Source of the DNA: Clostridia bacterium
GTDB taxonomy: Bacteria > Bacillota > Clostridia > TANB77 > CAG-508
Length of the DNA stretch: 64,000 nucleotides
Assembly (NCBI GenBank): GCA_017939755.1
Contig: JAGBAJ010000042.1
Coordinates: 31,563 to 95,562, forward strand
Direction: 5' to 3'
The notes below the pieces were generated by a model. The model made no database searches. It had not been told where the DNA came from and saw nothing but the letters and a program-made list of their open reading frames with translations. The position numbers and the translations under genes were made by a program. Below are positions 1 to 64,000 of the stretch, in pieces. The number at the start of each line of letters is the position of its first letter. Position 1 is the first letter of the stretch.

Positions 1-345
1 TTGTGCAACATCTATTTTTCCAACATATCTTTGCAGAAAATATGTTAAATTTTCCATATACAAATCCATTATTTTATCAAAGGCTTCTTTATTTCCACTT
101 AAAAATTCTTGATATAGTAATTTTGTATCTTCCATTTTTCCTCCCTTCTAATAGTTATACAATTCTAATTGCCAAAAGTAACGCTTTTCTATATAATATC
201 TTTTTACCTCGAATTAAATTAGGATAAGAACAAAGCAGGAAAGTCAGCATGACTTTCCTAATGTATAAAAAAGCAGCACCTGGGATAGTCCCAAGTGCTG
301 TAAAATAAAACAAATTAAATCAAAGTCTGCTTAATGTAAATCTCT

Positions 346-1956
346 TTATAATTCGCTTTTGCCATATAAGATCTCATACGAACTACGTGCATCCTCCGCA
401 GCAGTGCGAGCTTCATCAGCTTTTTTCTGTGCTTTAGCTAATTCCTCGTCGGCCTCTTCTGCCTTAGATTCCAGATGCTCAGCCCAAAGCCTTGATACAA
501 CTTCGAATATACGCTGTTTACCATAATCGCTGATGACAATAATATCCTTATTACCTCCACCAGTACCAATGTATCCAATATCAGCTCCTGTATAGAATGC
601 AATGTTACCAAGGTACTCCCAGAGCCCATCGGGAAGTGTATTCTCATTCACGTTGTTGAAATGTTTAATCTGCCAATCAACCTTGAGCTCTTTATAGATG
701 GGCTCGTACTCATCCTGGAAGAATGGCCAGTTGGGTGCAATTTCACCAGTTTCCTTGTGACGATAAGCAATGCAAATTTTGGCCATGCTACCTGGAATCA
801 TCCCTATTGTATCCATACAATTGATAGCAAGTTTGTGATTGGCACCATTCCGAAGGATAGCCTCACGAACACATACGCAATCAAACCAACCAAGAAGTCT
901 TCTTCTGCCAGTGGTAACACCACACTCGCCATTCACGTCATGAATGAAATTGTCTATCTCAAATTCGTAAAGATTGTTTTGGTCAAACTTCGTAACAAAG
1001 TGGCCACCACCAACCTTAGAAGCATAACCTTTGGCAATGAGAATAACTCCCTCTGTCAAATCATTAAGTCCAAGTCCTGCATCTGCCATTGCACCAGCAA
1101 CTGTAGTATGTGTGGATGTAACCATATGACCGCCATTTCCAAAGATAGAATCCAGACCAAAAGCCTGAGAAACCTCCAGTACTACAGCCCAACCATGGAG
1201 TTTGGTGTAACGGATGATTTCTGAGCTATTTACAACATTGAGCTCCTGTACAGCAGTATACAGAGATTGCATATAATTGTCTATGCCATCAAATTCTGTT
1301 GCAATACTGTCCCAAATTTCCTGTGGAACATCTGGAATAGCTATAAAAAGCTCTTTCAATTCATCTGCATTTTTGCAAGCCTTTGCCTGAGCGAAGCGGA
1401 TATCAACTCTAAGAGCTCTATACGCAACCGTAGGACCAACACCAGATCCAGTTGTGCCGACTTTATTTTTTCCGTCTTTTTTTGACTCATAGTATCCATC
1501 CATAAGTCTTTCAAGCATGGTTGAAAGTGTGGCACGCTCATCCACGAGAATTTTCTGACGCTGTTGCGAAGGAAGCACAGACATTTCGTCATGAATCCGG
1601 ATAGGATCCAGAAGCATTCCGCCACCAAGCAGAATTATATCTGATACCAGACCACCGCTAGGAAGGTAGTGAAAATGGTATTCTTCCTCGGTAAGCGTAT
1701 CGATGACAGTATGTCCCGCGTTTCCGCCTCCTTGGCCTCTGACATTAATGACAGAAAAGCCTTTTTCCTTGTAATCGCGAATAGCAATATCCACGATTTT
1801 CCCCTTGCCCTCGTCGCCAAAGTGCGACCCAACAACGGCCACACCAGCGTTATACGCAAGAAAGTTCTTCTTGTTGAGAGCATATGGAAAAGGTTTTCCT
1901 GCTTCTGTCTTTGCTTCATTAATCAAGTCAGAGACATTTGGAATTTTTTCATTCAT
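346..1956 (-). CDS. Adenylosuccinate synthetase family protein, atypically long (536 aa) with N- and C-terminal extensions
   Basis: P-loop 'GDEGKGKIVD', 'GGGNAGHTV' and 'YHFHYLPSGGL' match the PurA fold motifs (GDEGKGK / GGxNAGHT / IPSG). It is ~100 aa longer than canonical PurA and has a charged coiled-coil-like tail ('AEEADEELAKAQKKADEARTAAEDAR'). GGAGG RBS upstream. GC ~43% versus ~27% background. Confidence 0.7.
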   Translation of the reverse strand: MNEKIPNVSDLINEAKTEAGKPFPYALNKKNFLAYNAGVAVVGSHFGDEGKGKIVDIAIRDYKEKGFSVINVRGQGGGNAGHTVIDTLTEEEYHFHYLPSGGLVSDIILLGGGMLLDPIRIHDEMSVLPSQQRQKILVDERATLSTMLERLMDGYYESKKDGKNKVGTTGSGVGPTVAYRALRVDIRFAQAKACKNADELKELFIAIPDVPQEIWDSIATEFDGIDNYMQSLYTAVQELNVVNSSEIIRYTKLHGWAVVLEVSQAFGLDSIFGNGGHMVTSTHTTVAGAMADAGLGLNDLTEGVILIAKGYASKVGGGHFVTKFDQNNLYEFEIDNFIHDVNGECGVTTGRRRLLGWFDCVCVREAILRNGANHKLAINCMDTIGMIPGSMAKICIAYRHKETGEIAPNWPFFQDEYEPIYKELKVDWQIKHFNNVNENTLPDGLWEYLGNIAFYTGADIGYIGTGGGNKDIIVISDYGKQRIFEVVSRLWAEHLESKAEEADEELAKAQKKADEARTAAEDARSSYEILYGKSEL

Positions 1957-2249
1957 TATATTCGACCTCCAATCGAATTATGTTTATGGTCGGGTATTCG
2001 TCAAAAGACTATACGCCTTTTGGGCTTATTCGCATATGCTGCATTTACGCAACATACAGAATAAGTACTTTGACTTTGTTTTTGGTATCAACCTCCAATA
2101 TTTGTTAATTATTTTGTACACGAATTCCATACGGAAATTCATGTAGTATTATATTACCTTTTGGGTGTTATGTCAATTGATTTGCAATATAAAAAGAGAA
2201 TCTATTGTAGAATTTGTTACGATTCACAGATTAATTGCATTTTATATAA

Positions 2250-2403
2250 GATTAGCGATATAGTGTAAATTTATAATATGAAGTTAAGGTGGGGACCAGC
2301 AAATTAGAGAATTTAATTTTTACAAGTGTATAACGCAGTAAAAACGTAAATTCTCTTATGTAGCTGGGGCGTAATATTATAAATTTACACTATATCGCTA
2401 ATC
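2250..2403 (+). ncRNA. Copy 1 of a 154-nt structured repeat element: a perfect 30-bp closing stem around a conserved core (GAAGUUAAGGUGGGGACC...GCUGGGGCG). An additional outer 14-bp inverted repeat spans 2216-2229 / 2424-2437.
   Basis: Inverted repeat 'attagcgatatagtgtaaatttataatat' / 'atattataaatttacactatatcgctaat'. Core is conserved with the copies at 6633-6786 and 49609-49762. Inner helices covary between copies (CCAGC/GCUGG vs CCAAC/GUUGG; agagaattta/taaattctct vs agagaatcta/tagattctct). Confidence 0.45.
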
Positions 2404-2459
2404 TTTATTATTTAATTCTAAAGCTGTGAATCGTAACTAAAACTTAGGTTCTCTATATG

Positions 2460-2798
2460 TTATCTACCAAATAATTTTTTCAATTTTTGTATAATTCTTT
2501 TAAGCCAACTTTCTTTTTTTCCTTCTATAATTAGTCCCTTTTCCATTTGTTTTTTATTTTTTTCATCAGCCCAGTAATCTAAGTATATATTAGATAAAAT
2601 TCCTTTGGTTATATCAGATATATTCTGCTCATTTATATCTTTGCTATAGTCTATAGAAAAATCATACTTGGTGTCCATATTTCTTTCTAATGACAATATT
2701 AGCTCTTTAGGAAGTTTGTTATAATTTTTTATAGACATGTTATTAATTATTGTTAATGCTTCTGTGCAAGCTCTACTATATTCATCATTCATTGCCAT
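2460..2798 (-). CDS. Hypothetical small protein (112 aa), overlapping and apparently translationally coupled to the upstream kinase-like gene
   Basis: ORF of 112 aa that overlaps the 323-aa ORF by 14 nt. No recognisable motifs. Confidence 0.4.
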   Translation of the reverse strand: MAMNDEYSRACTEALTIINNMSIKNYNKLPKELILSLERNMDTKYDFSIDYSKDINEQNISDITKGILSNIYLDYWADEKNKKQMEKGLIIEGKKESWLKRIIQKLKKLFGR

Positions 2799-3756
2799 TA
2801 TCCCCTTCCATCTTTTGATATATTTTGTTTAAATATGATTTAGCATCATTATGACATTGAAAAGAAACTTTATTAGCTATGCTTTCAATGTCCTTTACTG
2901 AGGTTAAAACAGATGTGTCTTGGGGTTGAATTCCATATAATAATTCGTTTTGCTTCGTTATTAATGCCATTTTTCTTCCTATATTATTACAAATTTTATT
3001 AATATCTTGCTCACTTATTGATCTAAAAACTGGCATATTAAGAATTCCATTGATATAATCTCTTGTTAAGTATTTCTGTAGGGATTTTGAAACTTCTTGG
3101 ATAGACTCTGGATATTTTTGGTACATTTCCATCATAATATCTATATCTGACTTACCATCATAATTTGTATCTGAATCACAAAAAGCCATGCTCATGTCGT
3201 AGTACATATCTGGATTACGAACTATCCCGCTCTTTTCATCAAAAATTAGCCTACAATTATCGCTTTTTATATCAGTATTTCCAATAAAAGCTGATATAAA
3301 AATATATTTCTTAAAGAATTCCTTTCTTTGTTGCCAAAATTCGATTGGAATGCTAGGATATAAGGCACTATATGTGTACGCATCTAATTCGATGCTATTG
3401 TCTATTCCAATTGGTAATTGTGGTAATCTAATATCCTGAGAATTAAATGTAGTCGTATTTTCTAAAAATTGCTCACCATCCCTTAGAATATCCATAGATA
3501 AACAGCCAGTTTTTCCGTTATCATCTTGTGTAAGCTGAATATTTGCAGTACGTATTCCTGCCGAGTTAAGTATAAGAGAGCCTAGTAATTCCCTTAAATC
3601 TGTATTTTTACCAGTAAAGCAATTTTTTTTATAAAGTCCCTTCTTTCCCAGCTCTGGAACATAGTATTCTTCTATAATAGAGCCATCGCTTGCTTGTAAG
3701 TTATTTTCACTATTTATTTTCTTACAGTCATGTAAATTAATTCTATTAAAGTTCAT
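2785..3756 (-). CDS. Hypothetical protein, possible HipA-like / protein-kinase-fold protein (candidate toxin)
   Basis: 'IGNTDIKSDNCRLIFDE' resembles the HipA catalytic loop 'GNTDDHLKN' and the Hanks-kinase 'HRDxKxxN' pattern. 'VRNPDMYYD' resembles HipA 'LAPAYD'. The assignment is from a weak motif-level resemblance only. Confidence 0.35.
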   Translation of the reverse strand: MNFNRINLHDCKKINSENNLQASDGSIIEEYYVPELGKKGLYKKNCFTGKNTDLRELLGSLILNSAGIRTANIQLTQDDNGKTGCLSMDILRDGEQFLENTTTFNSQDIRLPQLPIGIDNSIELDAYTYSALYPSIPIEFWQQRKEFFKKYIFISAFIGNTDIKSDNCRLIFDEKSGIVRNPDMYYDMSMAFCDSDTNYDGKSDIDIMMEMYQKYPESIQEVSKSLQKYLTRDYINGILNMPVFRSISEQDINKICNNIGRKMALITKQNELLYGIQPQDTSVLTSVKDIESIANKVSFQCHNDAKSYLNKIYQKMEGDNGNE

Positions 3757-3793
3757 TTATTTCTCCTTTGTATGATTATAAAATGTTTAACCC

Positions 3794-5158
3794 CTAAAAA
3801 TTGGTTTTGTTTAATTTTTCTACTAGTTCCTTGTTATCTTTTGTTGATATTGTTAATTGCATAATTTTATCTGTAAATTCAGTATTTGATGAGTTTTGCA
3901 TTGCTCTTCTTAATCTGTACATTGTTGCTAGCTCTTCTGGCTTTAGCAATAAATCTTCACGTCTTGTTCCAGATTTGTATATATCAATTGCTGGGAATAT
4001 TCTTCTTTCTGCCAAACTTCTGTCTAAATGAACTTCCATGTTACCTGTTCCTTTAAATTCCTCAAAGATAACCTCATCCATTCTACTTCCTGTTTCTACT
4101 AATGATGTTGCAAGTATTGTTAGACTTCCTCCATTTTCTATATTTCTGGCAGCTCCAAAGAATTTTTTTGGTTTATGCAATGCTGCTGGATCAAAACCTC
4201 CAGATAGTGTTCTTCCGGAAGAAGGTATAACTAGGTTGTATGCTCTTGCAAGTCTAGTTATACTATCTAGTAAAATTACAACATCTTTGTTTTGTTCCAC
4301 TAGTCTTTTTCCTCTTTCTAGTACCATTTCGGCAACTTTTACGTGATGCTCTGGTAATTCATCAAATGTAGAATATATAACTTCTCCTTTAATAGATCTT
4401 TTCATATCTGTAACTTCTTCTGGACGCTCGTCAATTAATAAAACAATTAATTCTACCTCTGGATTATTTTCAGATATACTATTTGCAATTTTCTTTAACA
4501 AAGTAGTTTTTCCTACCTTTGGTGGAGCTACTATCATTCCCCTTTGCCCTTTTCCAACAGGACAAATTAAATCAATTATTCTCATAGCATATTCATTAGA
4601 TTTAGTTTCTAGACTTAATTTTTCTGTTGGATATATTGGTGTTAGGTCATCAAATTTTCTTCTTCTGTATGCCTTTTCTGGAGCTTCTCCATTAACTTCT
4701 CCTACATAAATTAAAGCAGGAAACTTTTCACCTTCTTTAGGTTGTCTTGCAATACCTTTTACTTTATCTCCTTTGTCTAATTTAAAACGTCTAATTTGAA
4801 CAGGTGATATGTATACATCTTTTGGTGTAGATAAATAGTTTTCTCCTCTTAAAAAACCATATCCATCTGGTAATACTTCTAAGATTCCTTCTATTATTTG
4901 GTCATCTGCATTTGTTACCTTATATGTTCCACTTGATGGAGCTTCATTATTGTTTTTTTCTGTGTCACTATGCTCTTTACGATCTAATGCATTTGTTGAA
5001 ACAATTGTTTCCTCTGTTGTTTTCTGTAATGTAGCATCATTGTTTTTCTCTGATAGAATTTTAATAAGCTCGTCCTTTTTTAACTTTGAAACATTTTTGA
5101 TACCTTTTTCCTTTGCTAGTTGTCGCAATTCGACTAAAGTACATTTTTCGAAATTCAT
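3794..5158 (-). CDS. rho: Transcription termination factor Rho
   Basis: N-terminal '[28 protein letters not shown]' and '[14 protein letters not shown]' match the Rho N-terminal and RNA-binding domains. Walker A '[22 protein letters not shown]' and the RecA-like ATPase core. Confidence 0.95.
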
Positions 5159-5402
5159 AAATTTCCCCCTATTAATATTAAATTTTATTTTTTCTTGGAA
5201 TTTTATAAGAAATAATAATTCTTTCAGAATTTAAAGTATAAAACAAAGTGGGCATGATTAATGTTCTCTGACATTTAGGATTACTTTTCATGCCTTGTTT
5301 TGGTTGCCTCACATATATTTTCTGCAACTTATTTAGTTACTCATGGCTAATAGATGTATAATATTTAACGAAGCTTTTTATATACTAGAGACATTTTAGT
5401 CC

Positions 5403-5675
5403 CTAGTTTGTAATATCAATATATACTCTTTCGTTAGGCAAATACATGCCAAGTTTTTCTCTTGCTACGTCTTCAATATACTCTGTTGAATTGATATTAC
5501 TTTTTATATGTTGCAACTTTTCATTTTCTGCTTGTGCTTCAACTATTTGATTTTGATAGTCTTCCGCTTCTCTGTCGTAAGAATCCATTGTTTGTTGTTG
5601 CATTAAACATACATATACAAAATATCCAATAACTGCAATAATTATTAATCGATTTACCTTAAGTTTTTTCTTCAT
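5403..5675 (-). CDS. divIC: Septum formation initiator family protein (DivIC/FtsB-like)
   Basis: Single TM helix followed by a coiled coil, then 'YIEDVAREKLGMYLPNERVY' typical of DivIC/FtsB. GGAG RBS before the MKKKL start. Lies immediately after yabP-yabQ as in other Firmicutes. Confidence 0.75.
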   Translation of the reverse strand: MKKKLKVNRLIIIAVIGYFVYVCLMQQQTMDSYDREAEDYQNQIVEAQAENEKLQHIKSNINSTEYIEDVAREKLGMYLPNERVYIDITN

Positions 5676-5728
5676 ATGTAAAATCTCCAATACAAAATAT
5701 TTTTTTATGGCTATATTATAACACATTA

Positions 5729-6190
5729 TTATTCTTTTTCCAGTATTTTTTTATTATTTGGTAATGTTTTTTGTTTAATTATAACTTTTTTTAGATAATT
5801 AAATAATTTTGTTATTGGAGAAAACATTATTTTAATCCATTTAAATATAAAACTAGTTATATAAGAAACTAACTTTATCATATAATTAGCAATGCAAGAA
5901 GCTAAACTTAATACATATTTACTTAATAGTGTAAAATAGAAAACTACTCCCACAATTAAACCTAAAACCATATATGATCTTATTTCACCATTAGTGTATG
6001 TTATAGCAGATATAATAATAACTATACCAGATAAAATCCAAAATAACACGTCCTGAATGTATGTTATAAAGTTAATGGTTTTAATAGCCCTGCGTTGTGC
6101 TCTAAAAAAATCAAATATTAGTCCAATAATAATACCAGTAATATTAAATACAATTAATACTCGTATTTGATTATATAAAATATCATCCAA
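5729..6190 (-). CDS. yabQ: Spore cortex biosynthesis membrane protein YabQ-like
   Basis: Small polytopic membrane protein positioned between yabP and divIC, matching the conserved yabP-yabQ-divIC operon order. Confidence 0.6.
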   Translation of the reverse strand: MDDILYNQIRVLIVFNITGIIIGLIFDFFRAQRRAIKTINFITYIQDVLFWILSGIVIIISAITYTNGEIRSYMVLGLIVGVVFYFTLLSKYVLSLASCIANYMIKLVSYITSFIFKWIKIMFSPITKLFNYLKKVIIKQKTLPNNKKILEKE

Positions 6191-6204
6191 AATAGAGCAC
6201 TCCT

Positions 6205-6507
6205 TTATTTAAATATTTTACCTAAGAAACCGGTATCCTTTTTATCTATGCTCTTATCACTATAACTCATACTATTAATAGTACCATCCACTATAACTTC
6301 TTCTGAATCAATATTAAGTTTACTAATACGTAAATCTTCTCCCTTAACTGTTAATAAGCCTAAATGTGTTTGAACAATAACAATTTGATCATCAAAACTT
6401 AATACATCCAGAGCCCCTGAGATGTTTAATTTTTCTCTACTTTCAAGTATGAGATTCTGTATAATATTTGATTTTTGAACCTGACTTTTTCTGTCTTCAA
6501 TACCCAT
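6205..6507 (-). CDS. yabP: Sporulation protein YabP
   Basis: 100 aa; 'IVIVQTHLGLLTVKGEDLRISKLN' matches the YabP family; operon context. Confidence 0.8.
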   Translation of the reverse strand: MGIEDRKSQVQKSNIIQNLILESREKLNISGALDVLSFDDQIVIVQTHLGLLTVKGEDLRISKLNIDSEEVIVDGTINSMSYSDKSIDKKDTGFLGKIFK

Positions 6508-6632
6508 AGCTTTTCCATCACTCCTTTGTAAAATATATATTCATATATGTGAGATATATACCAAACATATTCCAAACTACAGATATCTATTTTTATGCAA
6601 ATGTTTGTTTGATGTTAAAATTGCTCTAAACC

Positions 6633-6786
6633 AAATTCGGGGTATAATATAAATTTATAAAGTGAAGTTAAGGTGGGGACCAACAAGTTAGAGAATCTAA
6701 ATTTTACAAGTGTATAACGTAGTAAAAAATAGATTCTCTTATGCAGTTGGGGCGAAACGTATAAATTTATATTATACCCCGAATTT
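6633..6786 (+). ncRNA. Copy 2 of the 154-nt structured repeat element
   Basis: Perfect 27-bp closing stem 'aaattcggggtataatataaatttata' / 'tataaatttatattataccccgaattt' around the conserved core 'gaagttaaggtggggaccaacaag...gcagttggggcg'. Confidence 0.45.
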
Positions 6787-6836
6787 TATTCGAAATATAT
6801 TTAAATGTCAAAATAAGAAACAATTGTTTGTATTAT

Positions 6837-8000
6837 TTATTTTATTAATTCCTTGTGTATTCGCTCTAATACATCATTTCCAACAATAGTATTAAAAGTT
6901 AATCGGATCTTACCATTATTAATATCTATTTTTTGTATTTTAGTATCTTCCGCTTCTAATAAGTTAATTGTACTACCTAGTACATTAGTGTCATTAGTTA
7001 TACCATATCCTATAATAGATATTCTAGATATCTTCTTGCTAGTTATATGATAATCTTTAAATACACTACCTGAAATGTACTCTAATTTTCTATAGTCTCC
7101 AGCCTTTAATAATATACGTATTTCATATATGTTATCTATATACTCAATAGGCATTATTTGATTACTAATAAGCATCTTATAAATATCAATTATATTTGTA
7201 TTGTTATTTTTCATTTGTACTAGCACAAGTTCATCGTTCTTTACAAGGCTCTTAACTTTTTGAACTTCTATTTTGTTATTTACTATAGTACCCTCATCTT
7301 CGTTAAATGTTGATTTAGCCATTATAGGAATATTAAATTTTTTACCTAGCTCTACGCATCTGTTATGAAGCACCTTTGCTCCTTCATTAGATATATCAAG
7401 CATTTCATCGTATGAAAGCTCTTTTAATTTAACCGCTTCTGGAAATTTTCTAGGATCAGTTGTAAATACTCCCTCTACATCAGAATATATATAGCAACAT
7501 TTTGCATTTAGAGCTGCAGCAACCGAAACAGCAGTTGTATCTGAGCCTCCTCTTCCCAGTGTTGTTATATCTAAAGTTTCATTTATACCTTGAAATCCCG
7601 CAATTATAACTATCTTTCCATGCGATAGTTCATTTGTTATTCTAGAGGAATCTATATGCTCAATTATGGCATCTTGATTTGTATTATTTGTATATATACC
7701 GGCCTGCCATCCAGTAAGAGAAACTGCTTTGTATCCCAATTCATTTAGTAGTATACTTAGTTTAGAAATAGATACTTGTTCCCCTGTACTTAGCAATACA
7801 TCTAGTTCCCTATTGCTAGGATTAGGTGATAACATATATGCTTCTTCTAGTAAATGATCTGTACTTTTCCCCTGAGCAGATACTACTACTACCACATCAT
7901 AGTTAGCTTCTTTTAATTTAATAATTTTATCAGCAACTACTTTTAGTTTATCGTTATCTGCTACAGAACTTCCTCCAAATTTTAAAACAATAGTATTCAT
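6837..8000 (-). CDS. Aspartate kinase
   Basis: N-terminal 'IVLKFGGSSVAD' nucleotide-binding motif, 'GRGGSDTTA' and C-terminal ACT-like regulatory region. Co-localises with asd / dapA / dapB elsewhere in the window. Confidence 0.88.
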   Translation of the reverse strand: MNTIVLKFGGSSVADNDKLKVVADKIIKLKEANYDVVVVVSAQGKSTDHLLEEAYMLSPNPSNRELDVLLSTGEQVSISKLSILLNELGYKAVSLTGWQAGIYTNNTNQDAIIEHIDSSRITNELSHGKIVIIAGFQGINETLDITTLGRGGSDTTAVSVAAALNAKCCYIYSDVEGVFTTDPRKFPEAVKLKELSYDEMLDISNEGAKVLHNRCVELGKKFNIPIMAKSTFNEDEGTIVNNKIEVQKVKSLVKNDELVLVQMKNNNTNIIDIYKMLISNQIMPIEYIDNIYEIRILLKAGDYRKLEYISGSVFKDYHITSKKISRISIIGYGITNDTNVLGSTINLLEAEDTKIQKIDINNGKIRLTFNTIVGNDVLERIHKELIK

Positions 8001-8062
8001 TCAATTTCCTCTATAAAAAAATTTAGTCTACAATAAATTGTAGACTATACTATATTATATTA

Positions 8063-8719
8063 TTAAAATAATTTTATGACACCAGTTGAAATCATAGCCC
8101 ATAATATTATAACAATGAATACAAACGTAGCTACATTTTCTATTATTCTTCTTAAAGATTTTCTTTTTTCATATGTAACATATCTATCATTTGATTCTCC
8201 AATTAATTTAAAGTTATTAACAAACTTTTCCGCTTCATCTACGTTAGTACATAGCAAAGGCAATTCAAATTCTCTTAGGAATGAATGTATATCTTCACAT
8301 CTAATTACAAGAACATATGTTTTCATAAGAAATGAAGTTCGTAACGTTCTGCTAACAAAGACATTTTTTATATCATTATATTTTAACTCATACTTTTGAA
8401 AACCTTGTTTTAATATTAACTTATCTTTTTTACAAGTTACTTCATAAGTATTTCCATATATAAATAAACCAACAAATAGTACCAATAATCCAATGCTTAC
8501 TAAAAATACTTTTAATTCGAAAACTGAAATAAGGGCTCCCATAACCACAGTAAATATAGATAAAGCTACTATCCAGTTTTCTTTAAGTGTTTTAAAAGGT
8601 TTTCCTGCTATTTTTACATCAGATTTTTCTATCCCATCTATTTCAATAAATCTACGATCGTAGTTTGATTTACTTAACTCTTTATAATTCATATTAACCT
8701 CCATTTCTTTTAGGCACAA
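8063..8719 (-). CDS. Hypothetical membrane protein
   Basis: 218 aa with several predicted TM helices and no recognisable motif. Confidence 0.4.
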   Translation of the reverse strand: MCLKEMEVNMNYKELSKSNYDRRFIEIDGIEKSDVKIAGKPFKTLKENWIVALSIFTVVMGALISVFELKVFLVSIGLLVLFVGLFIYGNTYEVTCKKDKLILKQGFQKYELKYNDIKNVFVSRTLRTSFLMKTYVLVIRCEDIHSFLREFELPLLCTNVDEAEKFVNNFKLIGESNDRYVTYEKRKSLRRIIENVATFVFIVIILWAMISTGVIKLF

Positions 8720-8755
8720 ATCTTGTGCAAAAGATAATTCCGCTTTTGTTATACA

Positions 8756-9860
8756 TTACTTAATTAACCATTTCAAATAGCTTATCATAAAGTCATTTAA
8801 ATCTCCATCCATTACACTTTGAACATTTCCTACTTCGTAATTTGTTCTATGGTCTTTTACAAGCGTATATGGGCAAAATACATAAGATCTTATTTGGCTA
8901 CCCCAAGCAATATCTTTTTGCTCTCCTTTTAAGTCATCGATTTTTTCTTTTTGCTCTTGCTCTTTTAATGCAAATAATTTAGACTTTAACATTTTCATTG
9001 CTGTTTCTCTATTTTGTATTTGGGATCTTTCTGTTTGACAAGCAACTACAGTGTTTGTTGGTATGTGTGTTATTCTTACAGCAGATGATGTTTTGTTTAT
9101 ATGTTGTCCACCCGCTCCAGATGCTCTATATGTATCTATTCTTAAGTCATCCGAATTTATTTCTATTTCTATATCTTCGGTTATTTCTGGTAATATTTCT
9201 ACAGAAGCAAATGAAGTATGTCTTCTCCCTCCTGCATCGAAAGGTGATATTCTAACTAGTCTATGAACGCCTTTTTCGGATTTCATGTATCCATATGCAA
9301 AATCACCATTTATTTCGAAAGTAACACTTTTTAGTCCCGCTTCATCCCCATCAAGGTAATCTAATTCCTTTATAGTATATCCGTTACTATTAGCCCATCT
9401 AGTATACATTCTATATAACATTTCTGCCCAGTCTTGAGATTCTGTTCCGCCTGCTCCAGGATGAATTGTAACAATTGCATTGTTTAAATCATACTTATCT
9501 GATAATAGTGTTGTAATTTCTAGATTATCAATTTCTTTTGAAATAGAAGCGGTACTTTTTACAAGCTCATTTGCAAGATTTTCGTCCATCTCAAGTAGTA
9601 ATAACTCATTTAGCTCCATTAAGTTGCTTAAATTGGATTCTAGTTTGTTATATGAATCTTTTCTGTTTTTTAGGATTTTAATTTGCTGTAATACTTTACC
9701 CGAAGTTTTATTATCATTCCAAAAATCAGGGTTAGTCGTTTGATTTTCTAAATCTGCTAAATCCGTTTCTAATTTAGCAAGGTCAAAGGGACTCACCTAT
9801 ACTTTCCAATTTAGATTTATACGATTGTAGTAGTCTACTATTTTCATCTAATTCAATCAT
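8756..9860 (-). CDS. prfB: Peptide chain release factor 2, with a programmed +1 ribosomal frameshift
   Basis: 'SPF' tripeptide motif and 'GGQHINKTSSAVRITH' (GGQ). Frame 0 starts at ATG 9860..9858 and runs 25 codons to an in-frame UGA; the long ORF continues in the +1 frame. Confidence 0.9.
9783..9800 (-). promoter_or_regulatory. prfB: prfB programmed +1 frameshift site (SD-like AGGUGAG, then CUU UGA C)
   Basis: Minus-strand sequence reads 'agtataGGTGAGtccCTTTGACc'. A 25-codon leader ends in UGA followed by C, preceded by an internal Shine-Dalgarno-like element, as in E. coli and B. subtilis prfB. Confidence 0.8.
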
Positions 9861-9922
9861 GTATTGCACTTCCTTTCTAATTTGCTCTCCAAAAATTCTT
9901 TTAGTTTTTAGATAATTGTCCT

Positions 9923-10399
9923 TTATTTTTTTCTAAAAAAAAATATAATTTTATTCCAAACTTTTCTAAGAAAATTACCTTGATATTTAATTAGCTTGTT
10001 ATCTTTATTTGCAGTATTATTTATGTCATCATCTATATTTTGATTGGACAATGATATGTTTTTTTTATCAAATACATCTACACTATATTTCATACTCTTT
10101 TTATAATCTCTACGTAGGTTTTCTTTTTCTTGAAGTTTAATTATACCTGCTCTCTGCTCTGGAGTTGATAAATAATCCATCAAAAAACTAAATAAAATAG
10201 CTTTTGTTTCTGGAAGTAATGAAGCCTTTAAATTCTCAAAATCATTTGAATAACAAAATGTATGATTTACATTTCTCTGCTCTTCAATCATATTAAGAAC
10301 ATCTTTTGGAATCTTTAAATATACATCCCTTTCGGTATTATTTATTATAACATACACCTCTTGAAATGCATTTCTGTATATTTCTGTCACAAGCATCAA
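9923..10399 (-). CDS. Hypothetical protein (158 aa), translationally coupled to the upstream ORF (ATGA overlap)
   Basis: ORF only; lysine-rich C-terminus; no recognisable motifs. Confidence 0.4.
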   Translation of the reverse strand: MMLVTEIYRNAFQEVYVIINNTERDVYLKIPKDVLNMIEEQRNVNHTFCYSNDFENLKASLLPETKAILFSFLMDYLSTPEQRAGIIKLQEKENLRRDYKKSMKYSVDVFDKKNISLSNQNIDDDINNTANKDNKLIKYQGNFLRKVWNKIIFFFRKK

Positions 10400-11349
10400 C
10401 TCCTATCCTCTTGCTCAACTTCTCTATTTCCATTTCTATTTAATTCCTGATTTATAATTTCATTTGCTTTGTCAACCTCGTCTTTTGCAACTACACCTGT
10501 TAAATTTGCAATATCACGAGTTGTCATTTTACTATGTTCCTCATCTATTTTTATACCTCTGTTATCTATCTGAGGCATATGTATAACCTCTCTGGAATTA
10601 TTAAAAATTGTAGCATTCGGAAATAGTTTTGATAATTTATTTATATATTCTTCGTCATACTCTCTTCTTCCTGTGCATATTCCATTTACAAGACTAGAAG
10701 GTATTCCTCCTGGAATTGCGGACCAATTACAATATGGTGGTTTATTATTTATATGGAAATCTTTTCCATTAGGTGAATCTGGTTCAATTAAATGATCAAA
10801 AATTGCAATTTCTTCGGTTGTATATTCATCTTTTAATGTTTCCGGACTTTCTGCCTTTTTCTTTTCATATTCAAAATAATCCATATGTATTAAGTGCTCT
10901 ACCGCAGGATTAGTTTCATCAAAAAACAAAAGAACAGATCCATTATCCCCTCTTAATCTTCCTCTATTTCGATGCTCGCTAAACATTATTGGGTATTTGT
11001 CTTGTTCTTCAGTGTTCATTCTTGAAAGAAACGCACAAAAAGCTCCTTCCATTTCACTTTCTCTTATTCCAAACCATTCACTTGCTAAAATTCCTTCTTT
11101 TGCTATACATTCTAATAATTCAATGTTGTTTGTACACTTATGATTCAACATTCCACCTTTAATTTCGACTAAGCCATCTTTTAAACTCATTGGTTTTACT
11201 GGTACTTTGTTTGCTTCTTTCTTAAATTTACTATACATTTCTTCTATAGCATATATTAATTTTTGTTGCTCTTCACTTTCCTCTTTCCAATGCTCGGATA
11301 AAGACTTTAATTCGCCCTCTTCTTCTATATTTCCGCCTTCTATTCGCAT
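10396..11349 (-). CDS. Hypothetical protein (317 aa), acidic N-terminus
   Basis: ORF with no recognisable catalytic motifs. Its stop overlaps the start of the 158-aa ORF. Confidence 0.45.
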   Translation of the reverse strand: MRIEGGNIEEEGELKSLSEHWKEESEEQQKLIYAIEEMYSKFKKEANKVPVKPMSLKDGLVEIKGGMLNHKCTNNIELLECIAKEGILASEWFGIRESEMEGAFCAFLSRMNTEEQDKYPIMFSEHRNRGRLRGDNGSVLLFFDETNPAVEHLIHMDYFEYEKKKAESPETLKDEYTTEEIAIFDHLIEPDSPNGKDFHINNKPPYCNWSAIPGGIPSSLVNGICTGRREYDEEYINKLSKLFPNATIFNNSREVIHMPQIDNRGIKIDEEHSKMTTRDIANLTGVVAKDEVDKANEIINQELNRNGNREVEQEDRS

Positions 11350-11483
11350 CTCTATTTTACCTCCATACCCAAGTCTACATGTTATATTTTAATTATAGCA
11401 TTCTGTATTTTTCATTGCAATATTTTTCTTAATTACAAACTGCCTTCCTTACACATTGTACCTATTTTAACCCATATTGATTA

Positions 11484-12080
11484 CTATGTTTTATCATAGT
11501 AATTATAACATCTAACCGAATCTAAATGAATTACCTTGTTATTTTCCAATAAATGGTTTATAACCCATTTTGAAACTTCACACATGCCTTTGTCTATATT
11601 TTCTTTTACAATGTCAACATAATAATCTATAGAATTATATTTTCTTCCAGGGTCTGTTGCATCTGCCAAATAAATAATTTTTTCTAACAAACTCATGTTT
11701 GGTCTGCCTGTTGTATGAAATCTTATGGCATTAATCATGTCTTCTGTAAAAGCATATTTATCTTTACAAATATATGCTCCTATTTTGGCATGGAGTAAGT
11801 TATGATTTACCGCTTCTACTTCATCTAATACTATATTGTATTTATTTATATATTCTTTTTCTTGATCTTCCGTCAATTCTTTTGCAATATCATGTGCTAT
11901 AGCAACTAATTTTACAACCTCGCTATCAACCCCATATATCTGCGCATACTCAAGAGCTCTTTGGACAACCCCTTCAGAATGCTTAAATCTTTTTTCAGAT
12001 AATATATTTTTTACATCATTATATAAAGTTTTATATTCAACCAAAATAACCTTCCTTTCTGTAAATGATGTTCTTCTCAT
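11484..12080 (-). CDS. yqeK: HD-domain hydrolase, YqeK-like bis(5'-nucleosyl)-tetraphosphatase
   Basis: 'HSEGVVQRALEYA', 'VAIAHDIAKE', 'HAKIGAYI' and 'YLADATDP' are HD-superfamily metal-binding motifs in the YqeK arrangement. Confidence 0.7.
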   Translation of the reverse strand: MRRTSFTERKVILVEYKTLYNDVKNILSEKRFKHSEGVVQRALEYAQIYGVDSEVVKLVAIAHDIAKELTEDQEKEYINKYNIVLDEVEAVNHNLLHAKIGAYICKDKYAFTEDMINAIRFHTTGRPNMSLLEKIIYLADATDPGRKYNSIDYYVDIVKENIDKGMCEVSKWVINHLLENNKVIHLDSVRCYNYYDKT

Positions 12081-12095
12081 TTACACATTAACATT

Positions 12096-13301
12096 TTACT
12101 TTTTATCTCTATCAACACTAATTTTACCATATACTCCTCCACCGCCAACTTGAATGTTTACATTACCAGTACATGCATCTTTAATAATATTTGCTATTTT
12201 CTTTCCAACAACCTTTTCTATATCTTCTCTTGATGAATTGTGTAGAATGTTCATTTCAGTATTGAATTTATCTAATAGCTTATTTATTGTTTTAGTTCCC
12301 ACTCCTGGTATAAATGTCAACGGAATTTGATATATATATGGTGGTCTAAAATTTGGACTTGTGGTTTCTTTTTTATCCTTTATTAGCTCTATCCTATCAA
12401 AAACTCCTATTGTAATATTAGAGCTATCACAATCTGGGCAATATAGTACAGGAGCTTTGCCTTCAACCCTTTTACCACACTTTTCACAGAAAGTTCTATG
12501 ATACTTTCCCAGTTTTGGATCCAATCCGTAATTTGCTAGAATCTTTCTTCCACCTTCATTTTTTAGAGCCATAACTAATTCTTTAAAACTTATATCTTCT
12601 AATAAAAACTTATTATATTCTCTAGCAATTTTAGGCAAAGAGTGTGCATCCGAATTCGTTATAAAAGTTTTGTTTTCTAGCTCTGAAATTTTATCTGCTA
12701 AGAAACTATCAGAGCTCAGCCCTAATTCTATTGATGGAATTTTATTAAACTTTTCCTTAAATATTTTAGATAATCGATCTGTGCAATTTCCATAGAATCC
12801 TTTATGAGGTGTAAAGACATGTGCAGGAATTAAAATTCCATTGTATCGCTCTACTATATCAATCAATTCATATGCTGAAATATCTGCTCTTTGTGAACTT
12901 AATGTTATATTTTTTATATGATTACTCATTTCTTTAGAAAAGTTTTTTATATCCTTTATAGTTGGAAAATAACATAAATTATGCGCACTTGCTGTTTTTC
13001 CTTGTTCGTTTACTTCAGATGTTTCTATTTCACTTCCTAAAATAATACATACTTTATTTTTGTATATAATTCCACCATCAGCAATTTCATGTGCACTTCC
13101 TGATGATAAAAAATTCTCTATATCTTGTATTACATAAGGCGATGCACAATCTATTATTCCAACAACATCAATTCCCTTTCTATCAGCACACTCATTTGCT
13201 ATATTAGCAAAATTAAGTGATTTGGCAGCTGTTATTTTTATAGGTTTTCCATTTTCAGATCTTCCTATATGTATATGTAAATCGGCAAAAATTTCTTTCA
13301 T
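12096..13301 (-). CDS. PHP-domain protein of the TIGR00375 / endonuclease Q-like family
   Basis: N-terminal 'ADLHIHIGRS' PHP motif; C-terminal zinc ribbon 'CEKCGKRVEGKAPVLYCPDCDSS' and HhH-like 'IPGVGTKTINKLLDKF'. Confidence 0.6.
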   Translation of the reverse strand: MKEIFADLHIHIGRSENGKPIKITAAKSLNFANIANECADRKGIDVVGIIDCASPYVIQDIENFLSSGSAHEIADGGIIYKNKVCIILGSEIETSEVNEQGKTASAHNLCYFPTIKDIKNFSKEMSNHIKNITLSSQRADISAYELIDIVERYNGILIPAHVFTPHKGFYGNCTDRLSKIFKEKFNKIPSIELGLSSDSFLADKISELENKTFITNSDAHSLPKIAREYNKFLLEDISFKELVMALKNEGGRKILANYGLDPKLGKYHRTFCEKCGKRVEGKAPVLYCPDCDSSNITIGVFDRIELIKDKKETTSPNFRPPYIYQIPLTFIPGVGTKTINKLLDKFNTEMNILHNSSREDIEKVVGKKIANIIKDACTGNVNIQVGGGGVYGKISVDRDKK

Positions 13302-13506
13302 ATTAAAATTTCATCCCTTTCTCTATCCGCTCAGAAGGCTCACATAGTTTGTGTATATCATAATATTTAGTATTTTTCAACTCTTTCGGAGAGAGTAGCA
13401 ATCTCTGACAATTAGCAATCAAAATGTCGTTCCTTGTAATTTGGGAGTAAATTTAAAAATAGAGCAACAGAAGCGGAAGATAATCTTCCACTTCTGTTAA
13501 ATTGTA

Positions 13507-14712
13507 CTAATCCTCAATCCATTCAATTTCGTCAAAGTCAAGCTCTCTACCGATAAGAACAACGGGTTTCTGGTAACCTCCTTTGTATTCGTTTATAGGA
13601 ACAATTGTGGCTGCTCTAGCAACAAAGGCTTTACTCAGTTCATCGTTTGTCAATCTTATTCTGGGCTTGATTTTCTTAGAAAGCTTTTGTTTTGTTTCAT
13701 CAAACTCTGCATCATCAATAACGTACACATTATTAGCATATTTTAGCTTAATAGAAACAAGTTTACTACATGGAAAATGGGAAACCAATTCTGAAATAAT
13801 ATGACATGAGATTTTCTGTTTTCCATTTTCATTAGTGATACGCTGATTTGTATCACACCAACAGAATTCATCTCTTGCGACCTTCGATAAATTGGTTTTG
13901 GCTCTCACCCATAGTGGTACTAATCTTGGAAATGACCCGAAACTTGCATACCTATCTTCAGGAGGCAATTGCTCAGGGTTTTCAATTCCTTTTCTAATTC
14001 GATCAAGATCTGAACTGGGACAAATACTAAAGATTCGCTCCCATGGTCCATTATATGGTACAAGCTTTTCATGAGTTTCTTCTACCAATGTGGGCTCTGG
14101 ATTATTAAGAATATTATCCAAAACATTTGCTTTTAGCCAGCCTATAATTCTCTCAAACGTTTCATCAAGGCTGATGCTCTGCGGTTCATTGTCCATAGCT
14201 GCGTATTCGCGATCACAATCTGTAGTGTTAATCAGCATTGAGGATCTTACACCATTTTCACCAGTGTGATTGCCCAAATACAGTAAATACCTGCGGGGCT
14301 CTTTGTTAAGCTTGGCGTGAATTTTAATAGAATTCATAAACCAATTCTTATCCTCTTGCCACTTATCACCCACATACAAATAATACTTTGGCCCAGATTC
14401 ATCTTCGAATACTTCGAGGCATTCGTGAGAAATATGTACGCTGCAAAGAGCTGCAGTATCACTCCACCTTGAATCAAGCATTCCCTGTTTACGACTAAAT
14501 GTTAGTTTGAAATCTTGCCCTCTAATGTACCGAACCTTTTTGTATTTTGCTTCGCCAGATCCATATGAGTCGAATTCAACAACGATTCCAGGAACCCTCC
14601 AATTTCGTTTTTCCAGCTCTGTAATAATGTCACTTGCTATGCTGTCAAATGGAAACTGTCTAGAGTGTGGATACAAGAATTTTGGTTTTACATCAAAAAT
14701 AGACATGAACAT
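13507..14712 (-). CDS. Hypothetical protein (401 aa) in a GC-elevated island
   Basis: AGGAGG RBS; GC ~42% versus ~27% background; no motif I can assign. Downstream hairpin terminator at ~13455-13495. Confidence 0.5.
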   Translation of the reverse strand: MFMSIFDVKPKFLYPHSRQFPFDSIASDIITELEKRNWRVPGIVVEFDSYGSGEAKYKKVRYIRGQDFKLTFSRKQGMLDSRWSDTAALCSVHISHECLEVFEDESGPKYYLYVGDKWQEDKNWFMNSIKIHAKLNKEPRRYLLYLGNHTGENGVRSSMLINTTDCDREYAAMDNEPQSISLDETFERIIGWLKANVLDNILNNPEPTLVEETHEKLVPYNGPWERIFSICPSSDLDRIRKGIENPEQLPPEDRYASFGSFPRLVPLWVRAKTNLSKVARDEFCWCDTNQRITNENGKQKISCHIISELVSHFPCSKLVSIKLKYANNVYVIDDAEFDETKQKLSKKIKPRIRLTNDELSKAFVARAATIVPINEYKGGYQKPVVLIGRELDFDEIEWIED

Positions 14713-14774
14713 TCCTCCTATAAGTTATCTGGATGGAATTGCACTCCATCTAGATAGTCGAAAGCTATGGTTGT

Positions 14775-14882
14775 CTACAGCTGCTGTGTTAGAATGGTTG
14801 AACCTTTTGATAAGACCTTCAAAAGCTTGATATTAAGCTTCGCAAGATCCAGCTGGATAATGTTCTTCTCGTTTGTTTTCAT
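14775..14882 (-). CDS. Putative small protein (35 aa: MKTNEKNIIQLDLAKLNIKLLKVLSKGSTILTQQL), immediately upstream of and co-oriented with the 401-aa ORF
   Basis: Strong RBS 'aggaggaaaaaaATG'; same elevated GC as the downstream gene; the ~60-nt gap to the next start suggests an operon. Confidence 0.3.
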   Translation of the reverse strand: MKTNEKNIIQLDLAKLNIKLLKVLSKGSTILTQQL

Positions 14883-15043
14883 TTTTTTCCTCCTAAGTCT
14901 AGGGTATTTAAACGGATTCGTGCTAATGTCTGACCGTAAAATATTTATATTATAATTATTTTCCACTAGCACATAATATACTTAAATTACTGACACATGC
15001 CTAGTAATTATGGGTTTTATTGTAACATGGATTTATGTAAATG

Positions 15044-16464
15044 TCAAACTTCTTGTACTAATGCCTTCAGAAATTTCCATATTCTTTGCAATGATTCTAT
15101 TTCTACTCTTTCGTCTGGACTATGGGCATCAAAAATATTTGCTCCTATGCAAATGTACTCTAAATTATCTATTCTATCTTTAAAAAATCCTCCTTCAAGT
15201 ACTCCCTGTGTTATTAATTTTTCCATATCTTTTCCAAATAATTTTTTATATAAATTGGCTGTTTTATTTACTAAATTGCTTTTATAATCTGGCTCAAGTC
15301 CTTTTAGTTCTTGATTCCATATTATTTCTATATCATTTCTTCTTAGGTTATTATCTAGTTGGTTCAAATATTGTGCTCTAAGTTTCATGCAATTACTTCG
15401 TAAAGAATATTCTAATCTAATATAATCATCTTTTTCATTTATTGCCCCAAAATTGGCTGATAATATTTGATTTCCATTTTCATCGAAACTAATTGCACCA
15501 TTATTAAATGAATTAATAAAATTTATTATTCTCAATGATGTTTCTTTTGAAGTAACTTCTTCTTTATTTTTGATTTCTAAAAATTCAATTTTTACCTCTT
15601 CTCCATAAAATTCCTTTTGCTTTTTAATTTCCAGATTTACAAATTCTTTTATATCTTTATTACACGCAAATTCTACTTCAAAATTTCTTGGTATAACATT
15701 TACTAAACTTCCACCTTTAATACTACTTATATATACCTCACCTATTTTAGCTAAAATTTCTATTCCAAGTTTTATAGGATTTCCTCTTTTTTTATCTGCA
15801 ATACATCCTCCTGAATGGCCGCCTTTAAAATTGCTATATGATAGTTTGTAAAACTTCATATTACTTACTTTCATGTACTCCTTTTTTACTTTTGCAAACC
15901 ACTCCATACAATTTGCAGAGCTAATTACCATCTTATTTTCATTTCCATTATCTAGTGAAATAATTTTTCTTGACTTTATTTGCTCTATATCTATATATTT
16001 GGCACCATCCATCGTAGTCTCTTCTTGCACTGTAAATATACATTCAAGTTTTGGTGTTTTCAGTTCATTCGAATCTAAAATAGCTAGTATAAATGCAACA
16101 CCAACTCCATTGTCTGCTCCTAAAGTAGTTCCATTAGCTTTAATAAATTTTCCATCTTTTACCAATTCTAAAGCATCTTTCTCAAAATTATGATTGCTCC
16201 ATTCTTCTTTTTCACAAATCATATCTGTATGTGCTTGAAGACCCAACCATTCATAGTCTTCAAACCCTTTGTCCGCATTTTTTCTGATTATTACATTAAA
16301 ATATTTATCTGTATAGTATTCTAAATTTCTAGCTTTAGCAAATTCTAATAAGTAGTCCCTAATTTTTTGTTCATTTCTAGATTTTCTAGGAATTTCACTT
16401 ATTTCCTTAAAAAACTTTAGCATTTCTTTTGGCTCTTCTTTATTTATGTCTAATTTTTCCATAT
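15044..16464 (-). CDS. pepD: Aminoacyl-histidine (Xaa-His) dipeptidase, M20 family
   Basis: 'LQAHTDMICEKE', 'GTTLGADNGVGVAFILAIL' and 'HSGG' M20 metal-binding motifs. Start placed at MEKLD, which has a GGAG RBS. Confidence 0.85.
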
Positions 16465-16521
16465 ATATCATCTCCAATATAACTACCATTCCTCCATGGC
16501 ACAAATCAATTATCTTTCACA

Positions 16522-17280
16522 CTAAATATATCTTTTTAAAAATTCCTTTGTCCTTTGCTCTTTTGGGTTTCTTATAATATCTTCTGGCTTCCCTTCCTCT
16601 ACAATTTTTCCATCAGCAATAAATATTGCACTATCAGCTACCTCTTCTGCAAATTTTATTTCGTGAGTAACAATTACCATTGTTTTTCTTTCGCTTGCTA
16701 ATTGTTTTATAGCTTTTAGAACTTCTCCTACCAGCTCTGGATCTAAACTACTTGTAGGTTCATCCATACATATAATCCTGGGATTTATTGCTAAACTTCT
16801 AGCAATACCTGCTCTTTGCTTTTGTCCACCTGATAATTCACATGGATAACTATCAATTTTATCTATTAATCCCATCTTTTCTAATGCTTTTTTTGCTATT
16901 TCTTCTGATTCTTCTTTGCCCTTTTTTAGTACATACTTAAGAGGTTTTATAATATTCTCTTTTATTGTTAAATGTGGAAATAAATTAAAGTCTTGAAATA
17001 CCATTCCTATTTCTAGATTTATTTTGTTTAAAATTTCCTTATTATTATAAATTGGTTTTGAATTTTTGTATTCTTTAATCATGCTACTGCCATTTACAAT
17101 AATATTTCCACCATCTACTTTTTCTAAATTGTTAATACATCTTAGTATTGTTGATTTTCCAGTGCCTGATGGTCCTAAAATTACTAGTGTTTCTCCTTCT
17201 TTAACTTCAAAGGAAATGTCTTTAATTATTTCTGTACCATTAAATTCTTTCTTTAAATTTTGAACTTCTAATACATTCAT
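16522..17280 (-). CDS. Amino-acid ABC transporter ATP-binding protein
   Basis: Walker A 'GPSGTGKST', ABC signature 'LSGGQKQR', Walker B 'ICMDEPTSSLD', H-loop 'VTHE'. Confidence 0.9.
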   Translation of the reverse strand: MNVLEVQNLKKEFNGTEIIKDISFEVKEGETLVILGPSGTGKSTILRCINNLEKVDGGNIIVNGSSMIKEYKNSKPIYNNKEILNKINLEIGMVFQDFNLFPHLTIKENIIKPLKYVLKKGKEESEEIAKKALEKMGLIDKIDSYPCELSGGQKQRAGIARSLAINPRIICMDEPTSSLDPELVGEVLKAIKQLASERKTMVIVTHEIKFAEEVADSAIFIADGKIVEEGKPEDIIRNPKEQRTKEFLKRYI

Positions 17281-17293
17281 ATGATTTCCTCCT

Positions 17294-17944
17294 TTAACTA
17301 TAATACTCTAATTTCTTCTCTGCTTTATTAAATAAAATAGATATTATGAACACTAAAACTAGGTAATATCCACCAGCAATCAGAAGCGGAACTATAGAAA
17401 AATTGTAGCTTGATTGTTTTTGTGCGAAACTAAACATTTCTGCAACACCTATAATTTGAGCAAGTGATGTAGTCTTTATAAGTGAAATCACTTCATTTGA
17501 AATAGCTGGCAAAATTTTCTTTACAACTTGTGGTAAAACTATTAACATAAATATTTGTATTTTATTGAATCCTAAAGTAAACCCAGCCTCCCATTGTCCT
17601 TTTGGAATACTATTTATTCCACTTCTAAATATTTCTGCGAAATATGCTGCATAATTTATTACGAAAGCTATTATTATTGCCACAAATCTGTCATAACTAA
17701 ATTTAAATAAATAGTATGGTGCAAAGTATACAAATATTATTTGCAAAATCATAGGAGTTCCTCTAATTAATAATACATATAACTTCATAATTCCTGAAAT
17801 CAATTTATTTTTTGAATTCTTTAAAACAGCAACTAATATACCTAGAGGTATAGAAAATATTAAGGTAATTATGAATATTTCTATACTTGTTCCTAGTCCT
17901 GAAAATAGTATTTTTGCTATATTTAAAATTTTATCTATATTCAT
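17294..17944 (-). CDS. Amino-acid ABC transporter permease
   Basis: Polytopic membrane protein with the EAA-like motif of polar amino-acid permeases; placed between the SBP and ATPase genes. Confidence 0.85.
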   Translation of the reverse strand: MNIDKILNIAKILFSGLGTSIEIFIITLIFSIPLGILVAVLKNSKNKLISGIMKLYVLLIRGTPMILQIIFVYFAPYYLFKFSYDRFVAIIIAFVINYAAYFAEIFRSGINSIPKGQWEAGFTLGFNKIQIFMLIVLPQVVKKILPAISNEVISLIKTTSLAQIIGVAEMFSFAQKQSSYNFSIVPLLIAGGYYLVLVFIISILFNKAEKKLEYYS

Positions 17945-18074
17945 ATATTTATATTCCTTTCTTGTTTTATTTAAAGATTCACATAGCTAGAACAATAGCA
18001 GGCTGATTATCATCTCAAATTATTTAATAAAGTGCTCAGCCCGCGTATGATTGTTCGTGCGCCAAATTTTCAAA

Positions 18075-18872
18075 CTATTCCCCCTTTAAATAAATCATAT
18101 TTTTTCCAAACCATTTATTTGAAATCACGTCTAATTTACCTTGATCTTTTAATTTATATAAAGCGTCTTGGATTTTGTCTTTTAACTCTGTATTTCCCTT
18201 TTTAAATGCAATTACGCTTCCTGATGATGTAGATATGCCTTCTGATTTTATTGTTATATAATCTTTCTTTTGTGATTTTATTAAGTAGTTTCCAATTGTA
18301 CTTGAACAGCATACTGCATCAATTCTGCCCATGTCTAAATCCATAAATGCTGTTAAGAAATCACTATATTGGACTATTCCTACACCTTTTCCAAAATCAC
18401 TTTTTTCTAAATCTTCTTGTTGAACAGATCCCGTTTGAACTCCGATAGTCTTTCCTTTTAAATCATTTTGTGATTTTATTTTACTTCCATTCTTTAGTAT
18501 AAAATACATTTCACTTTTTATATAAACATCTGATAATGTCATATTGGCATTTCTATCTTCTGTATATGCAAATCCATTCCAAATACAATCAATCTTTCCT
18601 GAATCCAATTCTTGCTCTTTTTCTGCCCACGATATAGGTTGAAACTTAACTTCCATGCCTAGCTCTTCTGCAACAGCTTTTGCCAAATCTATATCAAAGC
18701 CAACAATTTCATTGTTATCATCTCTAAATCCCATTGGAGGAAAACTATCATCTAATCCTATTACTAAAATATTTTCTTTTGATTCTTGTTTTTGGTTAGC
18801 AAAATAAATTATTAAACCTATTATTGCTACTAATGCTATTATTCCTATTATTTTTATTAAATTTTTCTTCAT
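18075..18872 (-). CDS. Amino-acid ABC transporter substrate-binding protein
   Basis: N-terminal TM/signal segment plus a periplasmic-binding-protein type 3 fold ('DIDLAKAVAEELG', 'IDAV'). Confidence 0.85.
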   Translation of the reverse strand: MKKNLIKIIGIIALVAIIGLIIYFANQKQESKENILVIGLDDSFPPMGFRDDNNEIVGFDIDLAKAVAEELGMEVKFQPISWAEKEQELDSGKIDCIWNGFAYTEDRNANMTLSDVYIKSEMYFILKNGSKIKSQNDLKGKTIGVQTGSVQQEDLEKSDFGKGVGIVQYSDFLTAFMDLDMGRIDAVCCSSTIGNYLIKSQKKDYITIKSEGISTSSGSVIAFKKGNTELKDKIQDALYKLKDQGKLDVISNKWFGKNMIYLKGE

Positions 18873-19375
18873 ATTAAATTCATTCCTTTCTTTTTTTGAC
18901 TTTTTAATTATGAAGTCAATTATTTTTAAATCAAAAAAAGATATAACAAAAAAACTATTTATAAGATTTTTATTTTCCTACAAATAGTTTTTAAGTATAT
19001 CTTTTATTTTAAAATATTTTTAAACTATCGTAGGCACAGCATTTTAAGCCTGTACCTACGCTACTTACAGCATATGGTTACAAGCTCCTACGATGATGAT
19101 GTAATTGGTTTAAAAATATTTTTGACTTCATAATTATTCTCCTTTTTTATTTTAAAAGTAAATTTATGGTAGCATGATTATTTTTATTTGTCAAGCTTTT
19201 ATTTTTTCCTGCAGAGCAAAGACGTAAAAAACTCTTGCATATACTAGAAAAAATAGAAAATCATGCTTACCCCTCCTATAATAGGACAAATCGGAAAGCA
19301 AGCATGACTTTCCGAATGTATGAAAAAGGGATTCAGACATACGCCCGAACCCCTCCGTTGCTTTGATAGATAATT

Positions 19376-19585
19376 TTATTCTCCTGGCTTTGCATAGCCA
19401 TATCTGAGAACTCCGTCCTTATCCCTATACGAGATAATTCCGGAACTGTAGTATCCCGTTTTTACAGACTTTCTGTATTCGTCCGTTGTGTCGCGCATCT
19501 GCGGATTTTTACCACAATTCGGACATATTGAACAGTTTTTGTCTTCACAGGCTACGCAATCATAGTACCGTTTCTCATCCATCAT
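19376..19585 (-). CDS. Small Cys-rich (zinc-ribbon-like) protein, GC-elevated
   Basis: 69 aa with 'CVAC...CSICPNC'; GC clearly above background. Confidence 0.4.
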   Translation of the reverse strand: MMDEKRYYDCVACEDKNCSICPNCGKNPQMRDTTDEYRKSVKTGYYSSGIISYRDKDGVLRYGYAKPGE

Positions 19586-20091
19586 GCAAACCTCCTTGTT
19601 ATTAGATTCTTATGCAACGATTGTGCTTTGCTTATTGCATAACACTTTACTATTTTAACATTTTTTATATAAAATATCAATAGTTTTTTCATGTCTCTAG
19701 ATTGTTTTGTAGCACATATATTAATTAAAGACTGGTCCTTCGTTTTTATATTTCGTAATTTTTTCCTTAGTTACTTTCTTGTGGTGTGGCAGGTATGTTT
19801 TTTGGGCACTGATGTTAACGTAATCCCAAAATAATCTCCACAGCGTCAACTTTTTATGTTTTTCAATGTATATAACGTATTAATTTTCACTTTCCAACCT
19901 TATAAAAAAATTTTTCTTAAAAAGTCAAAAAACCATAGGACGATTTTTTTAACTTTTTCGTCCCATGGTTTTAATCCAGCTAATCATATCATTATGTGTT
20001 CTTTCTTGTAAGCATATCATAATATATCTCTTTATTTTTTCAATATAAAAGGATATATTGATTCAAATTGATAATGTAAAATTGCAATTTG

Positions 20092-20532
20092 CTAGTTAAG
20101 TATTTCCAAAAATATATGGGTTTCATTTTCATCATATACTTTAAATCCTAATCGTTTATATAAGTTTTGTGCAGGATTTTCTTTATATGTTTTTATTATA
20201 ATTCTTTTTTTATTCTGTTTGGCTTTTTCTATATAATTATTTATAATATTAGTAGCTATCCCTTTATTTTGAAATTTCGGAGATATCATCGTTAAACCAA
20301 CAATATATTCGCTCTTATTATCTGTAAATGTTGTTACTCCTATTTTTTCATTATCTTTTATAATAATTTTCATATTCCCTATATTACTTTTTATTTCTTT
20401 AAGTGTTTTTTGTCTTTGAACTTCATCAATCCAACCATATATTTTTTCAATATACCATTTCATAGTTTCTTTTTTTAAATTAAAAACAAAATCTAAATCA
20501 CTTTCACTACAATTTTCTAGTACATAGTCCAT
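20092..20532 (-). CDS. GNAT family N-acetyltransferase
   Basis: Acetyl-CoA binding motif 'FQNKGIATNIINNYIEKA' (Q/RxxGxG/A). Confidence 0.75.
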   Translation of the reverse strand: MDYVLENCSESDLDFVFNLKKETMKWYIEKIYGWIDEVQRQKTLKEIKSNIGNMKIIIKDNEKIGVTTFTDNKSEYIVGLTMISPKFQNKGIATNIINNYIEKAKQNKKRIIIKTYKENPAQNLYKRLGFKVYDENETHIFLEILN

Positions 20533-20639
20533 TTACTATATCCTCCCTACAACTTAATATTTGTCTTAATTGCCACTTCTATATATTCCATTTTTATTTT
20601 CTCATAATAAATTATGTATTTATTTTAAACATTCTATTC

Positions 20640-20870
20640 TTAAATCATAATCTATTGGTGCCATTTGGCTATCATTAAAATCTATTATTCTTATCTCATT
20701 AGAATCACTTATTAAAATACTTTGATAATATAAGTATTATCAACATTAAATATGTCATTATTGAAACCTGCATTTATTTCTGTTATTGTATGTTTTCCTT
20801 CTACAAATATATCCTTATTAAATTCTACTATCTTTTTAGCCTTTTCTATTCTTGTTTTTCTAAGGTCTTC
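20640..20870 (-). pseudogene. Remnant of a phosphotransferase (APH-like) gene N-terminus
   Basis: Minus-strand translation gives 'KNIEDLRKTRIEKAKKIVEFNKDIFVEGKHTITEINAGFNNDIFNVDNTYIIKVF*'. This resembles the N-terminus of the intact APH at 22595-23506 ('[22 protein letters not shown]'). No start codon; truncated. Confidence 0.4.
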
Positions 20871-21352
20871 TATATTTTTTTTATATTTGTAATCATTCTA
20901 GGATGGTAACTATTTTTACTATAAAAATTAATAGCCTCCTCATTGTAGGCAAATACATCTATTAAAACATATTCACATTTACTGTACTTAAAATACTCTT
21001 CCATCTTACTTAATAATTTCATTCCAATACCATTACTTCTTACTTTTTTAGTAACTACTAACTCGGTAACTATACCCCTTTTAGGACATCTATAATCTAA
21101 ATAATCAAACTCTTCATATTTTGGTATTATTCCCATTATCAACCCTATTGCTTTATCATTCTCTACTGCGATATAACATTTCCCGTTTTTCTCTCTAACA
21201 TCTTTTAAATCTAACAAAGCCATTTTTTCTCTATATTCACTATGTAGCTGATCCAAGTTATCTTTGTCAACTGATATTATGTGCTCTTCTAATTCAACCA
21301 ATAAATTTCTAATATCTTCTAAATATTTATCCTCATATTCAATAATCTGCAT
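20870..21352 (-). CDS. GNAT family N-acetyltransferase
   Basis: 'VRSNGIGMKLLSKMEEY' acetyl-CoA binding motif. Confidence 0.75.
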   Translation of the reverse strand: MQIIEYEDKYLEDIRNLLVELEEHIISVDKDNLDQLHSEYREKMALLDLKDVREKNGKCYIAVENDKAIGLIMGIIPKYEEFDYLDYRCPKRGIVTELVVTKKVRSNGIGMKLLSKMEEYFKYSKCEYVLIDVFAYNEEAINFYSKNSYHPRMITNIKKI

Positions 21353-21450
21353 TTTCTCACTTACTTTCTTAATATTTTTGATTGTAATAATTATTTTCTA
21401 TACCCAAATTCATATAAACACAAAACGTAATTTGCCATTTTTCCATATTA

Positions 21451-21870
21451 TTATAAAGCTCCACTAAATAAATTTTGCTCTATTTTGTCGCCATATTTTT
21501 TATACAAATTGCAAGCTCTCACATTATCTGTATCAGCTAACACCCAGAATTTGTAACATTTATTCTCACTTTTAATAAAATCTATCACATAATCCATTAA
21601 TTTTGTACCTATTCCTTTTTCTTGGTAACCTGGAATTACGTCTACAGAATGAATGTAAAACATATTTTTTCCGTCTGGTCTTGCTAGTGAATATCCATAT
21701 AAAAATGCAATAATTTTATTGTTAATAGTGCCAATAAAAATATAGTTTTCTTCGCTCTGTATAAATTTCTTTATCATTTCTATAGTGTAAGTTATATCAT
21801 CTATAATAATTGGTTCCTTAATCATATCTATATTATTTAATGTTAATCTTTTAAACTTTAAATTATCCAT
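21451..21870 (-). CDS. GNAT family N-acetyltransferase
   Basis: 'YQEKGIGTKLMDYVIDF' motif A. Confidence 0.75.
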   Translation of the reverse strand: MDNLKFKRLTLNNIDMIKEPIIIDDITYTIEMIKKFIQSEENYIFIGTINNKIIAFLYGYSLARPDGKNMFYIHSVDVIPGYQEKGIGTKLMDYVIDFIKSENKCYKFWVLADTDNVRACNLYKKYGDKIEQNLFSGAL

Positions 21871-21872
21871 TG

Positions 21873-22598
21873 CTATTCAATCTCCTTTAATAATTCCTTA
21901 TAAACGTAATTTTTATCATATATATCTCCGAAGGACTCAATCCACAAAGGTATATAATTACTTCTACTTGCTACAGCTTGAGATCCAATATTTGTAGATG
22001 AAGCACACCATATAGGTACAATACCTTTTTCTAATATTTTTATTGTTAAATTTTGACTTAATATAGTTGCAAGTCCACCTTTTCTATATTCTGGCAATAC
22101 TTCTATTCCAATTTCCCAAATATCTTCATTTATTTTATCTGCTCCAGCTATTCCAACAATTTTATTATTACTATAAGCTACATAAGCAATATTTGAAATA
22201 CATCTTCCATCTTCATTAAATGTTATTGCATTTTCAAAACCTTCTTTTATCCCAATTTCATATGCATTACCATCAAATAGTTTGAATTTAAAATCTGGCA
22301 ATTCATCTTGTTTAGATATTCTTTTTAAATCTGGTATATAGTATATAGATTGCCCATATACTAATGGAAATTCAAATATTTCATATACGTTTTTGTTTGA
22401 CAATCTATCTTTTACTAAGTTATATAAATCTTCAGATGACGATACTAATACTAAATCATAAAACAACAACATTTTTAGTTTATTTTTCCCAGTATTCTTA
22501 ATTATATTTAAGCCTTTTTTATCTAGATCAGTAGCATCACAATTATAATTATCTGCAAGATACTGTTTTATTTTGTCTACAATTTCATTTTTATTCAT
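21873..22598 (-). CDS. GNAT-like acetyltransferase domain protein
   Basis: C-terminal half carries '[14 protein letters not shown]' in a GNAT-like fold; the N-terminal ~100 aa are unassigned. Confidence 0.5.
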
Positions 22599-23506
22599 AT
22601 TACTCCTCTTTTCATAATTTCCGCTCTACCTTTTTTTATAAAATCTTGTCTTTCATTTTTTATTCCATACACTATAGTTTCTATTGGATAATATTCTTCA
22701 ATAATATCTTGGTATTCTTTTGCTTTATCAATATCTATATCTCCATATAAACTTAAAACTTCTTCTCCAAGCTCTAAACCCATTTCTTCTTCGCTATTTT
22801 CTAGTAAATATATAAAATCGCAATATTCATCTATGATTCCACTATCGCCAAAATCGATTATTCCAATTAATTTATTATTATCTACTAATAAATGATTTGC
22901 ACTAAAATCATTATGACATAAGCATTTTCGATCATTAAAAACATCTGTAATTTTTAATCTTTCCATAAATCGCTCTATATAGCTTTTCTCAACACCATTT
23001 AATTCATCATAAATTGTATTTCTTAGTAACTCGTATTCATCTAATACATTTTGTTTGTTATCTATTTTGTATTTACTTATCTCTGATACATCTAGGCTAT
23101 GCATTTGTTTTAAAAATTTGGCTATATCCTTTTTTAACTGATTTTGCTCAGCTTTAGTCATTTCTTTGTATAAAGTTGGATTCATAAATTTACCATCTAT
23201 CTTTTTATATCCCATTATTGATAGTTTTTTTGTTACATGATAAAATTCTATTTTAGGTATATTAATATTTGTGTTTAGATTTTTGTTTAGAAAATCTAAT
23301 ATTGCTTTTTCTTTTTCGTATCCTTTTTTCTGATTTGCACTTATTTTAATTTTGAAAATATATTCATTGTTTACTAAATAAGCAACGCTATCATAACCTC
23401 TACCAATTTCATCTATCTGAGTAACAGCAATATCTTTAAAGTTCTGCTCAATTATTAATTTCATCTTTTCTGCATTAATAATACTTTGATTTGTTTTACT
23501 ATTCAT
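22595..23506 (-). CDS. Aminoglycoside/antibiotic phosphotransferase (APH) family protein
   Basis: Brenner motif '[14 protein letters not shown]' and '[18 protein letters not shown]' (catalytic HxDxxxxN / DFG-like). Confidence 0.8.
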
Positions 23507-24007
23507 TTACATTCTCCTTTTATACCATACATTGATTTCCTCTTTATTTGGAGCTTCCCATTTTTCTATTATTTTTTTCTTTAATCCTTCATTTAGATAA
23601 AAATCTGAGCCACCATTACCTTCTTCAATTCGTTTATTTCTTTCTTCTATGCTCTTTTCCCAAGTTTTATCGTCCACATCTATATAGTGCCATTCAATAT
23701 TAATATCTTTTGATTTATAAAATTCTGTAGTTTCTTTTCTAACCTGCTTAGTCCAAAATCCCCAGTCCAAAATGACATTACATCCTATATTTGCAAGCTC
23801 TACAGATTTTTTTATTAAATACTTATTAACTTTCGGACAAAACTTATCATAAAATTCTCCCTGTTCATTATTTATTAAATCGTATGTAACCTCGTCAACT
23901 GACAATATAACTGCATTTTCTTTTTGTTTTATTTTATTTGCATAATAAGTTTTTCCGCTACAAATCTTGCCACAAATTGCAATAATTTTTCCTTTTTTAA
24001 TACTCAT
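23507..24007 (-). CDS. P-loop nucleotide/nucleoside kinase-like ATP-binding protein
   Basis: Walker A 'ICGKICSGKT'; small (166 aa) kinase fold. The stop-start junction with the APH gene suggests co-translation. Confidence 0.55.
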   Translation of the reverse strand: MSIKKGKIIAICGKICSGKTYYANKIKQKENAVILSVDEVTYDLINNEQGEFYDKFCPKVNKYLIKKSVELANIGCNVILDWGFWTKQVRKETTEFYKSKDINIEWHYIDVDDKTWEKSIEERNKRIEEGNGGSDFYLNEGLKKKIIEKWEAPNKEEINVWYKRRM

Positions 24008-24024
24008 ACAAAGTCCTCCTTTGT

Positions 24025-24957
24025 TTAAAGATTATTATATCTTTTATCTCCCCACCAATTTGGAACTATATCCTTCAAATATACAATTTTTCTGCTTTCA
24101 TAATCAGTTATTATTTCCATATCTCTATTATCATAATTAAGTTGCATAAGAAATTCTCTACATGCTCCACAAGGCATTCCACCATTTATCTTTGGAGGCT
24201 CCGCCCTAAATGCAATTAATCTTTTAATTTTAGTTTCTCCTGTACTTATGTACATATTTAAGGCTGCCACTCTTTCTGCGCACAAATTCATTACACCACT
24301 TGCTCCTTCAATGCTAAAGCCGGTAAATATCTTTCCGCTTTCGCTTTGAACTGCTGCTACAACGTGATGTGCTCTAATAAATGGTGATACATCTTCTGGG
24401 TGATATTCCTTTTTTGCTTTTTGATACATCTCTTCCCATATATCCATCTTTACAAATGCTTTATCTGCTAAGTTCTTCTCTAGTTCAATTTCATCATTAA
24501 GTGGTATTCCATTTTCTCCAATTAATGGTACATCAGGTTTTGTTTTTCTAACCTCGTCCATAGCGTTTGGATATAACTTTATTAAACCATATCCTCTCTT
24601 TTGATAAAATTGCAATGCTCTTAAATTGTCATTTGTGGTAATTAATCTCATTTTTTTACAATTATTTTCTAATGCTACTTTTTCAACTTCTTTTAGTAAA
24701 GCTGTTCCTATTCCTATGTTTTCTTTTTTACTATCAAATGAAACTAGTTCACATACATTTCCGAAATACATATATGTTGCTAGACCTATTATTTCTTGAT
24801 TTTCCATAATCAAAAATCCGTCTAATTTAGTTCCATCTATAATTTCTCCTCTTATGCTTATATCAGTTGAAAACCAATTTTCTATAAGAAACTTATTTAC
24901 TAAAGCTCTAGTTTTATCAGTAATTTTTTCTATTTCATAATTCATATTAGAATCCAT
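24025..24957 (-). CDS. Fusion protein: N-terminal GNAT acetyltransferase plus C-terminal cytidine/deoxycytidylate-deaminase-like zinc domain
   Basis: GNAT motif 'NIGIGTALLKEVEKVA'. C-terminal 'LCAERVA' (C/H-A-E zinc ligand plus catalytic Glu) and 'PCGACREF' (PCxxC), as in CDA / blasticidin-S deaminase. Confidence 0.6.
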   Translation of the reverse strand: MDSNMNYEIEKITDKTRALVNKFLIENWFSTDISIRGEIIDGTKLDGFLIMENQEIIGLATYMYFGNVCELVSFDSKKENIGIGTALLKEVEKVALENNCKKMRLITTNDNLRALQFYQKRGYGLIKLYPNAMDEVRKTKPDVPLIGENGIPLNDEIELEKNLADKAFVKMDIWEEMYQKAKKEYHPEDVSPFIRAHHVVAAVQSESGKIFTGFSIEGASGVMNLCAERVAALNMYISTGETKIKRLIAFRAEPPKINGGMPCGACREFLMQLNYDNRDMEIITDYESRKIVYLKDIVPNWWGDKRYNNL

Positions 24958-25220
24958 CCTTTCAAAAAAAACAGAATACCTTTAATAAAGTATCCTGTTA
25001 TAACCTATATATTTTTAACAGTTTACTTGCTTTAAAATACTATAAATTCTTTTTAGTACAAAACAAATAAACCGATTATTAATTTCAAACTAACCACTTA
25101 ATTGAATCGTACTTTATTTATTACTATTTACCATTTATCTCGCCTCCTTTCTTATTTTTTTATATTCTCTAGTATACAGGACAAATTAATTATTGTCAAA
25201 TTTTACTAAGATGTAATTTA

Positions 25221-26237
25221 TTAATTTTCTTCCTTTTTCATATAATTATCAAGATTCAGTTCCTTTTTAAATTCTTCTTCTGTTGGCAAATATAATTTAT
25301 ATTTTGATGCAAATATCTGATTATTATCTTCTGGTAAAGTATATTTTACAACTTGGTCACTTTTATCTGCACATAATACAATTCCTATTGGTGGATTATC
25401 TCCCTCATTCATCATTTCTCTAGTATAATAATTTACATACATTTGCATTTGTCCTAAATCCTGATGTGTTAAATCTCCCAATTTTAAATCAATTATTACA
25501 AAACATTTTAATATATAGTTGTAAAACACTAAATCTATGAAGAAATGTCTGCCATCAAAAGTTATTTTTTGTTGTCTTGCTACAAATGAAAAGCCTCTTC
25601 CTAATTCTAATAAAAATTTTTGTAAATGATCTATAATTGCTTGTTCTAAGTCTTTTTCATAGAAACTTGTGTTACCTTCTAATCCTAAAAATTCTAATAC
25701 ATATGGATCTCTTATAATATTTTTAGGTTCAACTTTTTCTGATATTCCAATTTCATTTGCAACACTTTCTTTATCTTGACTTGCTAATAATCTTTCATAA
25801 TAAAATACTCCTATTTGTCTTTTCAGTTGTCTTACACTCCAATTAGATTTTACACATTCATTAATATAAAATTGTCTTGCTTTATCATCTTCTATTCTCA
25901 TCAATAACCTATAATGTGACCAACTCAATTCGTCACACAGTGTGTGGCGAATTGGAAATGCACGATAAAACTGTCTCATATATTTTAAATTTGTAACCGT
26001 AAATCCTTTTCCAAATTCTTTGGTCAATTGTTCTGATAAATACTGCAATAACTTTTTGCCATATTCTGCTCTATCATTTTCTCCACATGCTTTGTGTATT
26101 TCTTGCCCTATCTCCCAATATGCTTGTACCATTGCTGAATTTACTACTGTATATACTTTTGATTGTGCTGTTAATACACTATTTCTAATTATTTTATATG
26201 ACTCTTCTGGTTGTATTGTTATTTGGTTATCACTCAT
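25221..26237 (-). CDS. PDDEXK-family nuclease, DUF1016 (YhcG-like)
   Basis: N-terminal region 'AQSKVYTVVNSAMVQAYWEIGQEI' and C-terminal restriction-endonuclease-like 'FIDLVFYNYILKCFVIIDLKLGDL...Q' core typical of DUF1016. Confidence 0.75.
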   Translation of the reverse strand: MSDNQITIQPEESYKIIRNSVLTAQSKVYTVVNSAMVQAYWEIGQEIHKACGENDRAEYGKKLLQYLSEQLTKEFGKGFTVTNLKYMRQFYRAFPIRHTLCDELSWSHYRLLMRIEDDKARQFYINECVKSNWSVRQLKRQIGVFYYERLLASQDKESVANEIGISEKVEPKNIIRDPYVLEFLGLEGNTSFYEKDLEQAIIDHLQKFLLELGRGFSFVARQQKITFDGRHFFIDLVFYNYILKCFVIIDLKLGDLTHQDLGQMQMYVNYYTREMMNEGDNPPIGIVLCADKSDQVVKYTLPEDNNQIFASKYKLYLPTEEEFKKELNLDNYMKKEEN

Positions 26238-26441
26238 AAGTTTCCTCCTTTTATTATTTTACATTAGATGCTGATATTTCTGTTCTTCTACATAAAAAAC
26301 ATCTGTAAAATATACTTGCATATTCGCCACATCTTATACTTTTATAAGTATATTGCTTAAATTTTATCTGATTCTATCACATAAAAGTGAATATAGAAAG
26401 TGCTTTTCAAAACATTAGATAGCATAACTTTTTAGTAGGAT

Positions 26442-27749
26442 TTATATAAACTTATCAATATATTCAATCATAAATAAAGGTATATTTAGTATTTTTCCAT
26501 CTTGTACTAAGTTATTTAATGATAAACGTACTGATAAATCACTTTTAAATTTTTCATTAAATCTTGTTAGACTTGTATTATTAGTTGACTTGTTTGATTT
26601 TACTTCTATTGGGATAATTTTATTTTGGGTTTGTATTATAAAGTCAATTTCATGTCTATCAAATGTGAAATAATTTGGGACATTTTCATAAGTTGTATTT
26701 AACATATTTAATACATAATTTTCTGTATATGCACCTTTAAATTCTTCGAATAGTTTATTTCCTTCTGCTATTATTTTGCTATCTAAATTAGACATTTTTC
26801 TTAGTAATCCAATATCATTCATATATATTTTAAAGCAGCTTAAGTCATGGTATGCTTTTAGCGGAAAATCTGGTTTTGAAATATTGTATACTTTATATAC
26901 TAGATTTGCATCATTCAACCAATTTAAAGCATTTTCATATTCTCTAGCTCTTGCACCTTCTTTTATTGTTTGATATAAGAATTTTTTATTTTCTTTAGCT
27001 AGTTGCGATGGTATACTATTCCAAATTAAAGATATTTTATTTGCTTCACTATTTTGTGTATGCTTTGAAAAATCATTTTCATATGATTTTAATATATTAT
27101 CCTGAATCCAATTTACTTGCTCTATATCTTTATCATTTACCCAAGAATAAACTGCTTCTGGCATACCACCTATTATAAAATATGCTTTTAGCTTTTCTTC
27201 TAACATATTAAAGAAAATATCTGAAATCTTCTCCAAGTTATTTATGGATTTCATGTATTCAACTAAATTGCTGCAATTATCAGCTATTAAAAATTCACTA
27301 AATGACATTGGATATAAATTCATAAATTCTACTTTTCCAACTGGAAACGATGTATGTGAAAGTCTTATTCCAAGTAGACTTCCAGCACATACAATATGAT
27401 ATTGATTAGCTTCTTCTTGAAAATATTTTAGTGAATTTAAAGCATTAGGACATTCTTGTATTTCATCGAAAAAAATCAATGTTTTTTCTGGTAATATTGC
27501 CTTTCCATATATAAAAGTAAGCTGCTCTAATATTCGTTTTGGATCTTTTGTATTTTCAAATAGATTATATAAATTTTCATCATGGTCAAAATTAAAGTAT
27601 GCAATTCCTTCATAATTTTCTTTTCCGAATTGTTTTAAAATATATGTTTTTCCTACTTGTCTTGCTCCTTTTAATATTAGTGGTTTTCTATTTTTGCTAT
27701 TCTTCCAATTAATTAACTTTTTCATTATAAAACGTTCCATTCTCTTCAT
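26442..27749 (-). CDS. AAA-family ATPase with C-terminal DUF4143 domain
   Basis: Walker A 'LILKGARQVGKTY', Walker B 'IFFDEIQ'; C-terminal 'HEIDFIIQTQNKIIPIEVK' is characteristic of DUF4143. Confidence 0.85.
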   Translation of the reverse strand: MKRMERFIMKKLINWKNSKNRKPLILKGARQVGKTYILKQFGKENYEGIAYFNFDHDENLYNLFENTKDPKRILEQLTFIYGKAILPEKTLIFFDEIQECPNALNSLKYFQEEANQYHIVCAGSLLGIRLSHTSFPVGKVEFMNLYPMSFSEFLIADNCSNLVEYMKSINNLEKISDIFFNMLEEKLKAYFIIGGMPEAVYSWVNDKDIEQVNWIQDNILKSYENDFSKHTQNSEANKISLIWNSIPSQLAKENKKFLYQTIKEGARAREYENALNWLNDANLVYKVYNISKPDFPLKAYHDLSCFKIYMNDIGLLRKMSNLDSKIIAEGNKLFEEFKGAYTENYVLNMLNTTYENVPNYFTFDRHEIDFIIQTQNKIIPIEVKSNKSTNNTSLTRFNEKFKSDLSVRLSLNNLVQDGKILNIPLFMIEYIDKFI

Positions 27750-27795
27750 CTCCTTTATTTAGTATATTTATCTGTTATATTAATTATACTATCAA

Positions 27796-27891
27796 ATCAC
27801 ATTTTTGCAAGTTTTATTTTACTTTTTATCACACTTTTGCGAGTTTTATTTTATTTTCTATCACACTTTTGCGAGAATTATTTTGTTTTTG
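27796..27891. repeat. Three tandem 32-bp direct repeats (ATCACAYTTTTGCRAGWWTTATTTTW...)
   Basis: Units at 27796-27827, 27828-27859 and 27860-27891 with >85% identity. They sit in the divergent promoter region between the DUF4143 ATPase gene and the + strand membrane-protein gene. Confidence 0.8.
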
Positions 27892-28035
27892 TATTATGTT
27901 TGTACTATGTCAATATAGTAGACACGAAAATAATTGTACTATGCAAGATTCTTTTATCTAATAGCGTCAAACTATAAAAATAGGTGAATTAAAATTAACA
28001 TCTTCCAAAAATATTAATACATATATACAAAGGAG

Positions 28036-28584
28036 ATGATTTATATTAATTCAAAAACAAAAATTTTAAAATACCATATTATTTCAACAATACTAGTTTG
28101 TATTACTAGAACTCTTTTACATTTTTTATTTGAATGGACAAATGAAAATATTTTAATCGCTGCTTTTAGTGCAATCAATGAAAGTGTATGGGAACATTTA
28201 AAACTTGTATTCTTTCCTATGCTTTTAACTTCTATATTAGGATACTTTTTAATTGGAAAATCATTACAAAGATTCTTTTGCTCAAGGTTAAAGGGAATTT
28301 TAACATCTATTATATTTATCATTATATTTTTCTATACATATACAGGAATAATTGGTACAAATTATGCTATTTTAGATATAAGAAGCTTTTTTATTGCGGT
28401 TATCTTAGGAGAATTTTTATCGTATAAAAATATGACTTCCAATAAAAAATGTAACAAACGCTCTTCTTTAATAATATTAACTATATTAACATTCCTATTT
28501 ATAATATTTACATATTTAACACCACATATAAACTTGTTTGAAGATCCTATAACTAATGAATATGGATTTTTTAATTTAAGATAA
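28036..28584 (+). CDS. Hypothetical polytopic membrane protein
   Basis: 182 aa with about 5 predicted TM helices; no assignable motif. Confidence 0.45.
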   Translation: MIYINSKTKILKYHIISTILVCITRTLLHFLFEWTNENILIAAFSAINESVWEHLKLVFFPMLLTSILGYFLIGKSLQRFFCSRLKGILTSIIFIIIFFYTYTGIIGTNYAILDIRSFFIAVILGEFLSYKNMTSNKKCNKRSSLIILTILTFLFIIFTYLTPHINLFEDPITNEYGFFNLR

Positions 28585-29010
28585 ATAATTATTCTAAGCT
28601 TGCGCTAATGTATTATTTGTAATCTTTATTTACATATAATACTCCATCTTTTATCTATTTACTTTTTTGTAGTATTGCATGCATGAATTTTGAAGCACAA
28701 ATTTGAACATAATTTGGAAATAACCTCTATGGCGTAAACTTATTATGTTTTGCAGTGTCGAATAAATCTGAAAAAATCAAAGTTTTTTTCAGTAAATTTG
28801 TTCGACACATGTATTATCCGTAGCTAAGCTTTGCATAAGATATCTGTAGCTCATTTCATTCGCACAGCTATCTTAACTTCGTTGCGCATGGCTAATCAAT
28901 GTGCATCTGTTTTTGCGAAGCCTTTTTTATACATTAGGAAAAGTCAGCATGACTTTCCTAATGTATAAAAATAAGATGTGGGAATTCAAAAATGAATCTC
29001 ACATCTATCA

Positions 29011-30252
29011 TTAATTTTCCTCTGATAAATTTGGATTATAGAATTTGTTACGAACATATTTTTTTGCCAGTCCACCTTTTGAAGTTTCTCTATAATGCTC
29101 TCCTAAATCCTTGCCAGTCTGATACATAGTGTCAACAACCGTATCAAACGAAATCATGTGTGCACCATCATCAATTAAAAATGCAAGATTTGCTGCATCA
29201 ATTGCTCTTATTGCAGACACTGCATTTCTTTCAATACATGGAATTTGAACATACCCTAAAATTGGATCACATGTTAATCCTAAATGATGCTCCATTCCTA
29301 TTTCGGCAGCTTCTTCTATTTGCGCCAAAGAATAATCCATTATATATGCATATGCTGCAGCAGCCATGGAACATGCAGTCCCAACTTCTGCTTGACATCC
29401 GCATTCAGCTCCACTTACTGAAGCATTTTTTTTAACTAAATTTCCTATTAATCCAGCAATTGCTAGTGCATTTATAATCTTTTCATCAGATACATGATAT
29501 TCAATTTTTGCATAATATAAAACGGCTGGTAAAATACCACATGAACCACAAGTTGGAGCAGTAACAATAATTCCTCCAGATGCATTTTGTTCACTTACAG
29601 CATATGCATATGATGTAAGTAATTTATTTCTTCGTATTTCCTCGTTTACCATGCTCTTTTGTGAATTATAAATTCTCTTTGCTTTTCTATGTAATCCTAG
29701 TTTACCTGGAATAATGCCTTCCGCTTCTAGCCCTTCATGAATTGCATTTTGCATAGCGTTCCATACATCTTGTAAATATGGTTTTAAAGTTTCATCTTCT
29801 TTACTGTATATGTAATCAATAAGCTCTATATTATTTTTATTACAATAATCTTGAATATCTGTCATTTTTTCTATATCATATACATCTGAATTTACTTTGT
29901 TAGCTCTTTTCCCTTTTATTTCAATATCTCCACCACCAATTGAATAAACTTCCCATTCGCTAATTTTTTTCTCATTTTTATAAGCTTCTAAAATCATAGT
30001 ATTTGGGTGGTAACTACAATTAGTTTTTTTATCAAATATTATTTTGGTATTACTTCCCTTTAATGTTTGTTTTATAATCCAATCTGTTAAATGACCTTTT
30101 CCTGTTAATGCTAGTGAACCACATAGTGTAATAATGTACTGATCTGCATCACTATATGTTTCTTTAAATTTTTGTACAGCATTTTTAGGTCCCATTGTAT
30201 GTGAACTTGATGGTCCATTTCCTATCTTGTATACATTCTTTATTGATTCCAT
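29011..30252 (-). CDS. sdaA: L-serine dehydratase (iron-sulfur dependent, single-chain)
   Basis: 'GNGPSSSHTMGP' N-terminal motif; the Cys cluster 'CGCQAEVGTAC' is consistent with the Fe-S L-serine ammonia-lyase family. Confidence 0.85.
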   Translation of the reverse strand: MESIKNVYKIGNGPSSSHTMGPKNAVQKFKETYSDADQYIITLCGSLALTGKGHLTDWIIKQTLKGSNTKIIFDKKTNCSYHPNTMILEAYKNEKKISEWEVYSIGGGDIEIKGKRANKVNSDVYDIEKMTDIQDYCNKNNIELIDYIYSKEDETLKPYLQDVWNAMQNAIHEGLEAEGIIPGKLGLHRKAKRIYNSQKSMVNEEIRRNKLLTSYAYAVSEQNASGGIIVTAPTCGSCGILPAVLYYAKIEYHVSDEKIINALAIAGLIGNLVKKNASVSGAECGCQAEVGTACSMAAAAYAYIMDYSLAQIEEAAEIGMEHHLGLTCDPILGYVQIPCIERNAVSAIRAIDAANLAFLIDDGAHMISFDTVVDTMYQTGKDLGEHYRETSKGGLAKKYVRNKFYNPNLSEEN

Positions 30253-30804
30253 ATTTTCATCGTTATTGGTTAATTAGTGTAAAATTTCAAATTCCTGTAA
30301 TGTACAATTATAACCAGTAACTTTTCACCTCCTCTCAATAAGTGTAACATTTTATTCTTGATTTAACAAATGTTATTATATAACATGAATTTTAGCTCAA
30401 TATATAAAATACTAGAGCTTATCCCTAGTATTTTATTGCTTTTAATTTCGGTTTATATCTTATTAAATTATGTCCAGTCATAATTTATATTGTGGGCTAC
30501 ATTTGTATACATATCTTTTTTTATCAAATTTTTACTTCTTCTGGGAAAATATCTTTATATGCACTTCTCCATACTTTATTTTTAAACTTAAACCATGTTT
30601 TAGGTCTTTTTCTTCAACTTTTCTAATCTTTATATCGTTGTCCATAAAAAATCCAGTCCTTTCTAAAAGGCACACATAGTTTGAAAAGAATTAAATTTTG
30701 ACAAGGAAATGTTCATTAAAAAGTAAGGGCGCATACTTTCTGTATGTAACCGCGTTTTTAATGAATATTGACGCTGTCAAAATTGTAATTATTTGCAAAC
30801 TAAA

Positions 30805-31359
30805 TTACCTCCTCTTATAATCAATCCATTCTTCCCTTAATAATCCAGTTATGTATTCATCTTCAATATTTCCTGTTGCCATTGATACAAATTTTTTTCT
30901 TCTTATTCCTTCATTCTTGTATCCGAATTTTTCTTGCATTTTAAATGATGAAATATTGCCTTTAAAATATCCATTTTCTAATCTTCTTAATCCTAGTTTT
31001 TCAAAAGCAAATTTAATTCTTGCACCCCAAGCTTCAGTTCCATATCCTTTTCCATGATATTTTTCGTTAATCCAAATACCTCCACCTGCTGTTCCATGTA
31101 CTGAACTAATATTACTTATTTGTGTTGAACCGATAACTTTATTTTCTTTTTTTAATACAATTGCAAAGTTATACAAATTCTTTTCAATGGAATTAGTTAT
31201 ATATTTTATAGCATCTTGTTTTGTGTATGGATATGGTACAAAAGCCATCCATTTGCTTACATTTAAGTTGTTTAAGCCTTCTACAATATCGTCTGCATCA
31301 CTTAGTTTGTATTGCCTTAATATTAATCTATCCGTTTCAATAATTATATCTTCGTTCAT
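30805..31359 (-). CDS. GNAT family N-acetyltransferase (RimJ/RimL-like)
   Basis: 'YHGKGYGTEAWGARIKFAFEKLGLRRLE' motif A/B. Confidence 0.75.
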   Translation of the reverse strand: MNEDIIIETDRLILRQYKLSDADDIVEGLNNLNVSKWMAFVPYPYTKQDAIKYITNSIEKNLYNFAIVLKKENKVIGSTQISNISSVHGTAGGGIWINEKYHGKGYGTEAWGARIKFAFEKLGLRRLENGYFKGNISSFKMQEKFGYKNEGIRRKKFVSMATGNIEDEYITGLLREEWIDYKRR

Positions 31360-31377
31360 AATATTCCTCCAAATAAA

Positions 31378-31941
31378 TTAGATATTTTTATTTCTAATAT
31401 AATCTCCTTTGAATTCTCTGGCTAAAATATCCATATAAATTTCATCGTAATATTTTCCATTTAAGAAGTAACATTCTCTTCTTCTGCCTATCTCTTTGAA
31501 TCCTATCTTTTTGTAGCAATTAATTGCTCTTTCATTGAAAGACATTACACCTAATGTTATATTGTTTAAATTTTGATAATTAAACCCAAAATCTAGAAGT
31601 AGTTTCAAAGTTTCAGTTCCATAACCTTTACTTCTATTTTCTTCACCTCCTATAAAAATCCCAACTTCTCCGCATCTATCTTTTTGATTTACATTCATTA
31701 TCCCACAATTACCAATTACTTTATCATCTTCCAAACGAACTATAACAAAATTTAGTCTATTTTCCTTTAAACTTCCTTCTATCCATTCTCTTTCAGATTC
31801 TACAGTCATTAAACTTGAACTTTTTTTGATTCCATCTGTCATTTTAAAATCGCAAAACCATTCTACATACTTTTCTGCATCTTCTATACACATTGGAGAT
31901 AAATATATTCTATCCCCTACTAATTTTTTATAATATTTCAT
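31378..31941 (-). CDS. GNAT family N-acetyltransferase (RimJ/RimL-like)
   Basis: 'NRSKGYGTETLKLLLDFGF' motif A. Confidence 0.75.
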   Translation of the reverse strand: MKYYKKLVGDRIYLSPMCIEDAEKYVEWFCDFKMTDGIKKSSSLMTVESEREWIEGSLKENRLNFVIVRLEDDKVIGNCGIMNVNQKDRCGEVGIFIGGEENRSKGYGTETLKLLLDFGFNYQNLNNITLGVMSFNERAINCYKKIGFKEIGRRRECYFLNGKYYDEIYMDILAREFKGDYIRNKNI

Positions 31942-31958
31942 ACTTTTTTACCTCCTTT

Positions 31959-32528
31959 CTATAAATTAAATGTATCTTTTATTATTTTAGCAACTTCCTC
32001 TGCTGATAAATTTGTATTATCTATTTTTATATAGTTTTTAAATAATTTTTCTCCCTGACCTTCAATTGAATTATATTGATGTTTTTCCATTGACTTTAGT
32101 AATTCATTTTCACTCCATTGTAAGTCTCTTTTTGACGCTTTATGCTGTAATCTATTTTCAGTTTTGTTACGACGTAATCTTTCTTCGAGCGATGCCTGCA
32201 ACTCAACAACATAGATTTCCTCATATCCTTTTGTCCATTCTTTCATCTGCTCCATACACTTTTCTAAGTCTTTTCCAAAATCAAAACATCCTGTAAATAT
32301 AATTCCTTTTTCTTTACTTTGAGCAAATTGTTTAAATATAAGCTCCCTGATTTCCGCATTCATTTTATTAAATACTTGTTTATCATAATCAAAAATTAAT
32401 CTAATAAATTCAATTGTCATGTGATTATAGAATAATTTGTAATCAATTATTCTTGAGAGCTCTTGACCTACTGTCATTTTTCCAACTGCTTGTGGTCCTA
32501 ATATTGTTAGAAATTTTGGCATTTTCAA
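31959..32528 (-). CDS. P-loop kinase-like ATP-binding protein
   Basis: Walker A 'LGPQAVGKMTVG'; small (189 aa) nucleoside/nucleotide-kinase-like fold. Confidence 0.55.
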   Translation of the reverse strand: MKMPKFLTILGPQAVGKMTVGQELSRIIDYKLFYNHMTIEFIRLIFDYDKQVFNKMNAEIRELIFKQFAQSKEKGIIFTGCFDFGKDLEKCMEQMKEWTKGYEEIYVVELQASLEERLRRNKTENRLQHKASKRDLQWSENELLKSMEKHQYNSIEGQGEKLFKNYIKIDNTNLSAEEVAKIIKDTFNL

Positions 32529-32543
32529 TTCCTCCTTTTATAT

Positions 32544-33389
32544 TTACTCAAAATCTAGGTCTTCCCAATCTTCCATTCTCTTATAGCCAATTTTTTCATA
32601 TACATGGTTACTAATTGGATTTGCATCGTCTGTGTATAAAACACAATATTTGTTTCCTGCCTCTAATTGCTCTTTTGAAATTCTATATACTAGATTATAT
32701 GCATATCCTTTTTTTCTTTCTTCTACAGGTGTGTATACCGCACTAACACATACTCCATACTTCATTTTTCTGCTAATTGCTGCTTGTGCTACAATCTTTC
32801 CGTTTTTTTCTAACACATACATTCCTAGACTACAATGTTTTTTAAATTTTTCCTCAGCTTTTTCATCTGTTAATTCCTCATGAAGAGCCTCTTTTGTAAA
32901 TTCCTTAAGATATCTTATTATGGTCTTTTTATCTTCAGGATTTACTTTTCTATATGTAATATCTTGGGTTAGCGTTGCAGGAGCTATTTGCTCTAATAGA
33001 AGAATTCTAAGTGGTGTATGTATTTTATACTGCTTATTTGCTACTTCGCAAAAATACTTAGCAAATTTATTAGCATTTTCTTTTTCTGTGTTAACACCTA
33101 ATAAATCTGGTTCGCTTTTATATACCTCTGTTGCTGCAAATTTAAAAAGCTCTTCAGATTTATTATTTGTGGGAGAGTACATTACCATTCTCCATGGTCT
33201 TCTAAATAGCATAATTAATTCGACTCTATCATTATCTTCTATAGTTGCTAAAAACCAATTATCCATTCCACTTTTTACACCTTCAATGCAATTACCTATC
33301 ATTAGACAATTATACCATTCTTTTTCTTCTAATAGTTTTTGATTGTCATTCCAAAATTCTTTTATATCGAAATATCTTTTAAAATTCAT
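32544..33389 (-). CDS. GNAT-domain protein
   Basis: C-terminal 'EERKKGYAYNLVYRISKE...VLYTDDANPISNHVYEKIGY' acetyltransferase fold. Confidence 0.6.
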   Translation of the reverse strand: MNFKRYFDIKEFWNDNQKLLEEKEWYNCLMIGNCIEGVKSGMDNWFLATIEDNDRVELIMLFRRPWRMVMYSPTNNKSEELFKFAATEVYKSEPDLLGVNTEKENANKFAKYFCEVANKQYKIHTPLRILLLEQIAPATLTQDITYRKVNPEDKKTIIRYLKEFTKEALHEELTDEKAEEKFKKHCSLGMYVLEKNGKIVAQAAISRKMKYGVCVSAVYTPVEERKKGYAYNLVYRISKEQLEAGNKYCVLYTDDANPISNHVYEKIGYKRMEDWEDLDFE

Positions 33390-33443
33390 AATGTCATCCT
33401 TTCTGCAAAAATGTAGTTTTAAACAAGAGCTTAGGCTCTTATA

Positions 33444-34529
33444 TTACTTTTCCTCTAGAAACATTTTTAAATATTTTTCTGTAAATTCATATAGTTTGTC
33501 TTCATTACCTTTAATTTTTCTTATTAAATTATGTGCAATTGTATATGCTTCATCATATTCTTCTTTAGTCATTTCATGTCTTTTATAGGCAGCTTTTAAT
33601 TCATCTTCATCTAATAATAATATTTCACTATTCATTGTTACAACAACGTCTAAGTATAAGTCGTCTTCATAAGGAGTGCCTTCTTCTTTACCAATTTTTC
33701 TTGCAATGTCAAAATACCATTCAACCACTTCATTTTTTTCATTATACATGGCTGTTAACTTTGTTTTTGCACTATAATCATAAAATTCCAACCATTTATA
33801 ATTATTATCTTTAATGCAAACTCCATCTGGTACAATCATCTTGTTTTTTACATTTTTAAATTCATAACAAACAATATCACCTTTAAATAGTTCATCTTTT
33901 ACTTCTATTGTTTTCTTCATGATATTTGCTTTTTTAGCATCACCATCAGTAATTGCATACCTTTTCTTTAAACTTATCCAATACCTTTTAAAAACTTCAT
34001 TTGCTTCTTTGTTTTCAACAATATTTTCAAGTACTCCTCCTGCCTTTTCAATAGTTTTGCTGCTTCCGATATTGTAATCAAGACATGTTATTAAAACCCT
34101 GTTTATATTTATACTTTTGCAATATTCAAGTCCAAGTAATAATTGTTTATATGCATAACCGTTTCTTCTTTCACTTGGAATAATACAATATCCTATATGC
34201 CCACCATAATTATATAAATAATCATTTAAGGCATGTCTTATATTAATAATACCAACTATTTTGTTATCTGATTTTCTTACTGAAAAAAATACATCTGCCA
34301 TCACTCGTCCTTCTGGCAAAGTTTCTGCTTTTGTATATATTTCAATTTTTTTTAACCAATTTTCATAATTTTCTTTATAATCTTGCAAACTGCTAAAACC
34401 TGAATATCGTACTCTTTCATTTGGCTCGAATTTTTCTACTTCTTCAATAAACTTAATTGCTTGCTCTTTATGGTTTATATTTGGTCTTTCTAAAGTTATT
34501 TCATTTATCATAAATTTTCCCCCTAACAT
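33444..34529 (-). CDS. Two-domain protein: N-terminal GNAT acetyltransferase plus an unassigned C-terminal domain
   Basis: 'SERRNGYAYKQLLLGLEYC' GNAT motif A in the N-terminal half. Confidence 0.55.
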   Translation of the reverse strand: MLGGKFMINEITLERPNINHKEQAIKFIEEVEKFEPNERVRYSGFSSLQDYKENYENWLKKIEIYTKAETLPEGRVMADVFFSVRKSDNKIVGIINIRHALNDYLYNYGGHIGYCIIPSERRNGYAYKQLLLGLEYCKSININRVLITCLDYNIGSSKTIEKAGGVLENIVENKEANEVFKRYWISLKKRYAITDGDAKKANIMKKTIEVKDELFKGDIVCYEFKNVKNKMIVPDGVCIKDNNYKWLEFYDYSAKTKLTAMYNEKNEVVEWYFDIARKIGKEEGTPYEDDLYLDVVVTMNSEILLLDEDELKAAYKRHEMTKEEYDEAYTIAHNLIRKIKGNEDKLYEFTEKYLKMFLEEK

Positions 34530-34534
34530 TTTTT

Positions 34535-35236
34535 CTAATTAATCCTTTTAATATTACCATTTCTTATTAAATATATTTCTCCATAAAATTCTTCTTTTTT
34601 TCCATTTATTAAAATATAGCTTCCATCACATAATGCATATATATTTCTTTTATAAGATTCTTGAAGGATATAATTTCTTTGATATATTTTATTTTTATCT
34701 GATTCATCAATACTTAGTTTCCAATGTGGCTCTATATTCATTTCAGTTAGCTCTAATCCACCAAAATATATTGAATCCGACTTTTCTTGCTCTTCTGGAC
34801 TATTAAATACATGAGTAGCCATATTTATGGAACCAGCACTTTGACCTACTATTATTCCGTTAAACTCTTTTAATATTTCCTTTAATTTTATTTCTTCAAA
34901 GAATTCATTTTGCAAACTTGTACGTCCACCACATAAAAATACTAGATCTGCATTTTTTATGTATTCTTCTGCATTTTGTATTGTTCTATTATCTAATACA
35001 TTATATTTTTTAAAAGTAATTCCAGATAATTTTAATGAATCAAATAATAAGCTAGAATAGCTATCAATTTTTTCATAATCATATTTATTAGAAACAACAA
35101 ATACTATGGACTCCGTTTTCTTTAAATATTTTTTTATATTTGAAATAAACTTATTTGTATCATCTATTTCTTTTACAATTTTAATACCATCTACTTTTTT
35201 ATATGTATCAACATCGCTGGTTAGTATTTTTATCAT
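34535..35236 (-). CDS. Peptidase S51 / type-1 glutamine-amidotransferase-like (dipeptidase E-like) protein
   Basis: 'LCGGRTSLQ' and nucleophile elbow 'GQSAGSIN' typical of peptidase E-like class I GATase fold. Confidence 0.65.
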   Translation of the reverse strand: MIKILTSDVDTYKKVDGIKIVKEIDDTNKFISNIKKYLKKTESIVFVVSNKYDYEKIDSYSSLLFDSLKLSGITFKKYNVLDNRTIQNAEEYIKNADLVFLCGGRTSLQNEFFEEIKLKEILKEFNGIIVGQSAGSINMATHVFNSPEEQEKSDSIYFGGLELTEMNIEPHWKLSIDESDKNKIYQRNYILQESYKRNIYALCDGSYILINGKKEEFYGEIYLIRNGNIKRIN

Positions 35237-35284
35237 ACTTTATCACATCTTTCCCTATAAATATTTTTCTTTAAGAAAACAAAA

Positions 35285-35330
35285 AATCCTGCAAAAGAAT
35301 CTTTAAGACTCCTTTGCAAGATTTAACTTC
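35285..35330 (-). terminator. Intrinsic terminator (minus strand) downstream of the DUF4143 gene remnant
   Basis: Minus strand reads 'aaatcttgcaaaggagtcttaaagattcttttgcaggaTTTTTTGTTTTC': a GC-containing hairpin followed by a U-tract. Confidence 0.6.
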
Positions 35331-35489
35331 TTACTTCGTGTAGGCGTTGCCATTTACCGCTCGAGCTATGCTCTAGGTAAACTCTTAAAATATGTTTTTA
35401 ATTTTAGCATATTATTTTGATATTGTCAAACTTTGCATAATTCATCGTGTGTAACCTGAAGACATAAAATCTGTATATTTCTTATTGAA

Positions 35490-35823
35490 TTTTATCACAT
35501 AACAAAAAATCAATTAAATTAATATGTTTAATTCCTTCATACTCGTATCTTAATTTATCTAATGTAATTACATATTTAGGATAATTGTCATCAATAGCTT
35601 TAAAAGCTCCAAATTCTCTATTTTTTGTATCTTCATTTGGAATACTATATGCAACTTGAATATAAATTTTTTCATTTGGTTTTGTTGCTACAAAGTCAAT
35701 TTCACCTTTTTTGGTTTTCCCTGTATAAACATCATATCCCTTTATTATTAAATCATTATATACTATATTTTCAATGGCATAGCATTTGTCAATTTCTGTT
35801 TTGCTATTCTTTATAGTCTGTTA
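35490..35823 (-). pseudogene. C-terminal remnant of a DUF4143 AAA-ATPase gene
   Basis: Minus-strand translation '...YNDLIIKGYDVYTGKTKKGEIDFVATKPNEKIYIQVAYSIPNED...LDKLRYEYEGIKHINLIDFL' matches the DUF4143 C-terminal domain (compare 'HEIDFIIQTQNKIIPIEVK' in 26442-27749). No start codon or N-terminal ATPase domain. Confidence 0.45.
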
Positions 35824-36367
35824 AATATTCAAATTCTATAAATTCAAAATTTGTATATATTAATATATATTATATGTTGCTCATCTATTTTTTTAATTTT
35901 AATTCATCTATAATTTACTCTAATATTTAGATTTCCCAAATCTACAAATTCCTACTAATATTTTTATTAAATCACTATCATAAAATTCTCTTATTTGATT
36001 TAAATATTTTTTTCTTTTTAACATTTTCATCACCTAAATTTCTTATAATTTATATATATTTACATCAAGTTATTTTTATATCCAAAAATAACTTGACATT
36101 CTTTCAACTAATTTTTATATTTAAAAATATATTTTTTATAACATTAGTAGCATATTCAATCTGTAAGAAATTAATTAATAAATCTAATGCTTCTAACATA
36201 TTTCTTTCCTTTGTTTCTATTATGCACTATAAGCATGACATTATAACAAAAGCTCTTGTTTGCAGTTACCTATACATTTTCCTTTCGACCAATTTAATTC
36301 GTTCATATTAACTTTTAAATTATTGAATTCAACTCTCTTCTTTACTTCGTGTCACACTTTCTTAATT

Positions 36368-37132
36368 TTATTTGTATGCAACAATTCCATAAAGAACTCT
36401 CTCTAGTAAAATTCCTCTTTCGGTTTTGTATTTTTTTACATATTCATCAAATAATTTTGAATCAATTGATTTCAAATGTTCTTCAAATGAATTATCAATT
36501 TCCGAAAAATCATCTAAAATTGGTGTTTTTAATAATAATGCCATTAGATCTGCTTCAGTTTTATAATATTCGTTTTGTAAAATTTGTACTTTTTCCACCC
36601 TTGAGAATCCTGCGTTCACTATATCTCTGTAATCTTTTTCAGATAATGCTATTTTGTCTTTATAAGCTTGTCCTTTACCAAATATCTTTTTCAACTCCCA
36701 ACAATCTTTTTGGTCAACCCCTTCAATAACTAAAGCTCCTCCTTTTGTAAGGCAATTATATATTTGATTTGCATTTATAATAGTATGTCTTGCTGAAACT
36801 AAGTCAAATAGCTCTTCTGGAAATTTCATTTCTAAATTGTTCATTACTCCAAATTTTACATTTTTTTCTGGATAATTTTTGGCATTTTCTTTTGCAGTGT
36901 ATACCATTTCTTTAGAAAAGTCTGTTGCAATTAACATTCCTACATTAGGATATTTCTTTAATACTTTTTCTCCTCCACCTGTGCCAATGTCTAAACATAA
37001 AGATTTTTCATTTGTATTCTTTTTTATTTGTCCAAAGTAATCCCAATCTGTTAAATCATCTACTTCGTATTTTATTTGACTGAAATCCCAATTTGCTAAT
37101 TTTGAATAATGCTCTAATTCATTTTCTTTCAT
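36368..37132 (-). CDS. Class I SAM-dependent methyltransferase
   Basis: Motif I 'CLDIGTGGGEKVL' and post-I acidic residue 'IATDFS'. Confidence 0.8.
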   Translation of the reverse strand: MKENELEHYSKLANWDFSQIKYEVDDLTDWDYFGQIKKNTNEKSLCLDIGTGGGEKVLKKYPNVGMLIATDFSKEMVYTAKENAKNYPEKNVKFGVMNNLEMKFPEELFDLVSARHTIINANQIYNCLTKGGALVIEGVDQKDCWELKKIFGKGQAYKDKIALSEKDYRDIVNAGFSRVEKVQILQNEYYKTEADLMALLLKTPILDDFSEIDNSFEEHLKSIDSKLFDEYVKKYKTERGILLERVLYGIVAYK

Positions 37133-37382
37133 ATTCGTATCTCCTATATTTTTATTTGGTTGTATACAAAAAGAACCTCCCTTCTATCAACAGCAAAAAC
37201 AACCATAAAATTTTGCTATGGTTTTTATTTTTGCCATTCATAAAGAAAGATTCTCAACATTCTTTATTATTCAAACTATTTCTAGTTATCAATTTCTTTG
37301 ATAGTATCACGCGAATGGTCGAATTGAAATACTACAATATTATATTAACATAATGTTTGCTTTCTTGTCAAATTTATTTACT

Positions 37383-37889
37383 TTAGAAAAACTCTTCATT
37401 TTTCTTAAAATATTTAATTTCACTTATAACCGTTAGAATTAAAGATAACGCATTTGCGACCACTCCTACAGGTGCTCCTACATAAAAATCATATAGTATA
37501 CCTAAAATATCTACAATAATAATTGATAATTTAATTAGTTTCATACTATCGCTAAATAATGCCCAACTATATAATAATACGATAACAATTGGGATAATAG
37601 ATACAATACCATTGATTTCTGGAATAGATATTGCAATAACAATTATAGAATATATAATTGCTACAATAGTTGAAGGTCTCTTATTAGAAAAGTATACATA
37701 GATATTTCTTAGTACAGAAATAGTAGATCCAATTCCTCCTGTAATTGCATTTATCATAAAATATGATATAGCAGTAAGTGCATTGCCAATACCATTTAAT
37801 ATGTACATTCTTTTCTTATTAAGATCAGCATCTGCTGCTATTCCCAGTACACTTGCTATAAATCTTATCATTTGTGATATTATAAACAT
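37383..37889 (-). CDS. Hypothetical membrane protein
   Basis: 168 aa, very hydrophobic, 4-5 TM helices. Confidence 0.4.
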   Translation of the reverse strand: MFIISQMIRFIASVLGIAADADLNKKRMYILNGIGNALTAISYFMINAITGGIGSTISVLRNIYVYFSNKRPSTIVAIIYSIIVIAISIPEINGIVSIIPIVIVLLYSWALFSDSMKLIKLSIIIVDILGILYDFYVGAPVGVVANALSLILTVISEIKYFKKNEEFF

Positions 37890-37951
37890 ATTTCCTCCAA
37901 TTTGTAATGTCTAATCTTCTATCTTTTAATCCTAAAAATCCGTGTAAGTTG

Positions 37952-38755
37952 TTATTTAATCTCATTTTCATTTTGATTGATTTCATAATCTGATATTTCT
38001 TTTATAAAATCTACTGTTACACTAACAGCCTTTTCTATTGACCCTTTTGAATTTTGAAATGTATGCTCTCCATTCTCAATAAGTTCAAATTTTGCATTAT
38101 TACACATTTCTGCAACTTCTTTTGATAACCTATATGGAACCGCACTATCTTTATCTCCATGCACAAATAATTTTGGCAAATCACATTCTCTTAATTTTTC
38201 ATATGGTTTATACTCATCAATCTCATTAAATAGTTCTAAGCCAAATTTAAACTTTTTTCCGCTATTCATACTTTTAGAAATGTAAAATCCATCATTTTGA
38301 GCAACTTTTTTATTTTCTTCTGAAAATAAATTTCCATATTTAATATAGTCATAATTAAGAGCTCCATACCATAAAATAATTCCTTTTATACAATCAAATT
38401 CATTATATGGAAATAATGAAACTATGCTTGCTCCAAAACTTCCGCCTAATAATATAAAATCTCTATAACCTTTTTCTTTTAGCATATTTATAGTATTCTT
38501 GAGATCTGAAATTTCTCTAGAAATAGTTATTTCAAAATCTTCTCCACCACTTTCACCATGTCCATTAAAATCAAATCTAAAAGAACTATATCCTTCTTGC
38601 TGTAGTTTCTCTGCTAAATATGTAAAACTACCACATTCTTCCTTATTACCTCTAATACCATGACACATTACAACTATATTATCAGCACTTGCTTTGTTGA
38701 CAATTCCACATAGTTTTATATTATTATCACTATCATAAAATATTTTTTCTTCCAT
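37952..38755 (-). CDS. Alpha/beta hydrolase
   Basis: 'VVMCHGIRGNKEE' (HG oxyanion) and nucleophile elbow 'LLGGSFGAS'; 'HGDKDSAVP' acid-His region. Confidence 0.75.
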   Translation of the reverse strand: MEEKIFYDSDNNIKLCGIVNKASADNIVVMCHGIRGNKEECGSFTYLAEKLQQEGYSSFRFDFNGHGESGGEDFEITISREISDLKNTINMLKEKGYRDFILLGGSFGASIVSLFPYNEFDCIKGIILWYGALNYDYIKYGNLFSEENKKVAQNDGFYISKSMNSGKKFKFGLELFNEIDEYKPYEKLRECDLPKLFVHGDKDSAVPYRLSKEVAEMCNNAKFELIENGEHTFQNSKGSIEKAVSVTVDFIKEISDYEINQNENEIK

Positions 38756-38844
38756 ACTTTTTCCTTATACATTCTTTCTATTTATTGAAATTTCGCTAAT
38801 TTCATAACTAATTTATATCCTGCTTAAATTCTATTCTTTTGTCT

Positions 38845-39531
38845 CTAATTTCTTTCTATAACAATATCTGCAACTGTTAAATTAGCTTCACTTAATACAT
38901 TATCAAGTATTGTCTTAGCTACATCTACTGGATTCATAAATGTATTTTGTTTTTCTGGTGATACATAATCTCTACTATTTTTATAAAAATCTGTATTTAT
39001 TCCACCTGGATATACTCCAATTACTTTTACACTTGTTCCTTTATACGCTACTTTTAAGCTCTCTGTGTAACCTCTTTCTCCCCATTTAGTAGCACAATAA
39101 ACCGCTTCTTGCTTATTGCCTCTTAATGCTGCAGATGACATTATATTCACAATTTTTAAATCTTTTTCTTGTTTTGCTTTTAAAGTTCTTGCAGACATCA
39201 TTATCATACCTTCAAGCCCCTTAAAACATCTATCAATATCATCTTTAACATATTCTGTTGGTAATTTAAAAGATGGCTCTCCAGCATTATTAATTAAAAT
39301 TTTTATATTTCCTAGTTTAGAAATTGCATCAATAGTATTGTTCACAAATTCTTCGTTAGAAATGTCTCCTATGAATCCTTTATGATTTTCTGTGTATTTT
39401 TTGTATAGTTCATTCATTTTCTCTTTGTTCCTGCTTATATTGCAGACAAATAATCCTTTTTCCATTGCTTGTTTTACAAGCTCTAATCCTAAACCAGAAG
39501 TTCCTCCAGTAATAATTATAATATCTTTCAT
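38845..39531 (-). CDS. SDR family oxidoreductase
   Basis: 'ITGGTSGLGLEL' Rossmann motif, 'NNAG', catalytic 'YCATKWGERG' (YxxxK). Confidence 0.85.
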   Translation of the reverse strand: MKDIIIITGGTSGLGLELVKQAMEKGLFVCNISRNKEKMNELYKKYTENHKGFIGDISNEEFVNNTIDAISKLGNIKILINNAGEPSFKLPTEYVKDDIDRCFKGLEGMIMMSARTLKAKQEKDLKIVNIMSSAALRGNKQEAVYCATKWGERGYTESLKVAYKGTSVKVIGVYPGGINTDFYKNSRDYVSPEKQNTFMNPVDVAKTILDNVLSEANLTVADIVIERN

Positions 39532-39779
39532 AAATCCTCCTATTCTTTGATTTATAACCTTACTATTACAATATTATATTTTGTTTTTTCTCTTTATAAA
39601 TTTTATATACAATAGAGCTTAAATTACTGATAATTGTTAGGAAATCAAATAAAGCCATCGTATATCCCTTTATTGCAAAGTCATATCCAAATCACATTAC
39701 CATTGTAAAACATATTAATAATTTAAACCTTATTACATCTTTTACATCCATTAGCCATAAAATCTATTTTTCCATTATA

Positions 39780-40958
39780 TTATTTACTATAATAGACTAT
39801 ATCTCCATCATTTAGCCTGGTGATTTTTATATTATTGTTTAATTCATATTGCGTAGTCTTTTTTCGCATATCGTCATTTGCTTTACTAAAATGAGGATAT
39901 ACATTTAAATCTATAAGCCCTAGGCCCGCATATGATTCAAGATTTACATTATACTTTTCTTTTGTTCCTTTTTTTATATCATAGTAATATTTGACATCGT
40001 TACCTAATACTATTGAACCTGCACTTTCACCTATATAAATCCCATGCTTTAAAAACTTTGCTATTATCTCTTTAAATCTAGTACTATTGCTTAGTTCCAG
40101 CAAATACGTCGTATTTCCACCTAATCCATAGACTATATCATAATTCAAAATAGTTTCCATATTTGATTCGTCTATATCTACTATATCACATTTTACTGCT
40201 CTAACTTTCATAAAATTACTTTGAACATTTTTTCTGGCAATATAGTTTCCCGTTCCTTCTGGTGCTGCATTTGCAATAACTATTACTCGTCTTCCTTTTG
40301 AAATTTCTTCAAACTTTCTTACATTTTCTTTAGATACAAAATTATTTATATCATTAAACCCTGCTGAAGTTACTAAAATATTATGCTTGCTGTTACTATA
40401 TTCTTCTAGTATTTTGTTTAGCTCTTTAATTTCATAAATGCTATTTTCTGCTGTGAAGTGTCCTGCTCCTTTAACAAATATCTTATTGGCATTTAATTTA
40501 TCCGCATATTTTTCACACTTCTCAATAGGACTATTGTTGTCATTATCACTATATAAAGAATATCTTTTGTTTATAAGATTTTTCGCAATTAAAAATTCTT
40601 CGTCTGATATTTTAAATATTTCATTTACATCCTTTAAATGGTCTGTTCTTCCAACATAATCAACAAATCCAGCAACTGATACAAATGTATCTATTCTTAA
40701 GTTTCTCTTAACTAAATATTTTGGAATACATTTGGTTCCTATACTATGAGTTATAATCATGCTCTCCTGATTTAAAGTTCCATTTTCTATATACGTGTCT
40801 AATATTTTTCCCCAAGATTCTGGAGAAGCTTCTGATCTTATTGGAAATATTGGATAATAATAATCCAAATTATGCTCTTTACAAAATTTCTCAACGCTTG
40901 GTGCAAAAGAATCTATGGTATTACCATTAACACTATGTATTAAAAAAACATTTTTCAT
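39780..40958 (-). CDS. Two-domain hydrolase: N-terminal alpha/beta-hydrolase (YdeN/RBBP9-like) plus C-terminal peptidase-S51/GATase1-like domain
   Basis: N-terminal 'ITHSIGTK' nucleophile elbow; C-terminal 'GESAGSIVLG', as in the S51 gene at 34535-35236. Confidence 0.5.
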   Translation of the reverse strand: MKNVFLIHSVNGNTIDSFAPSVEKFCKEHNLDYYYPIFPIRSEASPESWGKILDTYIENGTLNQESMIITHSIGTKCIPKYLVKRNLRIDTFVSVAGFVDYVGRTDHLKDVNEIFKISDEEFLIAKNLINKRYSLYSDNDNNSPIEKCEKYADKLNANKIFVKGAGHFTAENSIYEIKELNKILEEYSNSKHNILVTSAGFNDINNFVSKENVRKFEEISKGRRVIVIANAAPEGTGNYIARKNVQSNFMKVRAVKCDIVDIDESNMETILNYDIVYGLGGNTTYLLELSNSTRFKEIIAKFLKHGIYIGESAGSIVLGNDVKYYYDIKKGTKEKYNVNLESYAGLGLIDLNVYPHFSKANDDMRKKTTQYELNNNIKITRLNDGDIVYYSK

Positions 40959-41013
40959 ATAAATTTCATTTCCTTTCTTGTTGTTTATATGATAAGAAAA
41001 AAATCTAAAGGAT

Positions 41014-41538
41014 TTATTTGTTTAATAATTCTTTAAACTCATTAATGACCTTATCTTTATATTCTATATCCATTGGAACCCATTCATCAGAGTATATTAA
41101 TTTCCTTATTTCATCAAAACTTACCCATTTTATCTGAGCAACCTCATTTTCTGCTATAGTAAATTCACTAATATCTTTGTCACATTTGATAAAATACACT
41201 TGTCCAATTTCCTTTGCCCAATCCATTATATATTCAAATTTAAACTCACAATCTTGCTCAGTTATATCAATACCTATTTCTTCTTTTGCTTCTCTTATAA
41301 CACCTTGAATAATTGATTCTCCAGCATCAATATGTCCTGCACATGGCATATCCCAGCAATTTGGGAAATTCTTTTTACATTTAGCTCTTTTTTGAATTAG
41401 AAATTCTCCCTTACTATTATAAATCCATGTCCATGCTGGTTTATGATAAAACGTTGCTTCTTTTGAATGACACTCTTTTTTTGTTTTAACCCCTAAATAC
41501 TCTCCTTCGCGAGTATATGTATCAAATAATTCGTCCAT
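41014..41538 (-). CDS. NUDIX hydrolase
   Basis: Nudix box 'GHIDAGESIIQGVIREAKEEIGI' (Gx5Ex7REUxEExGU). Confidence 0.8.
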   Translation of the reverse strand: MDELFDTYTREGEYLGVKTKKECHSKEATFYHKPAWTWIYNSKGEFLIQKRAKCKKNFPNCWDMPCAGHIDAGESIIQGVIREAKEEIGIDITEQDCEFKFEYIMDWAKEIGQVYFIKCDKDISEFTIAENEVAQIKWVSFDEIRKLIYSDEWVPMDIEYKDKVINEFKELLNK

Positions 41539-41744
41539 TGAATTTCTCCTTCCGATTTATAATCTTATATGTTTTTCTCTAACATCTATCTGTTTTTTTT
41601 AGTTTAATTTCTGTATTTAGTATTTTTATTCGAATTATACCATATCTCCCATTTTTTTAGCAATCAGCAAAACTTTTTTTCTTAGTAGCTTTTGCATAAT
41701 CAATAAAAAGAAAAATACTAGAGATAATTCCCTAGTACCTTACA

Positions 41745-42665
41745 TTATTTCTTATAAATAGCTCTTACTACTTTTACTATTTCCTTTCGACTAATCAATT
41801 CGTTCGTTTTAGCTTTTAGATTATTAAATTTAGCTCCAATAGCATCAGATATAATTTTAGCTGTTTTTTCATCTTTTGCAACAATAACGCTATACCCATT
41901 TATTATATCCATACAATTTACAGAAATATATTCAACATTATTTTGACTACTTACAATTTGTAATATTGCTCTAATATCATCTTCGTATTTTTCTAAAAAT
42001 CTTTCAACATTTACTACTTCTAATTGGCCCATTGACCATGATATTGTCATGAATTGGTCTTTAAATTCAACTTCCATTTCTTCTCTTAAGTTTCCTCCAA
42101 TTTCTGACTTTTCCTCGAATATTGAAATTGTAATTTCTTCAGTTATTTCTGGCACCTTACTTTTTAACCATTCTGCCATTTCTATATCTTTTTTACTAGT
42201 TAGTTTAATTTTTAAATTCATAGTATTAGATATAATTCCATAATATAATAAAATTGCGGATTCCTTTGATATATCTATATTTTCGTTTTTATATCTTTCA
42301 GCCACAAGTGTAGCTGCTGCGCCAATTTGCTCTATTTGAACTTTTAATTTTTTATTTTCATTTGTCCATTCTTCTCTATTGTGATGATCAATTACTTCTA
42401 CAATATTTTCTTTTTTGATACTTTTTGATATTTCTGATAAGTAGTTTGTATCAACTAGTACTATCTTGTCATCATCTTCTATTTTATCAATATTCTCTAA
42501 TTTAATATTAAACATATCTAATACAATTTGAGCTTCTTTCTTCATTGTTCCTTCAAAGTAATAATTAGCATTTTCTCCGTTTTTTCTTAAGAACTCTGTA
42601 TATGCATACATTAACGATATACCATCCATGTCTGGATTTATGTATGTAGTTATTATTTTTCTCAT
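41745..42665 (-). CDS. DHH-family phosphoesterase (NrnA-like)
   Basis: 'NPDMDGIS', 'VLVDTN' and 'VIDHHN' DHH motifs; DHHA1-like C-terminus. Confidence 0.75.
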   Translation of the reverse strand: MRKIITTYINPDMDGISLMYAYTEFLRKNGENANYYFEGTMKKEAQIVLDMFNIKLENIDKIEDDDKIVLVDTNYLSEISKSIKKENIVEVIDHHNREEWTNENKKLKVQIEQIGAAATLVAERYKNENIDISKESAILLYYGIISNTMNLKIKLTSKKDIEMAEWLKSKVPEITEEITISIFEEKSEIGGNLREEMEVEFKDQFMTISWSMGQLEVVNVERFLEKYEDDIRAILQIVSSQNNVEYISVNCMDIINGYSVIVAKDEKTAKIISDAIGAKFNNLKAKTNELISRKEIVKVVRAIYKK

Positions 42666-42742
42666 TTCATACTCCTTTATTTTTCATTATACTTTCTGAA
42701 CTTACAATTCTTCTATTTATGGCATTTCGTACTTTATATATT

Positions 42743-43342
42743 TTATTTATTATAATGTTGATTTTTCTGTGCAATAATTGTATATATATGCCAATATTTA
42801 TTTTTCTTTCTAACACCATCTCTATAGCACTTTTCTTCTGAGAAATACAGAATATCATAATCCTTAAAGTAATCCATTAAATCTTCCTTTTTGATTGTTG
42901 TTCTTGTTTTATTCCAGTCATCATCTTCTCCAAGAAAATTTCCAACAAAAAAACCTTGAGAATTTATATTTCTATTTAAAAGATTCTCTATAAATTCTTG
43001 AAAATTTTCTTCTACAAACGGCATACTGAAATTTGCTAGTACTAAATCTGTACTTGGAAGTTTAATCTTTGAAAAATCTCCTATTATTATATCTAGATTG
43101 TCACTTTTTATATTTTTATTTTCAAAGATACTTTTTACTGATTCTTCGCAGTCAACTGCAGTTACTTTAAATCCTTTAGATAATAAAAACTCCGTGTCAT
43201 TTCCAACTCCACAACCTAAGTCTAAAGCTATATTTCCTTGTAATCTTTTATTATACTTATACATAAAAAATTTTCTTATTAAGGCTGATGGATTATTTTC
43301 CATTGTTGCTTTATAATATTTTTCTGGATTTCTCATGCTCAT
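42743..43342 (-). CDS. Class I SAM-dependent methyltransferase
   Basis: Motif I 'ALDLGCGVGND', post-I 'VTAVDCE'. Confidence 0.75.
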   Translation of the reverse strand: MSMRNPEKYYKATMENNPSALIRKFFMYKYNKRLQGNIALDLGCGVGNDTEFLLSKGFKVTAVDCEESVKSIFENKNIKSDNLDIIIGDFSKIKLPSTDLVLANFSMPFVEENFQEFIENLLNRNINSQGFFVGNFLGEDDDWNKTRTTIKKEDLMDYFKDYDILYFSEEKCYRDGVRKKNKYWHIYTIIAQKNQHYNK

Positions 43343-43385
43343 ATATACCTCCTACAAATTACTATAAATCAATAAAATTAAAAAT

Positions 43386-43694
43386 CTAATTGTTACTTTT
43401 TCTTTTTTCATATCCTTTTTTAAATTCATATATAAACATAATAATAAATAATAATCCTAACCCTATAAAAATTAGTGAGGCAATAATGTTTTTGTTTAAT
43501 AAAAATATACCTAGAGTTAAACTTCCGCCAATTAGCAATACTACAATTAATGTAGTCAATATAATTATGAGATATCTAATCCATTTACTATTTTTTTTAT
43601 TTTTTACTACTTTATCTGATGCTTCTATAAATGTTTGGACAAAAACTTCAATAAAAAAATCAATTACTAACTCCATAAATACTCTTCTTTTCAA
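43386..43694 (-). CDS. Small hypothetical membrane protein
   Basis: 102 aa with two TM segments. The opposite-strand ORF 43390-43743 fully overlaps it; I chose this strand because it is co-oriented with its neighbours. Confidence 0.3.
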   Translation of the reverse strand: MKRRVFMELVIDFFIEVFVQTFIEASDKVVKNKKNSKWIRYLIIILTTLIVVLLIGGSLTLGIFLLNKNIIASLIFIGLGLLFIIMFIYEFKKGYEKRKSNN

Positions 43695-44113
43695 TTTTCT
43701 TACTTCCTTTACAATTGTATGTATTGCTATTAATATAAAATAACATATTAACTAATCAAATACAAGTACAAATATCCACTAATACGATTCGATTTGACTA
43801 CTAACTTTGTATTCTTGGCTTAATGAAATTTCACTCATTTTCTGAATATCATCATCTTAATTTTATAGCATTTGCCTTATCAAGAACTTTTTGCTTTTCT
43901 CGAATATCTTTATTTAAATCTTCAATTTTTTACACATGATTTGGTAGAAATCTAATTCTGGTTCCTTGCCTAAATTTATAAGTTTATTTGCAGTAAAACC
44001 CATACTTAAAAATGTTTTTATATACCTTGTCTAAAAAAGAATTAATGCTAGTATGTTTACGCACGTTGTTGTCTATGTTATAATTAAAGAAAAGTTTATA
44101 GGAGAGTATAAAA

Positions 44114-44875
44114 ATGGATTATGATAAAGAGATAAAGAAAGATAAGATAGCGTACATAGCTATTGTACCAGTTGTATTGACTTTTTTAAAATTTGGTATA
44201 GATGAGCTATTTCCATGGAACAATAATTTGGGCGTATATCTTTTATATTATTTTTGTAAAGCTCTACCTGTTTATGTTATCTCAGGAATAGTTATCTTTT
44301 TTACAATCATATTCATATATTGGGAACTGAACAAAGAAATTGCATACAAAAAGTTAATCAAAAAAGCTCTGTTAATCTCTATAATACCTTTTTTCCTTAT
44401 TGAAACTATAAAATCTCCTGAAAATGTAAAAATAGATGGTAAACATACAAATTTATTGAATTATCAATATAATATTCTAAAAGATGTTATTGAAAATAAA
44501 ACTATAACCATAAAAATTGATGCTAGTAACATTGAAGCAAACAATTATATACCATATTTTAATAGGAATACTCGTGGTAGAGGTAATTATACTTATCCAG
44601 AGATATATCATTGTTATGTAATATATAATACCGAAAAATATGGCTATTCGTCAGTAGAAAGTAGTTATGTAGTATCAATAATTAATAGCTTAATAGACTT
44701 GGAGGACAAAATAACTATAGAATATTATAAAAATACAGGCATAATTAAAGCAATCGACGGAATAAACAAAACTGAACACAAAAAATTAGAAGAAAGAGTT
44801 GATTACTTAGAAAAGCAAAAAAACGAGCGATCACAGAATAAAAATAAAGATAAATACAAATATAATTATAATTAG
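44114..44875 (+). CDS. Hypothetical protein with N-terminal TM segments
   Basis: 253 aa; GAGAG RBS before the ATG; no assignable motif. Confidence 0.4.
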   Translation: MDYDKEIKKDKIAYIAIVPVVLTFLKFGIDELFPWNNNLGVYLLYYFCKALPVYVISGIVIFFTIIFIYWELNKEIAYKKLIKKALLISIIPFFLIETIKSPENVKIDGKHTNLLNYQYNILKDVIENKTITIKIDASNIEANNYIPYFNRNTRGRGNYTYPEIYHCYVIYNTEKYGYSSVESSYVVSIINSLIDLEDKITIEYYKNTGIIKAIDGINKTEHKKLEERVDYLEKQKNERSQNKNKDKYKYNYN

Positions 44876-45358
44876 ACAAATTCTCTTATTGTATAGATTG
44901 AGTAAGTTTATACTGCACAAATACAGGATTGGACGAGCGTATCAATCGCTTACTTTCTTATGTAATGTAGGTTCTATCTTTTTAATTGATATGGCGATAA
45001 ATATATCGTCATATCTTTCATTATCTTATATATGACTTCATTTTGTCCAAAAAAGATGGACAAGAGAACCGTTCCCTTGCCCACAACTTCAATAAACACC
45101 CACATACATTGCATTTATTGATGTAGTGCTATTATTGGCTTTTGCCCCCTACTTCAATAAGTGAACCCCTTCATCTGGAACACCATGACCTGCATCAATA
45201 ACAATAACTTTAGTTGTTAATTAATAGATAGTGCCTATAGTCCGGTCTGGAACTATCATCACGATATGTCTACATAAGACATTGACTTTTTAGCATAAAT
45301 TTGCTAAAATTATATAAAGACTCCCCTAAAAGGGAGAATATTAGAAAGGAAGATCATA

Positions 45359-45802
45359 ATGAAAAGTCGGACAGCAAAAGTTTTAGGGGTTGCTGTTATT
45401 GCAGTCATTGCAGCCACTGCAATTGCAATGGTGAAAGAAAAAAGTAGTGAATTGGAGGCAACCCCATTCACAACCACAACAGCAACAGAAATCACAGCAA
45501 CAGCAACAGCAGAAACAACAGCGACAACAATTACAACAGCAACAACAACCACAACAACTACTCTGGAGGTTAGAAAATATCTCCCAGAGTATACCCGTTC
45601 CTCTTATTGTAAGGGAAAGGTACTTACCACATCAATTGTGGTAAAAGACCAAAACGGCAATATTTCTGACTATATAAAAGAAGGAGAAACCTTCTATTAT
45701 TTAGATGTAGAAAATTACGGTAATATGGTCCACATATTTTATGAAAGGGCCAATGCCGTGTGCGACGGTTGGATACCGGAAAGAGAGGACTGGTGGAATT
45801 AA
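45359..45802 (+). CDS. Secreted protein with a Thr/Ala-rich low-complexity linker and a small C-terminal globular domain; GC-elevated
   Basis: Signal-peptide-like N-terminus 'MKSRTAKVLGVAVIAVIAATAIA'. About 45 residues of T/A repeats. Sigma-A-like promoter upstream (TTGACT-17-TAAAAT at ~45283-45312). Hairpin terminator downstream. Confidence 0.5.
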   Translation: MKSRTAKVLGVAVIAVIAATAIAMVKEKSSELEATPFTTTTATEITATATAETTATTITTATTTTTTTLEVRKYLPEYTRSSYCKGKVLTTSIVVKDQNGNISDYIKEGETFYYLDVENYGNMVHIFYERANAVCDGWIPEREDWWN

Positions 45803-45813
45803 TCCTTTATGCT

Positions 45814-45846
45814 GGAGTTCCTTTGTTGGAACTCCGGTATTTTTTA
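45814..45846 (+). terminator. Intrinsic terminator
   Basis: 'ggagttcc tttgtt ggaactcc' perfect 8-bp stem followed by 'ggtaTTTTTTATC'. Confidence 0.7.
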
Positions 45847-45944
45847 TCGTTTTTGTATGAATCTGTTTCGAGATACTCCAAGAGAAAACGGAAAAAATGC
45901 CAACATTTTTGAATGCTGACATTTTTAAAACTATATCCACTAAT

Positions 45945-46050
45945 TTGTCCACGTAGTTTTTTCCTTGATATTACAGGCTTTTTCGTAGTTTTGTCCACGA
46001 ACTCAAATTTACGTGGACAAATCGTGGACAAATTGTCCTTTGTGGACAAA
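45945..46050. promoter_or_regulatory. Cluster of five DnaA-box-like 9-mers (TTGTCCACG/A) in both orientations
   Basis: TTGTCCACG at 45945-45953 and 45991-45999. The reverse complement of TTGTCCACG appears at 46012-46020 and 46023-46031. The reverse complement of TTGTCCACA appears at 46041-46049. The DnaA box consensus is TTATCCACA, and TTGTCCACA is a common Firmicutes variant. Confidence 0.5.
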
Positions 46051-46103
46051 TTTCTTATTTTCTTAATTTTTCATAATTCCTTATTTTGTAAGGGTTTGCG
46101 AGA

Positions 46104-48860
46104 TTATTTACCACAACAGTTTTTATACTTTTTGCCACTTCCACATGGACATGGATCGTTTCTTCCAACCTTTGGCTCTTCATTAACTACTGTCTTATTA
46201 AGTCCGCCCTCTTTTGGTTTTACAGTTCCATCAACTAAATTTATAGCTGCATCTTCAAGTCCTGCTCCAGTAATTTCTGCTGCTTCTGATCTCTTAACAT
46301 TTTCCTCTTTCTTTTCAATATTTAGCATAATCTTAGCAACATCGTCTTTTAAGTCTTCAATCATGTCATCAAACATGTCGGCACCTTCAAGTCTGTATTG
46401 AACAACTGGATCTTTTTGTGCATATGCACGAAGGCCAATACCATTTTTTAACTCGTCCATATCATCGATGTGATCCATCCATTTTTGGTCAACTACCTTT
46501 AATATAACAACTCTTTCAAGCTCTCTCATATTTTCTGAACCAAATTCAGCTTCTTTAGCTTCGTATTTTTCATGTGCTTTTGCTTTAACTTCTTCAATTA
46601 CTTCTTTTGCATCAATTTTTTCTGCCTTAATTGATTGTAAGTCTGTTATTCCAAAAGAGTTTTCTATATCTTTTAATAGTGCTTCTGAATTATCTAATCC
46701 ATCATCTGTCATATAACCATATACTAGTCTAGAAATTGAATCGTCTATCATGTTATTTACATTGCTCTTTAAGTCTTCTCCGTCTAAAACTTGCTTTCTT
46801 TGAGCATATATAATTTCTCTTTGAGAATTCATAACATCGTCATATTGAAGAACATGTTTTCTTATGCTGAAGTTTTTACCTTCTACTTTCTTTTGAGCTC
46901 TTTCAACAGCTTTTGAAATAAGCTTTGAGTTTATAGGCATATCTTCATCTGCATCTAATTTTTCATATACAGTGATTATTTTATCTCCACCAAAAATTTT
47001 CATTAGGTCATCTTCTAGTGAAATATAAAATCTAGATTCACCTGGGTCACCTTGACGACCAGAACGTCCACGTAACTGGTTATCAATTCTTCGTGATTCA
47101 TGTCTTTCTGTACCTATTATTTTTAAACCACCAGCGGCAATAACTTTTTCTTTTTCTGTTTTGATTTTTTCTTCAAAGCTATCTCTAACTTCTTTGTAAT
47201 GAGCTCTTTCTTTTTTGATTTGCTCGTCGTCTGTTTCGTAATATGTTGTTGCTTCTTCAACCTGCTCTGGTGTATATTTTTCCATTCTAAGTTGTTGTTT
47301 TGCTAAATACTCACTATTACCACCAAGCATAATATCTGTACCACGTCCAGCCATGTTAGTTGCAATTGTAACTGCACCATACTTACCAGCTTGTGCTATA
47401 ATTTCAGCCTCTTTTTCATGTTGCTTAGCGTTTAATACTTCGTGTTTAATTCCTTCATCAGAAAGCATTTTGCTAAGTATTTCTGACTTTTCGATAGAAA
47501 CAGTACCAATAAGAACTGGTTGTCCTTTTTTGTGACTTTCTTTAACTTCTTTAACTACTGCTCTAAATTTAGCTTTTTCATTTTTATATATAACATCGTT
47601 GTTATCAACTCTTATCATTGGCTTGTTAGTTGGTATTTCAATAACATCTAATTTATATATTTCTTGGAATTCTGCCTCTTCTGTTTTAGCAGTACCAGTC
47701 ATACCTGATAATTTTTCATACATTCTAAAGTAATTTTGGAATGTAATTGTAGCAAGAGTCTTAGATTCGTCTGCAATTTTAACATGCTCTTTAGCTTCAA
47801 TTGCTTGATGTAATCCATTATTGTATCTTCTACCATACATGATACGTCCTGTAAACTCATCTACAATTAATACTTCGCCATTTTTTACAATGTAGTCTAT
47901 ATCCTTTTTCATAATTCCATGAGCTTTTAATGCTTGGTTAACATTATGAACTAACTCAGAGTTATCTAAATCATTAAAGTTTTCAAGTCCAAATTCTTGT
48001 TCAGCTTTCTTAATACCTTTATCTGTTAATGTTGCTGATTTAGCTTTTAAATCTACTATATAGTCATATTTTTCATTATCTTCAGCTTGCTCAAAATTTT
48101 TAACATCTTCTTCTACAATAACTTTTGGAGTTAATTTTCTAACAAAAGAATCTGCTTTCGAATATAGGTTTGAAGATTTGTTAGCTCTACCAGAAATGAT
48201 AAGTGGTGTACGAGCCTCATCAACTAAAATACTATCAATTTCATCGACAATTGCAAATTTAAGTTTTCTTTGAACTAATTGCTCTTTATAAATAACCATG
48301 TTATCTCTTAAATAATCAAATCCATACTCATTATTTGTACCATATGTTATATCTGCGTCATAAGCAGCTTTTTTCTCGTTAGGTTTCATTCCATTTATTA
48401 TTATTCCAACAGTTAATCCAAGGAACTTATATAAATTTCCCATCATTTCTCCCTGGTATTTTGCTAAGTAATCGTTAACTGTTATTACGTGAACACCTTC
48501 TCCTGTTAATGCATTTAAATATGCAGGAAGTGTTGCAACTAATGTTTTTCCTTCACCTGTTTTCATTTCGGCGATTCTACCTTGGTGAAGTATAATACCA
48601 CCAATTAATTGTACGTCGAATGGTCTCATTCCTAAAACCCTAACAGAAGCTTCTCTAACTACTGCGAATGCCTCTGGTAATATATCATCTAATGTTTCAC
48701 CTCTACCTAGTCTATCTTTAAATTCTATTGTTTTGTGTTGTAATTCAGCGTCAGATAATTTTTTCATTGAGTCTTCTAAGCCATTGATTAAATCAACTAA
48801 AGGCATAACTCGTTTAACTTCCCTTTCGCTATAATTAAATAATTTCTTGATTACACCCAT
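46104..48860 (-). CDS. secA: Preprotein translocase ATPase SecA
   Basis: 918 aa. Motor domains ('[20 protein letters not shown]', '[19 protein letters not shown]', '[11 protein letters not shown]'). C-terminal zinc-binding tail '[14 protein letters not shown]'. Confidence 0.97.
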
Positions 48861-49000
48861 TCTAATTACTCCTTTTCTGTCTTATGTATCTTAAGTTTTT
48901 TTATCTGTCAGTACTATATCACTAAAAACATTTTTTAGCAACAAAAATCATATTTTTTTTATCCCTATAATAAAATTTATAAAATACAATTTCCGAGGTA

Positions 49001-49561
49001 ATGTTTATGTTTATTTATAATATTAGTATTAATAAAAAAAAGAATTCTAAAACTATTTTTTTAACAATTAGCATCTTACTAATTGTAACGCTTATTATTT
49101 TTATATGCAACATAGTAAATAGTAATCGAATGTACGTTCAAGATACTATGTCTATTCCTGATACTATAGAAATTCCAGCCTCTAATTATACCAATGTTTT
49201 AGACGATTGTTATGCTAATTTGGATAATTATGTTGGTCAAAAAATTAAATTTTCTGGCTTTATTTATAGGCTTTATGACTTCAAAGAAAATCAATTTGTG
49301 CTTGGACGTGAAATGATATTAGAAAAACAATCTGACGCTCAGGCAAAAGTTGTTGTTGTAGGGTTTATGTGTGAGACAAAGACATCTTTATCATTTATTG
49401 ATAATACTTGGGTAGAAATTGAAGGTACAATTACAAAAGGCCACTACCATTCAGATATTCCAATGATAAAAATTTCAAGTATTAAGGAAGTTAATCGTCC
49501 AGAAAATGAATATGTGTATCCACCAGATGGAGGATACACGCCTACTGAATATTCCTTTTAA
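49001..49561 (+). CDS. Hypothetical membrane-anchored protein (N-terminal TM, extracytoplasmic domain)
   Basis: 186 aa; one TM helix then a soluble domain; no confident family assignment. Confidence 0.4.
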   Translation: MFMFIYNISINKKKNSKTIFLTISILLIVTLIIFICNIVNSNRMYVQDTMSIPDTIEIPASNYTNVLDDCYANLDNYVGQKIKFSGFIYRLYDFKENQFVLGREMILEKQSDAQAKVVVVGFMCETKTSLSFIDNTWVEIEGTITKGHYHSDIPMIKISSIKEVNRPENEYVYPPDGGYTPTEYSF

Positions 49562-49608
49562 ATGATTTTAGAATATTGCCAGTTGCTCTCTAAATGAGAT
49601 TTTGCTAT

Positions 49609-49762
49609 GACTCTAAGATATAGAGTTAATTTATGTTGTTCCGCCCCAACTGCGAAGAATAAGTACTTGCTGCTTTGCTACCCGCTTGCAGCATTCACTT
49701 ATTCTATCTTGTCGGTCCCCACCTTAACTTTACATCATAAATTAACTCTATATCTTAGACTC
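49609..49762 (-). ncRNA. Copy 3 of the 154-nt structured repeat element (reverse orientation)
   Basis: Perfect 27-bp closing stem 'gactctaagatatagagttaatttatg' / 'cataaattaactctatatcttagactc'. The minus strand carries 'aagttaaggtggggaccgacaag...cgcagttggggcg'. Apical region differs from copies 1 and 2 but still forms a hairpin ('gctgc...gcagc'). Confidence 0.45.
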
Positions 49763-49781
49763 CTTACATATTTCTGATAAT

Positions 49782-50873
49782 TTACTCAATTATTGATTTT
49801 ACCAACCCTTTGTCTATTGTTCTGGCAAATATATTTTTTAAAATAATTAGTACTATCGGACCTACAAATAAGCCTAGCACTCCACATAATCTAAACCCTG
49901 TATACATTGCAATTATTGTAAAAATTGGATGAATTCCAATTTGACCGCCAACAATCTTTGGCTCTATCATTTGTCTAACTATCGTCATGATTACCCAAAG
50001 AACAAAAATGGCAAGTCCTAGCCTTAAATCACCTTTACATGCTGCTATTATTGCCCATGGAACCATTACCATACCAGATCCTAAAATAGGAAGAGCATCA
50101 ACAAATCCGATTGCTAATGCAAACAACAATGGATATCTAATATTTAATCCAACGAAATAATATATATATAGTCCAACAAGTGAAATAATAAAGGATATAA
50201 CAATTAAAATAACTTGCGCTTTTAGATATCCTCCTAACGAACTTACTATTCCATGTACATGTTTGCTGATTTTTTTTACCCAATCAGCTGGCAAATGGTG
50301 CTCTAGTTGATCTATCATATATATTTTGTCCGTACTAATAAAATATAAAGACATTATTGTAATTACAATATAAAACACGACCGTTGGTATTGATGTAAGC
50401 TTTGCTAACAAGCCCGTAAAAAAGTCTTTTAAATAATTTGAAGCATGTACTAATAAATTTTGGGTTGAATTATCTAATAGATCTTTTAATTGGCCAGATA
50501 ATTGAATTTTACTAAAGTCCAATTTCGCCGTCTTTTCTTGGATAAAATCAGAAATTATCATTATATAATCGTTCAAATTACTTAATAAATTGGATGCTTC
50601 AGATACAAGTGTTACAATTCCCCATATAAGCAATCCAATAATTATAGATAATACTATAACCAGAATTAGTAAAGCACTCGTTTTTCGCTTGAACTTTAAT
50701 TTATTCATACAAAATTTAATAACTGGCTCTATCATAAAGTACAATGCGAATGCTACCAAAAACGGCATGTAAAATGCCGCAAGCTTAAGCCCAATAAATA
50801 TTAGTACAATTGATATGACTAGTATTAAAATTTTCTTTACAATTTTTTTAACATCATTATTTTTTATTAACAT
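49782..50873 (-). CDS. AI-2E family transporter (YtvI-like sporulation integral membrane protein)
   Basis: 363 aa, about 8 TM helices, conserved 'PIFTIIAMYTGFRLCGVLGLFVGPIVL' C-terminal core of the AI-2E/PerM family. Confidence 0.75.
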   Translation of the reverse strand: MLIKNNDVKKIVKKILILVISIVLIFIGLKLAAFYMPFLVAFALYFMIEPVIKFCMNKLKFKRKTSALLILVIVLSIIIGLLIWGIVTLVSEASNLLSNLNDYIMIISDFIQEKTAKLDFSKIQLSGQLKDLLDNSTQNLLVHASNYLKDFFTGLLAKLTSIPTVVFYIVITIMSLYFISTDKIYMIDQLEHHLPADWVKKISKHVHGIVSSLGGYLKAQVILIVISFIISLVGLYIYYFVGLNIRYPLLFALAIGFVDALPILGSGMVMVPWAIIAACKGDLRLGLAIFVLWVIMTIVRQMIEPKIVGGQIGIHPIFTIIAMYTGFRLCGVLGLFVGPIVLIILKNIFARTIDKGLVKSIIE

Positions 50874-51041
50874 ATGTAAATCACCATAATTATTCTATGC
50901 TGATTTATATTTTATATACTTTAAATATAGAACAAATCTGAAAAAATTAAAGATTTTTTCAGATTTGTTCGGCGCCAAAATTTATGAAATAAATTTTGTG
51001 TGCAATATAAAAAGGGCATTTTTAGTTTGCCCTTTACATTC

Positions 51042-52148
51042 TTATTTATTATTTGTATTTTTCTTTTTATCTATTATTACACCAAAGCCTGTAGCAACTG
51101 GCCTTGTCTTGTGTTTTCCATCACTATCAATAGGATCATTTAAAATTTTGTAGTTTTCAACCATTACACTTGAAGTTCCACCATCTAATGCTGCAGCATT
51201 AACAGCTCCATATTTTTTCATTATTTCTATTAATTGATTCATTGAAGCACCTGGTTTTCCAACACGTCTTCCGTCAATTACAACAAAGATAACTACACCA
51301 TCTTCTCTTTGACCTATAGCGGTTCTAGGTGCAGTACCCCATCCACCATTACCAAGTACCGTAGAAGCTTGACCATTAACTATTAAAAATGGCCCTGTTG
51401 TAACTGCATCACGAATATTCATGCTTTTTGCTTTGGTTGAATTTATTTTTCCTATTATTAATCTATTGTTATTGTCAAATCCAACTAAACCACCTTCACC
51501 CGTATATGGTCTATCTGTAACAACTTTTCCATTTGTAATAGTAATACCTTGAGGTGTACCACCTGTTCTATCTTCTTTTAAATCGATAAAGAATCCTCCG
51601 TTTATGGCTAAGGCAGCATTATGATCTTGTGCCATTTTTGTAACATATTGACCAGATTTATTTAAATTTGCTGTAACTAATGTTTTTATTTTTGATGGAT
51701 CATATACAAAAGCTGCATAACCAGTATATGATTTCCCAGAAATTTCTATTATTTTATAATCTGGATGCTCAGGGTCTCTTTCTAAAATCTCACGCTCTGT
51801 TTCACTTGTATATGTATAATTTCCTGTCGCTGATGTAACTGTAACTAAACTTGGGTCTGTTACAGAATCTATTTCTACCATCCTATTCCTGCTTAGAACA
51901 TCGTTTATAGTTTCTTCACTATAAAACCATGTAGCTAAATATTTATGTGTCATGGTGGTCATAGCCGTTGTTATATACCAATCTCTAAATCCAGTGTATG
52001 GACCATACATAAGAAATAAACCAACTATGCCTCCAACAATAATTAAACTAGACATTCCACTTACTATCTTTGAAAAGATGCTCTTTCTTTTTTTACGTGC
52101 ATCTCCATTTAATATTTGATTTTGCGCATTTTTTTCCATTCTACTCAT
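51042..52148 (-). CDS. Phosphodiester glycosidase family protein (DUF2233)
   Basis: N-terminal TM anchor; 'ALAINGGFF', 'GGTPQGITITNGKVV' and 'TAIGQREDGVVIFVVIDGR' characteristic of the family. Confidence 0.7.
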   Translation of the reverse strand: MSRMEKNAQNQILNGDARKKRKSIFSKIVSGMSSLIIVGGIVGLFLMYGPYTGFRDWYITTAMTTMTHKYLATWFYSEETINDVLSRNRMVEIDSVTDPSLVTVTSATGNYTYTSETEREILERDPEHPDYKIIEISGKSYTGYAAFVYDPSKIKTLVTANLNKSGQYVTKMAQDHNAALAINGGFFIDLKEDRTGGTPQGITITNGKVVTDRPYTGEGGLVGFDNNNRLIIGKINSTKAKSMNIRDAVTTGPFLIVNGQASTVLGNGGWGTAPRTAIGQREDGVVIFVVIDGRRVGKPGASMNQLIEIMKKYGAVNAAALDGGTSSVMVENYKILNDPIDSDGKHKTRPVATGFGVIIDKKKNTNNK

Positions 52149-52166
52149 CAGAACAAAAAATCCTTT

Positions 52167-52733
52167 CTATTTTTTTAATCCTTTAAATATAATATCTTCT
52201 AATTCTTTATACATTTCTTCAAGACTAACATGATAATTCTTATTCATTTTATATAGTAAACTAACACAAGTATTACTAAAAATACCGATAGCAATTGTTT
52301 CAGCATTTGACTCTATAATTTCTCCATTTTTTATACCCTGTTCGACAATTTCTTCAACAATTTTTAAATACTGCTTTACATATTCTTTACATTTTAAGTT
52401 TCTAGGCTCTTTTCCCCATATTTGGCTTAAAATGATTCTTAAAAAGTCTTGATATTTATATATAATTTTTAGTTGAATTAGTATAACACATTTTAGTTTT
52501 TCAATTGCACTTTTCTTTTGAGTAGTTTTTATTACAATACTATTCTGTAATAATTTCATACCTTCCTCAATAAGAAAATAAAAAATTTCTTCTTTACTCG
52601 AAAAATGATAATATAAAGTTCCTTTTGCAACTCCAACAACAGAGGTGATTTCTTCTACGCTTGTTGCATCATAACCCTTTTCTGCAAATAACTTCATAGA
52701 GGTCTCGAAAATTTTTCTTTTAGTTTTATTCAT
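52167..52733 (-). CDS. TetR/AcrR family transcriptional regulator
   Basis: N-terminal HTH 'KRKIFETSMKLFAEKGYDATSVEEITSVVGVAKGTLYYHF'. Confidence 0.9.
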   Translation of the reverse strand: MNKTKRKIFETSMKLFAEKGYDATSVEEITSVVGVAKGTLYYHFSSKEEIFYFLIEEGMKLLQNSIVIKTTQKKSAIEKLKCVILIQLKIIYKYQDFLRIILSQIWGKEPRNLKCKEYVKQYLKIVEEIVEQGIKNGEIIESNAETIAIGIFSNTCVSLLYKMNKNYHVSLEEMYKELEDIIFKGLKK

Positions 52734-52751
52734 ATATTATCCTACCTTAAT

Positions 52752-52770
52752 TCTTGTTGTTTCGACAAGA
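52752..52770. promoter_or_regulatory. Candidate TetR operator palindrome (TCTTGT-N7-ACAAGA) just upstream of the TetR gene
   Basis: 'tcttgttgtttcgacaaga' inverted repeat 19-37 nt upstream of the TetR start codon. Confidence 0.35.
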
Positions 52771-53097
52771 TGTCTAATTTATTTTACCAAATATAAAAAC
52801 AAGAATCAACCACTACTATTAAATTATCACTAAATTTTCACATTTTATATTTCATTATATGTTAAATAATAAGCAATTATTATGACTTTTTCCTATTCTT
52901 TAGGGCTTTTTGTCTATTAACTTTTTGTGGCTATTTTGTGAAAAGAATTGCTTTGTTGGCACATATTAGTTTACATTTTTCAAAAATAACCTTCTAAGGC
53001 GTCAACTCTTTATGTTTTTATAACTGCTGATTTTAGAGACACTGCTAAAAAAAACAGCCCCCACTATTTTTCTCAGTGTCTCTAAAATCAGCTAAAA

Positions 53098-54027
53098 TTA
53101 TTTTGCTGCTACTGCAGGTTCCTTATTAGATACTTTGTTGTATTTATCGTATATCCTCCCAACTTTCTCTATACTTTCTATTAAACTATCATATTCTATA
53201 TCCTTAGCATAGAAATACGTTTTTTGATATACCTTCCACCTCTTTTTCATTTCTTCATCTGCACTAAGTAGCTCCAATGTATGTTTCCAATTATGTATTA
53301 AGTCTAAAGACTCTCTATGCTCTGAAGTAAGATTTATTGCCGTTTTTAGCAATTTTTTATTTATATTCTTCTCTTGTGTATTAATTAACATATATACATC
53401 ATAAAAATCTCTTATACGCGTTCCAGCTATTCCTCTCTTTATTACTGCTTCAAATTTTTCAGCCAATATTGTCTCTAGATTGTATGACCAAACTGGAATT
53501 TTCTTTTCTTCCAGCATCAAATTGTAATCATATTCTATCTCTTTATATGTAATTGCATCTCCTGTTGTAATATCTATTTTAAATATAACAGGCATCGAAT
53601 TTTTAAATTTCGCCTCAAAAGTTGCTCTGTATCCATTGTAATCATCATCTTCTCTAATAAGCTCTATCTTATTCATCTTAAATGTAATATCGTCATCTAG
53701 CTCTATTTCACATATCTCATTTAAAATTTTTGTACAACTTTCCTCTGTAAGTTCAAACCCCTTTACTGTTGTGTCCATATCCATAGTCGCTCTGCTTGAC
53801 ATTCCTAATATAGCAGAAATCAACATACCACCTTTTAATATGAAATTATCTTTATATTTTGAAACTGAAATACGTTCCAATAATCGCTCTAACATGTATA
53901 TTTGTAAAACAGATTGTGGAGCAATCTTCTTCTCTTTTGATATATTGTTTATTCTTGCTTTAAAACTCATTACATTTCCTTGCATCTTTACTTCCTCCGT
54001 ATAAAAAAAATCTTTGGTACACAACAA
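53098..54027 (-). CDS. abiEii: AbiEii/AbiGii nucleotidyltransferase-family toxin (type IV TA)
   Basis: 'NFILKGGMLISAILGMSSRATMDMD' (GG / DxD nucleotidyltransferase motifs) and 'IAGTRIRDFYDVY' typical of the DUF1814/AbiEii family. Immediately downstream of an AbiEi-like gene. Confidence 0.8.
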   Translation of the reverse strand: MLCTKDFFYTEEVKMQGNVMSFKARINNISKEKKIAPQSVLQIYMLERLLERISVSKYKDNFILKGGMLISAILGMSSRATMDMDTTVKGFELTEESCTKILNEICEIELDDDITFKMNKIELIREDDDYNGYRATFEAKFKNSMPVIFKIDITTGDAITYKEIEYDYNLMLEEKKIPVWSYNLETILAEKFEAVIKRGIAGTRIRDFYDVYMLINTQEKNINKKLLKTAINLTSEHRESLDLIHNWKHTLELLSADEEMKKRWKVYQKTYFYAKDIEYDSLIESIEKVGRIYDKYNKVSNKEPAVAAK

Positions 54028-54088
54028 TTGTATATCAAAGATTTTTAAATTTAAATAGATTTTGTTAAAATTTTATTATGCAAGGTTA

Positions 54089-54706
54089 CTATGCAAGTAC
54101 CTCTAAGTACATTCTTAATATCTTAAGTATTTTAAATTCTTTTGCATATTCATATAGCAAATTTAAATTTTTATCACTACGTTTCATATACTCTTTTAAC
54201 GCGGTATTAAAAATTTGTGAGTCTATTTTGTTTCTATCTCGAATAATATCGCAGATTGTCCTTTCCATGTTATACACTCTAATTTTTGTGCCATCGTCAA
54301 GCTCTTTTGTAATTAGTCCAATATTTAATCGTTCCTTATTAATATAATGTGGGCTTAGCATATCATTCGATGGGCGAATATTACTTGGAAAAGTCATGTC
54401 CAAAACAAAAGGTGTACGATCTGTTAAATCATACAAATATAGCGCAGTATTATGTGAAAAAATAGCATTTTTAAATTGCTCACCCATAATATAATACTCA
54501 CTTACATCCTTATCTGGAGTTACATATATTCCCCTTGATATTTTAATAAGTTCACCATTATCAACAAGAGCTTTTAAGTATTGCCTATGAATATTATTTT
54601 CTTCAAGAATTTTCATGGTTAATATACCATTATTTCTTTTTACTAATTCCATTATTAAATCTGACTTCATCATAATACTCACCTCCTTTTTGACAAGTAA
54701 ATACAT
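54089..54706 (-). CDS. abiEi: AbiEi-like antitoxin / transcriptional regulator (type IV TA)
   Basis: N-terminal winged-helix 'LIMELVKRNNGILTMKILEENNIHRQYLKALVDNGELIKISRGIYV' matching AbiEi_4. Gene order antitoxin-toxin with a 61-nt gap. Confidence 0.8.
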   Translation of the reverse strand: MYLLVKKEVSIMMKSDLIMELVKRNNGILTMKILEENNIHRQYLKALVDNGELIKISRGIYVTPDKDVSEYYIMGEQFKNAIFSHNTALYLYDLTDRTPFVLDMTFPSNIRPSNDMLSPHYINKERLNIGLITKELDDGTKIRVYNMERTICDIIRDRNKIDSQIFNTALKEYMKRSDKNLNLLYEYAKEFKILKILRMYLEVLA

Positions 54707-54759
54707 GTCGTGTTTAAAATGTATTTGTTCATCAATTTGACTTTCTAATGTTTTTTACT

Positions 54760-54840
54760 ATCGATATGTATTTTTTATCAATTTGATTTTTAAACACATT
54801 TTATCGTTGATATGTATTTTTTTGTCAAATTACTTGTTAA
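54760..54840. promoter_or_regulatory. Direct and inverted repeats in the abiEi promoter region (candidate AbiEi operator)
   Basis: 'tatcgatatgtatttttt' (54768-54786) and 'atcgttgatatgtattttttt' (54813-54833), plus repeated 'tttgacaa(g/a)t' motifs. AbiEi is known to autoregulate through paired repeats. Confidence 0.4.
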
Positions 54841-55151
54841 TACATATTATACACCAAATGTATTTATTTGTCAAACACTTTACCTTTGCTCTACTCTACG
54901 TTTACTTTTGCTTTACTCGTGCTATTTACTTATACTACACTCAATTTATAACTATATTTATTATATTCAAATCTAAGGAGAATACTACAAGTTTTAATTT
55001 TATTACTATATATTTTAAGAATCTTCGCATTTTCTGATAATTTTATTTGCTTATTTACTTTTTAGAACAGATTCATAAGCTGTTTATGGGTACTTTTTAG
55101 ATACATAAGTACAAAATAATCTTTATGGTGTCAACTAATTATGTTTTATAT

Positions 55152-55730
55152 TCATAATAAAATTGGTTGTATTTGTTCTCTATCCACAGCATATTCTAAT
55201 GTTTTAATTATATATTTGTCATCAAACACTAGTGATCTCGGTTTGGTGATTGGATTATCTTGTTTAAATGGTACAAAATAATAGTTATTTCTATTTAGTA
55301 ACTTTCCAATGTTTTCTGCCGATCCTGATAATCCATCATTAGTAGATATTGCAATAACTAGAGGGTTATTATTTCTTAGATGTGATTTTGCTGCCATTGT
55401 TGCTGGTGTGTCTACTATACCATTAGCAAGTTTAGCAATTGTATTTCCTGAACATGGTGCAATTAGCATTATGTCTGTCATCTTTTTTGGTCCAATTGGC
55501 TCTGCTCCTTGTATTGTATTTATTATTTTTTTACCAGTAATGCTCTCAAGCTCTTCTATAATGTCCTTGGCATAGCCAAATTTGGTATCCATATTGTAAC
55601 TATGTTCAGACATAATAGGAATAACGTTTGCTCCTAGTTTAACAAGTTCCTTAAATTGTGGTAAGACCTTTGAAAATGTACAAAAAGATCCTGTCATAAT
55701 TACACCAATATTTTTATCTTTTAAATTCAT
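55152..55730 (-). CDS. spoVFB: Dipicolinate synthase subunit B (flavoprotein)
   Basis: 'IGVIMTGSFCTF', 'MLIAPCSGNTIAKLANGI', 'ISTNDGLSGSAENIGKLL' and 'YFVPFKQDNP' align closely with B. subtilis SpoVFB/DpaB. Confidence 0.85.
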   Translation of the reverse strand: MNLKDKNIGVIMTGSFCTFSKVLPQFKELVKLGANVIPIMSEHSYNMDTKFGYAKDIIEELESITGKKIINTIQGAEPIGPKKMTDIMLIAPCSGNTIAKLANGIVDTPATMAAKSHLRNNNPLVIAISTNDGLSGSAENIGKLLNRNNYYFVPFKQDNPITKPRSLVFDDKYIIKTLEYAVDREQIQPILL

Positions 55731-55881
55731 AAAATCAACTCCTCACAATATAGTATGATTTTATGTAAATTTTGTGTTTTTCTATTCTAGCAAAGCTTTT
55801 ATTCATTAGGATAATAGAAAATTTTTTCCTGCCTAATGTATAAAAAAGAAGTTGGCTTAACCAACTTCTTTTTGTTATTTA

Positions 55882-56427
55882 CTAGAATAATAATATATCA
55901 TCTATATACCATTTTCCTGAAATTTTGTATATGCTTACTGACTTAGTTTTGGTTGTTGAGTCTTTAGAACCCTCAATTTTAAAGTTAACTTTACAATTAT
56001 ATCCTTCTGTAAAATCAAGCTCTTCTTTTGATGCATCTTCATATGATGTTTTTAGATATTCAATAAGCTCTTTTAGATCCTTATCTTCCATTTTTTCTTT
56101 TTCAGTAATTTCATATGTTATTTTAACATCTTCTCCATATGTTTCTACTCTATCGTTTTTATATTCATTTAAGCTATCTTTCATATCACTAATGTCTTTT
56201 TCATTGAATTCCTTAACAATAAGAGCTGGTAATGCTTTTAAATAAGCGTCACCATCAGCATCATTAAGACCTTTTAGTGCATATTCTATTGGAGCTGTCA
56301 TATTAGACTCATCAATTCCATCTTTCTTTTCATCTTCCTTTTTGTTATTTCCACATCCTGTTAATAAAAACATACTCATTATTAACATTGCAAATATCGC
56401 TGTTACTTTTAATAAAGTTTTCTTCAT
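55882..56427 (-). CDS. Lipoprotein of unknown function
   Basis: Signal peptide with lipobox 'LTGC'; acidic mature protein. Confidence 0.5.
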   Translation of the reverse strand: MKKTLLKVTAIFAMLIMSMFLLTGCGNNKKEDEKKDGIDESNMTAPIEYALKGLNDADGDAYLKALPALIVKEFNEKDISDMKDSLNEYKNDRVETYGEDVKITYEITEKEKMEDKDLKELIEYLKTSYEDASKEELDFTEGYNCKVNFKIEGSKDSTTKTKSVSIYKISGKWYIDDILLF

Positions 56428-56491
56428 AATAAATTCCTCCTATGTGTTTTAAATCAAAAATTCTTTAAATCTGCTCTTATATTAACTATTA

Positions 56492-57031
56492 TTAATAGTT
56501 TTCTGCTTTAATCTCAAAATATGATTGTGGGTGCTCGCAAACAGGACAAACTGCTGGAGCTTCTTTACCAATACAAATGTGTCCACAATTTCTGCATTTC
56601 CAGATTTTATCTCCATCTTTGCTAAATACTAATCCATCTTCTACATTTTCTAATAATTTTAAATATCTTTCTTCATGCTCTTTTTCAATTTTTCCAACTT
56701 CTTCAAATAAATATGCAATTCTGTTAAAGCCTTCTTCTTTAGCTGTTTTAGCAAATTCAGCATACATATCTGTCCATTCATAGTTTTCTCCAGCAGCAGC
56801 ATCCTTTAAATTATCTATTGTTGTTGGAACTTGTCCATCATGAAGTAATTTAAACCACATTTTTGCATGCTCTTTTTCATTATCTGCAGTTTCTGTAAAA
56901 ATAGCAGCTATTTGCTCATATCCTTCCTTTTTTGCTTTGCTTGCATAATAAGTGTATTTGTTTCTTGCTTGTGACTCACCTGCAAATGCAGCCATTAAAT
57001 TAGCCTCTGTTTTTGATCCTTTTAATTCCAT
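56492..57031 (-). CDS. rbr: Rubrerythrin
   Basis: Di-iron four-helix 'E..EH' repeats ('[18 protein letters not shown]', 'EKEHAKMW', 'EKEHEERY'). C-terminal rubredoxin-like 'CRNCGH...CPVCEHP'. Confidence 0.9.
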
Positions 57032-57338
57032 TTTTTTACCTCCTAAAAAAATTATTAAATCATATAGATTTGTTATTTACTCGCTCATTATATAATATAT
57101 AAATTCCAAATTCAAGATTTTATTAATTTAAAATGCCATATTAGTTACTATTTAATAGCGTAAAGTAAAAAGCTTTGTAATATGTGAATTTTGACTTCCT
57201 ACTTCGGATGCTCTGCTATTTCACTAAAGCATTAATATTCTACCCTTAACTTTACATAATTTAGTTTTAGTGGTATACTATAGTTATGGGGGATTTCTTA
57301 CTTCCACAGACTGAGTGCCTGTATGAAAGGAAAAAAAT

Positions 57339-58161
57339 TATGAAAAAAATCATCATTGCAGTTGTTTGCATGCTTGCAAGCATCTGCACCTTCATCACAA
57401 GCACAACCATTTCATTTGCTGCATCAGCAGCTATTGACGACCTTGCTGACATTGCCTGCCTTGATGTAACGGGAGATGGCGTTATCAGCGAAAGCGATTA
57501 CGAAGTCGTTCACCGTAATGTATTTGAAGGCTATACTAGCATTGCCACGCTGGTTAAGCTCGAAAAATACCTCAATCACATTAACTATAGCGTAATAGCA
57601 GTTAATGAGGAAAACACTAATCGCATTAGAAACTGGTTAGGATTTTGTGGCGGATCAATAGATATTCGTCACGCCTGCAGTGGAGCGATTATTGACATTT
57701 CTGATGATGGTGAAACATTATGCAGATTTGTGTTTAGCTCCGGATACTCTGAGGAGATGCCCGAAGAGGCAAACGTAGTCATCCGTCATGTGAGCGAGTG
57801 CGGAGTGGTTTACACCATCTGGGAAGATGGAAGCCACTACTACATCCACGAACAAGAGATTGAATTCGAGGATAAGAAGATAACGGAAGTTAAATTCGAC
57901 AATCCTCTCCTCGCAAATTGGTTTTACAATTGCGAGGCAGAATTCAAATTACGTGAATATCCTGATGGAGCTATAGGCCTCTCCTTTGAGGACGCTAAGA
58001 GCGCTTATATCCTCGTATTTGAGGAGGGCTTCTCAGAAATGCCTCCTACAGGAACTGGAGAAATTATTCATCGCCACTGGCTGCCCAATGAAAAGCGTGA
58101 GCTTATCATATGGGGTAGTAACGACGGTAAGTATCACGTAAGCATCATATCCGAATCGTAA
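57339..58161 (+). CDS. Secreted protein with a dockerin / EF-hand-like 'DVTGDGVISESD' motif; strongly GC-elevated (~45%)
   Basis: Start at MKKIIIAVVCMLAS (signal peptide) with RBS 'aaggaaaaaaattATG'. Flanked by a 12-bp inverted repeat: gactgagtgcct (57309-57320) and aggcactcagtc (58177-58188). Confidence 0.5.
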
Positions 58162-58280
58162 CAAAAATAACTAAAAAGGCACTCAGTCGGTGCGGCAGAT
58201 ATTATCTGTCGCATTTTGCCATTTTTAACAATTAATATTAGGCTCTTTGAAAAGGGCGAGTGGATAATTTTTAATAGAGC

Positions 58281-59030
58281 TTATCCAATATCATTCATAT
58301 CATACAAGCCTGGTTCATTTTTAGATGCCATAAATTTAGCAGCTTTAACTGCACCATCAGCAAAAACACTCCTTGAATACGAAGTATGCTTAATCTCGAA
58401 ACTTTCGTTCTCACTAAAGAATATTACAGAATGCTCTCCTACAATATTTCCACCTCTAATAGAGCTTATTCCTATTTCATTTTTACTTCTTTTTTCATGC
58501 TTATCATGTCTATTAAATTCGTATGACATTGATCCGTTAAGAGCTTTGTTTATTGAGTCAGCAAGTAACATAGCTGTTCCACTTGGACTATCTATTTTTC
58601 TGTTATGGTGAGTTTCTACAATTTCAATATCATTATCGCTAAGTTGCTTTGCTAAATTAGCAACTATCCTACACATCAAATTAATATCTAAAGACATGTT
58701 AGCTGATTTAAATACTGGAATTTCTTTTGAAGCCGCTCTAATTTCCGCTTCTTGCTCTTCTGCGAAGCCAGTAGTAGCAATAACTATAGGAATTTTTTTA
58801 TCCTTAGCATATTTTAAAATTTTCATAGTAGCAATTGGAATTGAAAAATCAATAATAACATCCGCTTCTTCTTTAATATCATTATAGTCAGTGTACACAG
58901 GGAAAGTATACTCTCCTGTATTTTCTTTATCAACACCACCTATTAAAACGCAATCATTATCTAAGCCCACAATCTTTGCAACCTCTTGTCCCATTTTACC
59001 ATTGCAACCATTTATTAATACCTTTATCAT
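58281..59030 (-). CDS. dapB: 4-hydroxy-tetrahydrodipicolinate reductase
   Basis: 'IKVLINGCNGKMGQEV' NAD(P)-binding N-terminus and 'ETHHNRKIDSPSGTA' catalytic motif (E-xHHxxKxDxPSGTA). Confidence 0.9.
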   Translation of the reverse strand: MIKVLINGCNGKMGQEVAKIVGLDNDCVLIGGVDKENTGEYTFPVYTDYNDIKEEADVIIDFSIPIATMKILKYAKDKKIPIVIATTGFAEEQEAEIRAASKEIPVFKSANMSLDINLMCRIVANLAKQLSDNDIEIVETHHNRKIDSPSGTAMLLADSINKALNGSMSYEFNRHDKHEKRSKNEIGISSIRGGNIVGEHSVIFFSENESFEIKHTSYSRSVFADGAVKAAKFMASKNEPGLYDMNDIG

Positions 59031-59049
59031 ATGTCCTCCTATTCTTTTA

Positions 59050-59131
59050 AATGAGGGACGGGGTTCGATTTTAAATTTTTTAAATTTAACCCCGTCCCCA
59101 GTTTCAAATTTTTTAAATTTAACCCCGTCCC
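59050..59131. repeat. Tandem duplicated hairpin element between dapA stop and dapB start (2x 'aaattttttaaatttaaccccgtccc' plus an upstream complementary 'gggacggggtt')
   Basis: Copies at 59073-59099 and 59106-59131; complementary arm at 59055-59065. On the minus-strand mRNA this gives two GGGACGGGGUU segments competing for one AACCCCGUCCC partner. Confidence 0.7.
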
Positions 59132-60012
59132 TAATTTGAAAAAAGCTCTATTGCTTCTTTTAAAAGCTTTTGTTTATCCATACTCATCTCTATTAGGGGT
59201 AATCTTGGTATACCAAAATCATAGCCAATCATATTTAACCCAGCTTTTACTGGTATAGGATTTACCTCCGAAAATAAATTATCAACTAAATCTAAACAAG
59301 CCAATTGCTTTCTTGTAGCTTCTTTTATGTTACCATTTAAATAGTCGTATACCATTTCATGTGTATATTTAGGGTATAAATTTGATAATACAGAAATAAC
59401 CCCTATTCCACCCACAGATAGTATTGGAACTATTTGGTCATCATTACCTGAATATATATTTAAATTTTCTCCACACAAAGATGCTATTTGGGCAACTTGT
59501 GATATATTTCCACTAGCTTCTTTTATAGCAACTACATTCTCTATTTTAGATAGCTCTAAACATGTTTCTGGCAATATATTAACTCCTGTTCTGCTAGGAA
59601 CACTATACAATATTATAGGTAACGATGTACTGCTTGCTATAGCTTTATAATGCTCTATTAGTCCCTTTTGTGTTGTTTTATTATAATATGGCGTAACAAC
59701 TAAGGCTCCATCTACTCCTATAGATTCTGCATACTTTGTCATTTCTATAGCAGCCTTTGTGTTATTAGACCCCGTTCCTGCAATTACAGGTATTCTTTTA
59801 TTAACCTTATCGACAGCAAACTTTATAGTATCCTTACGCTCCTTATCCGTCATAGTAGAAGCCTCTCCTGTTGTACCACATACAATTATGCTATCAACAC
59901 CCTCAGATATTTGGTGCTCTATCAAATCACCAAAGACTTTAAAATTTACTCCATTTTCATCAAATGGAGTCGCAATAGCAGTTCCACATCCTTTAAATAT
60001 AATCTTTTTCAC
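59131..60012 (-). CDS. dapA: 4-hydroxy-tetrahydrodipicolinate synthase
   Basis: 'GCGTAIATPF', 'GTTGEASTMT' and the Schiff-base lysine context 'VVAIKEASGN' of the DapA/NAL family. Confidence 0.9.
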   Translation of the reverse strand: MKKIIFKGCGTAIATPFDENGVNFKVFGDLIEHQISEGVDSIIVCGTTGEASTMTDKERKDTIKFAVDKVNKRIPVIAGTGSNNTKAAIEMTKYAESIGVDGALVVTPYYNKTTQKGLIEHYKAIASSTSLPIILYSVPSRTGVNILPETCLELSKIENVVAIKEASGNISQVAQIASLCGENLNIYSGNDDQIVPILSVGGIGVISVLSNLYPKYTHEMVYDYLNGNIKEATRKQLACLDLVDNLFSEVNPIPVKAGLNMIGYDFGIPRLPLIEMSMDKQKLLKEAIELFSN

Positions 60013-60102
60013 TTAACTTCCTCCCTTCGCACTAAGTAATATATATAATAGTTTATAAAATATATCAATACTTATTTTAATTTAATATGTATGCAGAAAT
60101 GC

Positions 60103-60137
60103 AGAAAAAAGACCACTACCTTTCGATTGTGGTCCTC
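60103..60137 (-). terminator. Intrinsic terminator downstream of the DHFR-family gene
   Basis: Minus strand 'gaggaccacaatcgaaaggtagtggtcTTTTTTCTG'. Confidence 0.6.
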
Positions 60138-60153
60138 GCAACATTTTTAAATA

Positions 60154-60846
60154 TTATTTTATAACTTTATACAATAATTGTATATAAGACTCATTTAGTT
60201 TGTTACATTCTATTAATTGTAAAGCCTTAAGCTTATTCAATTCATCACTACTACTAATTGCATCACCATCAATTAATGTTGCAGTATCTCGACCTCCAAC
60301 AAGTATAGGTGCTATTACAATATTTACATAGTCTATTAAGTTATTTCTTAATAATAACCCATTTAAACTTCCTCCAGATTGAATAGTTAATCTATCAACC
60401 TTATATTTTTCAGCTAAATCTTCTAACAATTTGTTTAAATCTAATTCATTATAAAATAATATCTCCAAATTGTCATATTTTTCAATCATTTTATATGCTA
60501 CATGGTTTTTATTAGTAGTAACTAAAAATAATTTTTTAACCCATTTGCATAAGTATTCTATTCCTTTTTCATTTAAATGTGGTTTGTTATCAATAATTAT
60601 AAAACTACATGGAGTTTTATTTGGCTCTTCGGCTCTTTCATTTACTCCAATCTTAGCCATAACCCTACCTGTATTTATAGAAAATAAATCTGTCGTTTGT
60701 TCAATTTCATAATATTGATGCAATCCCTCTTTTACCCCTGGTATTTTACACCAATCTTTGTCTACATCTAACTCATCACTATTTCCACTATTAATTTTTC
60801 CGTCTAGTGATTCTAACATAAATAAAGTAGTTATTGGTTTATTCAT
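60154..60846 (-). CDS. Dihydrofolate reductase family protein (RibD C-terminal-domain-like)
   Basis: 'LFMLESLDGKINSG' N-terminal motif typical of the RibD_C/DHFR-like family; 230 aa. Confidence 0.65.
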   Translation of the reverse strand: MNKPITTLFMLESLDGKINSGNSDELDVDKDWCKIPGVKEGLHQYYEIEQTTDLFSINTGRVMAKIGVNERAEEPNKTPCSFIIIDNKPHLNEKGIEYLCKWVKKLFLVTTNKNHVAYKMIEKYDNLEILFYNELDLNKLLEDLAEKYKVDRLTIQSGGSLNGLLLRNNLIDYVNIVIAPILVGGRDTATLIDGDAISSSDELNKLKALQLIECNKLNESYIQLLYKVIK

Positions 60847-60950
60847 ATATAATATTTACCTCCTAATTAAAATTTTAAATGTTTGTTTTTTATATAATAG
60901 TAAAGAGGACCTCCGCGCAGGAAATCCCCTTTTGTCAGTTAGGCAATAGC

Positions 60951-61271
60951 TTAGTAATTCTGTACTACAGGCATTAACCCAAAAATCTGAGGTCTGCTCT
61001 GATTTATTGCAGAAATAAGAATCTGCACAAACAAAGCAAAAACGTAAATGCTGGAAACTGCACCACATATGGATGCAATAAAACCACCATTAAAAATGGC
61101 ACCTACCAGTCCTGACGCTAATCCTGCAGCTATGCCACAGATTGTTGCGTTTAACGACTGAATAAGGTAGTACTTTGATGATTTGTCTTTACCCATGCTG
61201 TAAATGATTGCGGCTATTATCAGTCCTGGAATACCAAGACATGATATGATGGATGTCATTTTTGAATTCAT
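60951..61271 (-). CDS. Small hypothetical membrane protein (GC-elevated)
   Basis: Start MNSKMTSI with RBS 'GGAAGGAGcgttcaaaATG'; 2-3 TM helices, Gly/Ala-rich. Confidence 0.4.
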   Translation of the reverse strand: MNSKMTSIISCLGIPGLIIAAIIYSMGKDKSSKYYLIQSLNATICGIAAGLASGLVGAIFNGGFIASICGAVSSIYVFALFVQILISAINQSRPQIFGLMPVVQNY

Positions 61272-61492
61272 TTTGAACGCTCCTTCCTGACATTCGTTAT
61301 TGTTTACCCGATTCCGCAAAATCGGTGCTAGCAGCCCTTCTGCTAAGCATGTGTATTATTATAATATACATTTGAAATAATTGCAATATATAACTTTCTA
61401 TTTCATTAGTCTTTAGTAGAATCACCTATTTTTTCAGTGTCCCTAAAATCTTTTTTAGATCTGCTGTTTTTTGAGAGTAGTCCACAAATACA

Positions 61493-62515
61493 TCAATTTT
61501 CCAGTGTTCCAAAAAACATCAATTCTTTTAGAATTTGTACGGCATTTGCGCCAGCACCTTTTCTTGTGTTGTCAGCAACAACCCATAAATTAATTCCTGA
61601 TTTTACGCTATAGTCTCTACGTATTCTTCCTACATACACTTTATCTTGGTTGTTTGTATCTATAGGCATCGGATATACGTTGTTGTCTATATCATCTTTA
61701 ACAACAATTCCAGGAGCTTTTTTTAATGTCTCTATTAAATCATTAATTTCAAATTCTTTTTCAAACTCGATATTAATAGATTCGCTATGTGAATTAAACA
61801 CTGGTACACGTACTGTTGTTGCCGTAATTGGCAAATTAGACCTTTTTAAAATCTTTCTTGTCTCATTTATCATTTTGTGCTCTTCTTTTGTATATCTATC
61901 ATCTGTGAAGTCATCTATGTGTGGTATGCAATTATTAAATATCTCATATGGAAATTTTCTTAATTCGTGCTTAGTATTACCTACATAATGCTCTATAGCA
62001 GACTCTAAATCTTGTATTCCTCCTAAACCTGCGCCAGACACTGCCTGATATGTTGAATATACTACTCTTTTTATTCTATATTCTCTATCAAGTGGACTAA
62101 GTGCTACAACTGCTTGTATTGTTGAACAATTTGGATTTGCGATAATTCCATTATGCCTTCTTGCCTCTTCCATGTTTACTTCTGGAACAATTAAAGGAAC
62201 CTCTTTGTTCATTCTAAAAAAACTGCTATTATCTATAACTATACATTTGTTTTTATTTGCTATAGGAGCATATTTTTCTGCGACCTTTCCTCCTGCTGTA
62301 AAAATTGCATAGTCAAATCCTTCATTAAAAGAGCTTTCTGTTAGTTCTTCTACTACATATTCCCTATTCATAAATGTTATCTTTGTACCAGCAGACTTAC
62401 TAGAAGAAAAGAATTTGTATTCACTTATAGGAAGATCATATTCTTCTAATACATTTCTAGTAACCCTACCTACTACCCCAGTAGCCCCTACTAATGCTAA
62501 TTTATATTTTTTCAT
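61493..62515 (-). CDS. asd: Aspartate-semialdehyde dehydrogenase
   Basis: 'LALVGATGVVGRV' NADP-binding; active-site 'NPNCSTIQ' (Cys nucleophile); 340 aa. Confidence 0.9.
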   Translation of the reverse strand: MKKYKLALVGATGVVGRVTRNVLEEYDLPISEYKFFSSSKSAGTKITFMNREYVVEELTESSFNEGFDYAIFTAGGKVAEKYAPIANKNKCIVIDNSSFFRMNKEVPLIVPEVNMEEARRHNGIIANPNCSTIQAVVALSPLDREYRIKRVVYSTYQAVSGAGLGGIQDLESAIEHYVGNTKHELRKFPYEIFNNCIPHIDDFTDDRYTKEEHKMINETRKILKRSNLPITATTVRVPVFNSHSESINIEFEKEFEINDLIETLKKAPGIVVKDDIDNNVYPMPIDTNNQDKVYVGRIRRDYSVKSGINLWVVADNTRKGAGANAVQILKELMFFGTLEN

Positions 62516-62574
62516 ATATTCACCTAAACCTTTCTATATATTGTATAGATTGAAGCTTGGCTATATTACAATCT

Positions 62575-63786
62575 TTAAAAACTTAAAATTTCGTTATACA
62601 TGTTAATTGCGAAGTTATCGGTCATTCCTGCAATAAAGTCTATAATTGATCTTGAATAGTCGCTCTCATTTAAATAATAAATTACTTTATTTTTTAGGTT
62701 TGTTCCAATTCTATTAGTTGTACTACTATACTTGTATAGCCAATCTTTAAACGATGATATAAGATGTGGATAAAATTTTTCTGCCTTGTCCAAATTATAA
62801 TTCACTACATTCATATCGCTCGAATAAGTTGCTTTTAAAGTATCATAAATACGATTAATTATAATTTTAAAGTATTCATTTGATGCATCCAAACGAGGGT
62901 GTGAATAGATATTTTTATAGTTGAATTCCTTAACTTTATCAATCAACTTAAGCTTTTCCTCTGAAAAGCTTATACCTTTTTCTACACTACTATTATTGCA
63001 TATATCTACAATAAGTTCATATATCAAGTTTGGATTATTTAAAGTTTCTTCACTATGGACCCCCAAAATTTCTTTAAGCTCTTGAATACGCTGCTCATCC
63101 AACAATCCCAAATGTAATGCATCTTCCAAATCTCTACCAATGTATGAAATTTTATCAGAAACTTTAACAACACATGCTTCCCACGTATATGGACTATATT
63201 GATTTGGTTTAGTGTAATTTATAAGATTTATTGGCTCTTCTCTTGGTTTTATAGACCTTTCATCTATCTCTCCGCAATGAGATATAATACCATCTCTAAC
63301 AGCATATGTTAAATTTAAATTTTTAAGCTCTCCTTTATCATCTTCCAGTAGCTCTATATCATCAACAAAATGAACTCCATTTTTTTCGTGCCAAAAAGGC
63401 TCTCCAAGGTCACGCATACATATCTCGTTTAAAACACGCTCTCCTTTATGACCAAAAGGGCTATGCCCTATATCATGGGCAATTGCAATCGCCCTTGTTA
63501 GCTCCGTATTTAGGCCAAGATAACTTGCTATTGTATTACTTATAGAATCTACATAGCTAACATGCTCACTTCTAGTACATACATGGTCACTACTAGGTGA
63601 AAAAAATACTTGCGTCTTATGCTTAAGACGTCTATATGCATTGCAATGTAAAATTCTTGTGTAATCCCTGGCAAACTCACTTCTTAAATCATTTGGTCTT
63701 ATATATATATCCAATTCTCGTTTAATCATACTATCCCAATTTTTATTGCCTTTAAACGCAGCAACACTTTTAAAACTACCTCGCAT
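62575..63786 (-). CDS. dgt: dGTP triphosphohydrolase-like HD-domain protein
   Basis: 'RSEHVSYVD' and 'IAIAHDIGHSPFGH' HD motifs; 'FAGMTDNFA' C-terminal region typical of Dgt-like dNTPases. Confidence 0.8.
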   Translation of the reverse strand: MRGSFKSVAAFKGNKNWDSMIKRELDIYIRPNDLRSEFARDYTRILHCNAYRRLKHKTQVFFSPSSDHVCTRSEHVSYVDSISNTIASYLGLNTELTRAIAIAHDIGHSPFGHKGERVLNEICMRDLGEPFWHEKNGVHFVDDIELLEDDKGELKNLNLTYAVRDGIISHCGEIDERSIKPREEPINLINYTKPNQYSPYTWEACVVKVSDKISYIGRDLEDALHLGLLDEQRIQELKEILGVHSEETLNNPNLIYELIVDICNNSSVEKGISFSEEKLKLIDKVKEFNYKNIYSHPRLDASNEYFKIIINRIYDTLKATYSSDMNVVNYNLDKAEKFYPHLISSFKDWLYKYSSTTNRIGTNLKNKVIYYLNESDYSRSIIDFIAGMTDNFAINMYNEILSF

Positions 63787-64000
63787 ATAATCCTCCTCTT
63801 TAGATTTTACAACTTAATTTTGTTACATTAATATCTTTATTTTATATATCGAATTATATCATATATATTTGCTATTTGGTCAATGTAACCATTATTATTC
63901 TTTTAAATGTCCATTCAATATTTTGATTTTCTTCTTTCTTTCCGTATGGAACAAAAAAAGGCTAGCGGAGAGGTTACACGCCTCTTCGTTGGCCCTTTTT

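Follow-up and report, generated by a model that had tools for sequence, protein, structure and literature searches.

The window, the whole 64,000-nucleotide (64-kb) stretch of contig JAGBAJ010000042.1 that we analysed, carries on its minus strand, beside rho and in a chromosomal context, a gene for a divergent member of the adenylosuccinate synthetase (AdSS, PurA) family. The gene is predicted to be a self-contained monocistronic unit made up of a consensus promoter, a structured leader, the coding sequence and a terminator, laid out as follows.

2148..2176, minus strand: putative sigma-70-type promoter, TTGACA-17 nt-TATAAT, agreeing with the consensus at 12 of 12 positions
1957..2141, minus strand: 5' leader of about 185 nt, predicted from sequence
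2140-2122, minus strand: first hairpin of the leader
2072-1995, minus strand: conserved core of the leader, with two covarying hairpins, P1 (2066-2059/2031-2025) and P2 (2022-2002)
1978-1960, minus strand: leader hairpin with the Shine-Dalgarno sequence GGAGG in its loop
346..1956, minus strand: coding sequence, an ATG-initiated ORF for a divergent AdSS-family protein of 536 aa, comprising an N-terminal extension (residues 1-37), the AdSS core (38-477) and a C-terminal helix (477-531)
267..300, minus strand: intrinsic terminator, 12-bp stem CAGCACTTGGGA-CTA-TCCCAGGTGCTG followed by CTTTTTT, fold z-score -6.1
236..260, minus strand: second hairpin, 21 nt, GGAAAGTCATGCTGACTTTCC, part of a short repeat of family D5

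An equivalent promoter of the form TTGACA...TATAA(T/G) lies upstream of the related gene in loci L001 and L004, and the core of the leader is conserved in the window, L001, L004, L012/L091 and L020. RNAalifold, applied to five sequences, folded 18 base pairs, four of them with compensatory changes. The motif was found upstream of AdSS genes of the clade described below and nowhere else, and an Rfam search of the window and six related loci returned no match to the leader and no known riboswitch upstream.

A Pfam search placed PF00709 over residues 40-473 (E 3e-74, profile positions 1-416 of 416), and the AlphaFold2 model of the 536-aa protein (pLDDT 94.9) superposed in Foldseek on solved bacterial and eukaryotic AdSS structures with TMt values of 0.83-0.88; both the full-length domain and the AdSS fold are therefore present. 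The protein is 100% identical to MBP3708003.1 (P0001), annotated as 'adenylosuccinate synthetase [Clostridia bacterium]', and its best sequence matches in the PDB are to E. coli PurA. Despite the full-length PF00709 match, it falls below the cut-offs of the NCBIfam purA equivalogs (218.5 bits against 395.55 for TIGR00184, 229.1 against 402 for NF002223) and of the PurZ model NF038379 (62.2 bits against 300). The initial annotation, which had identified an AdSS homologue with terminal extensions, was thus correct on both counts, and two of its three motifs also stand: the protein reads GDEGKGK at residues 47-53 and QGGGNAGHT at 75-83, but the third, given as IPSG, is in fact LPSG (YLPSGG at 97-102). 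The N-terminal part accounts for about 37 residues of its length, the core for 440 (equivalent to 425 aa in E. coli PurA) and the tail for 59. The internal insertions that had been proposed alongside the terminal extensions do occur but are small, because the net gain within the core is only +15 residues. The tail, described earlier as about 50 aa long, charged and coiled-coil-like, is modelled by AlphaFold2 as a single continuous helix spanning residues 477-531. An N-terminal extension of about 30 aa is common to the whole clade (the median distance from the N terminus to the P-loop is 41 residues, as opposed to 11 in canonical PurA), whereas the C-terminal helix of about 55 residues is confined to the nearest relatives in the window's own sub-branch, long C-terminal tails being found only in P0001, P0002, P0045 and the DUF1653 fusions P0012 and P0029. 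Our literature search found no description of the function of DUF1653.

Judged by sequence comparison, the window protein groups within a compact clade of the AdSS/PurA family that had no name before and is restricted to low-GC Clostridia of the animal and human gut. At the clade boundary the bit score falls from 358 for the last full-length clade representative to 187 for the first canonical one, and the identity between clade and canonical sequences has a median of 29.5% and a maximum of 37.4%, compared with a median of 39% among canonical PurAs. Carriers amount to about 12 of 185,579 GTDB species representatives, all of them gut Clostridia MAGs, and only 7 clade loci were found in JGI metagenomes. 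Searches of phage records with tblastn and a scan of IMG/VR yielded no clade member, only relatives at most 33% identical, and no account of the clade was found in the literature. Clade members are 50-79% identical to one another where Rho is 77-92% identical, and the gene has a dN 2.5-3 times as high as rho or prfA.

We then inspected the aspartate- and IMP-binding residues in an alignment of 120 clade members with 142 canonical representatives (positions are in E. coli numbering). Residues for catalysis and for binding IMP, aspartate and Mg/GTP are all retained: the catalytic Asp13, Lys16 and His41 (D48, K51 and H82 of the window protein) are invariant in 119/120 clade members; the IMP-binding Asn38, Thr129, Arg143 (from the partner subunit), Gln224, Thr239 and Val273 are kept in 118-120/120; the aspartate and 2'-OH contacts Thr300/301, Arg303 and Arg305 are preserved in a GVTTGRxR motif, in which R351 and R353 of the window protein are invariant; and the guanine-site Asp333 is present in 120/120. 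The role of Arg303 in contacting the 2'-OH and aspartate is taken from PMC8342488. A loss of Asp333, suggested by the HMMER pairwise alignment, was ruled out by the multiple alignments, in which this residue is retained. The clade also bears a signature of its own, GTT[GK]SGVGP / EVSQA / NCMD. Lys331 is replaced by Cys (NCMD, against TKLD in E. coli) and Ser414 by Gly in every one of the 120 members, Arg or Lys131 has become Ser in 117 of them, and R306D/N, R147T/Q, D231L/I and EGAQG to EVSQA are further clade-specific substitutions. Positions 131, 331 and 414 are at or close to the sites for nucleotide and aspartate, and a change of substrate is conceivable. Lys331 and Asp333 of the (T/N)KxD motif and Ser414 are guanine-specificity elements; canonical PurAs vary at 331 and 414 too, with His331 in 8 and Gly414 in 39 of the 142 representatives.

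Compared with E. coli PurA (PDB 1ADE/1CG0; EC 6.3.4.4), the window protein shares the full-length fold (TMt 0.83-0.87), the GDEGKGK P-loop, NAGHT and all residues contacting IMP, aspartate, Mg and GTP, but it is only about 30% identical, scores below the equivalog cut-offs, carries R131S, K331C, S414G and EVSQA, adds the 37-aa N-terminal extension and the 59-aa C-terminal helix, and differs in its accessory distribution and atypical GC. The canonical 422-aa clostridial PurA (L031/P0267, L025) comes from the same type of host and has the same family domain and catalytic residues, as well as a residue other than Lys at 331 (His in the motif NHVD, Cys in the clade); it differs in having no extensions, an ordinary GC, at least 81% conservation and about 30% identity to the clade. 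The vertebrate muscle enzyme ADSS1 (PDB 1IWE) likewise has about 33 residues N-terminal to its core, window residues 39-473 aligning to residues 34-454 of the 1IWE chain, but this extension is unrelated in sequence, the active-site signature is canonical and the C-terminal helix is missing.

AdSS is usually a single, slowly evolving housekeeping enzyme of the AMP branch of purine synthesis. The reading that we favour, with confidence and doubt in equal measure, is that the window protein represents a divergent AdSS clade, most likely an accessory or alternative isozyme, whose high GC is old and clade-wide. Because the residues responsible for IMP deprotonation, 6-oxo activation, contact with the 2'-OH and aspartate, and guanine recognition (Asp13, His41, Gln224, Arg303 and Asp333) are conserved, and on that one basis, we infer that the clade enzyme most likely still joins aspartate to IMP, or to a closely related 6-oxopurine ribonucleotide, in a reaction driven by GTP. 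It would act beside the canonical 422-aa PurA or, in some lineages, instead of it, and its expression would probably be controlled via the structured leader. Where residues at the surface and in the nucleotide site have changed, the effect may be on regulation or inhibitor sensitivity rather than on chemistry: guanine-nucleotide and (p)ppGpp-type inhibitors act at the AdSS active site, and sensitivity to them, for example, may differ. The earlier suggestion that this may not be the housekeeping purA is probably right on indirect evidence, namely the sub-threshold equivalog scores, the discrete clade, and the absence from syntenic sites, truncated copy and co-occurrence with canonical PurA described next.

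It is rather unlikely, in our estimate, that the gene is the sole housekeeping PurA of its lineage, an orthologue that diverged fast or was replaced long ago and makes AMP in the usual way. The intact set of catalytic and substrate-binding residues fits this explanation, as does the conserved chromosomal position beside rho in many species (the clade gene adjoins rho in at least 9 loci), where the saturation of synonymous sites points to long residence. In addition, tblastn with canonical PurA detected no second AdSS in the 6-10 kb around each clade locus, the 64-kb window holds no canonical purA (comparing canonical-purA flanks with it by tblastx yielded AT-rich noise only), and the divergence of AdSS (52-63% identity) is only moderately greater than that of the AA-kinase at the same locus (62-70%). 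However, the slot downstream of rho is variable: some relatives have another allele there, some have other genes, and several close relatives have no AdSS. AdSS is absent within the 7-10 kb downstream of rho in L172-L175, L207 and L208, a finding that applies to the locus only; these relatives share the upstream synteny of the AdSS-bearing loci, and their Rho identity is 78-86%. Loss in relatives could reflect AMP synthesis from IMP being dispensable in adenine-salvaging organisms. The copy in the MAG of L022 is truncated after about residue 196, and MAG E40__bin214 contains a clade member (L018) together with the canonical 422-aa PurA (L031), although this is one MAG only, and since each gene lies on a contig of roughly 3 kb, the pairing might be a binning artefact. 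Furthermore, low-GC gut Clostridia of a comparable kind commonly have the canonical 422-aa PurA; its sequences, from more than 120 clusters, are at least 81% conserved, and its genes are of ordinary composition (GC 0.28-0.32, GC3 0.07-0.18). The two allele types at the rho locus, A and B, are discordant with the neighbouring genes, the window and L007 sharing 85.6% identity in Rho and 70.5% in the AA-kinase but 51.9% in AdSS.

We consider it improbable that the clade consists of neofunctionalised AdSS-fold ligases that take another nucleotide, amine or phosphoryl donor and serve, for instance, to modify nucleotides, resist antimetabolites or defend against phage. Such a role would be consistent with the clade-fixed R131S, K331C, S414G, R306D/N and EVSQA in or near ligand sites, the dedicated structured leader, the variable terminal modules, including the DUF1653 fusions, and a patchy, accessory distribution. 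Clade genes occupy three different genomic sites, namely downstream of rho, inside hrcA-grpE (inserted between the two genes in L010) and beside a tRNA gene (the 64-kb window itself contains no tRNA gene), and the variable slot also carries an ORF weakly matching the PADLOC candidate PDC-M03A in the window and R-M, toxin and integrase genes elsewhere. On the other hand, Asp13, His41, Gln224, Arg303 and Asp333 are all invariant, and the variants at positions 331 and 414 recur in bona fide PurA (clostridial His331; Gly414 in 39/142). PADLOC models gave no family for the AdSS protein at E <= 0.01, no partner genes are conserved across loci, where the neighbours differ, and phage homologues were not found. 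PurZ is an earlier case of recruitment of this fold (PMC8342488), and the initial annotation had invoked the analogy, which is not supported. Phage PurZ and PurZ0, which are 2-aminoadenylosuccinate synthetases (PDB 7ODX, 6FM1, 7VF6), share the AdSS-derived fold and set a precedent for recruitment to a new substrate, but they superpose on the window protein with TMt of only 0.71-0.77, less closely than full-length PurA, and the PurZ HMM gives it 62 bits against the required 300. S-2L PurZ has Ser23 in place of the PurA Asp13, which the clade keeps together with the loop defining a PurA-type Arg303 geometry, without the PurZ insertion (PMC8342488), and the datZ/mazZ or dutZ/dmtZ context of PurZ in phage genomes is not that of the window gene. 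Similarly doubtful is a broader version, in which the clade would be a neofunctionalised or differently regulated AdSS-fold enzyme, moving as a single-gene cassette among variable slots, keeping a non-host composition through recurrent exchange or selection and governed by a new ligand-sensing leader; an AMP-branch enzyme insensitive to inhibitors or alarmones, or a ligase of altered nucleotide or amine specificity, would both be possible forms of it.

The composition of the gene, reported initially as about 43% GC and far above its surroundings, is indeed exceptional: GC is 0.431 against a window mean of 0.292, and GC3, at 0.367, is the highest among the large annotated genes of the window (nearly all other ORFs lie at 0.12-0.24, and only an unannotated 291-aa ORF at 57286-58161 is higher). 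The same excess occurs in every clade member, with GC of 0.36-0.47 against 0.24-0.33 in the flanks, at all three genomic sites, and synonymous sites are saturated between syntenic copies (pS 0.72-0.84). The high GC is thus an old, clade-wide property and not the mark of a recent acquisition. That the gene was recently acquired by horizontal transfer from a donor of higher GC is very improbable, and recent transfer was rejected as the cause of the GC excess: the codon usage has a foreign look, with CAG at 0.71 (background 0.13), CTY/CTG at 0.85 (0.16) and ATA at 0.14 (0.54), GARP content is higher and FYMINK content lower than in any other window gene compared, and the GC step coincides with the bounds of the leader-plus-CDS unit, but the excess is shared by all clade members at several sites, the synonymous sites are saturated, and we found no clade member in a high-GC genome, phage or IMG/VR and no higher-GC, phage or plasmid-like donor context. 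Any transfer would, for these reasons, have been ancient or recurrent, and the step from high GC to horizontal acquisition taken in the initial annotation is not upheld. High expression as the source of the GC3 excess was ruled out for L010, where the adjacent DnaK gene has a GC3 of 0.05 and the AdSS gene 0.227; the window contains no ribosomal or glycolytic reference genes for such a comparison.

AdSS is a target of stringent-response nucleotides and natural antimetabolites. If the clade does add to the usual AdSS a divergent, dispensable one with a leader RNA of its own, this would point to a level of purine-branch regulation or resistance not recognised so far in gut Clostridia that are abundant but uncultured. 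The clade's genes have stayed 10-15 GC points above their host genomes over long evolutionary time, and this persistent, clade-wide excess counsels caution in taking elevated GC as a sign of recent transfer. Annotation pipelines name these proteins 'adenylosuccinate synthetase' despite their sub-threshold equivalog scores, and metabolic reconstructions of clade-bearing MAGs may consequently err in either direction.

Finally, both sides of the unit contain repeats. The long palindromic repeat first described at 238-300 does have an inverted-repeat structure, but it resolves into two separate hairpins: that of the terminator, at 300-274 on the minus strand with a T-run after it, and the short recurring one, present again at 19295-19326 and 28940-28971. 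The structured element noted on the upstream side is a 158-nt inverted repeat at 2248-2405 with perfect arms of 32 nt, and two more copies of it occur in the window.

The adenylosuccinate synthetase (AdSS, PurA family) of the window is best read, from its sequence and predicted fold, as a member of an uncharacterised, lineage-restricted AdSS clade that would behave as an accessory, separately regulated gene. It is encoded in a monocistronic unit composed of promoter, leader, coding sequence and terminator, and the slot between rho and this unit is occupied by two ORFs and a repeat element:

300-267 (-): terminator ending the AdSS unit, a 12-bp GC-rich hairpin followed by a T-run
346-1956 (-): AdSS coding sequence, ATG start, 536 aa
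2072-1995 (-): leader core, conserved 5' of the orthologues in loci L001, L004, L012/L091 and L020
2176-2148 (-): perfect sigma-70 promoter by sequence match, TTGACA-17-TATAAT
2248-2405, 6633-6786 and 49609-49762 (the last inverted): ~158-nt element with perfectly complementary terminal arms of 27-32 nt
2785-3756 and 2460-2798 (-): overlapping ORFs of 323 and 112 aa between rho and AdSS, no Pfam match

The feature is real and had been correctly described in the initial annotation: the length, the AdSS motifs (GDEGKGK at residues 47-53, QGGGNAGHT at 75-83 and YLPSGG at 97-102, noted earlier as IPSG), the terminal extensions and the raised GC (0.431 against a window mean of 0.292) were all recovered, and Pfam PF00709 matches end to end over residues 40-473 (E 3e-74). 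Compared with E. coli PurA, the N-terminus is longer by about 37 residues and the C-terminal tail measures 59 residues. The proposed internal insertions are present but small, since the core spans 440 residues versus 425 in the E. coli enzyme.

When 1.84 billion representatives were searched exhaustively, only a handful of clade clusters appeared (554-292 bits); after a gap, the next scores, of 187 bits or less, belong to canonical PurAs. Clade proteins share at most 37.4% identity with canonical ones (median 29.5%), compared with a median of 39% among canonical PurAs themselves, and the purA equivalog models score the window protein at 229 and 218 bits, short of their cut-offs of 402 and 395. 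About 12 of 185,579 species representatives carry a clade member, all of them MAGs labelled 'Clostridia bacterium' that come from the guts of sheep, goat, chicken, rabbit and the like; JGI metagenomes contain seven clade loci, human-gut contigs among them, and no description of the clade was found in the literature searched. An N-terminal extension of ~30 residues is clade-wide (median of 41 residues from N-terminus to P-loop versus 11 in canonical PurA), while the long C-terminal tail is limited to the window protein and the relatives P0002 and P0045. In two proteins of about 660 aa (P0012 and P0029) the tail is replaced by a C-terminal DUF1653 (PF07866) fused to the AdSS core; a literature search turned up no function for this domain.

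An AlphaFold2 model computed from 131 sequences has high confidence (pLDDT 94.9, pTM 0.92); it predicts that the N-terminal extension contains short helices and that residues 477-531 form a single unbroken one. In Foldseek comparisons the model groups with full-length AdSS of bacteria and eukaryotes (TMt 0.83-0.88), whereas archaeal short AdSS, PurZ0, PurZ and DgsS lie further away (TMt 0.71-0.86). Alignment of 120 relatives with 142 canonical representatives revealed that D13, K16, N38, H41, T129, R143, Q224, T239, V273, T301, R303, R305 and D333 (E. coli numbering), a set covering every residue known for catalysis or substrate binding in AdSS, are essentially invariant; the clade has kept the full catalytic apparatus. 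A loss of D333 hinted at by the HMMER pairwise alignment was rejected, as this residue is kept in the multiple alignments. R/K131 is replaced by S in 117 of the 120 relatives and K331 by C in all of them (NCMD for TKLD), and S414 to G, R306 to D/N, R147 to T/Q, D231 to L/I and EGAQG to EVSQA are likewise fixed. The suggested analogy with phage PurZ fails: the hallmarks of PurZ are missing, as the P-loop retains its Asp and the PurZ profile reaches 62 bits where 300 are required (PMC8342488).

The leader, about 185 nt between promoter and coding sequence, contains a core of two hairpins with compensatory changes and a third hairpin whose loop exposes the Shine-Dalgarno sequence and whose stem also covaries (ATTCGA/TCGAAT versus ATACGA/TCGTAT). 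The motif was found solely upstream of clade AdSS genes and matched no Rfam family. At the other end of the unit, the palindrome noted at 238-300 is indeed a hairpin structure, but resolves into two elements, the terminator and a 21-nt repeat hairpin. The latter, GGAAAGTCAGCATGACTTTCC then TAATGTATAAAAA, occurs in three copies (236-271, 19295-19326 and 28940-28971), two of them identical and one adjoining the AdSS terminator.

The compositional bias extends to GC3 (0.367, against 0.12-0.24 in almost all other window ORFs), to codon usage, which is broadly shifted (CAG, GAG, CTY/CTG and CGN up; ATA and TTA down), and to amino-acid usage. At L010, high expression was rejected as its cause, since the dnaK gene next to AdSS has an extreme GC3 of 0.05 versus 0.227 for AdSS itself. 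Its earlier interpretation as a sign of recent horizontal acquisition is unsupported: every clade gene examined has a GC of 0.36-0.47 against flanks of 0.24-0.33, regardless of genomic site (canonical purA in comparable genomes, by contrast, has a GC of 0.28-0.32 and a GC3 of 0.07-0.18), and a search for a high-GC, phage or IMG/VR reservoir of the clade found none. Because synonymous differences between syntenic clade copies are saturated (pS 0.72-0.84), the excess is old and not the mark of a recent transfer. It may stem from a high-GC donor by an ancient transfer that has not fully ameliorated, from repeated exchange accompanied by biased gene conversion where the slot is prone to recombination, or from selection acting on the mRNA. 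Three other ORFs, 13507-14712 (-), 57286-58161 (+) and 60951-61319 (-), combine clearly raised GC (0.38-0.43) and GC3 (0.32-0.45) with the absence of any Pfam, PHROG or PADLOC hit, and possibly share the compositional class of the AdSS gene.

The gene follows yabP-yabQ-divIC-rho at nine loci or more, and is therefore chromosomal and long resident. The content of this slot is variable: relatives carry unrelated genes in place of the two window ORFs (the larger of which, 2785-3756, shows a weak match, at E 5e-7, to PDC-M03A, a candidate defence family in PADLOC), in L001 the position is taken by another ORF, of 585 aa, with an R-M-like insertion downstream, and L007 has an integrase nearby. Elsewhere, the clade gene sits between hrcA and grpE in an otherwise conserved hrcA-grpE-dnaK operon (L010, 6803-10017) or adjoins a tRNA gene (L008 and L009). 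No AdSS was found within 7-10 kb downstream of rho in the closest relatives by Rho (L172-L175, 85.8% identical) or in L207 and L208 (81% and 78%), all of which share the upstream synteny. The alleles are also discordant with their neighbours, as the window Rho and AA-kinase have their nearest counterparts in L007 (85.6% and 70.5%), whereas its AdSS is most distant from the L007 protein (51.9%) and of a different sub-type. In MAG BRZ_IL__bin4 (L022, 5938-6561) only the first ~196 codons are present, followed by unrelated AT-rich DNA, either a pseudogene remnant or a misassembly. In MAG E40__bin214 a clade member (L018) coexists with a 422-aa PurA of the canonical type (L031), and both contigs are short. 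Canonical PurA is abundant among gut Clostridia of low GC, where more than 120 clusters show at least 81% conservation; clade members evolve faster, their dN being 2.5-3-fold higher than in rho or prfA. Absence from rho loci, discordant alleles, alternative sites, truncation, co-occurrence and the slower evolution of the canonical enzyme together favour an accessory isozyme encoded by a dispensable gene. It is possible that the window's genome has this AdSS as its sole copy; the initial suggestion that it may differ from the housekeeping purA is plausible.

The ~158-nt element, which matched no Rfam family, could be either MITE-like or a structured RNA. Its arm sequences vary between copies while the interior, CGCCCCAAC ... 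TTGYTGGTCCCCACCTTAAC, is conserved, and a related element with the same GCTGGTCCCCACC core is also present upstream of the clade gene at two distant loci, L008 (about 7655-7815) and L009. Among other repeats in the window, a 147-aa ORF of raised GC (45359-45802, +), with no Pfam match, consists mostly of CAA/CAG-rich imperfect 9-15-nt repeats (repeat family D1), and a 32-nt unit, ATCACAYTTTTGCRAGTTTTATTTTAYTTTYT, occurs three times in tandem at 27796-27891, just upstream of an AAA_14/DUF4143 gene (26442-27749). Finally, a 43-nt inverted repeat at 59042-59144 (arms 79% complementary, 17-nt spacer), which contains GGGACGGGGTT, separates ORF 58281-59030 from the DHDPS gene at 59131-60012.

Follow-up and report, generated by a model that had tools for sequence, protein, structure and literature searches.

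The element described here is best explained, with moderate confidence, as an undescribed family of small (~155-230 bp) palindromic foldback DNA repeats of a MITE- or REP-like kind, which carry an invertible core, are dispersed in the chromosomes of a few uncultured gut Clostridia and stand at terminator positions. The element looks more like mobile DNA than like a classical RNA gene. At a gene end where one genome has the whole unit, arms included, its relatives have none, and the arms behave as inverted repeats at the DNA level: at an orthologous locus, the core is found in both orientations between arms that are identical. A structured RNA, a programmed switch and a hairpin element of the HUH/Y1 type were each considered, and each lacked a defining feature in the tests run.

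Copies in the window

The window, that is the whole analysed stretch of 64,000 nucleotides, is a chromosomal segment of a MAG with 29% G+C. A preliminary description had reported three loci sharing a core inside long inverted repeats, and these are indeed present: the 17-mer AAGTTAAGGTGGGGACC occurs three times in the window (at 2281, at 6665 and, on the minus strand, at 49714) versus 0.03 occurrences expected by chance, and a covariance model run on the window returned the three copies at 76-89 bits and everything else at 11 bits or below. The features are listed below, P1 being the long arms that enclose the core.

2248-2405, plus strand: copy 1, P1 arms and core, G-rich strand on plus; 32-bp inverted repeat at 100%; covariance-model match of 76 bits at 2274-2379
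2248-2279, plus strand: copy 1, P1 left arm, inverted-repeat partner 2374-2405
2374-2405, plus strand: copy 1, P1 right arm, inverted-repeat partner 2248-2279
2213-2232, plus strand: copy 1, left half of an outer nested inverted repeat, 90% complementary to 2421-2440
2421-2440, plus strand: copy 1, right half of the outer nested inverted repeat, partner 2213-2232
2286-2295, plus strand: copy 1, conserved, unpaired G-rich bulge AAGGTGGGGA
2296-2300, plus strand: copy 1, 5' strand of P2, CCAGC, partner GCTGG at 2363-2367
2363-2371, plus strand: copy 1, 3' strand of P2, GCTGG, then conserved GGCG
2303-2359, plus strand: copy 1, covarying P3 hairpin with arms 2303-2321 and 2341-2359
6633-6786, plus strand: copy 2, P1 arms and core, G-rich strand on plus; arms 6633-6659 and 6760-6786 (27 bp, 100%); P3 at 6690-6739; covariance-model match of 87 bits
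49609-49762, minus strand: copy 3, P1 arms and core, G-rich strand on minus; arms 49609-49639 and 49732-49762 (31 bp, 94%); P3 at 49656-49705; covariance-model match of 89 bits
49562-49781: 220-nt interval separating the stop codons of the convergent genes for the DUF1980 protein and the AI-2E transporter, containing copy 3

The length of exactly 154 nt first given for every copy is right for copies 2 and 3, whereas copy 1 measures 158 nt from arm to arm. Similarly, of the closing repeats described as perfect over 27-30 bp, that of copy 2 agrees (27 bp, 100%), that of copy 1 is perfect but longer (32 bp) and that of copy 3 carries two mismatches over 31 bp. The flanking repeats had also been thought unrelated between copies, a view that alignment overturns: the P1 arms of the window copies have the blocks TAAATTTAT and GATATAG in common, with changes matched on both arms, and are therefore diverged homologues. 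The region around copy 1 (2200-2450) folds as a single rod, with a DNA folding energy of -59 kcal/mol (z = -14 versus shuffles).

Distribution of the family

The element had been described as unannotated and outside any named RNA class, in keeping with which Rfam 15 gave no match over the whole window at gathering thresholds and, in E-value mode with copies 1 and 3, chance-level matches alone (E 0.49 or worse). An exact-pattern scan of one genome per species gave at least 22 true copies among the matches listed, together with many chance matches in G+C-rich genomes. Among the matches listed, all true copies lie in MAGs of low-G+C uncultured gut Clostridia, namely CAWVJY01, CABUKD01 (98.5% identical to CAWVJY01), CAKPDY01, CAKPRA01, CANQGW01 and CAADUD01, at three to seven copies per genome and at unrelated housekeeping loci. 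Six further copies came from metagenome contigs, which brings the distinct copies outside the window to at least ~27, spread over six MAGs of uncultured gut Clostridia and six metagenome contigs. The same pattern gave no match in viral contigs, nor did blastn with copy 2 in phage and plasmid collections. The proposed check of building a covariance model from the copies and searching more widely was also carried out; the model, built on the core, found only the three copies in the window and one more, degenerate, copy in ~230 kb of related loci. Short-read contigs end within the element, as they do in repeats. A role of the arms as guides or spacers against phages was considered and rejected, two arms compared with phages giving chance matches only (E >= 1).

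A literature search for the core sequence gave unrelated papers only, and a general one turned up just generic studies of stem-loop families and of selective RNA processing and stabilisation. Bacteria commonly carry small palindromic repeats. Families of dispersed stem-loop repeats occur widely, Clostridium genomes included (PMC2267715), and 3'-end stem-loops are important in clostridial operons (PMC4423207).

In stretches of 8-20 kb around the copies, an all-against-all comparison of 101 neighbouring ORFs gave no recurrent family besides orthologues, and no transposase, recombinase (Y1 included) or other partner gene was found; two unannotated ORFs adjoining copy 1 had no Pfam or NCBIfam match. 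The terminal inverted repeats differ between copies, even within one genome, and the conserved part is central, which is not the layout of a MITE. Neither copy 3 nor the CAKPDY01 copies show, at ends that are not defined to the base, a direct repeat indicative of a target-site duplication. Five copies of the CAKPDY01 type have common asymmetric, non-palindromic ends (ACTACAGAGTAG running into GCTAAA on one side and TTTAGC running into CGAACAACTGCAAAAG on the other) around a variable P1 middle, and these end motifs have no solo occurrence outside elements that would mark them as a target sequence.

Anatomy of the core

Every copy folds into the same rod, made up of P1 (23-51 bp across copies and near perfect), a GA/GA junction, perhaps a weak GUU/GGC contact, then the 10-nt G-rich bulge (AAGGUGGGGA), the P2 helix (CCRRC/GYUGG), a small internal loop and the P3 hairpin, the core being ~100 nt long. 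Conserved unpaired nucleotides sit between variable helices. Because AAGGTGGGGACC and TGGGGCG served as search anchors, their apparent invariance is partly built in; neighbouring conserved positions were left free in the first scan. Covariation of the internal helices between copies, claimed on the three window copies, extends to the 28 distinct copies, in which 95.7% of cells are paired (versus 73% in shuffles and 29-48% with partners slid), both partners have changed in 14 of 20 pairs and the covariation score reaches 0.60 versus 0.19 in shuffles.

Gene context and orientation

The window copies neighbour housekeeping genes (purA, the aspartokinase gene, yabP/yabQ, secA and the genes for the DUF1980 protein and the AI-2E transporter), and infB-rbfA is also found among the housekeeping neighbours of the element. 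As originally described, the gene context is tandem, tandem and convergent, in terminator positions. The distance from the stop codon to the element is 14-56 nt, and the element stands where relatives have ordinary terminators. A consensus terminator scan flagged no site at the elements, and T-richness 3' of the hairpin is variable and not consistently on the expected side; in the 12 nt after the hairpin, the G-rich strand is slightly richer in T (mean ~6.1 versus 5.1 T).

Of 11 loci between co-directional genes, 10 have the G-rich strand antisense to the genes and one has it sense; a further eight loci are flanked by convergent genes. GC skew is negative throughout the window, which is therefore one replichore, and the G-rich strand is on plus for copies 1 and 2 and on minus for copy 3. 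A purely replication-linked orientation rule fails on account of these copies on both strands of a single replichore, and was ruled out. No conserved promoter was found upstream of the element, a consensus scan giving 32 sites versus 32.3 expected in shuffles, with candidates inconsistent between copies; the flanks of paralogous copies are unrelated, so no upstream promoter is conserved. Within the core, consensus scans and inspection of the alignment gave no conserved sigma-70-like promoter or terminator consensus.

Empty sites in relatives

At the site of copy 3, the relative L127 (DUF1980 protein 86% identical) has its convergent stop codons 34 nt apart, versus 220 nt in the window, with no long palindrome between them, and the difference implies an inserted unit of ~185-210 nt, larger than the 154-nt palindrome. 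At the site of copy 2, four relatives (L117-L120; YabP 89-90% identical) have an ordinary terminator, AAAACCCAGATTAATCTGGGTTTTTTT, after the aspartokinase gene, and no element was found in these 20-kb loci. The closest relative at the site of copy 1, L116, is devoid of the element and also of the two unannotated ORFs between rho and purA. A further locus, marked by genes for proteins of 174 and 329 aa, is empty in L126, with a 74-nt spacer holding an ordinary bidirectional terminator. Presence/absence polymorphism at orthologous sites thus accompanies dispersed copies, as in mobile repeats. The relatives with empty sites have 62-90% amino-acid identity, and for this reason the insertion boundary is not base-precise; in closer relatives (91-97% YabP identity) the contigs stop inside or before the element.

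The preliminary description had raised the possibility of a short mobile core inserting into the apex of pre-existing long palindromes, a scenario consistent with arms that differ between copies and with the nested outer inverted repeats around copy 1 and L037. It predicts an uninterrupted palindrome at orthologous loci devoid of the core, and comparison of such loci (L127, L117-L120 and L126) gave none: the empty sites are 34 non-palindromic nt or ordinary terminators with an 8-bp stem unrelated to the arms, which indicates that the arms arrive with the element. In addition, homologous arms accompany the core to unrelated loci, with similarity falling off outwards from the core. Apex insertion is thereby largely refuted and scarcely tenable.

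Inversion of the core

Comparison of neighbouring ORFs identified L075 and L093 as the same locus, and in their alignment the flanks and arms are collinear and the core alone is reverse-complemented. Examination of five further assemblies of this locus (L121-L125, of which L123, L124 and L125 are three independent assemblies) placed L075, L121 and L122 in one orientation and L093, L123, L124 and L125 in the other, a pattern that needs at least two inversion events. The clearest pair is L122 and L093, which have identical flanks, identical 27-bp arms and a core 100% identical in reverse complement. Misassembly is an unlikely source of the pattern, because the perfect arms, at 27 bp, are shorter than the k=99 given in the contig name of L093 and because orientations agree within lineages. 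Recombination between the arms would account for both their perfect complementarity and their fast divergence. On the other hand, the core faces the same way with respect to the asymmetric termini in all five CAKPDY01 copies, suggesting that flipping is not rampant, and inversion was observed solely between convergent genes, a setting in which it may be neutral.

A segment seen in both orientations between inverted repeats is one mark of an inverton, and the element could be a programmed one, in which a site-specific recombinase often flips the core between the P1 repeats and so toggles a gene-end signal, e.g. a C-rich Rho-loading/termination module on one strand. The repeated inversion at one locus, including the pair just described, speaks for it, as does the layout of 21-50-bp inverted repeats around ~100 bp, which is like that of known clostridial switches, such as the RecV-dependent flg and cwpV switches of C. 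difficile; moreover, the strong orientation bias between co-directional genes would mean that orientation matters. Nevertheless, we consider a programmed inverton quite unlikely, because the arm sequences differ between copies of one genome, leaving a single recombinase with no common site, because the neighbours (purA, yabP, secA and infB-rbfA) are housekeeping genes and not typical phase-variable loci, and because the core has no promoter or terminator consensus and no recombinase gene lies nearby; the uniform orientation in CAKPDY01 and the restriction of inversion to a possibly neutral context argue in the same direction.

Pairing at the DNA or RNA level

The preliminary description had taken the covarying helices as the signature of a selected RNA secondary structure; the covariation stands, and the support that it lends to RNA selection is weak. 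In the nine pairs of the main P3 stem, the 28 copies have many double changes, a single one-sided change and a single G·U. Over 1120 aligned positions, the mismatches of the P1 arms comprise 10 G·T versus 8 A·C and have no strand bias. Stems that are near-purely Watson-Crick, with strand-symmetric arm mismatches, fit DNA-level homogenisation better than RNA selection; judged from these alignments, the stem pattern would be that of a DNA palindrome held complementary by templated repair and not that of stepwise compensation in an RNA helix. The arms also change quickly, as in the orthologues L076 and L090, whose flanks are 98.5-99% and cores 100% identical and whose arms are 91-93% identical.

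The core itself behaves differently. G·U pairs cluster at one P2 position and at helix ends and occur on the G-rich strand only: the MAFFT alignment gives 34 G·U versus 7 A·C, and the P2 position is G·U in 14 and A-U in 13 of the 28 aligned copies. The G-rich strand also folds more stably in 26 of 27 copies, with a mean difference of 8.4 kcal/mol. Together, these data point to some strand-specific constraint in the core and none in the long stems. A functional RNA would also fit the one-sided G·U pairs, the strong conservation of the internal loop and the biased orientation.

Such an RNA could be a multi-copy sRNA or a cis-acting 3'-UTR element, with P1 as an RNase III processing stem that frees a rod of ~100 nt and the G-rich loop binding a ligand, a protein or a target. 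Its case is built on the strong covariation of P3, the conserved unpaired nucleotides between variable helices, the one-sided G·U pairs and stability, the biased orientation relative to neighbouring genes and the slight excess of T past the hairpin on the G-rich strand. Against these stand the near absence of the wobble pairs expected in selected RNA helices from the main stems and the lack of a conserved upstream promoter among copies with unrelated flanks. Furthermore, between co-directional genes the G-rich strand is antisense, so that read-through cannot make it, and the folding strand being antisense at 10 of 11 such loci was one reason to weaken the initial claim. A conserved RNA would also sit poorly with a core that is flipped between orthologous loci, with close relatives that have no element at any of the three window loci, and with the orthologue L123, in which decay has left AAAGUAGGAACC in place of the G-rich bulge but the arms are still near perfect and P3 is still paired, with a compensated T-A to G-C change. 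A functional structured RNA is therefore unlikely, if conceivable.

Strand-specific folding is likewise what would be expected of single-stranded-DNA mobilisation by an HUH/Y1 enzyme, in the manner of REP/RAYT or of IS200/IS605-derived PATEs, with the folded G-rich strand as the substrate hairpin. The asymmetric, non-palindromic ends of the CAKPDY01 type, with no evident target duplication, would fit this mode. All five CAKPDY01-type copies have a GT[AG]G tetranucleotide immediately 5' of the palindrome (GAGTAG before GC, GAGTGG before CC), like the head of REPs, although it is not evident beside P1 in the window copies. Copies 1 and 2 in the window have a similar TRYAGA motif 83-95 nt upstream of the core, which may be due to chance, given an estimate of ~0.16 matches per copy. 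The active strand of IS200/IS605 elements reportedly lies on the lagging-strand template, in the same sense as leading-strand genes, as ascribed to Ton-Hoang and colleagues in 2010; the folding strand here is antisense in 10 of 11 cases and occurs on both strands of one replichore, which is not the distribution of an IS200/IS605 PATE, and no Y1 transposase was seen near any copy. Mobilisation by an HUH/Y1 enzyme is thus very improbable.

Proposed mechanism and implications

In the foldback-repeat explanation that we favour, the unit would spread to gene ends as a whole, arms included. The two arms would recombine with, or serve as repair templates for, each other, as would the two sides of P3; this would flip the core, and the same arm-arm process would keep the arms perfectly complementary while copies diverge quickly. 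The G-rich internal loop, which folds on one strand only, may be what a candidate trans-acting protein (a transposase, a recombinase or a nuclease) recognises, probably in the form of a folded single strand of nucleic acid. Once at rest, the long hairpin with its A-rich and T-rich shoulders could serve as the transcript-end hairpin of neighbouring genes, and the element probably fulfils a terminator function at its resting site. Selection on the effect of the core within transcripts would then keep the G-rich strand antisense between co-directional genes.

A bolder reading, which we regard as rather improbable, takes the core for a natural folded motif of a new kind, borne on a flip-flop cassette, with two facing G-rich strands between helices that may be G-quadruplex-like or protein-bound. 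The family would then consist of dispersed, orientation-switchable gene-end modules, the strand deciding what transcripts or replication forks meet, or equally of substrates of a hypothetical mobilisation enzyme that recognises the hairpin and, with every move, rebuilds one arm from its partner.

Dispersed stem-loop repeats are a known kind of element, of which this family is an undescribed member with several unusual features. It has a conserved centre with copy-specific yet perfect arms, the reverse of the usual layout of small palindromes; its core flips, for which there is direct comparative evidence; and its near-purely Watson-Crick covariation mimics selection on RNA structure. It thereby offers a concrete case of "compensatory" double changes that arise from palindrome homogenisation at the DNA level and not from RNA selection, and a caution for the discovery of non-coding RNAs by covariation. 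If a specific enzyme does recognise the G-rich core, or if the core acts in RNA, a new mobile-element mechanism or RNA motif would be at hand in poorly studied gut Clostridia. From a practical point of view, the elements take the place of ordinary terminators next to housekeeping genes and interrupt short-read assemblies, and are thus relevant to the annotation of these MAGs.

Comparison with known systems

The REP/BIME, REPIN and ERIC sequences of Proteobacteria are also short multi-copy hairpin repeats that are confined to intergenic sequence, past a stop codon or inside an operon, can point either way and are credited with stabilising or terminating transcripts; a GT[AG]G-type head, as in REPs, is found here in one subgroup, the CAKPDY01 type. 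In REP, REPIN and ERIC sequences, the stem is conserved and the loop varies, whereas in this family the centre is conserved and the arms diverge fast yet remain complementary. The hosts are Clostridia, there is no sequence similarity or Rfam match, and no RAYT gene is known for the family. Bacterial MITEs, e.g. Neisseria Correia/NEMIS, pneumococcal RUP/BOX and Bacillus cereus bcr1, share with it a size of ~100-160 bp, the absence of coding sequence, dispersal, long hairpins and presence/absence between relatives, and some of them act as terminators or RNase III substrates. Unlike MITEs, with their family-wide terminal inverted repeats and target-site duplications, the element has copy-specific arms and no detected duplication.

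Invertons, such as C. difficile flg/cwpV and the Mpi-dependent promoters of Bacteroides, similarly hold ~100-200 bp between inverted repeats and occur in both orientations in close genomes. The known ones carry a promoter or terminator, control genes for the cell surface or for motility and need a dedicated recombinase, whose sites are recognisable, whereas the element has housekeeping neighbours, variable arms and neither promoter nor recombinase among the features found. The flip/flop terminal hairpins of parvoviruses and poxviruses offer a mechanistic analogy, having an asymmetric centre, two inverted-complement forms and perfectly complementary stems; by this analogy, copying of one arm from the other would explain both the perfection and the inversion. 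Those hairpins form the ends of linear viral genomes and involve rolling-hairpin synthesis, in contrast to an element internal to a bacterial chromosome. Finally, the 3'-end stem-loops of clostridial operons (PMC4423207, PMC8219983) are likewise intergenic, just past stop codons and inside or at the end of operons, but they are unique and short, whereas the element forms a repeated family with a conserved core.

Copies of the element in a conserved gene row and its effect on assembly

Two copies of the element lie in a conserved gene row, infB-rbfA-nrnA-truB, of CAWVJY01, a carrier metagenome-assembled genome of uncultured gut Clostridia (locus L037).

L037:2400-2499, minus strand: element copy in the infB-rbfA-nrnA-truB row
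L037:4135-4240: element copy in the same row

One of the two is degenerate (44.6 bits with the covariance model of the core; bulge GGCUGUGGGGA). The presence of two copies within this row therefore shows that the element is tolerated even where co-transcription of the neighbouring genes is the norm. The repeat also breaks assemblies: four Logan short-read contigs (L107, L109, L116, and L131), which represent the species of the window and its 97% relatives, all terminate within the element upstream of yabP. A metagenome contig, L110, shares its right arm and right flank with L029 but is unlike it on the left side, in arm and flank alike, and the two arms of L110 are mismatched at 6 of 33 positions; L110 is either a recombinant of two copies or an assembly chimera formed via the common core.

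Surroundings of copy 1

Copy 1 lies between purA and rho, and the following features were identified in its vicinity.

2176..2148, minus strand: purA sigma-70 promoter, a perfect TTGACA-17-TATAAT
1957-2176, minus strand: purA promoter and leader region
2460-3756, minus strand: two overlapping ORFs of 323 and 112 amino acids, between rho and copy 1

The leader of ~190 nt 3' of the promoter (CTTATT...AATAAGCCCARAAGG...CTTTTGACGAATA...CGATTGGAGGTCG) is kept in L116, the closest relative, and gave zero matches to Rfam with the E cut-off relaxed to 10; it may regulate purine metabolism, as a leader of an unclassified type. The 323- and 112-amino acid ORFs gave no match in Pfam or NCBIfam and are missing at the corresponding place in L116, and the sequence downstream of rho is different in each relative examined.

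Repeats in and around the arms

Further repeats accompany the element at several loci.

L075:3664-3686 and L093:7001-7022: additional solo copy of the arm sequence, outside the element
L112:2384-2427 and 2611-2658, and L113:832-881: outer part of the arms, made up of 25-26-nt tandem units (TTTTGGGGACACCTTCCGAAAGT)

The solo arm copy, at the orthologous locus represented by L075 and L093, is located 32-43 nt beyond the end of the element that faces the 174-amino acid gene. A second repeat, GGACCAAAGGGG...GGGCATAAATTGTCC, adjoins the L007 element and is found ~60-90 nt outside the element in L007 and L037; in L037, it flanks the element on both sides as an inverted pair and so gives rise to an outer, nested palindrome similar to that around copy 1 of the window. 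The tandem units, of which there are at most two per side of the element (L112 and L113), resemble the multiple protein-binding sites of transposon ends.

Follow-up and report, generated by a model that had tools for sequence, protein, structure and literature searches.

Layout and composition of the locus

On the minus strand of the 64,000-nucleotide stretch of Clostridia DNA analysed here (the window), a 35-codon open reading frame (ORF) lies just upstream of a 401-codon ORF. The original prediction had taken this arrangement for a two-gene unit on a compositionally foreign island, of the kind formed by a RiPP precursor and its modifying enzyme, a toxin-immunity pair or a two-gene defence module, and the question raised by the locus is whether the small ORF is a functional partner of the large one. 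Both reading frames were found as described. The long ORF occupies 13507..14712 (open from 14712) and the short one 14775..14882, where it is preceded by a strong ribosome-binding site (AGGAGG-6A-ATG); the gap between them, expected to be about 60 nt, measures 62 nt. The short ORF is left uncalled by gene callers. The flanking genes are an M20 dipeptidase gene (pepD-like) and a gene of the endonuclease Q/TIGR00375 family, in agreement with the location first proposed, between pepD and an EndoQ-like gene; loci used for comparison are given L numbers below.

The claim of elevated GC content stood, although the figures attached to it (40-42% against 27%) were overstated. GC content is 37.9% for the 401-codon ORF and 38.0% for 13507-14882, compared with 29.2% for the whole window. 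At third codon positions (GC3) the long gene, hereafter X, reaches 32% against a window mean of 19% (s.d. 5.5), the third highest value among 55 window ORFs, which supports the description of the stretch as compositionally foreign. The atypical unit extends from 13355 to 15047 on the minus strand and takes in a promoter, a leader, X, a terminator and about 100 nt beyond, this last part being common to locus L035.

A promoter scan placed a sigma-70-type promoter at 15019..15047 (minus strand; 11/12 matches), consisting of TTGACA, a 17-nt spacer and TACAAT, with TG before the −10 element; its −35 element and the stop codon of the M20 peptidase gene upstream overlap. When aligned with L051, L036 and L037, the promoter proves homologous to that of an intact gene of a second family, Y, in L051. 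In a check for genome-wide repeats, the promoter motif was not enriched in the window. A sigma-K −10 element in the promoter spacer was considered and rejected, as the motif occurs in both orientations. The terminator hairpin that had been predicted for the unit was recovered by a terminator scan at 13455..13499 (minus strand), with a 16-bp stem, a 3-nt loop and a T run. Pattern searches and blastn matched its sequence in L035, L036, L051 and L052, and it is nearly identical to the Y-gene terminator of L051/L052; the window holds no further full copy, and the sequence is confined to the X and Y units of this sub-lineage. In relatives, other unrelated GC-elevated single genes, namely Y and an HD_3 gene, adjoin the X site. 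Taken together with the origin of the short ORF described below, positions 15047-13455 probably form one monocistronic transcription unit with a single real gene.

Gene X encodes a conserved protein of an uncharacterised family

Translation of X likely starts at the second ATG of the long ORF (14706) rather than at 14712. This codon lies 7 nt after the Shine-Dalgarno (SD) sequence, and the family consensus begins MS(V/I). The gene so defined (13507..14706, minus strand) encodes a two-domain soluble protein of 399 aa. Its dN/dS is 0.16-0.21 in comparisons with L035, L036 and L037, and X is the only gene of the unit under purifying selection. Homologous clusters number 197 at 90% identity and about 577 at 50%; they occur in AT-rich gut Clostridia, Saccharibacteria and Bosea megaplasmids, and mean column identity in the family alignment is 62%.

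The Cys-containing stretch noticed earlier is present (CWCDTNQ...HFPC). Across the family, conservation of Cys is limited to C231 and C286, which rules out reading the pattern as a metal-binding motif. A role as a DNA mimic was likewise rejected, since the pI of X is 6.0 and the family median 5.5.

The statement that the protein belongs to no assignable family withstood further searching. Pfam, NCBIfam and PADLOC gave nothing consistent for X and 48 relatives or for longer and shorter homologues, a profile of 49 X sequences found only chance antibody matches among PDB chains, and tblastn found no homologue in phage records. The structural check proposed at the outset was also carried out: the AF2 model of X is confident (pLDDT 91, pTM 0.85), and Foldseek returned no significant fold match for it in PDB or BFVD. 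X thus represents a family of well-conserved but unannotated proteins with a confident model and no solved or viral fold match.

The 35-codon ORF is homologous to the start of Y-family genes

Genes of the Y family encode proteins of 378-388 aa, fall into four clusters and are intact in close relatives. Window positions 15047-14800 are homologous to the Y promoter, 5′ UTR and first ~27 codons; over 15047-14838, 73-74% of positions are identical to L051, from the promoter through the UTR into the beginning of its 381-aa Y gene. In BLASTP the 35-aa peptide matches this Y protein with 52% identity (residues 1-26 against 1-29, E = 4e-6), and it aligns from residue 1 with four Y N-termini, MKTN(D/E)..NII(Q/R)L(D/N/E)L(A/S)K... 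A tblastn search with Y detected no homology in the window beyond peptide residues 1-26. Since only these residues align with Y, the ORF is a stump rather than a member gene of the family, comprising the first ~27 Y-family codons followed by read-through.

Conservation of the small ORF as a coding sequence, and its co-occurrence with X in other genomes, had been proposed as the checks on its significance. The peptide ORF is present only in the same strain (L001-3), apart from a 19-aa fragment in L037, and tblastn found it in none of the other X loci (~25 loci). In L036 the ATG is lost, the SD is weakened to AGGAGA and there is a deletion of ~130 nt; in L037 14 codons are kept, after which a non-triplet deletion carries the frame out of phase into X. 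Almost all differences between the 35-aa peptide and its L037 counterpart are non-synonymous. The small ORF is therefore not conserved as a coding sequence, an outcome that the original prediction had itself named as refuting it, and the two-gene description of the unit falls with it.

These observations bear directly on the reading of the small ORF as the gene for a precursor, an immunity peptide or another partner of the 401-aa protein. In this strain its 35 codons are uninterrupted, follow a consensus SD and lie 62 nt ahead of X within the same atypical unit, as would be expected of such a partner. The ORF is, however, missing from other X loci, destroyed in the two nearest relatives with the same context (L036 and L037), altered almost entirely at non-synonymous positions and homologous to the N-terminus of a 378-388-aa protein. 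Nor does X carry a RiPP-enzyme, toxin or known-defence domain: Pfam and NCBIfam searches detected no RiPP-tailoring or recognition domain (YcaO, radical SAM, LanM/LanB, RRE and similar) in X or its 48 relatives. A conserved two-gene operon with a covarying partner was not found, since the 28 loci have no neighbour family in common, and X forms a monocistronic unit between a promoter and a terminator of its own. A partnership between peptide and protein is consequently very improbable. The preferred reading, to judge from these alignments, is that the 35-codon ORF represents the N-terminal stump of a truncated Y-family gene which is eroding in relatives, rather than a partner of X.

The Y-type homology includes the 5′ UTR (14883..15018, minus strand), which corresponds to the region upstream of Y in L051 (74% identity). 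The UTR is far better conserved than synonymous sites, with 95% identity to L037 over 103 nt, compared with a pS of 0.41 for the X gene. Within it lie a hairpin (15007-14987) and a long-range helix between 14972-14964 and 14928-14920, which remains paired in L036, L037 and L051, where the changes are wobble-compatible; the whole window leader has an RNAfold z score of −3.1. This conservation appears to be explained by a promoter/leader role for Y.

The X-family leader RNA and its decayed copy in the window

Most members of the X family have a conserved promoter and a canonical leader of ~85 nt with two hairpins, H1 and H2, the 7-nt loops of which (AUUGCAC and GUGCAAU) complement each other perfectly. 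The 3′ arm of H2 (CCUCC) is an anti-SD sequence that can pair alternatively with the SD or with the G-rich decoy arm of H2. All cells (100%) pair in a set of 19 distinct canonical leaders, and H2 shows three compensatory pairs, a result reached by none of 500 shuffles; RNAalifold independently predicts both H1 and H2. H2 is thus a conserved secondary structure backed by compensatory changes. The single-sequence minimum free energy (MFE) structure is an SD-sequestering fold instead (z = −4.1), which was the MFE in all six leaders tested (−22 to −31 kcal/mol). In this fold 91% of cells pair, a value not above shuffles, so that it has no covariation signal of its own. Because the loop-loop pairing is invariant save for one wobble, it too is not proven by covariation. 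The arrangement suggests that the canonical leader may act as a translational on/off switch.

Against Rfam 15, neither the window region nor seven loci produced a match at E ≤ 1, and nothing in the whole window reached the gathering score. A scan of viral contigs did not detect the leader pattern, and a full-text literature search with the loop heptamers returned irrelevant matches only. Two known elements were considered for the complementary heptamers. The half-sites of CIRCE are spaced 9 nt apart, and T-box leaders are far longer than ~85 nt. On comparison by eye, ATTGCAC..GTGCAAT does not qualify as CIRCE, since its half-sites have another sequence and stand 28 nt apart. The UGC-A of the loops was also considered as a T-box specifier, but at ~85 nt the leader is too short, shows no stem I or antiterminator and has no Rfam match. 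The canonical X leader is accordingly a compact, highly conserved RNA not in Rfam, and its complementary loops and decoy/anti-SD arm offer a testable model.

A covariance model (R1) built from the 19 canonical leaders matched a decayed copy in the window at 14704..14810 on the minus strand (31 bits; E = 7e-4 over 354 kb and 1e-6 locally). Here H1 (GGUU...AACC) holds 28 nt in place of the canonical 7-nt loop AUUGCAC. H2 is intact at 14757-14725 (core 14750-14732, loop GUGCAAU), carries two further double changes and is also predicted by RNAfold. The SD is AGGAGG at 14719-14714, and the anti-SD is weakened to CCAUCC. By blastn, homology with L035, a relative that has the canonical leader, starts at 14774. 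The window lineage would therefore largely lack this leader control, with X read from the Y promoter.

Could the stump nevertheless have been retained for a purpose? Since it is intact and in frame with a perfect SD, ribosomes may still translate it in this strain as an upstream ORF. It might then have taken on a new role in tuning X, either as a regulatory upstream ORF or as an element that binds ribosomes and stabilises the mRNA (STAB-SD-like). In keeping with this, the perfect SD and ATG are retained, the stop codon falls inside the former H1 hairpin, 63 nt ahead of the X start, and the surrounding UTR is much better conserved than synonymous sites. On the other hand, L036 lacks the ATG and has the weakened SD, yet its X is intact under purifying selection; in L037 the ORF runs into X in another frame; and the conservation of the UTR is accounted for by its promoter/leader role for Y. 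We consider such co-option rather improbable, and retain the interpretation of the ORF as an eroding remnant of Y.

X as an accessory gene and its GC content

Comparison of close relatives bore out the expectation that the unit would behave as an indel. L035 and L051 are 89% identical on both flanks, and the X unit is present only in L035, where positions 4937-6363 align with window positions 14774-13355 at 85% identity (blastn). No target-site duplication was found at the L035/L051 junction; the segments between the common flanks simply differ. Relatives of the EndoQ gene at 78-90% identity lack X beside them, X homologues that are 81-89% identical to the window gene lie in at least two different contexts, and no neighbour family of X is conserved across 28 loci. 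No integrase, transposase or repeat boundary was found beside X. We also considered integron cassettes for the hairpin-bounded units and set them aside, given their own promoters, the lack of a visible GTTRRRY core and of an adjacent integrase in the loci examined.

In all AT-rich Clostridia loci the GC content of X exceeds that of its flanks, whereas three Saccharibacteria loci and the alphaproteobacterial locus show little or no such difference. In L006, GC3 is 50% for X and 10-17% for ribosomal-protein genes. The lack of a conserved neighbour, presence or absence between the same flanks and the GC-richness of synonymous sites in AT-rich hosts suggest that X is an accessory, horizontally moved cassette.

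Synteny is partly preserved inside sub-lineages (L009/L022/L027, L006/L014/L024 and L012/L038/L041), so that X is also inherited vertically, and its persistent GC elevation could reflect selection. We therefore weighed the alternative that X is passed on vertically and owes its elevation to selection on the coding sequence or mRNA, acting on expression level or on the stability or structure of the RNA. Besides this partial synteny, the occurrence of the elevation across the AT-rich hosts of the family and the strong, conserved promoter and SD of X are in line with it. The ribosomal-protein genes of the L006 locus speak against expression-linked codon bias, however, since their GC3 is far below that of X in the same locus. 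The absence of X between the same flanks in a close relative, the different contexts of close homologues of the window gene and the unrelated GC-elevated single genes beside it in relatives (Y and the HD_3 gene) also argue against this explanation, which we regard as unlikely.

Possible function of X

Foldseek matches to the X model are weak and not significant (probability 0.2-0.54, E 0.16-2, TM 0.30-0.40). Tpt1/KptA RNA 2′-phosphotransferases recur among the top ones in two libraries: PDB entries 1wfx, 8tg4 and 9ldg, and in BFVD a 'putative RNA 2′-phosphotransferase' of phage PaBG. The Tpt1-like matches come from the C-terminal half of X, since a search with the N-domain alone no longer returns them. 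Even at E ≤ 10 no Tpt1 chain of the PDB matched the profile of 49 X sequences, and Pfam gave no PTS_2-RNA match in X. Catalysis by Tpt1 uses an Arg-His-Arg-Arg tetrad; alignment A1 has no His among the invariant or ≥90% conserved columns of X. Our best guess, made with low confidence, is that X may be an enzyme associated with conflict or with mobile elements, and that its C-terminal half may be distantly related in fold to Tpt1/KptA (ADP-ribosyltransferase type).

A more specific proposal is that X acts as a single-gene anti-phage defence or other conflict effector, its GC content, sporadic spread and variable context arising from defence-island dynamics. Several features fit: presence or absence between identical flanks, foreign composition in AT-rich hosts, tandem paralogues in L019 and L024, and the weak Tpt1/ART-like fold matches of the C-terminal half. 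In Saccharibacteria, X of L028 lies in a 61%-GC island, where its neighbour is an ATPase of 1017 aa with matches to the PADLOC models Ppl, AriA and mad3 (best E = 2e-24), and the distant Bosea homologues are carried on megaplasmids with T4SS/pilus genes and a Dcm methylase gene around them. Searches of PADLOC-DB v2, however, gave no significant match, the best being PDC-S02 (E = 0.005-0.01 over ~40 residues in 2 of 49 members). Moreover, most Clostridia contexts consist of housekeeping genes, a highly conserved translational leader and promoter would be unusual for defence genes, and phage records yielded no homologue. A defence role is possible, but we hold it to be doubtful.

A unit probably assembled from two gene cassettes

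The structural and evolutionary reading that we favour, with good confidence, is a horizontally acquired unit containing one real gene and a gene stump. Such a unit would have arisen when recombination or a deletion joined two accessory gene cassettes, the predicted ancestor being a tandem Y-X arrangement. It comprises the sigma-70-type promoter, the structured 5′ UTR and the first ~27 codons of a Y-family gene; the 3′ part of the X-family leader, with hairpin H2 (loop GUGCAAU) and then the strong SD; X itself, encoding a 399-aa two-domain cytoplasmic protein; and the intrinsic terminator. Joining of a Y-family 5′ part to an X cassette in this way would make the 35-codon ORF a gene stump. The reading removes a false lead to a peptide-enzyme pair, in that a mini-ORF with a strong ribosome-binding site ahead of an orphan gene would be a stump.

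A bolder proposal goes further on both counts. The X family would represent a new fold or enzyme with a new class of bistable kissing-loop leader, and X, Y and other GC-elevated single-gene units of these AT-rich gut Clostridia would be exchangeable, promoter/terminator-bounded cassettes belonging to a shared regulon or mobile cassette system. According to it, the cassettes would swap around the endonuclease Q gene. X, Y and the L047 gene have one promoter type in common, some units also have the leader in common, and X and Y in this sub-lineage have the same terminator. We give this extension little credence.

Comparison with known systems

Tpt1/KptA enzymes are the recurrent top weak Foldseek matches from the C-terminal half of X. 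X differs from them in that it has no sequence-profile match, is twice as long and lacks an invariant His.

SD-sequestering leaders are used as translational riboswitch platforms and RNA thermometers, while ColE1 RNA I and RNA II pair via 7-nt loops. The X leader resembles the former in that its anti-SD CCUCC can pair alternatively with the decoy arm or the real SD, H2 being backed by compensatory changes, and the latter in its complementary 7-nt loops. In contrast to both, it lies outside any Rfam family, its loop-loop pairing and SD-sequestering fold lack covariation support, and in the window copy H1 is lost and the anti-SD weakened.

Like the small genomic islets of reduced AT-rich genomes, X has foreign synonymous sites, its own promoter and terminator, presence or absence between relatives and a variable location. 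Unlike them, it has no integrase, transposase or repeat boundary found beside the gene, and the window unit has its promoter type and, in this sub-lineage, its terminator in common with the Y cassette.

Finally, the 35-codon ORF behaves as do 5′ pseudogene stumps left by recombination or deletion between accessory genes. The promoter, 5′ UTR, SD, ATG and ~27 codons are kept, after which the sequence diverges, and its counterparts in relatives decay further by loss of the start codon and out-of-frame deletions. It departs from such stumps in being still open over 35 codons, and in that its promoter appears to have been captured to drive the intact gene X.

Layout and composition of the unit

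X, the large gene of the GC-raised unit, occupies a 401-codon ORF on the minus strand (14712..13507). Its start is likely to be the second ATG (14706), since this lies 7 nt past the Shine–Dalgarno (SD) sequence, the consensus N-terminus of the family is MS(V/I) and the window protein is 399 aa long in its database entry. The 35-codon ORF (14882..14775, minus strand) lies 62 nt upstream of the X ORF and is preceded by AGGAGG-AAAAAA-ATG. A sigma-70-type promoter on the same strand (15047..15019; TTGACA, 17-nt spacer, TACAAT; 11/12 matches, with TG before the −10 element) overlaps the stop codon of pepD, the M20 dipeptidase gene that lies upstream, and a terminator scan located a hairpin of 16 bp followed by a T run (13499..13455, minus strand). 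Both ORFs, the strong ribosome binding site and the terminator of the original prediction are thus present. The GC content of the X ORF is 37.9% compared with 29.2% for the window, and its GC3 is 32% compared with 19 ± 5.5% for 55 window ORFs, with just two window genes exceeding X. The predicted elevation therefore holds, although the figures first given (40–42% against 27%) do not.

No window gene has a more atypical composition than a 291-codon ORF (57286–58161, plus strand; GC 43%, GC3 45%), encoded opposite to nearly all others. Inside it lies a start resembling a signal peptide (MKKIIIAVVCML...), and a further stretch (DVTGDGVISESDY) is dockerin/EF-hand-like; Pfam gave no match. An adenylosuccinate-synthetase-like gene (346–1956, minus strand; GC 43%, GC3 37%) encodes 536 aa, which is longer than expected for this enzyme; it is preceded by a TTGACA-17-TATAAT promoter and a leader of ~190 nt with hairpins, to about 2175, in which no Rfam riboswitch was matched. 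This gene may be a second horizontal acquisition.

X is an accessory cassette

X is an accessory cassette of foreign composition. The contexts in which it lies vary by locus (SecA/Ppx, GATase/GDPD, VanW/small ORFs, or pepD and the endonuclease Q gene EndoQ), and when all neighbours at 28 loci were clustered, no neighbour family was common to X loci. The clustering also revealed partial synteny within sub-lineages, indicating that X is inherited vertically as well. As predicted for a foreign island, the unit behaves as an indel between relatives: the loci L035 and L051 share 89% identity on each flank, and a 1.55-kb X unit is found in L035 only. In relatives whose EndoQ is 78–84% identical (abundant organisms, e.g. 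Clostridium sp. CAG:571), other genes take X's place. X is richer in GC than its flanks in all AT-rich Clostridia hosts (at L020, 47% compared with 27%), and the gap is small or absent at three Saccharibacteria loci and the alphaproteobacterial locus. Expression-linked codon bias as the cause of the raised GC is excluded by L006, where X has a GC3 of 50% compared with 10–17% in five ribosomal-protein and IF3 genes of the same locus. Some genomes carry tandem X paralogues with a leader on each copy; at L019 (3920–5203 and 6792–~8070) and L024 (2542–~3830 and 3923–5493), every copy has a separate promoter and a leader of the canonical type.

The 35-codon ORF is the stump of a longer gene

The original prediction read the two ORFs as a peptide and enzyme module. 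A tblastn search with the 35-aa peptide over all loci matched only the same strain and a fragment in L037, so that the proposed co-occurrence of peptide and protein was not found, and no SD-preceded ORF lies upstream of X at any other X locus. In L035, whose X is 84% identical at the protein level in a different context, a canonical short leader stands without the small ORF. L036 (89% identity; pepD context and promoter as in the window) lacks the small-ORF ATG and has a deletion of ~130 nt, and L037 (81% identity) retains 14 codons before a deletion leads out of frame into X.

The contig L051, obtained through its EndoQ, 90% identical to that of the window, carries an intact 381-aa member of Y, a family of 378–388-aa genes. 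Window positions 15047–14838 are 73–74% identical to the promoter, 5′UTR and start of this gene, and the 35-aa product aligns with its protein from residue 1 (15/29 identical, E = 4e-6), as it does with all four known Y-family clusters (378–388 aa). Stump and Y proteins have in common the N-terminal pattern MKTN(D/E)..NII(Q/R)L(D/N/E)L(A/S)K(L/C)(N/D).. and the unit terminator is nearly identical to the Y terminator in L051 and L052. By blastn, the window and L035 are homologous from 14774 onward, directly past the stump stop codon. Judged from these homologies, the 35-codon ORF is a stump of a Y-family gene, and the unit is a mosaic in the order Y promoter, Y 5′UTR, Y codons 1 to ~27, the 3′ part of the X leader, X and terminator. 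Its simplest origin would be a deletion within a former Y–X tandem, or cassette recombination. The observations behind the original prediction are largely upheld, but the module reading is mistaken: horizontal transfer brought in a cassette with one gene, which is driven by a promoter captured from a truncated neighbouring gene.

The 5′UTR is 95% identical to that of L037, compared with 41% synonymous divergence in X, which fits a working promoter and leader role. Identity of the Y-derived 5′UTR stays at 90–95% in relatives that differ from the window at 22–41% of synonymous sites. It contains a hairpin (14987–15007, minus strand) and a 9-bp long-range helix, GUGCUAGUG/CAUUAGCAC (14964–14972 with 14920–14928, minus strand), which still pairs in L036, L037 and L051 through wobble-compatible changes.

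In close relatives EndoQ has further GC-raised units of one gene each at its sides. Y lies downstream of EndoQ (L051:6413–7558, L057:2552–3700; 381 aa, GC3 38%); it is helical-repeat-like, with 4 clusters known in all. A YfbR-like HD_3 gene (L051:4131–4790, GC3 36%) lies upstream of EndoQ. The EndoQ surroundings may be a local hot spot of cassette gain and loss. Upstream of the X/EndoQ region, RVT_1 reverse-transcriptase fragments adjoin DUF6273/LRR_5 proteins (L035:459–3257; L051:1–2231), and together these may represent a diversity-generating retroelement.

The X family has a common promoter and leader

At most Clostridia loci the X promoter is TTGACA-17-TATAAT, with TTTACATAAA or its inverse TTTATGTAAA in the spacer. 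In the 17-nt spacers of X promoters from L004 to L047 and of the window promoter (15041–15025, minus strand), one and the same position holds the motif at some loci and its exact inverse at others. This use of both orientations points to a near-palindromic operator (TTTAYRTAAA), and no enrichment of the motif was seen elsewhere in the window.

The leader at most Clostridia loci spans ~85 nt and comprises the hairpins H1 (GGUU-AUUGCAC-AACC) and H2 ((U)ACGGGGGA-GUGCAAU-UCCUCCGU(A)), with a short, variable linker between them, followed by AGGAGG and ATG, the two 7-nt loops being perfect complements. In the alignment of canonical leaders (L013:337–419, L014:3921–4003, L035:4922–5003 and 16 further loci), all 19 distinct sequences have a standard pair at every position of H1, H2 and the loop–loop helix, and three H2 pairs are changed on both sides, a level reached in 0/500 shuffles. 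RNAalifold predicted H1 and H2 independently. In single-sequence minimum free energy folds the loop sequences instead join as a long-range helix and the H2 3′ arm UUCCUCC pairs with the SD (−22 to −31 kcal/mol, z = −4.1), a fold with no covariation support of its own. The variant leaders of L012, L017, L021 and L022 retain a GGAGG/CCUCC hairpin whose loop is of the GNRA type or of another kind. The leader, which matched no Rfam family, is a candidate for a new RNA regulator of translation with the H2 3′ arm as anti-SD, and may switch between SD-free and SD-occluded folds. In the window, a covariance model detects a decayed copy (14810..14704, minus strand; 31 bits) with an H1 loop of 28 nt instead of 7, a weakened anti-SD, and H2 kept through compensatory changes; both hairpins are lost in L036 and L037.

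A metagenome scan placed the leader mostly in front of X genes. Leader and X-type promoter also precede two unrelated small genes, at L044 (leader 2–84, 88-aa ORF at 82–348) and L047 (leader 2601–2683, minus strand; 55-aa ORF at 2436–2603), and a related two-hairpin leader (L004:10914–10990) precedes a 325-aa GC-rich gene from 10988. GC is raised in the L047 (40%) and L004 (42%) genes. These occurrences hint at one regulon common to such genes, or at an expression module that is portable.

X may be related to conflict or mobile elements

X is a genuine, conserved gene, with dN/dS of 0.16–0.21 relative to its three closest relatives. Its relatives form 197 clusters at 90% identity (~400 aa, ~50% identical to X), none with a Pfam domain, and searches of Pfam, NCBIfam, PADLOC and PDB sequences assigned no family to X or its relatives. 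A profile search found 577 clusters at 50% identity; among these are numerous ~200-aa proteins matching the N-terminal half only (X residues ~9–200, as in many of P0216–P0270), which indicates that the N-terminal domain also occurs as a stand-alone protein. The family alignment contains no invariant His and only two conserved Cys, so the Cys-containing stretch singled out previously is not a motif.

The AlphaFold model of X is confident and has two domains (pLDDT 91, pTM 0.85). Foldseek returned nothing under E = 0.01 in PDB or BFVD, and the N-terminal domain alone had no PDB fold match. Weak, non-significant matches to Tpt1/KptA-like folds recurred in both libraries and vanished when only this domain was searched, and hence derive from the C-terminal half.

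Genome matches come from AT-rich 'Clostridia bacterium' MAGs of animal gut origin, from four Saccharibacteria (38–40% identity) and, weakly, from an alphaproteobacterium. In one Saccharibacteria MAG (L028), X (3926–5584; GC 61%, flanks 44%; C-terminally extended by ~100 aa) sits immediately 3′ of the gene (675–3728) for an SMC/AAA_21 ATPase of 1017 aa, which matches the Ppl, AriA and mad3 models of PADLOC (best E = 2e-24). Two Bosea megaplasmids encode full-length homologues (26% identity), whose neighbours include T4SS/type IVb pilus genes and a gene for a Dcm methylase. Although none of these points is decisive, our best guess is that X is a conflict- or mobile-element-related enzyme, given its sporadic distribution, the Bosea plasmid contexts, the Ppl-like ATPase neighbour within a 61%-GC island of one Saccharibacteria genome and the weak resemblance to ART-like folds.
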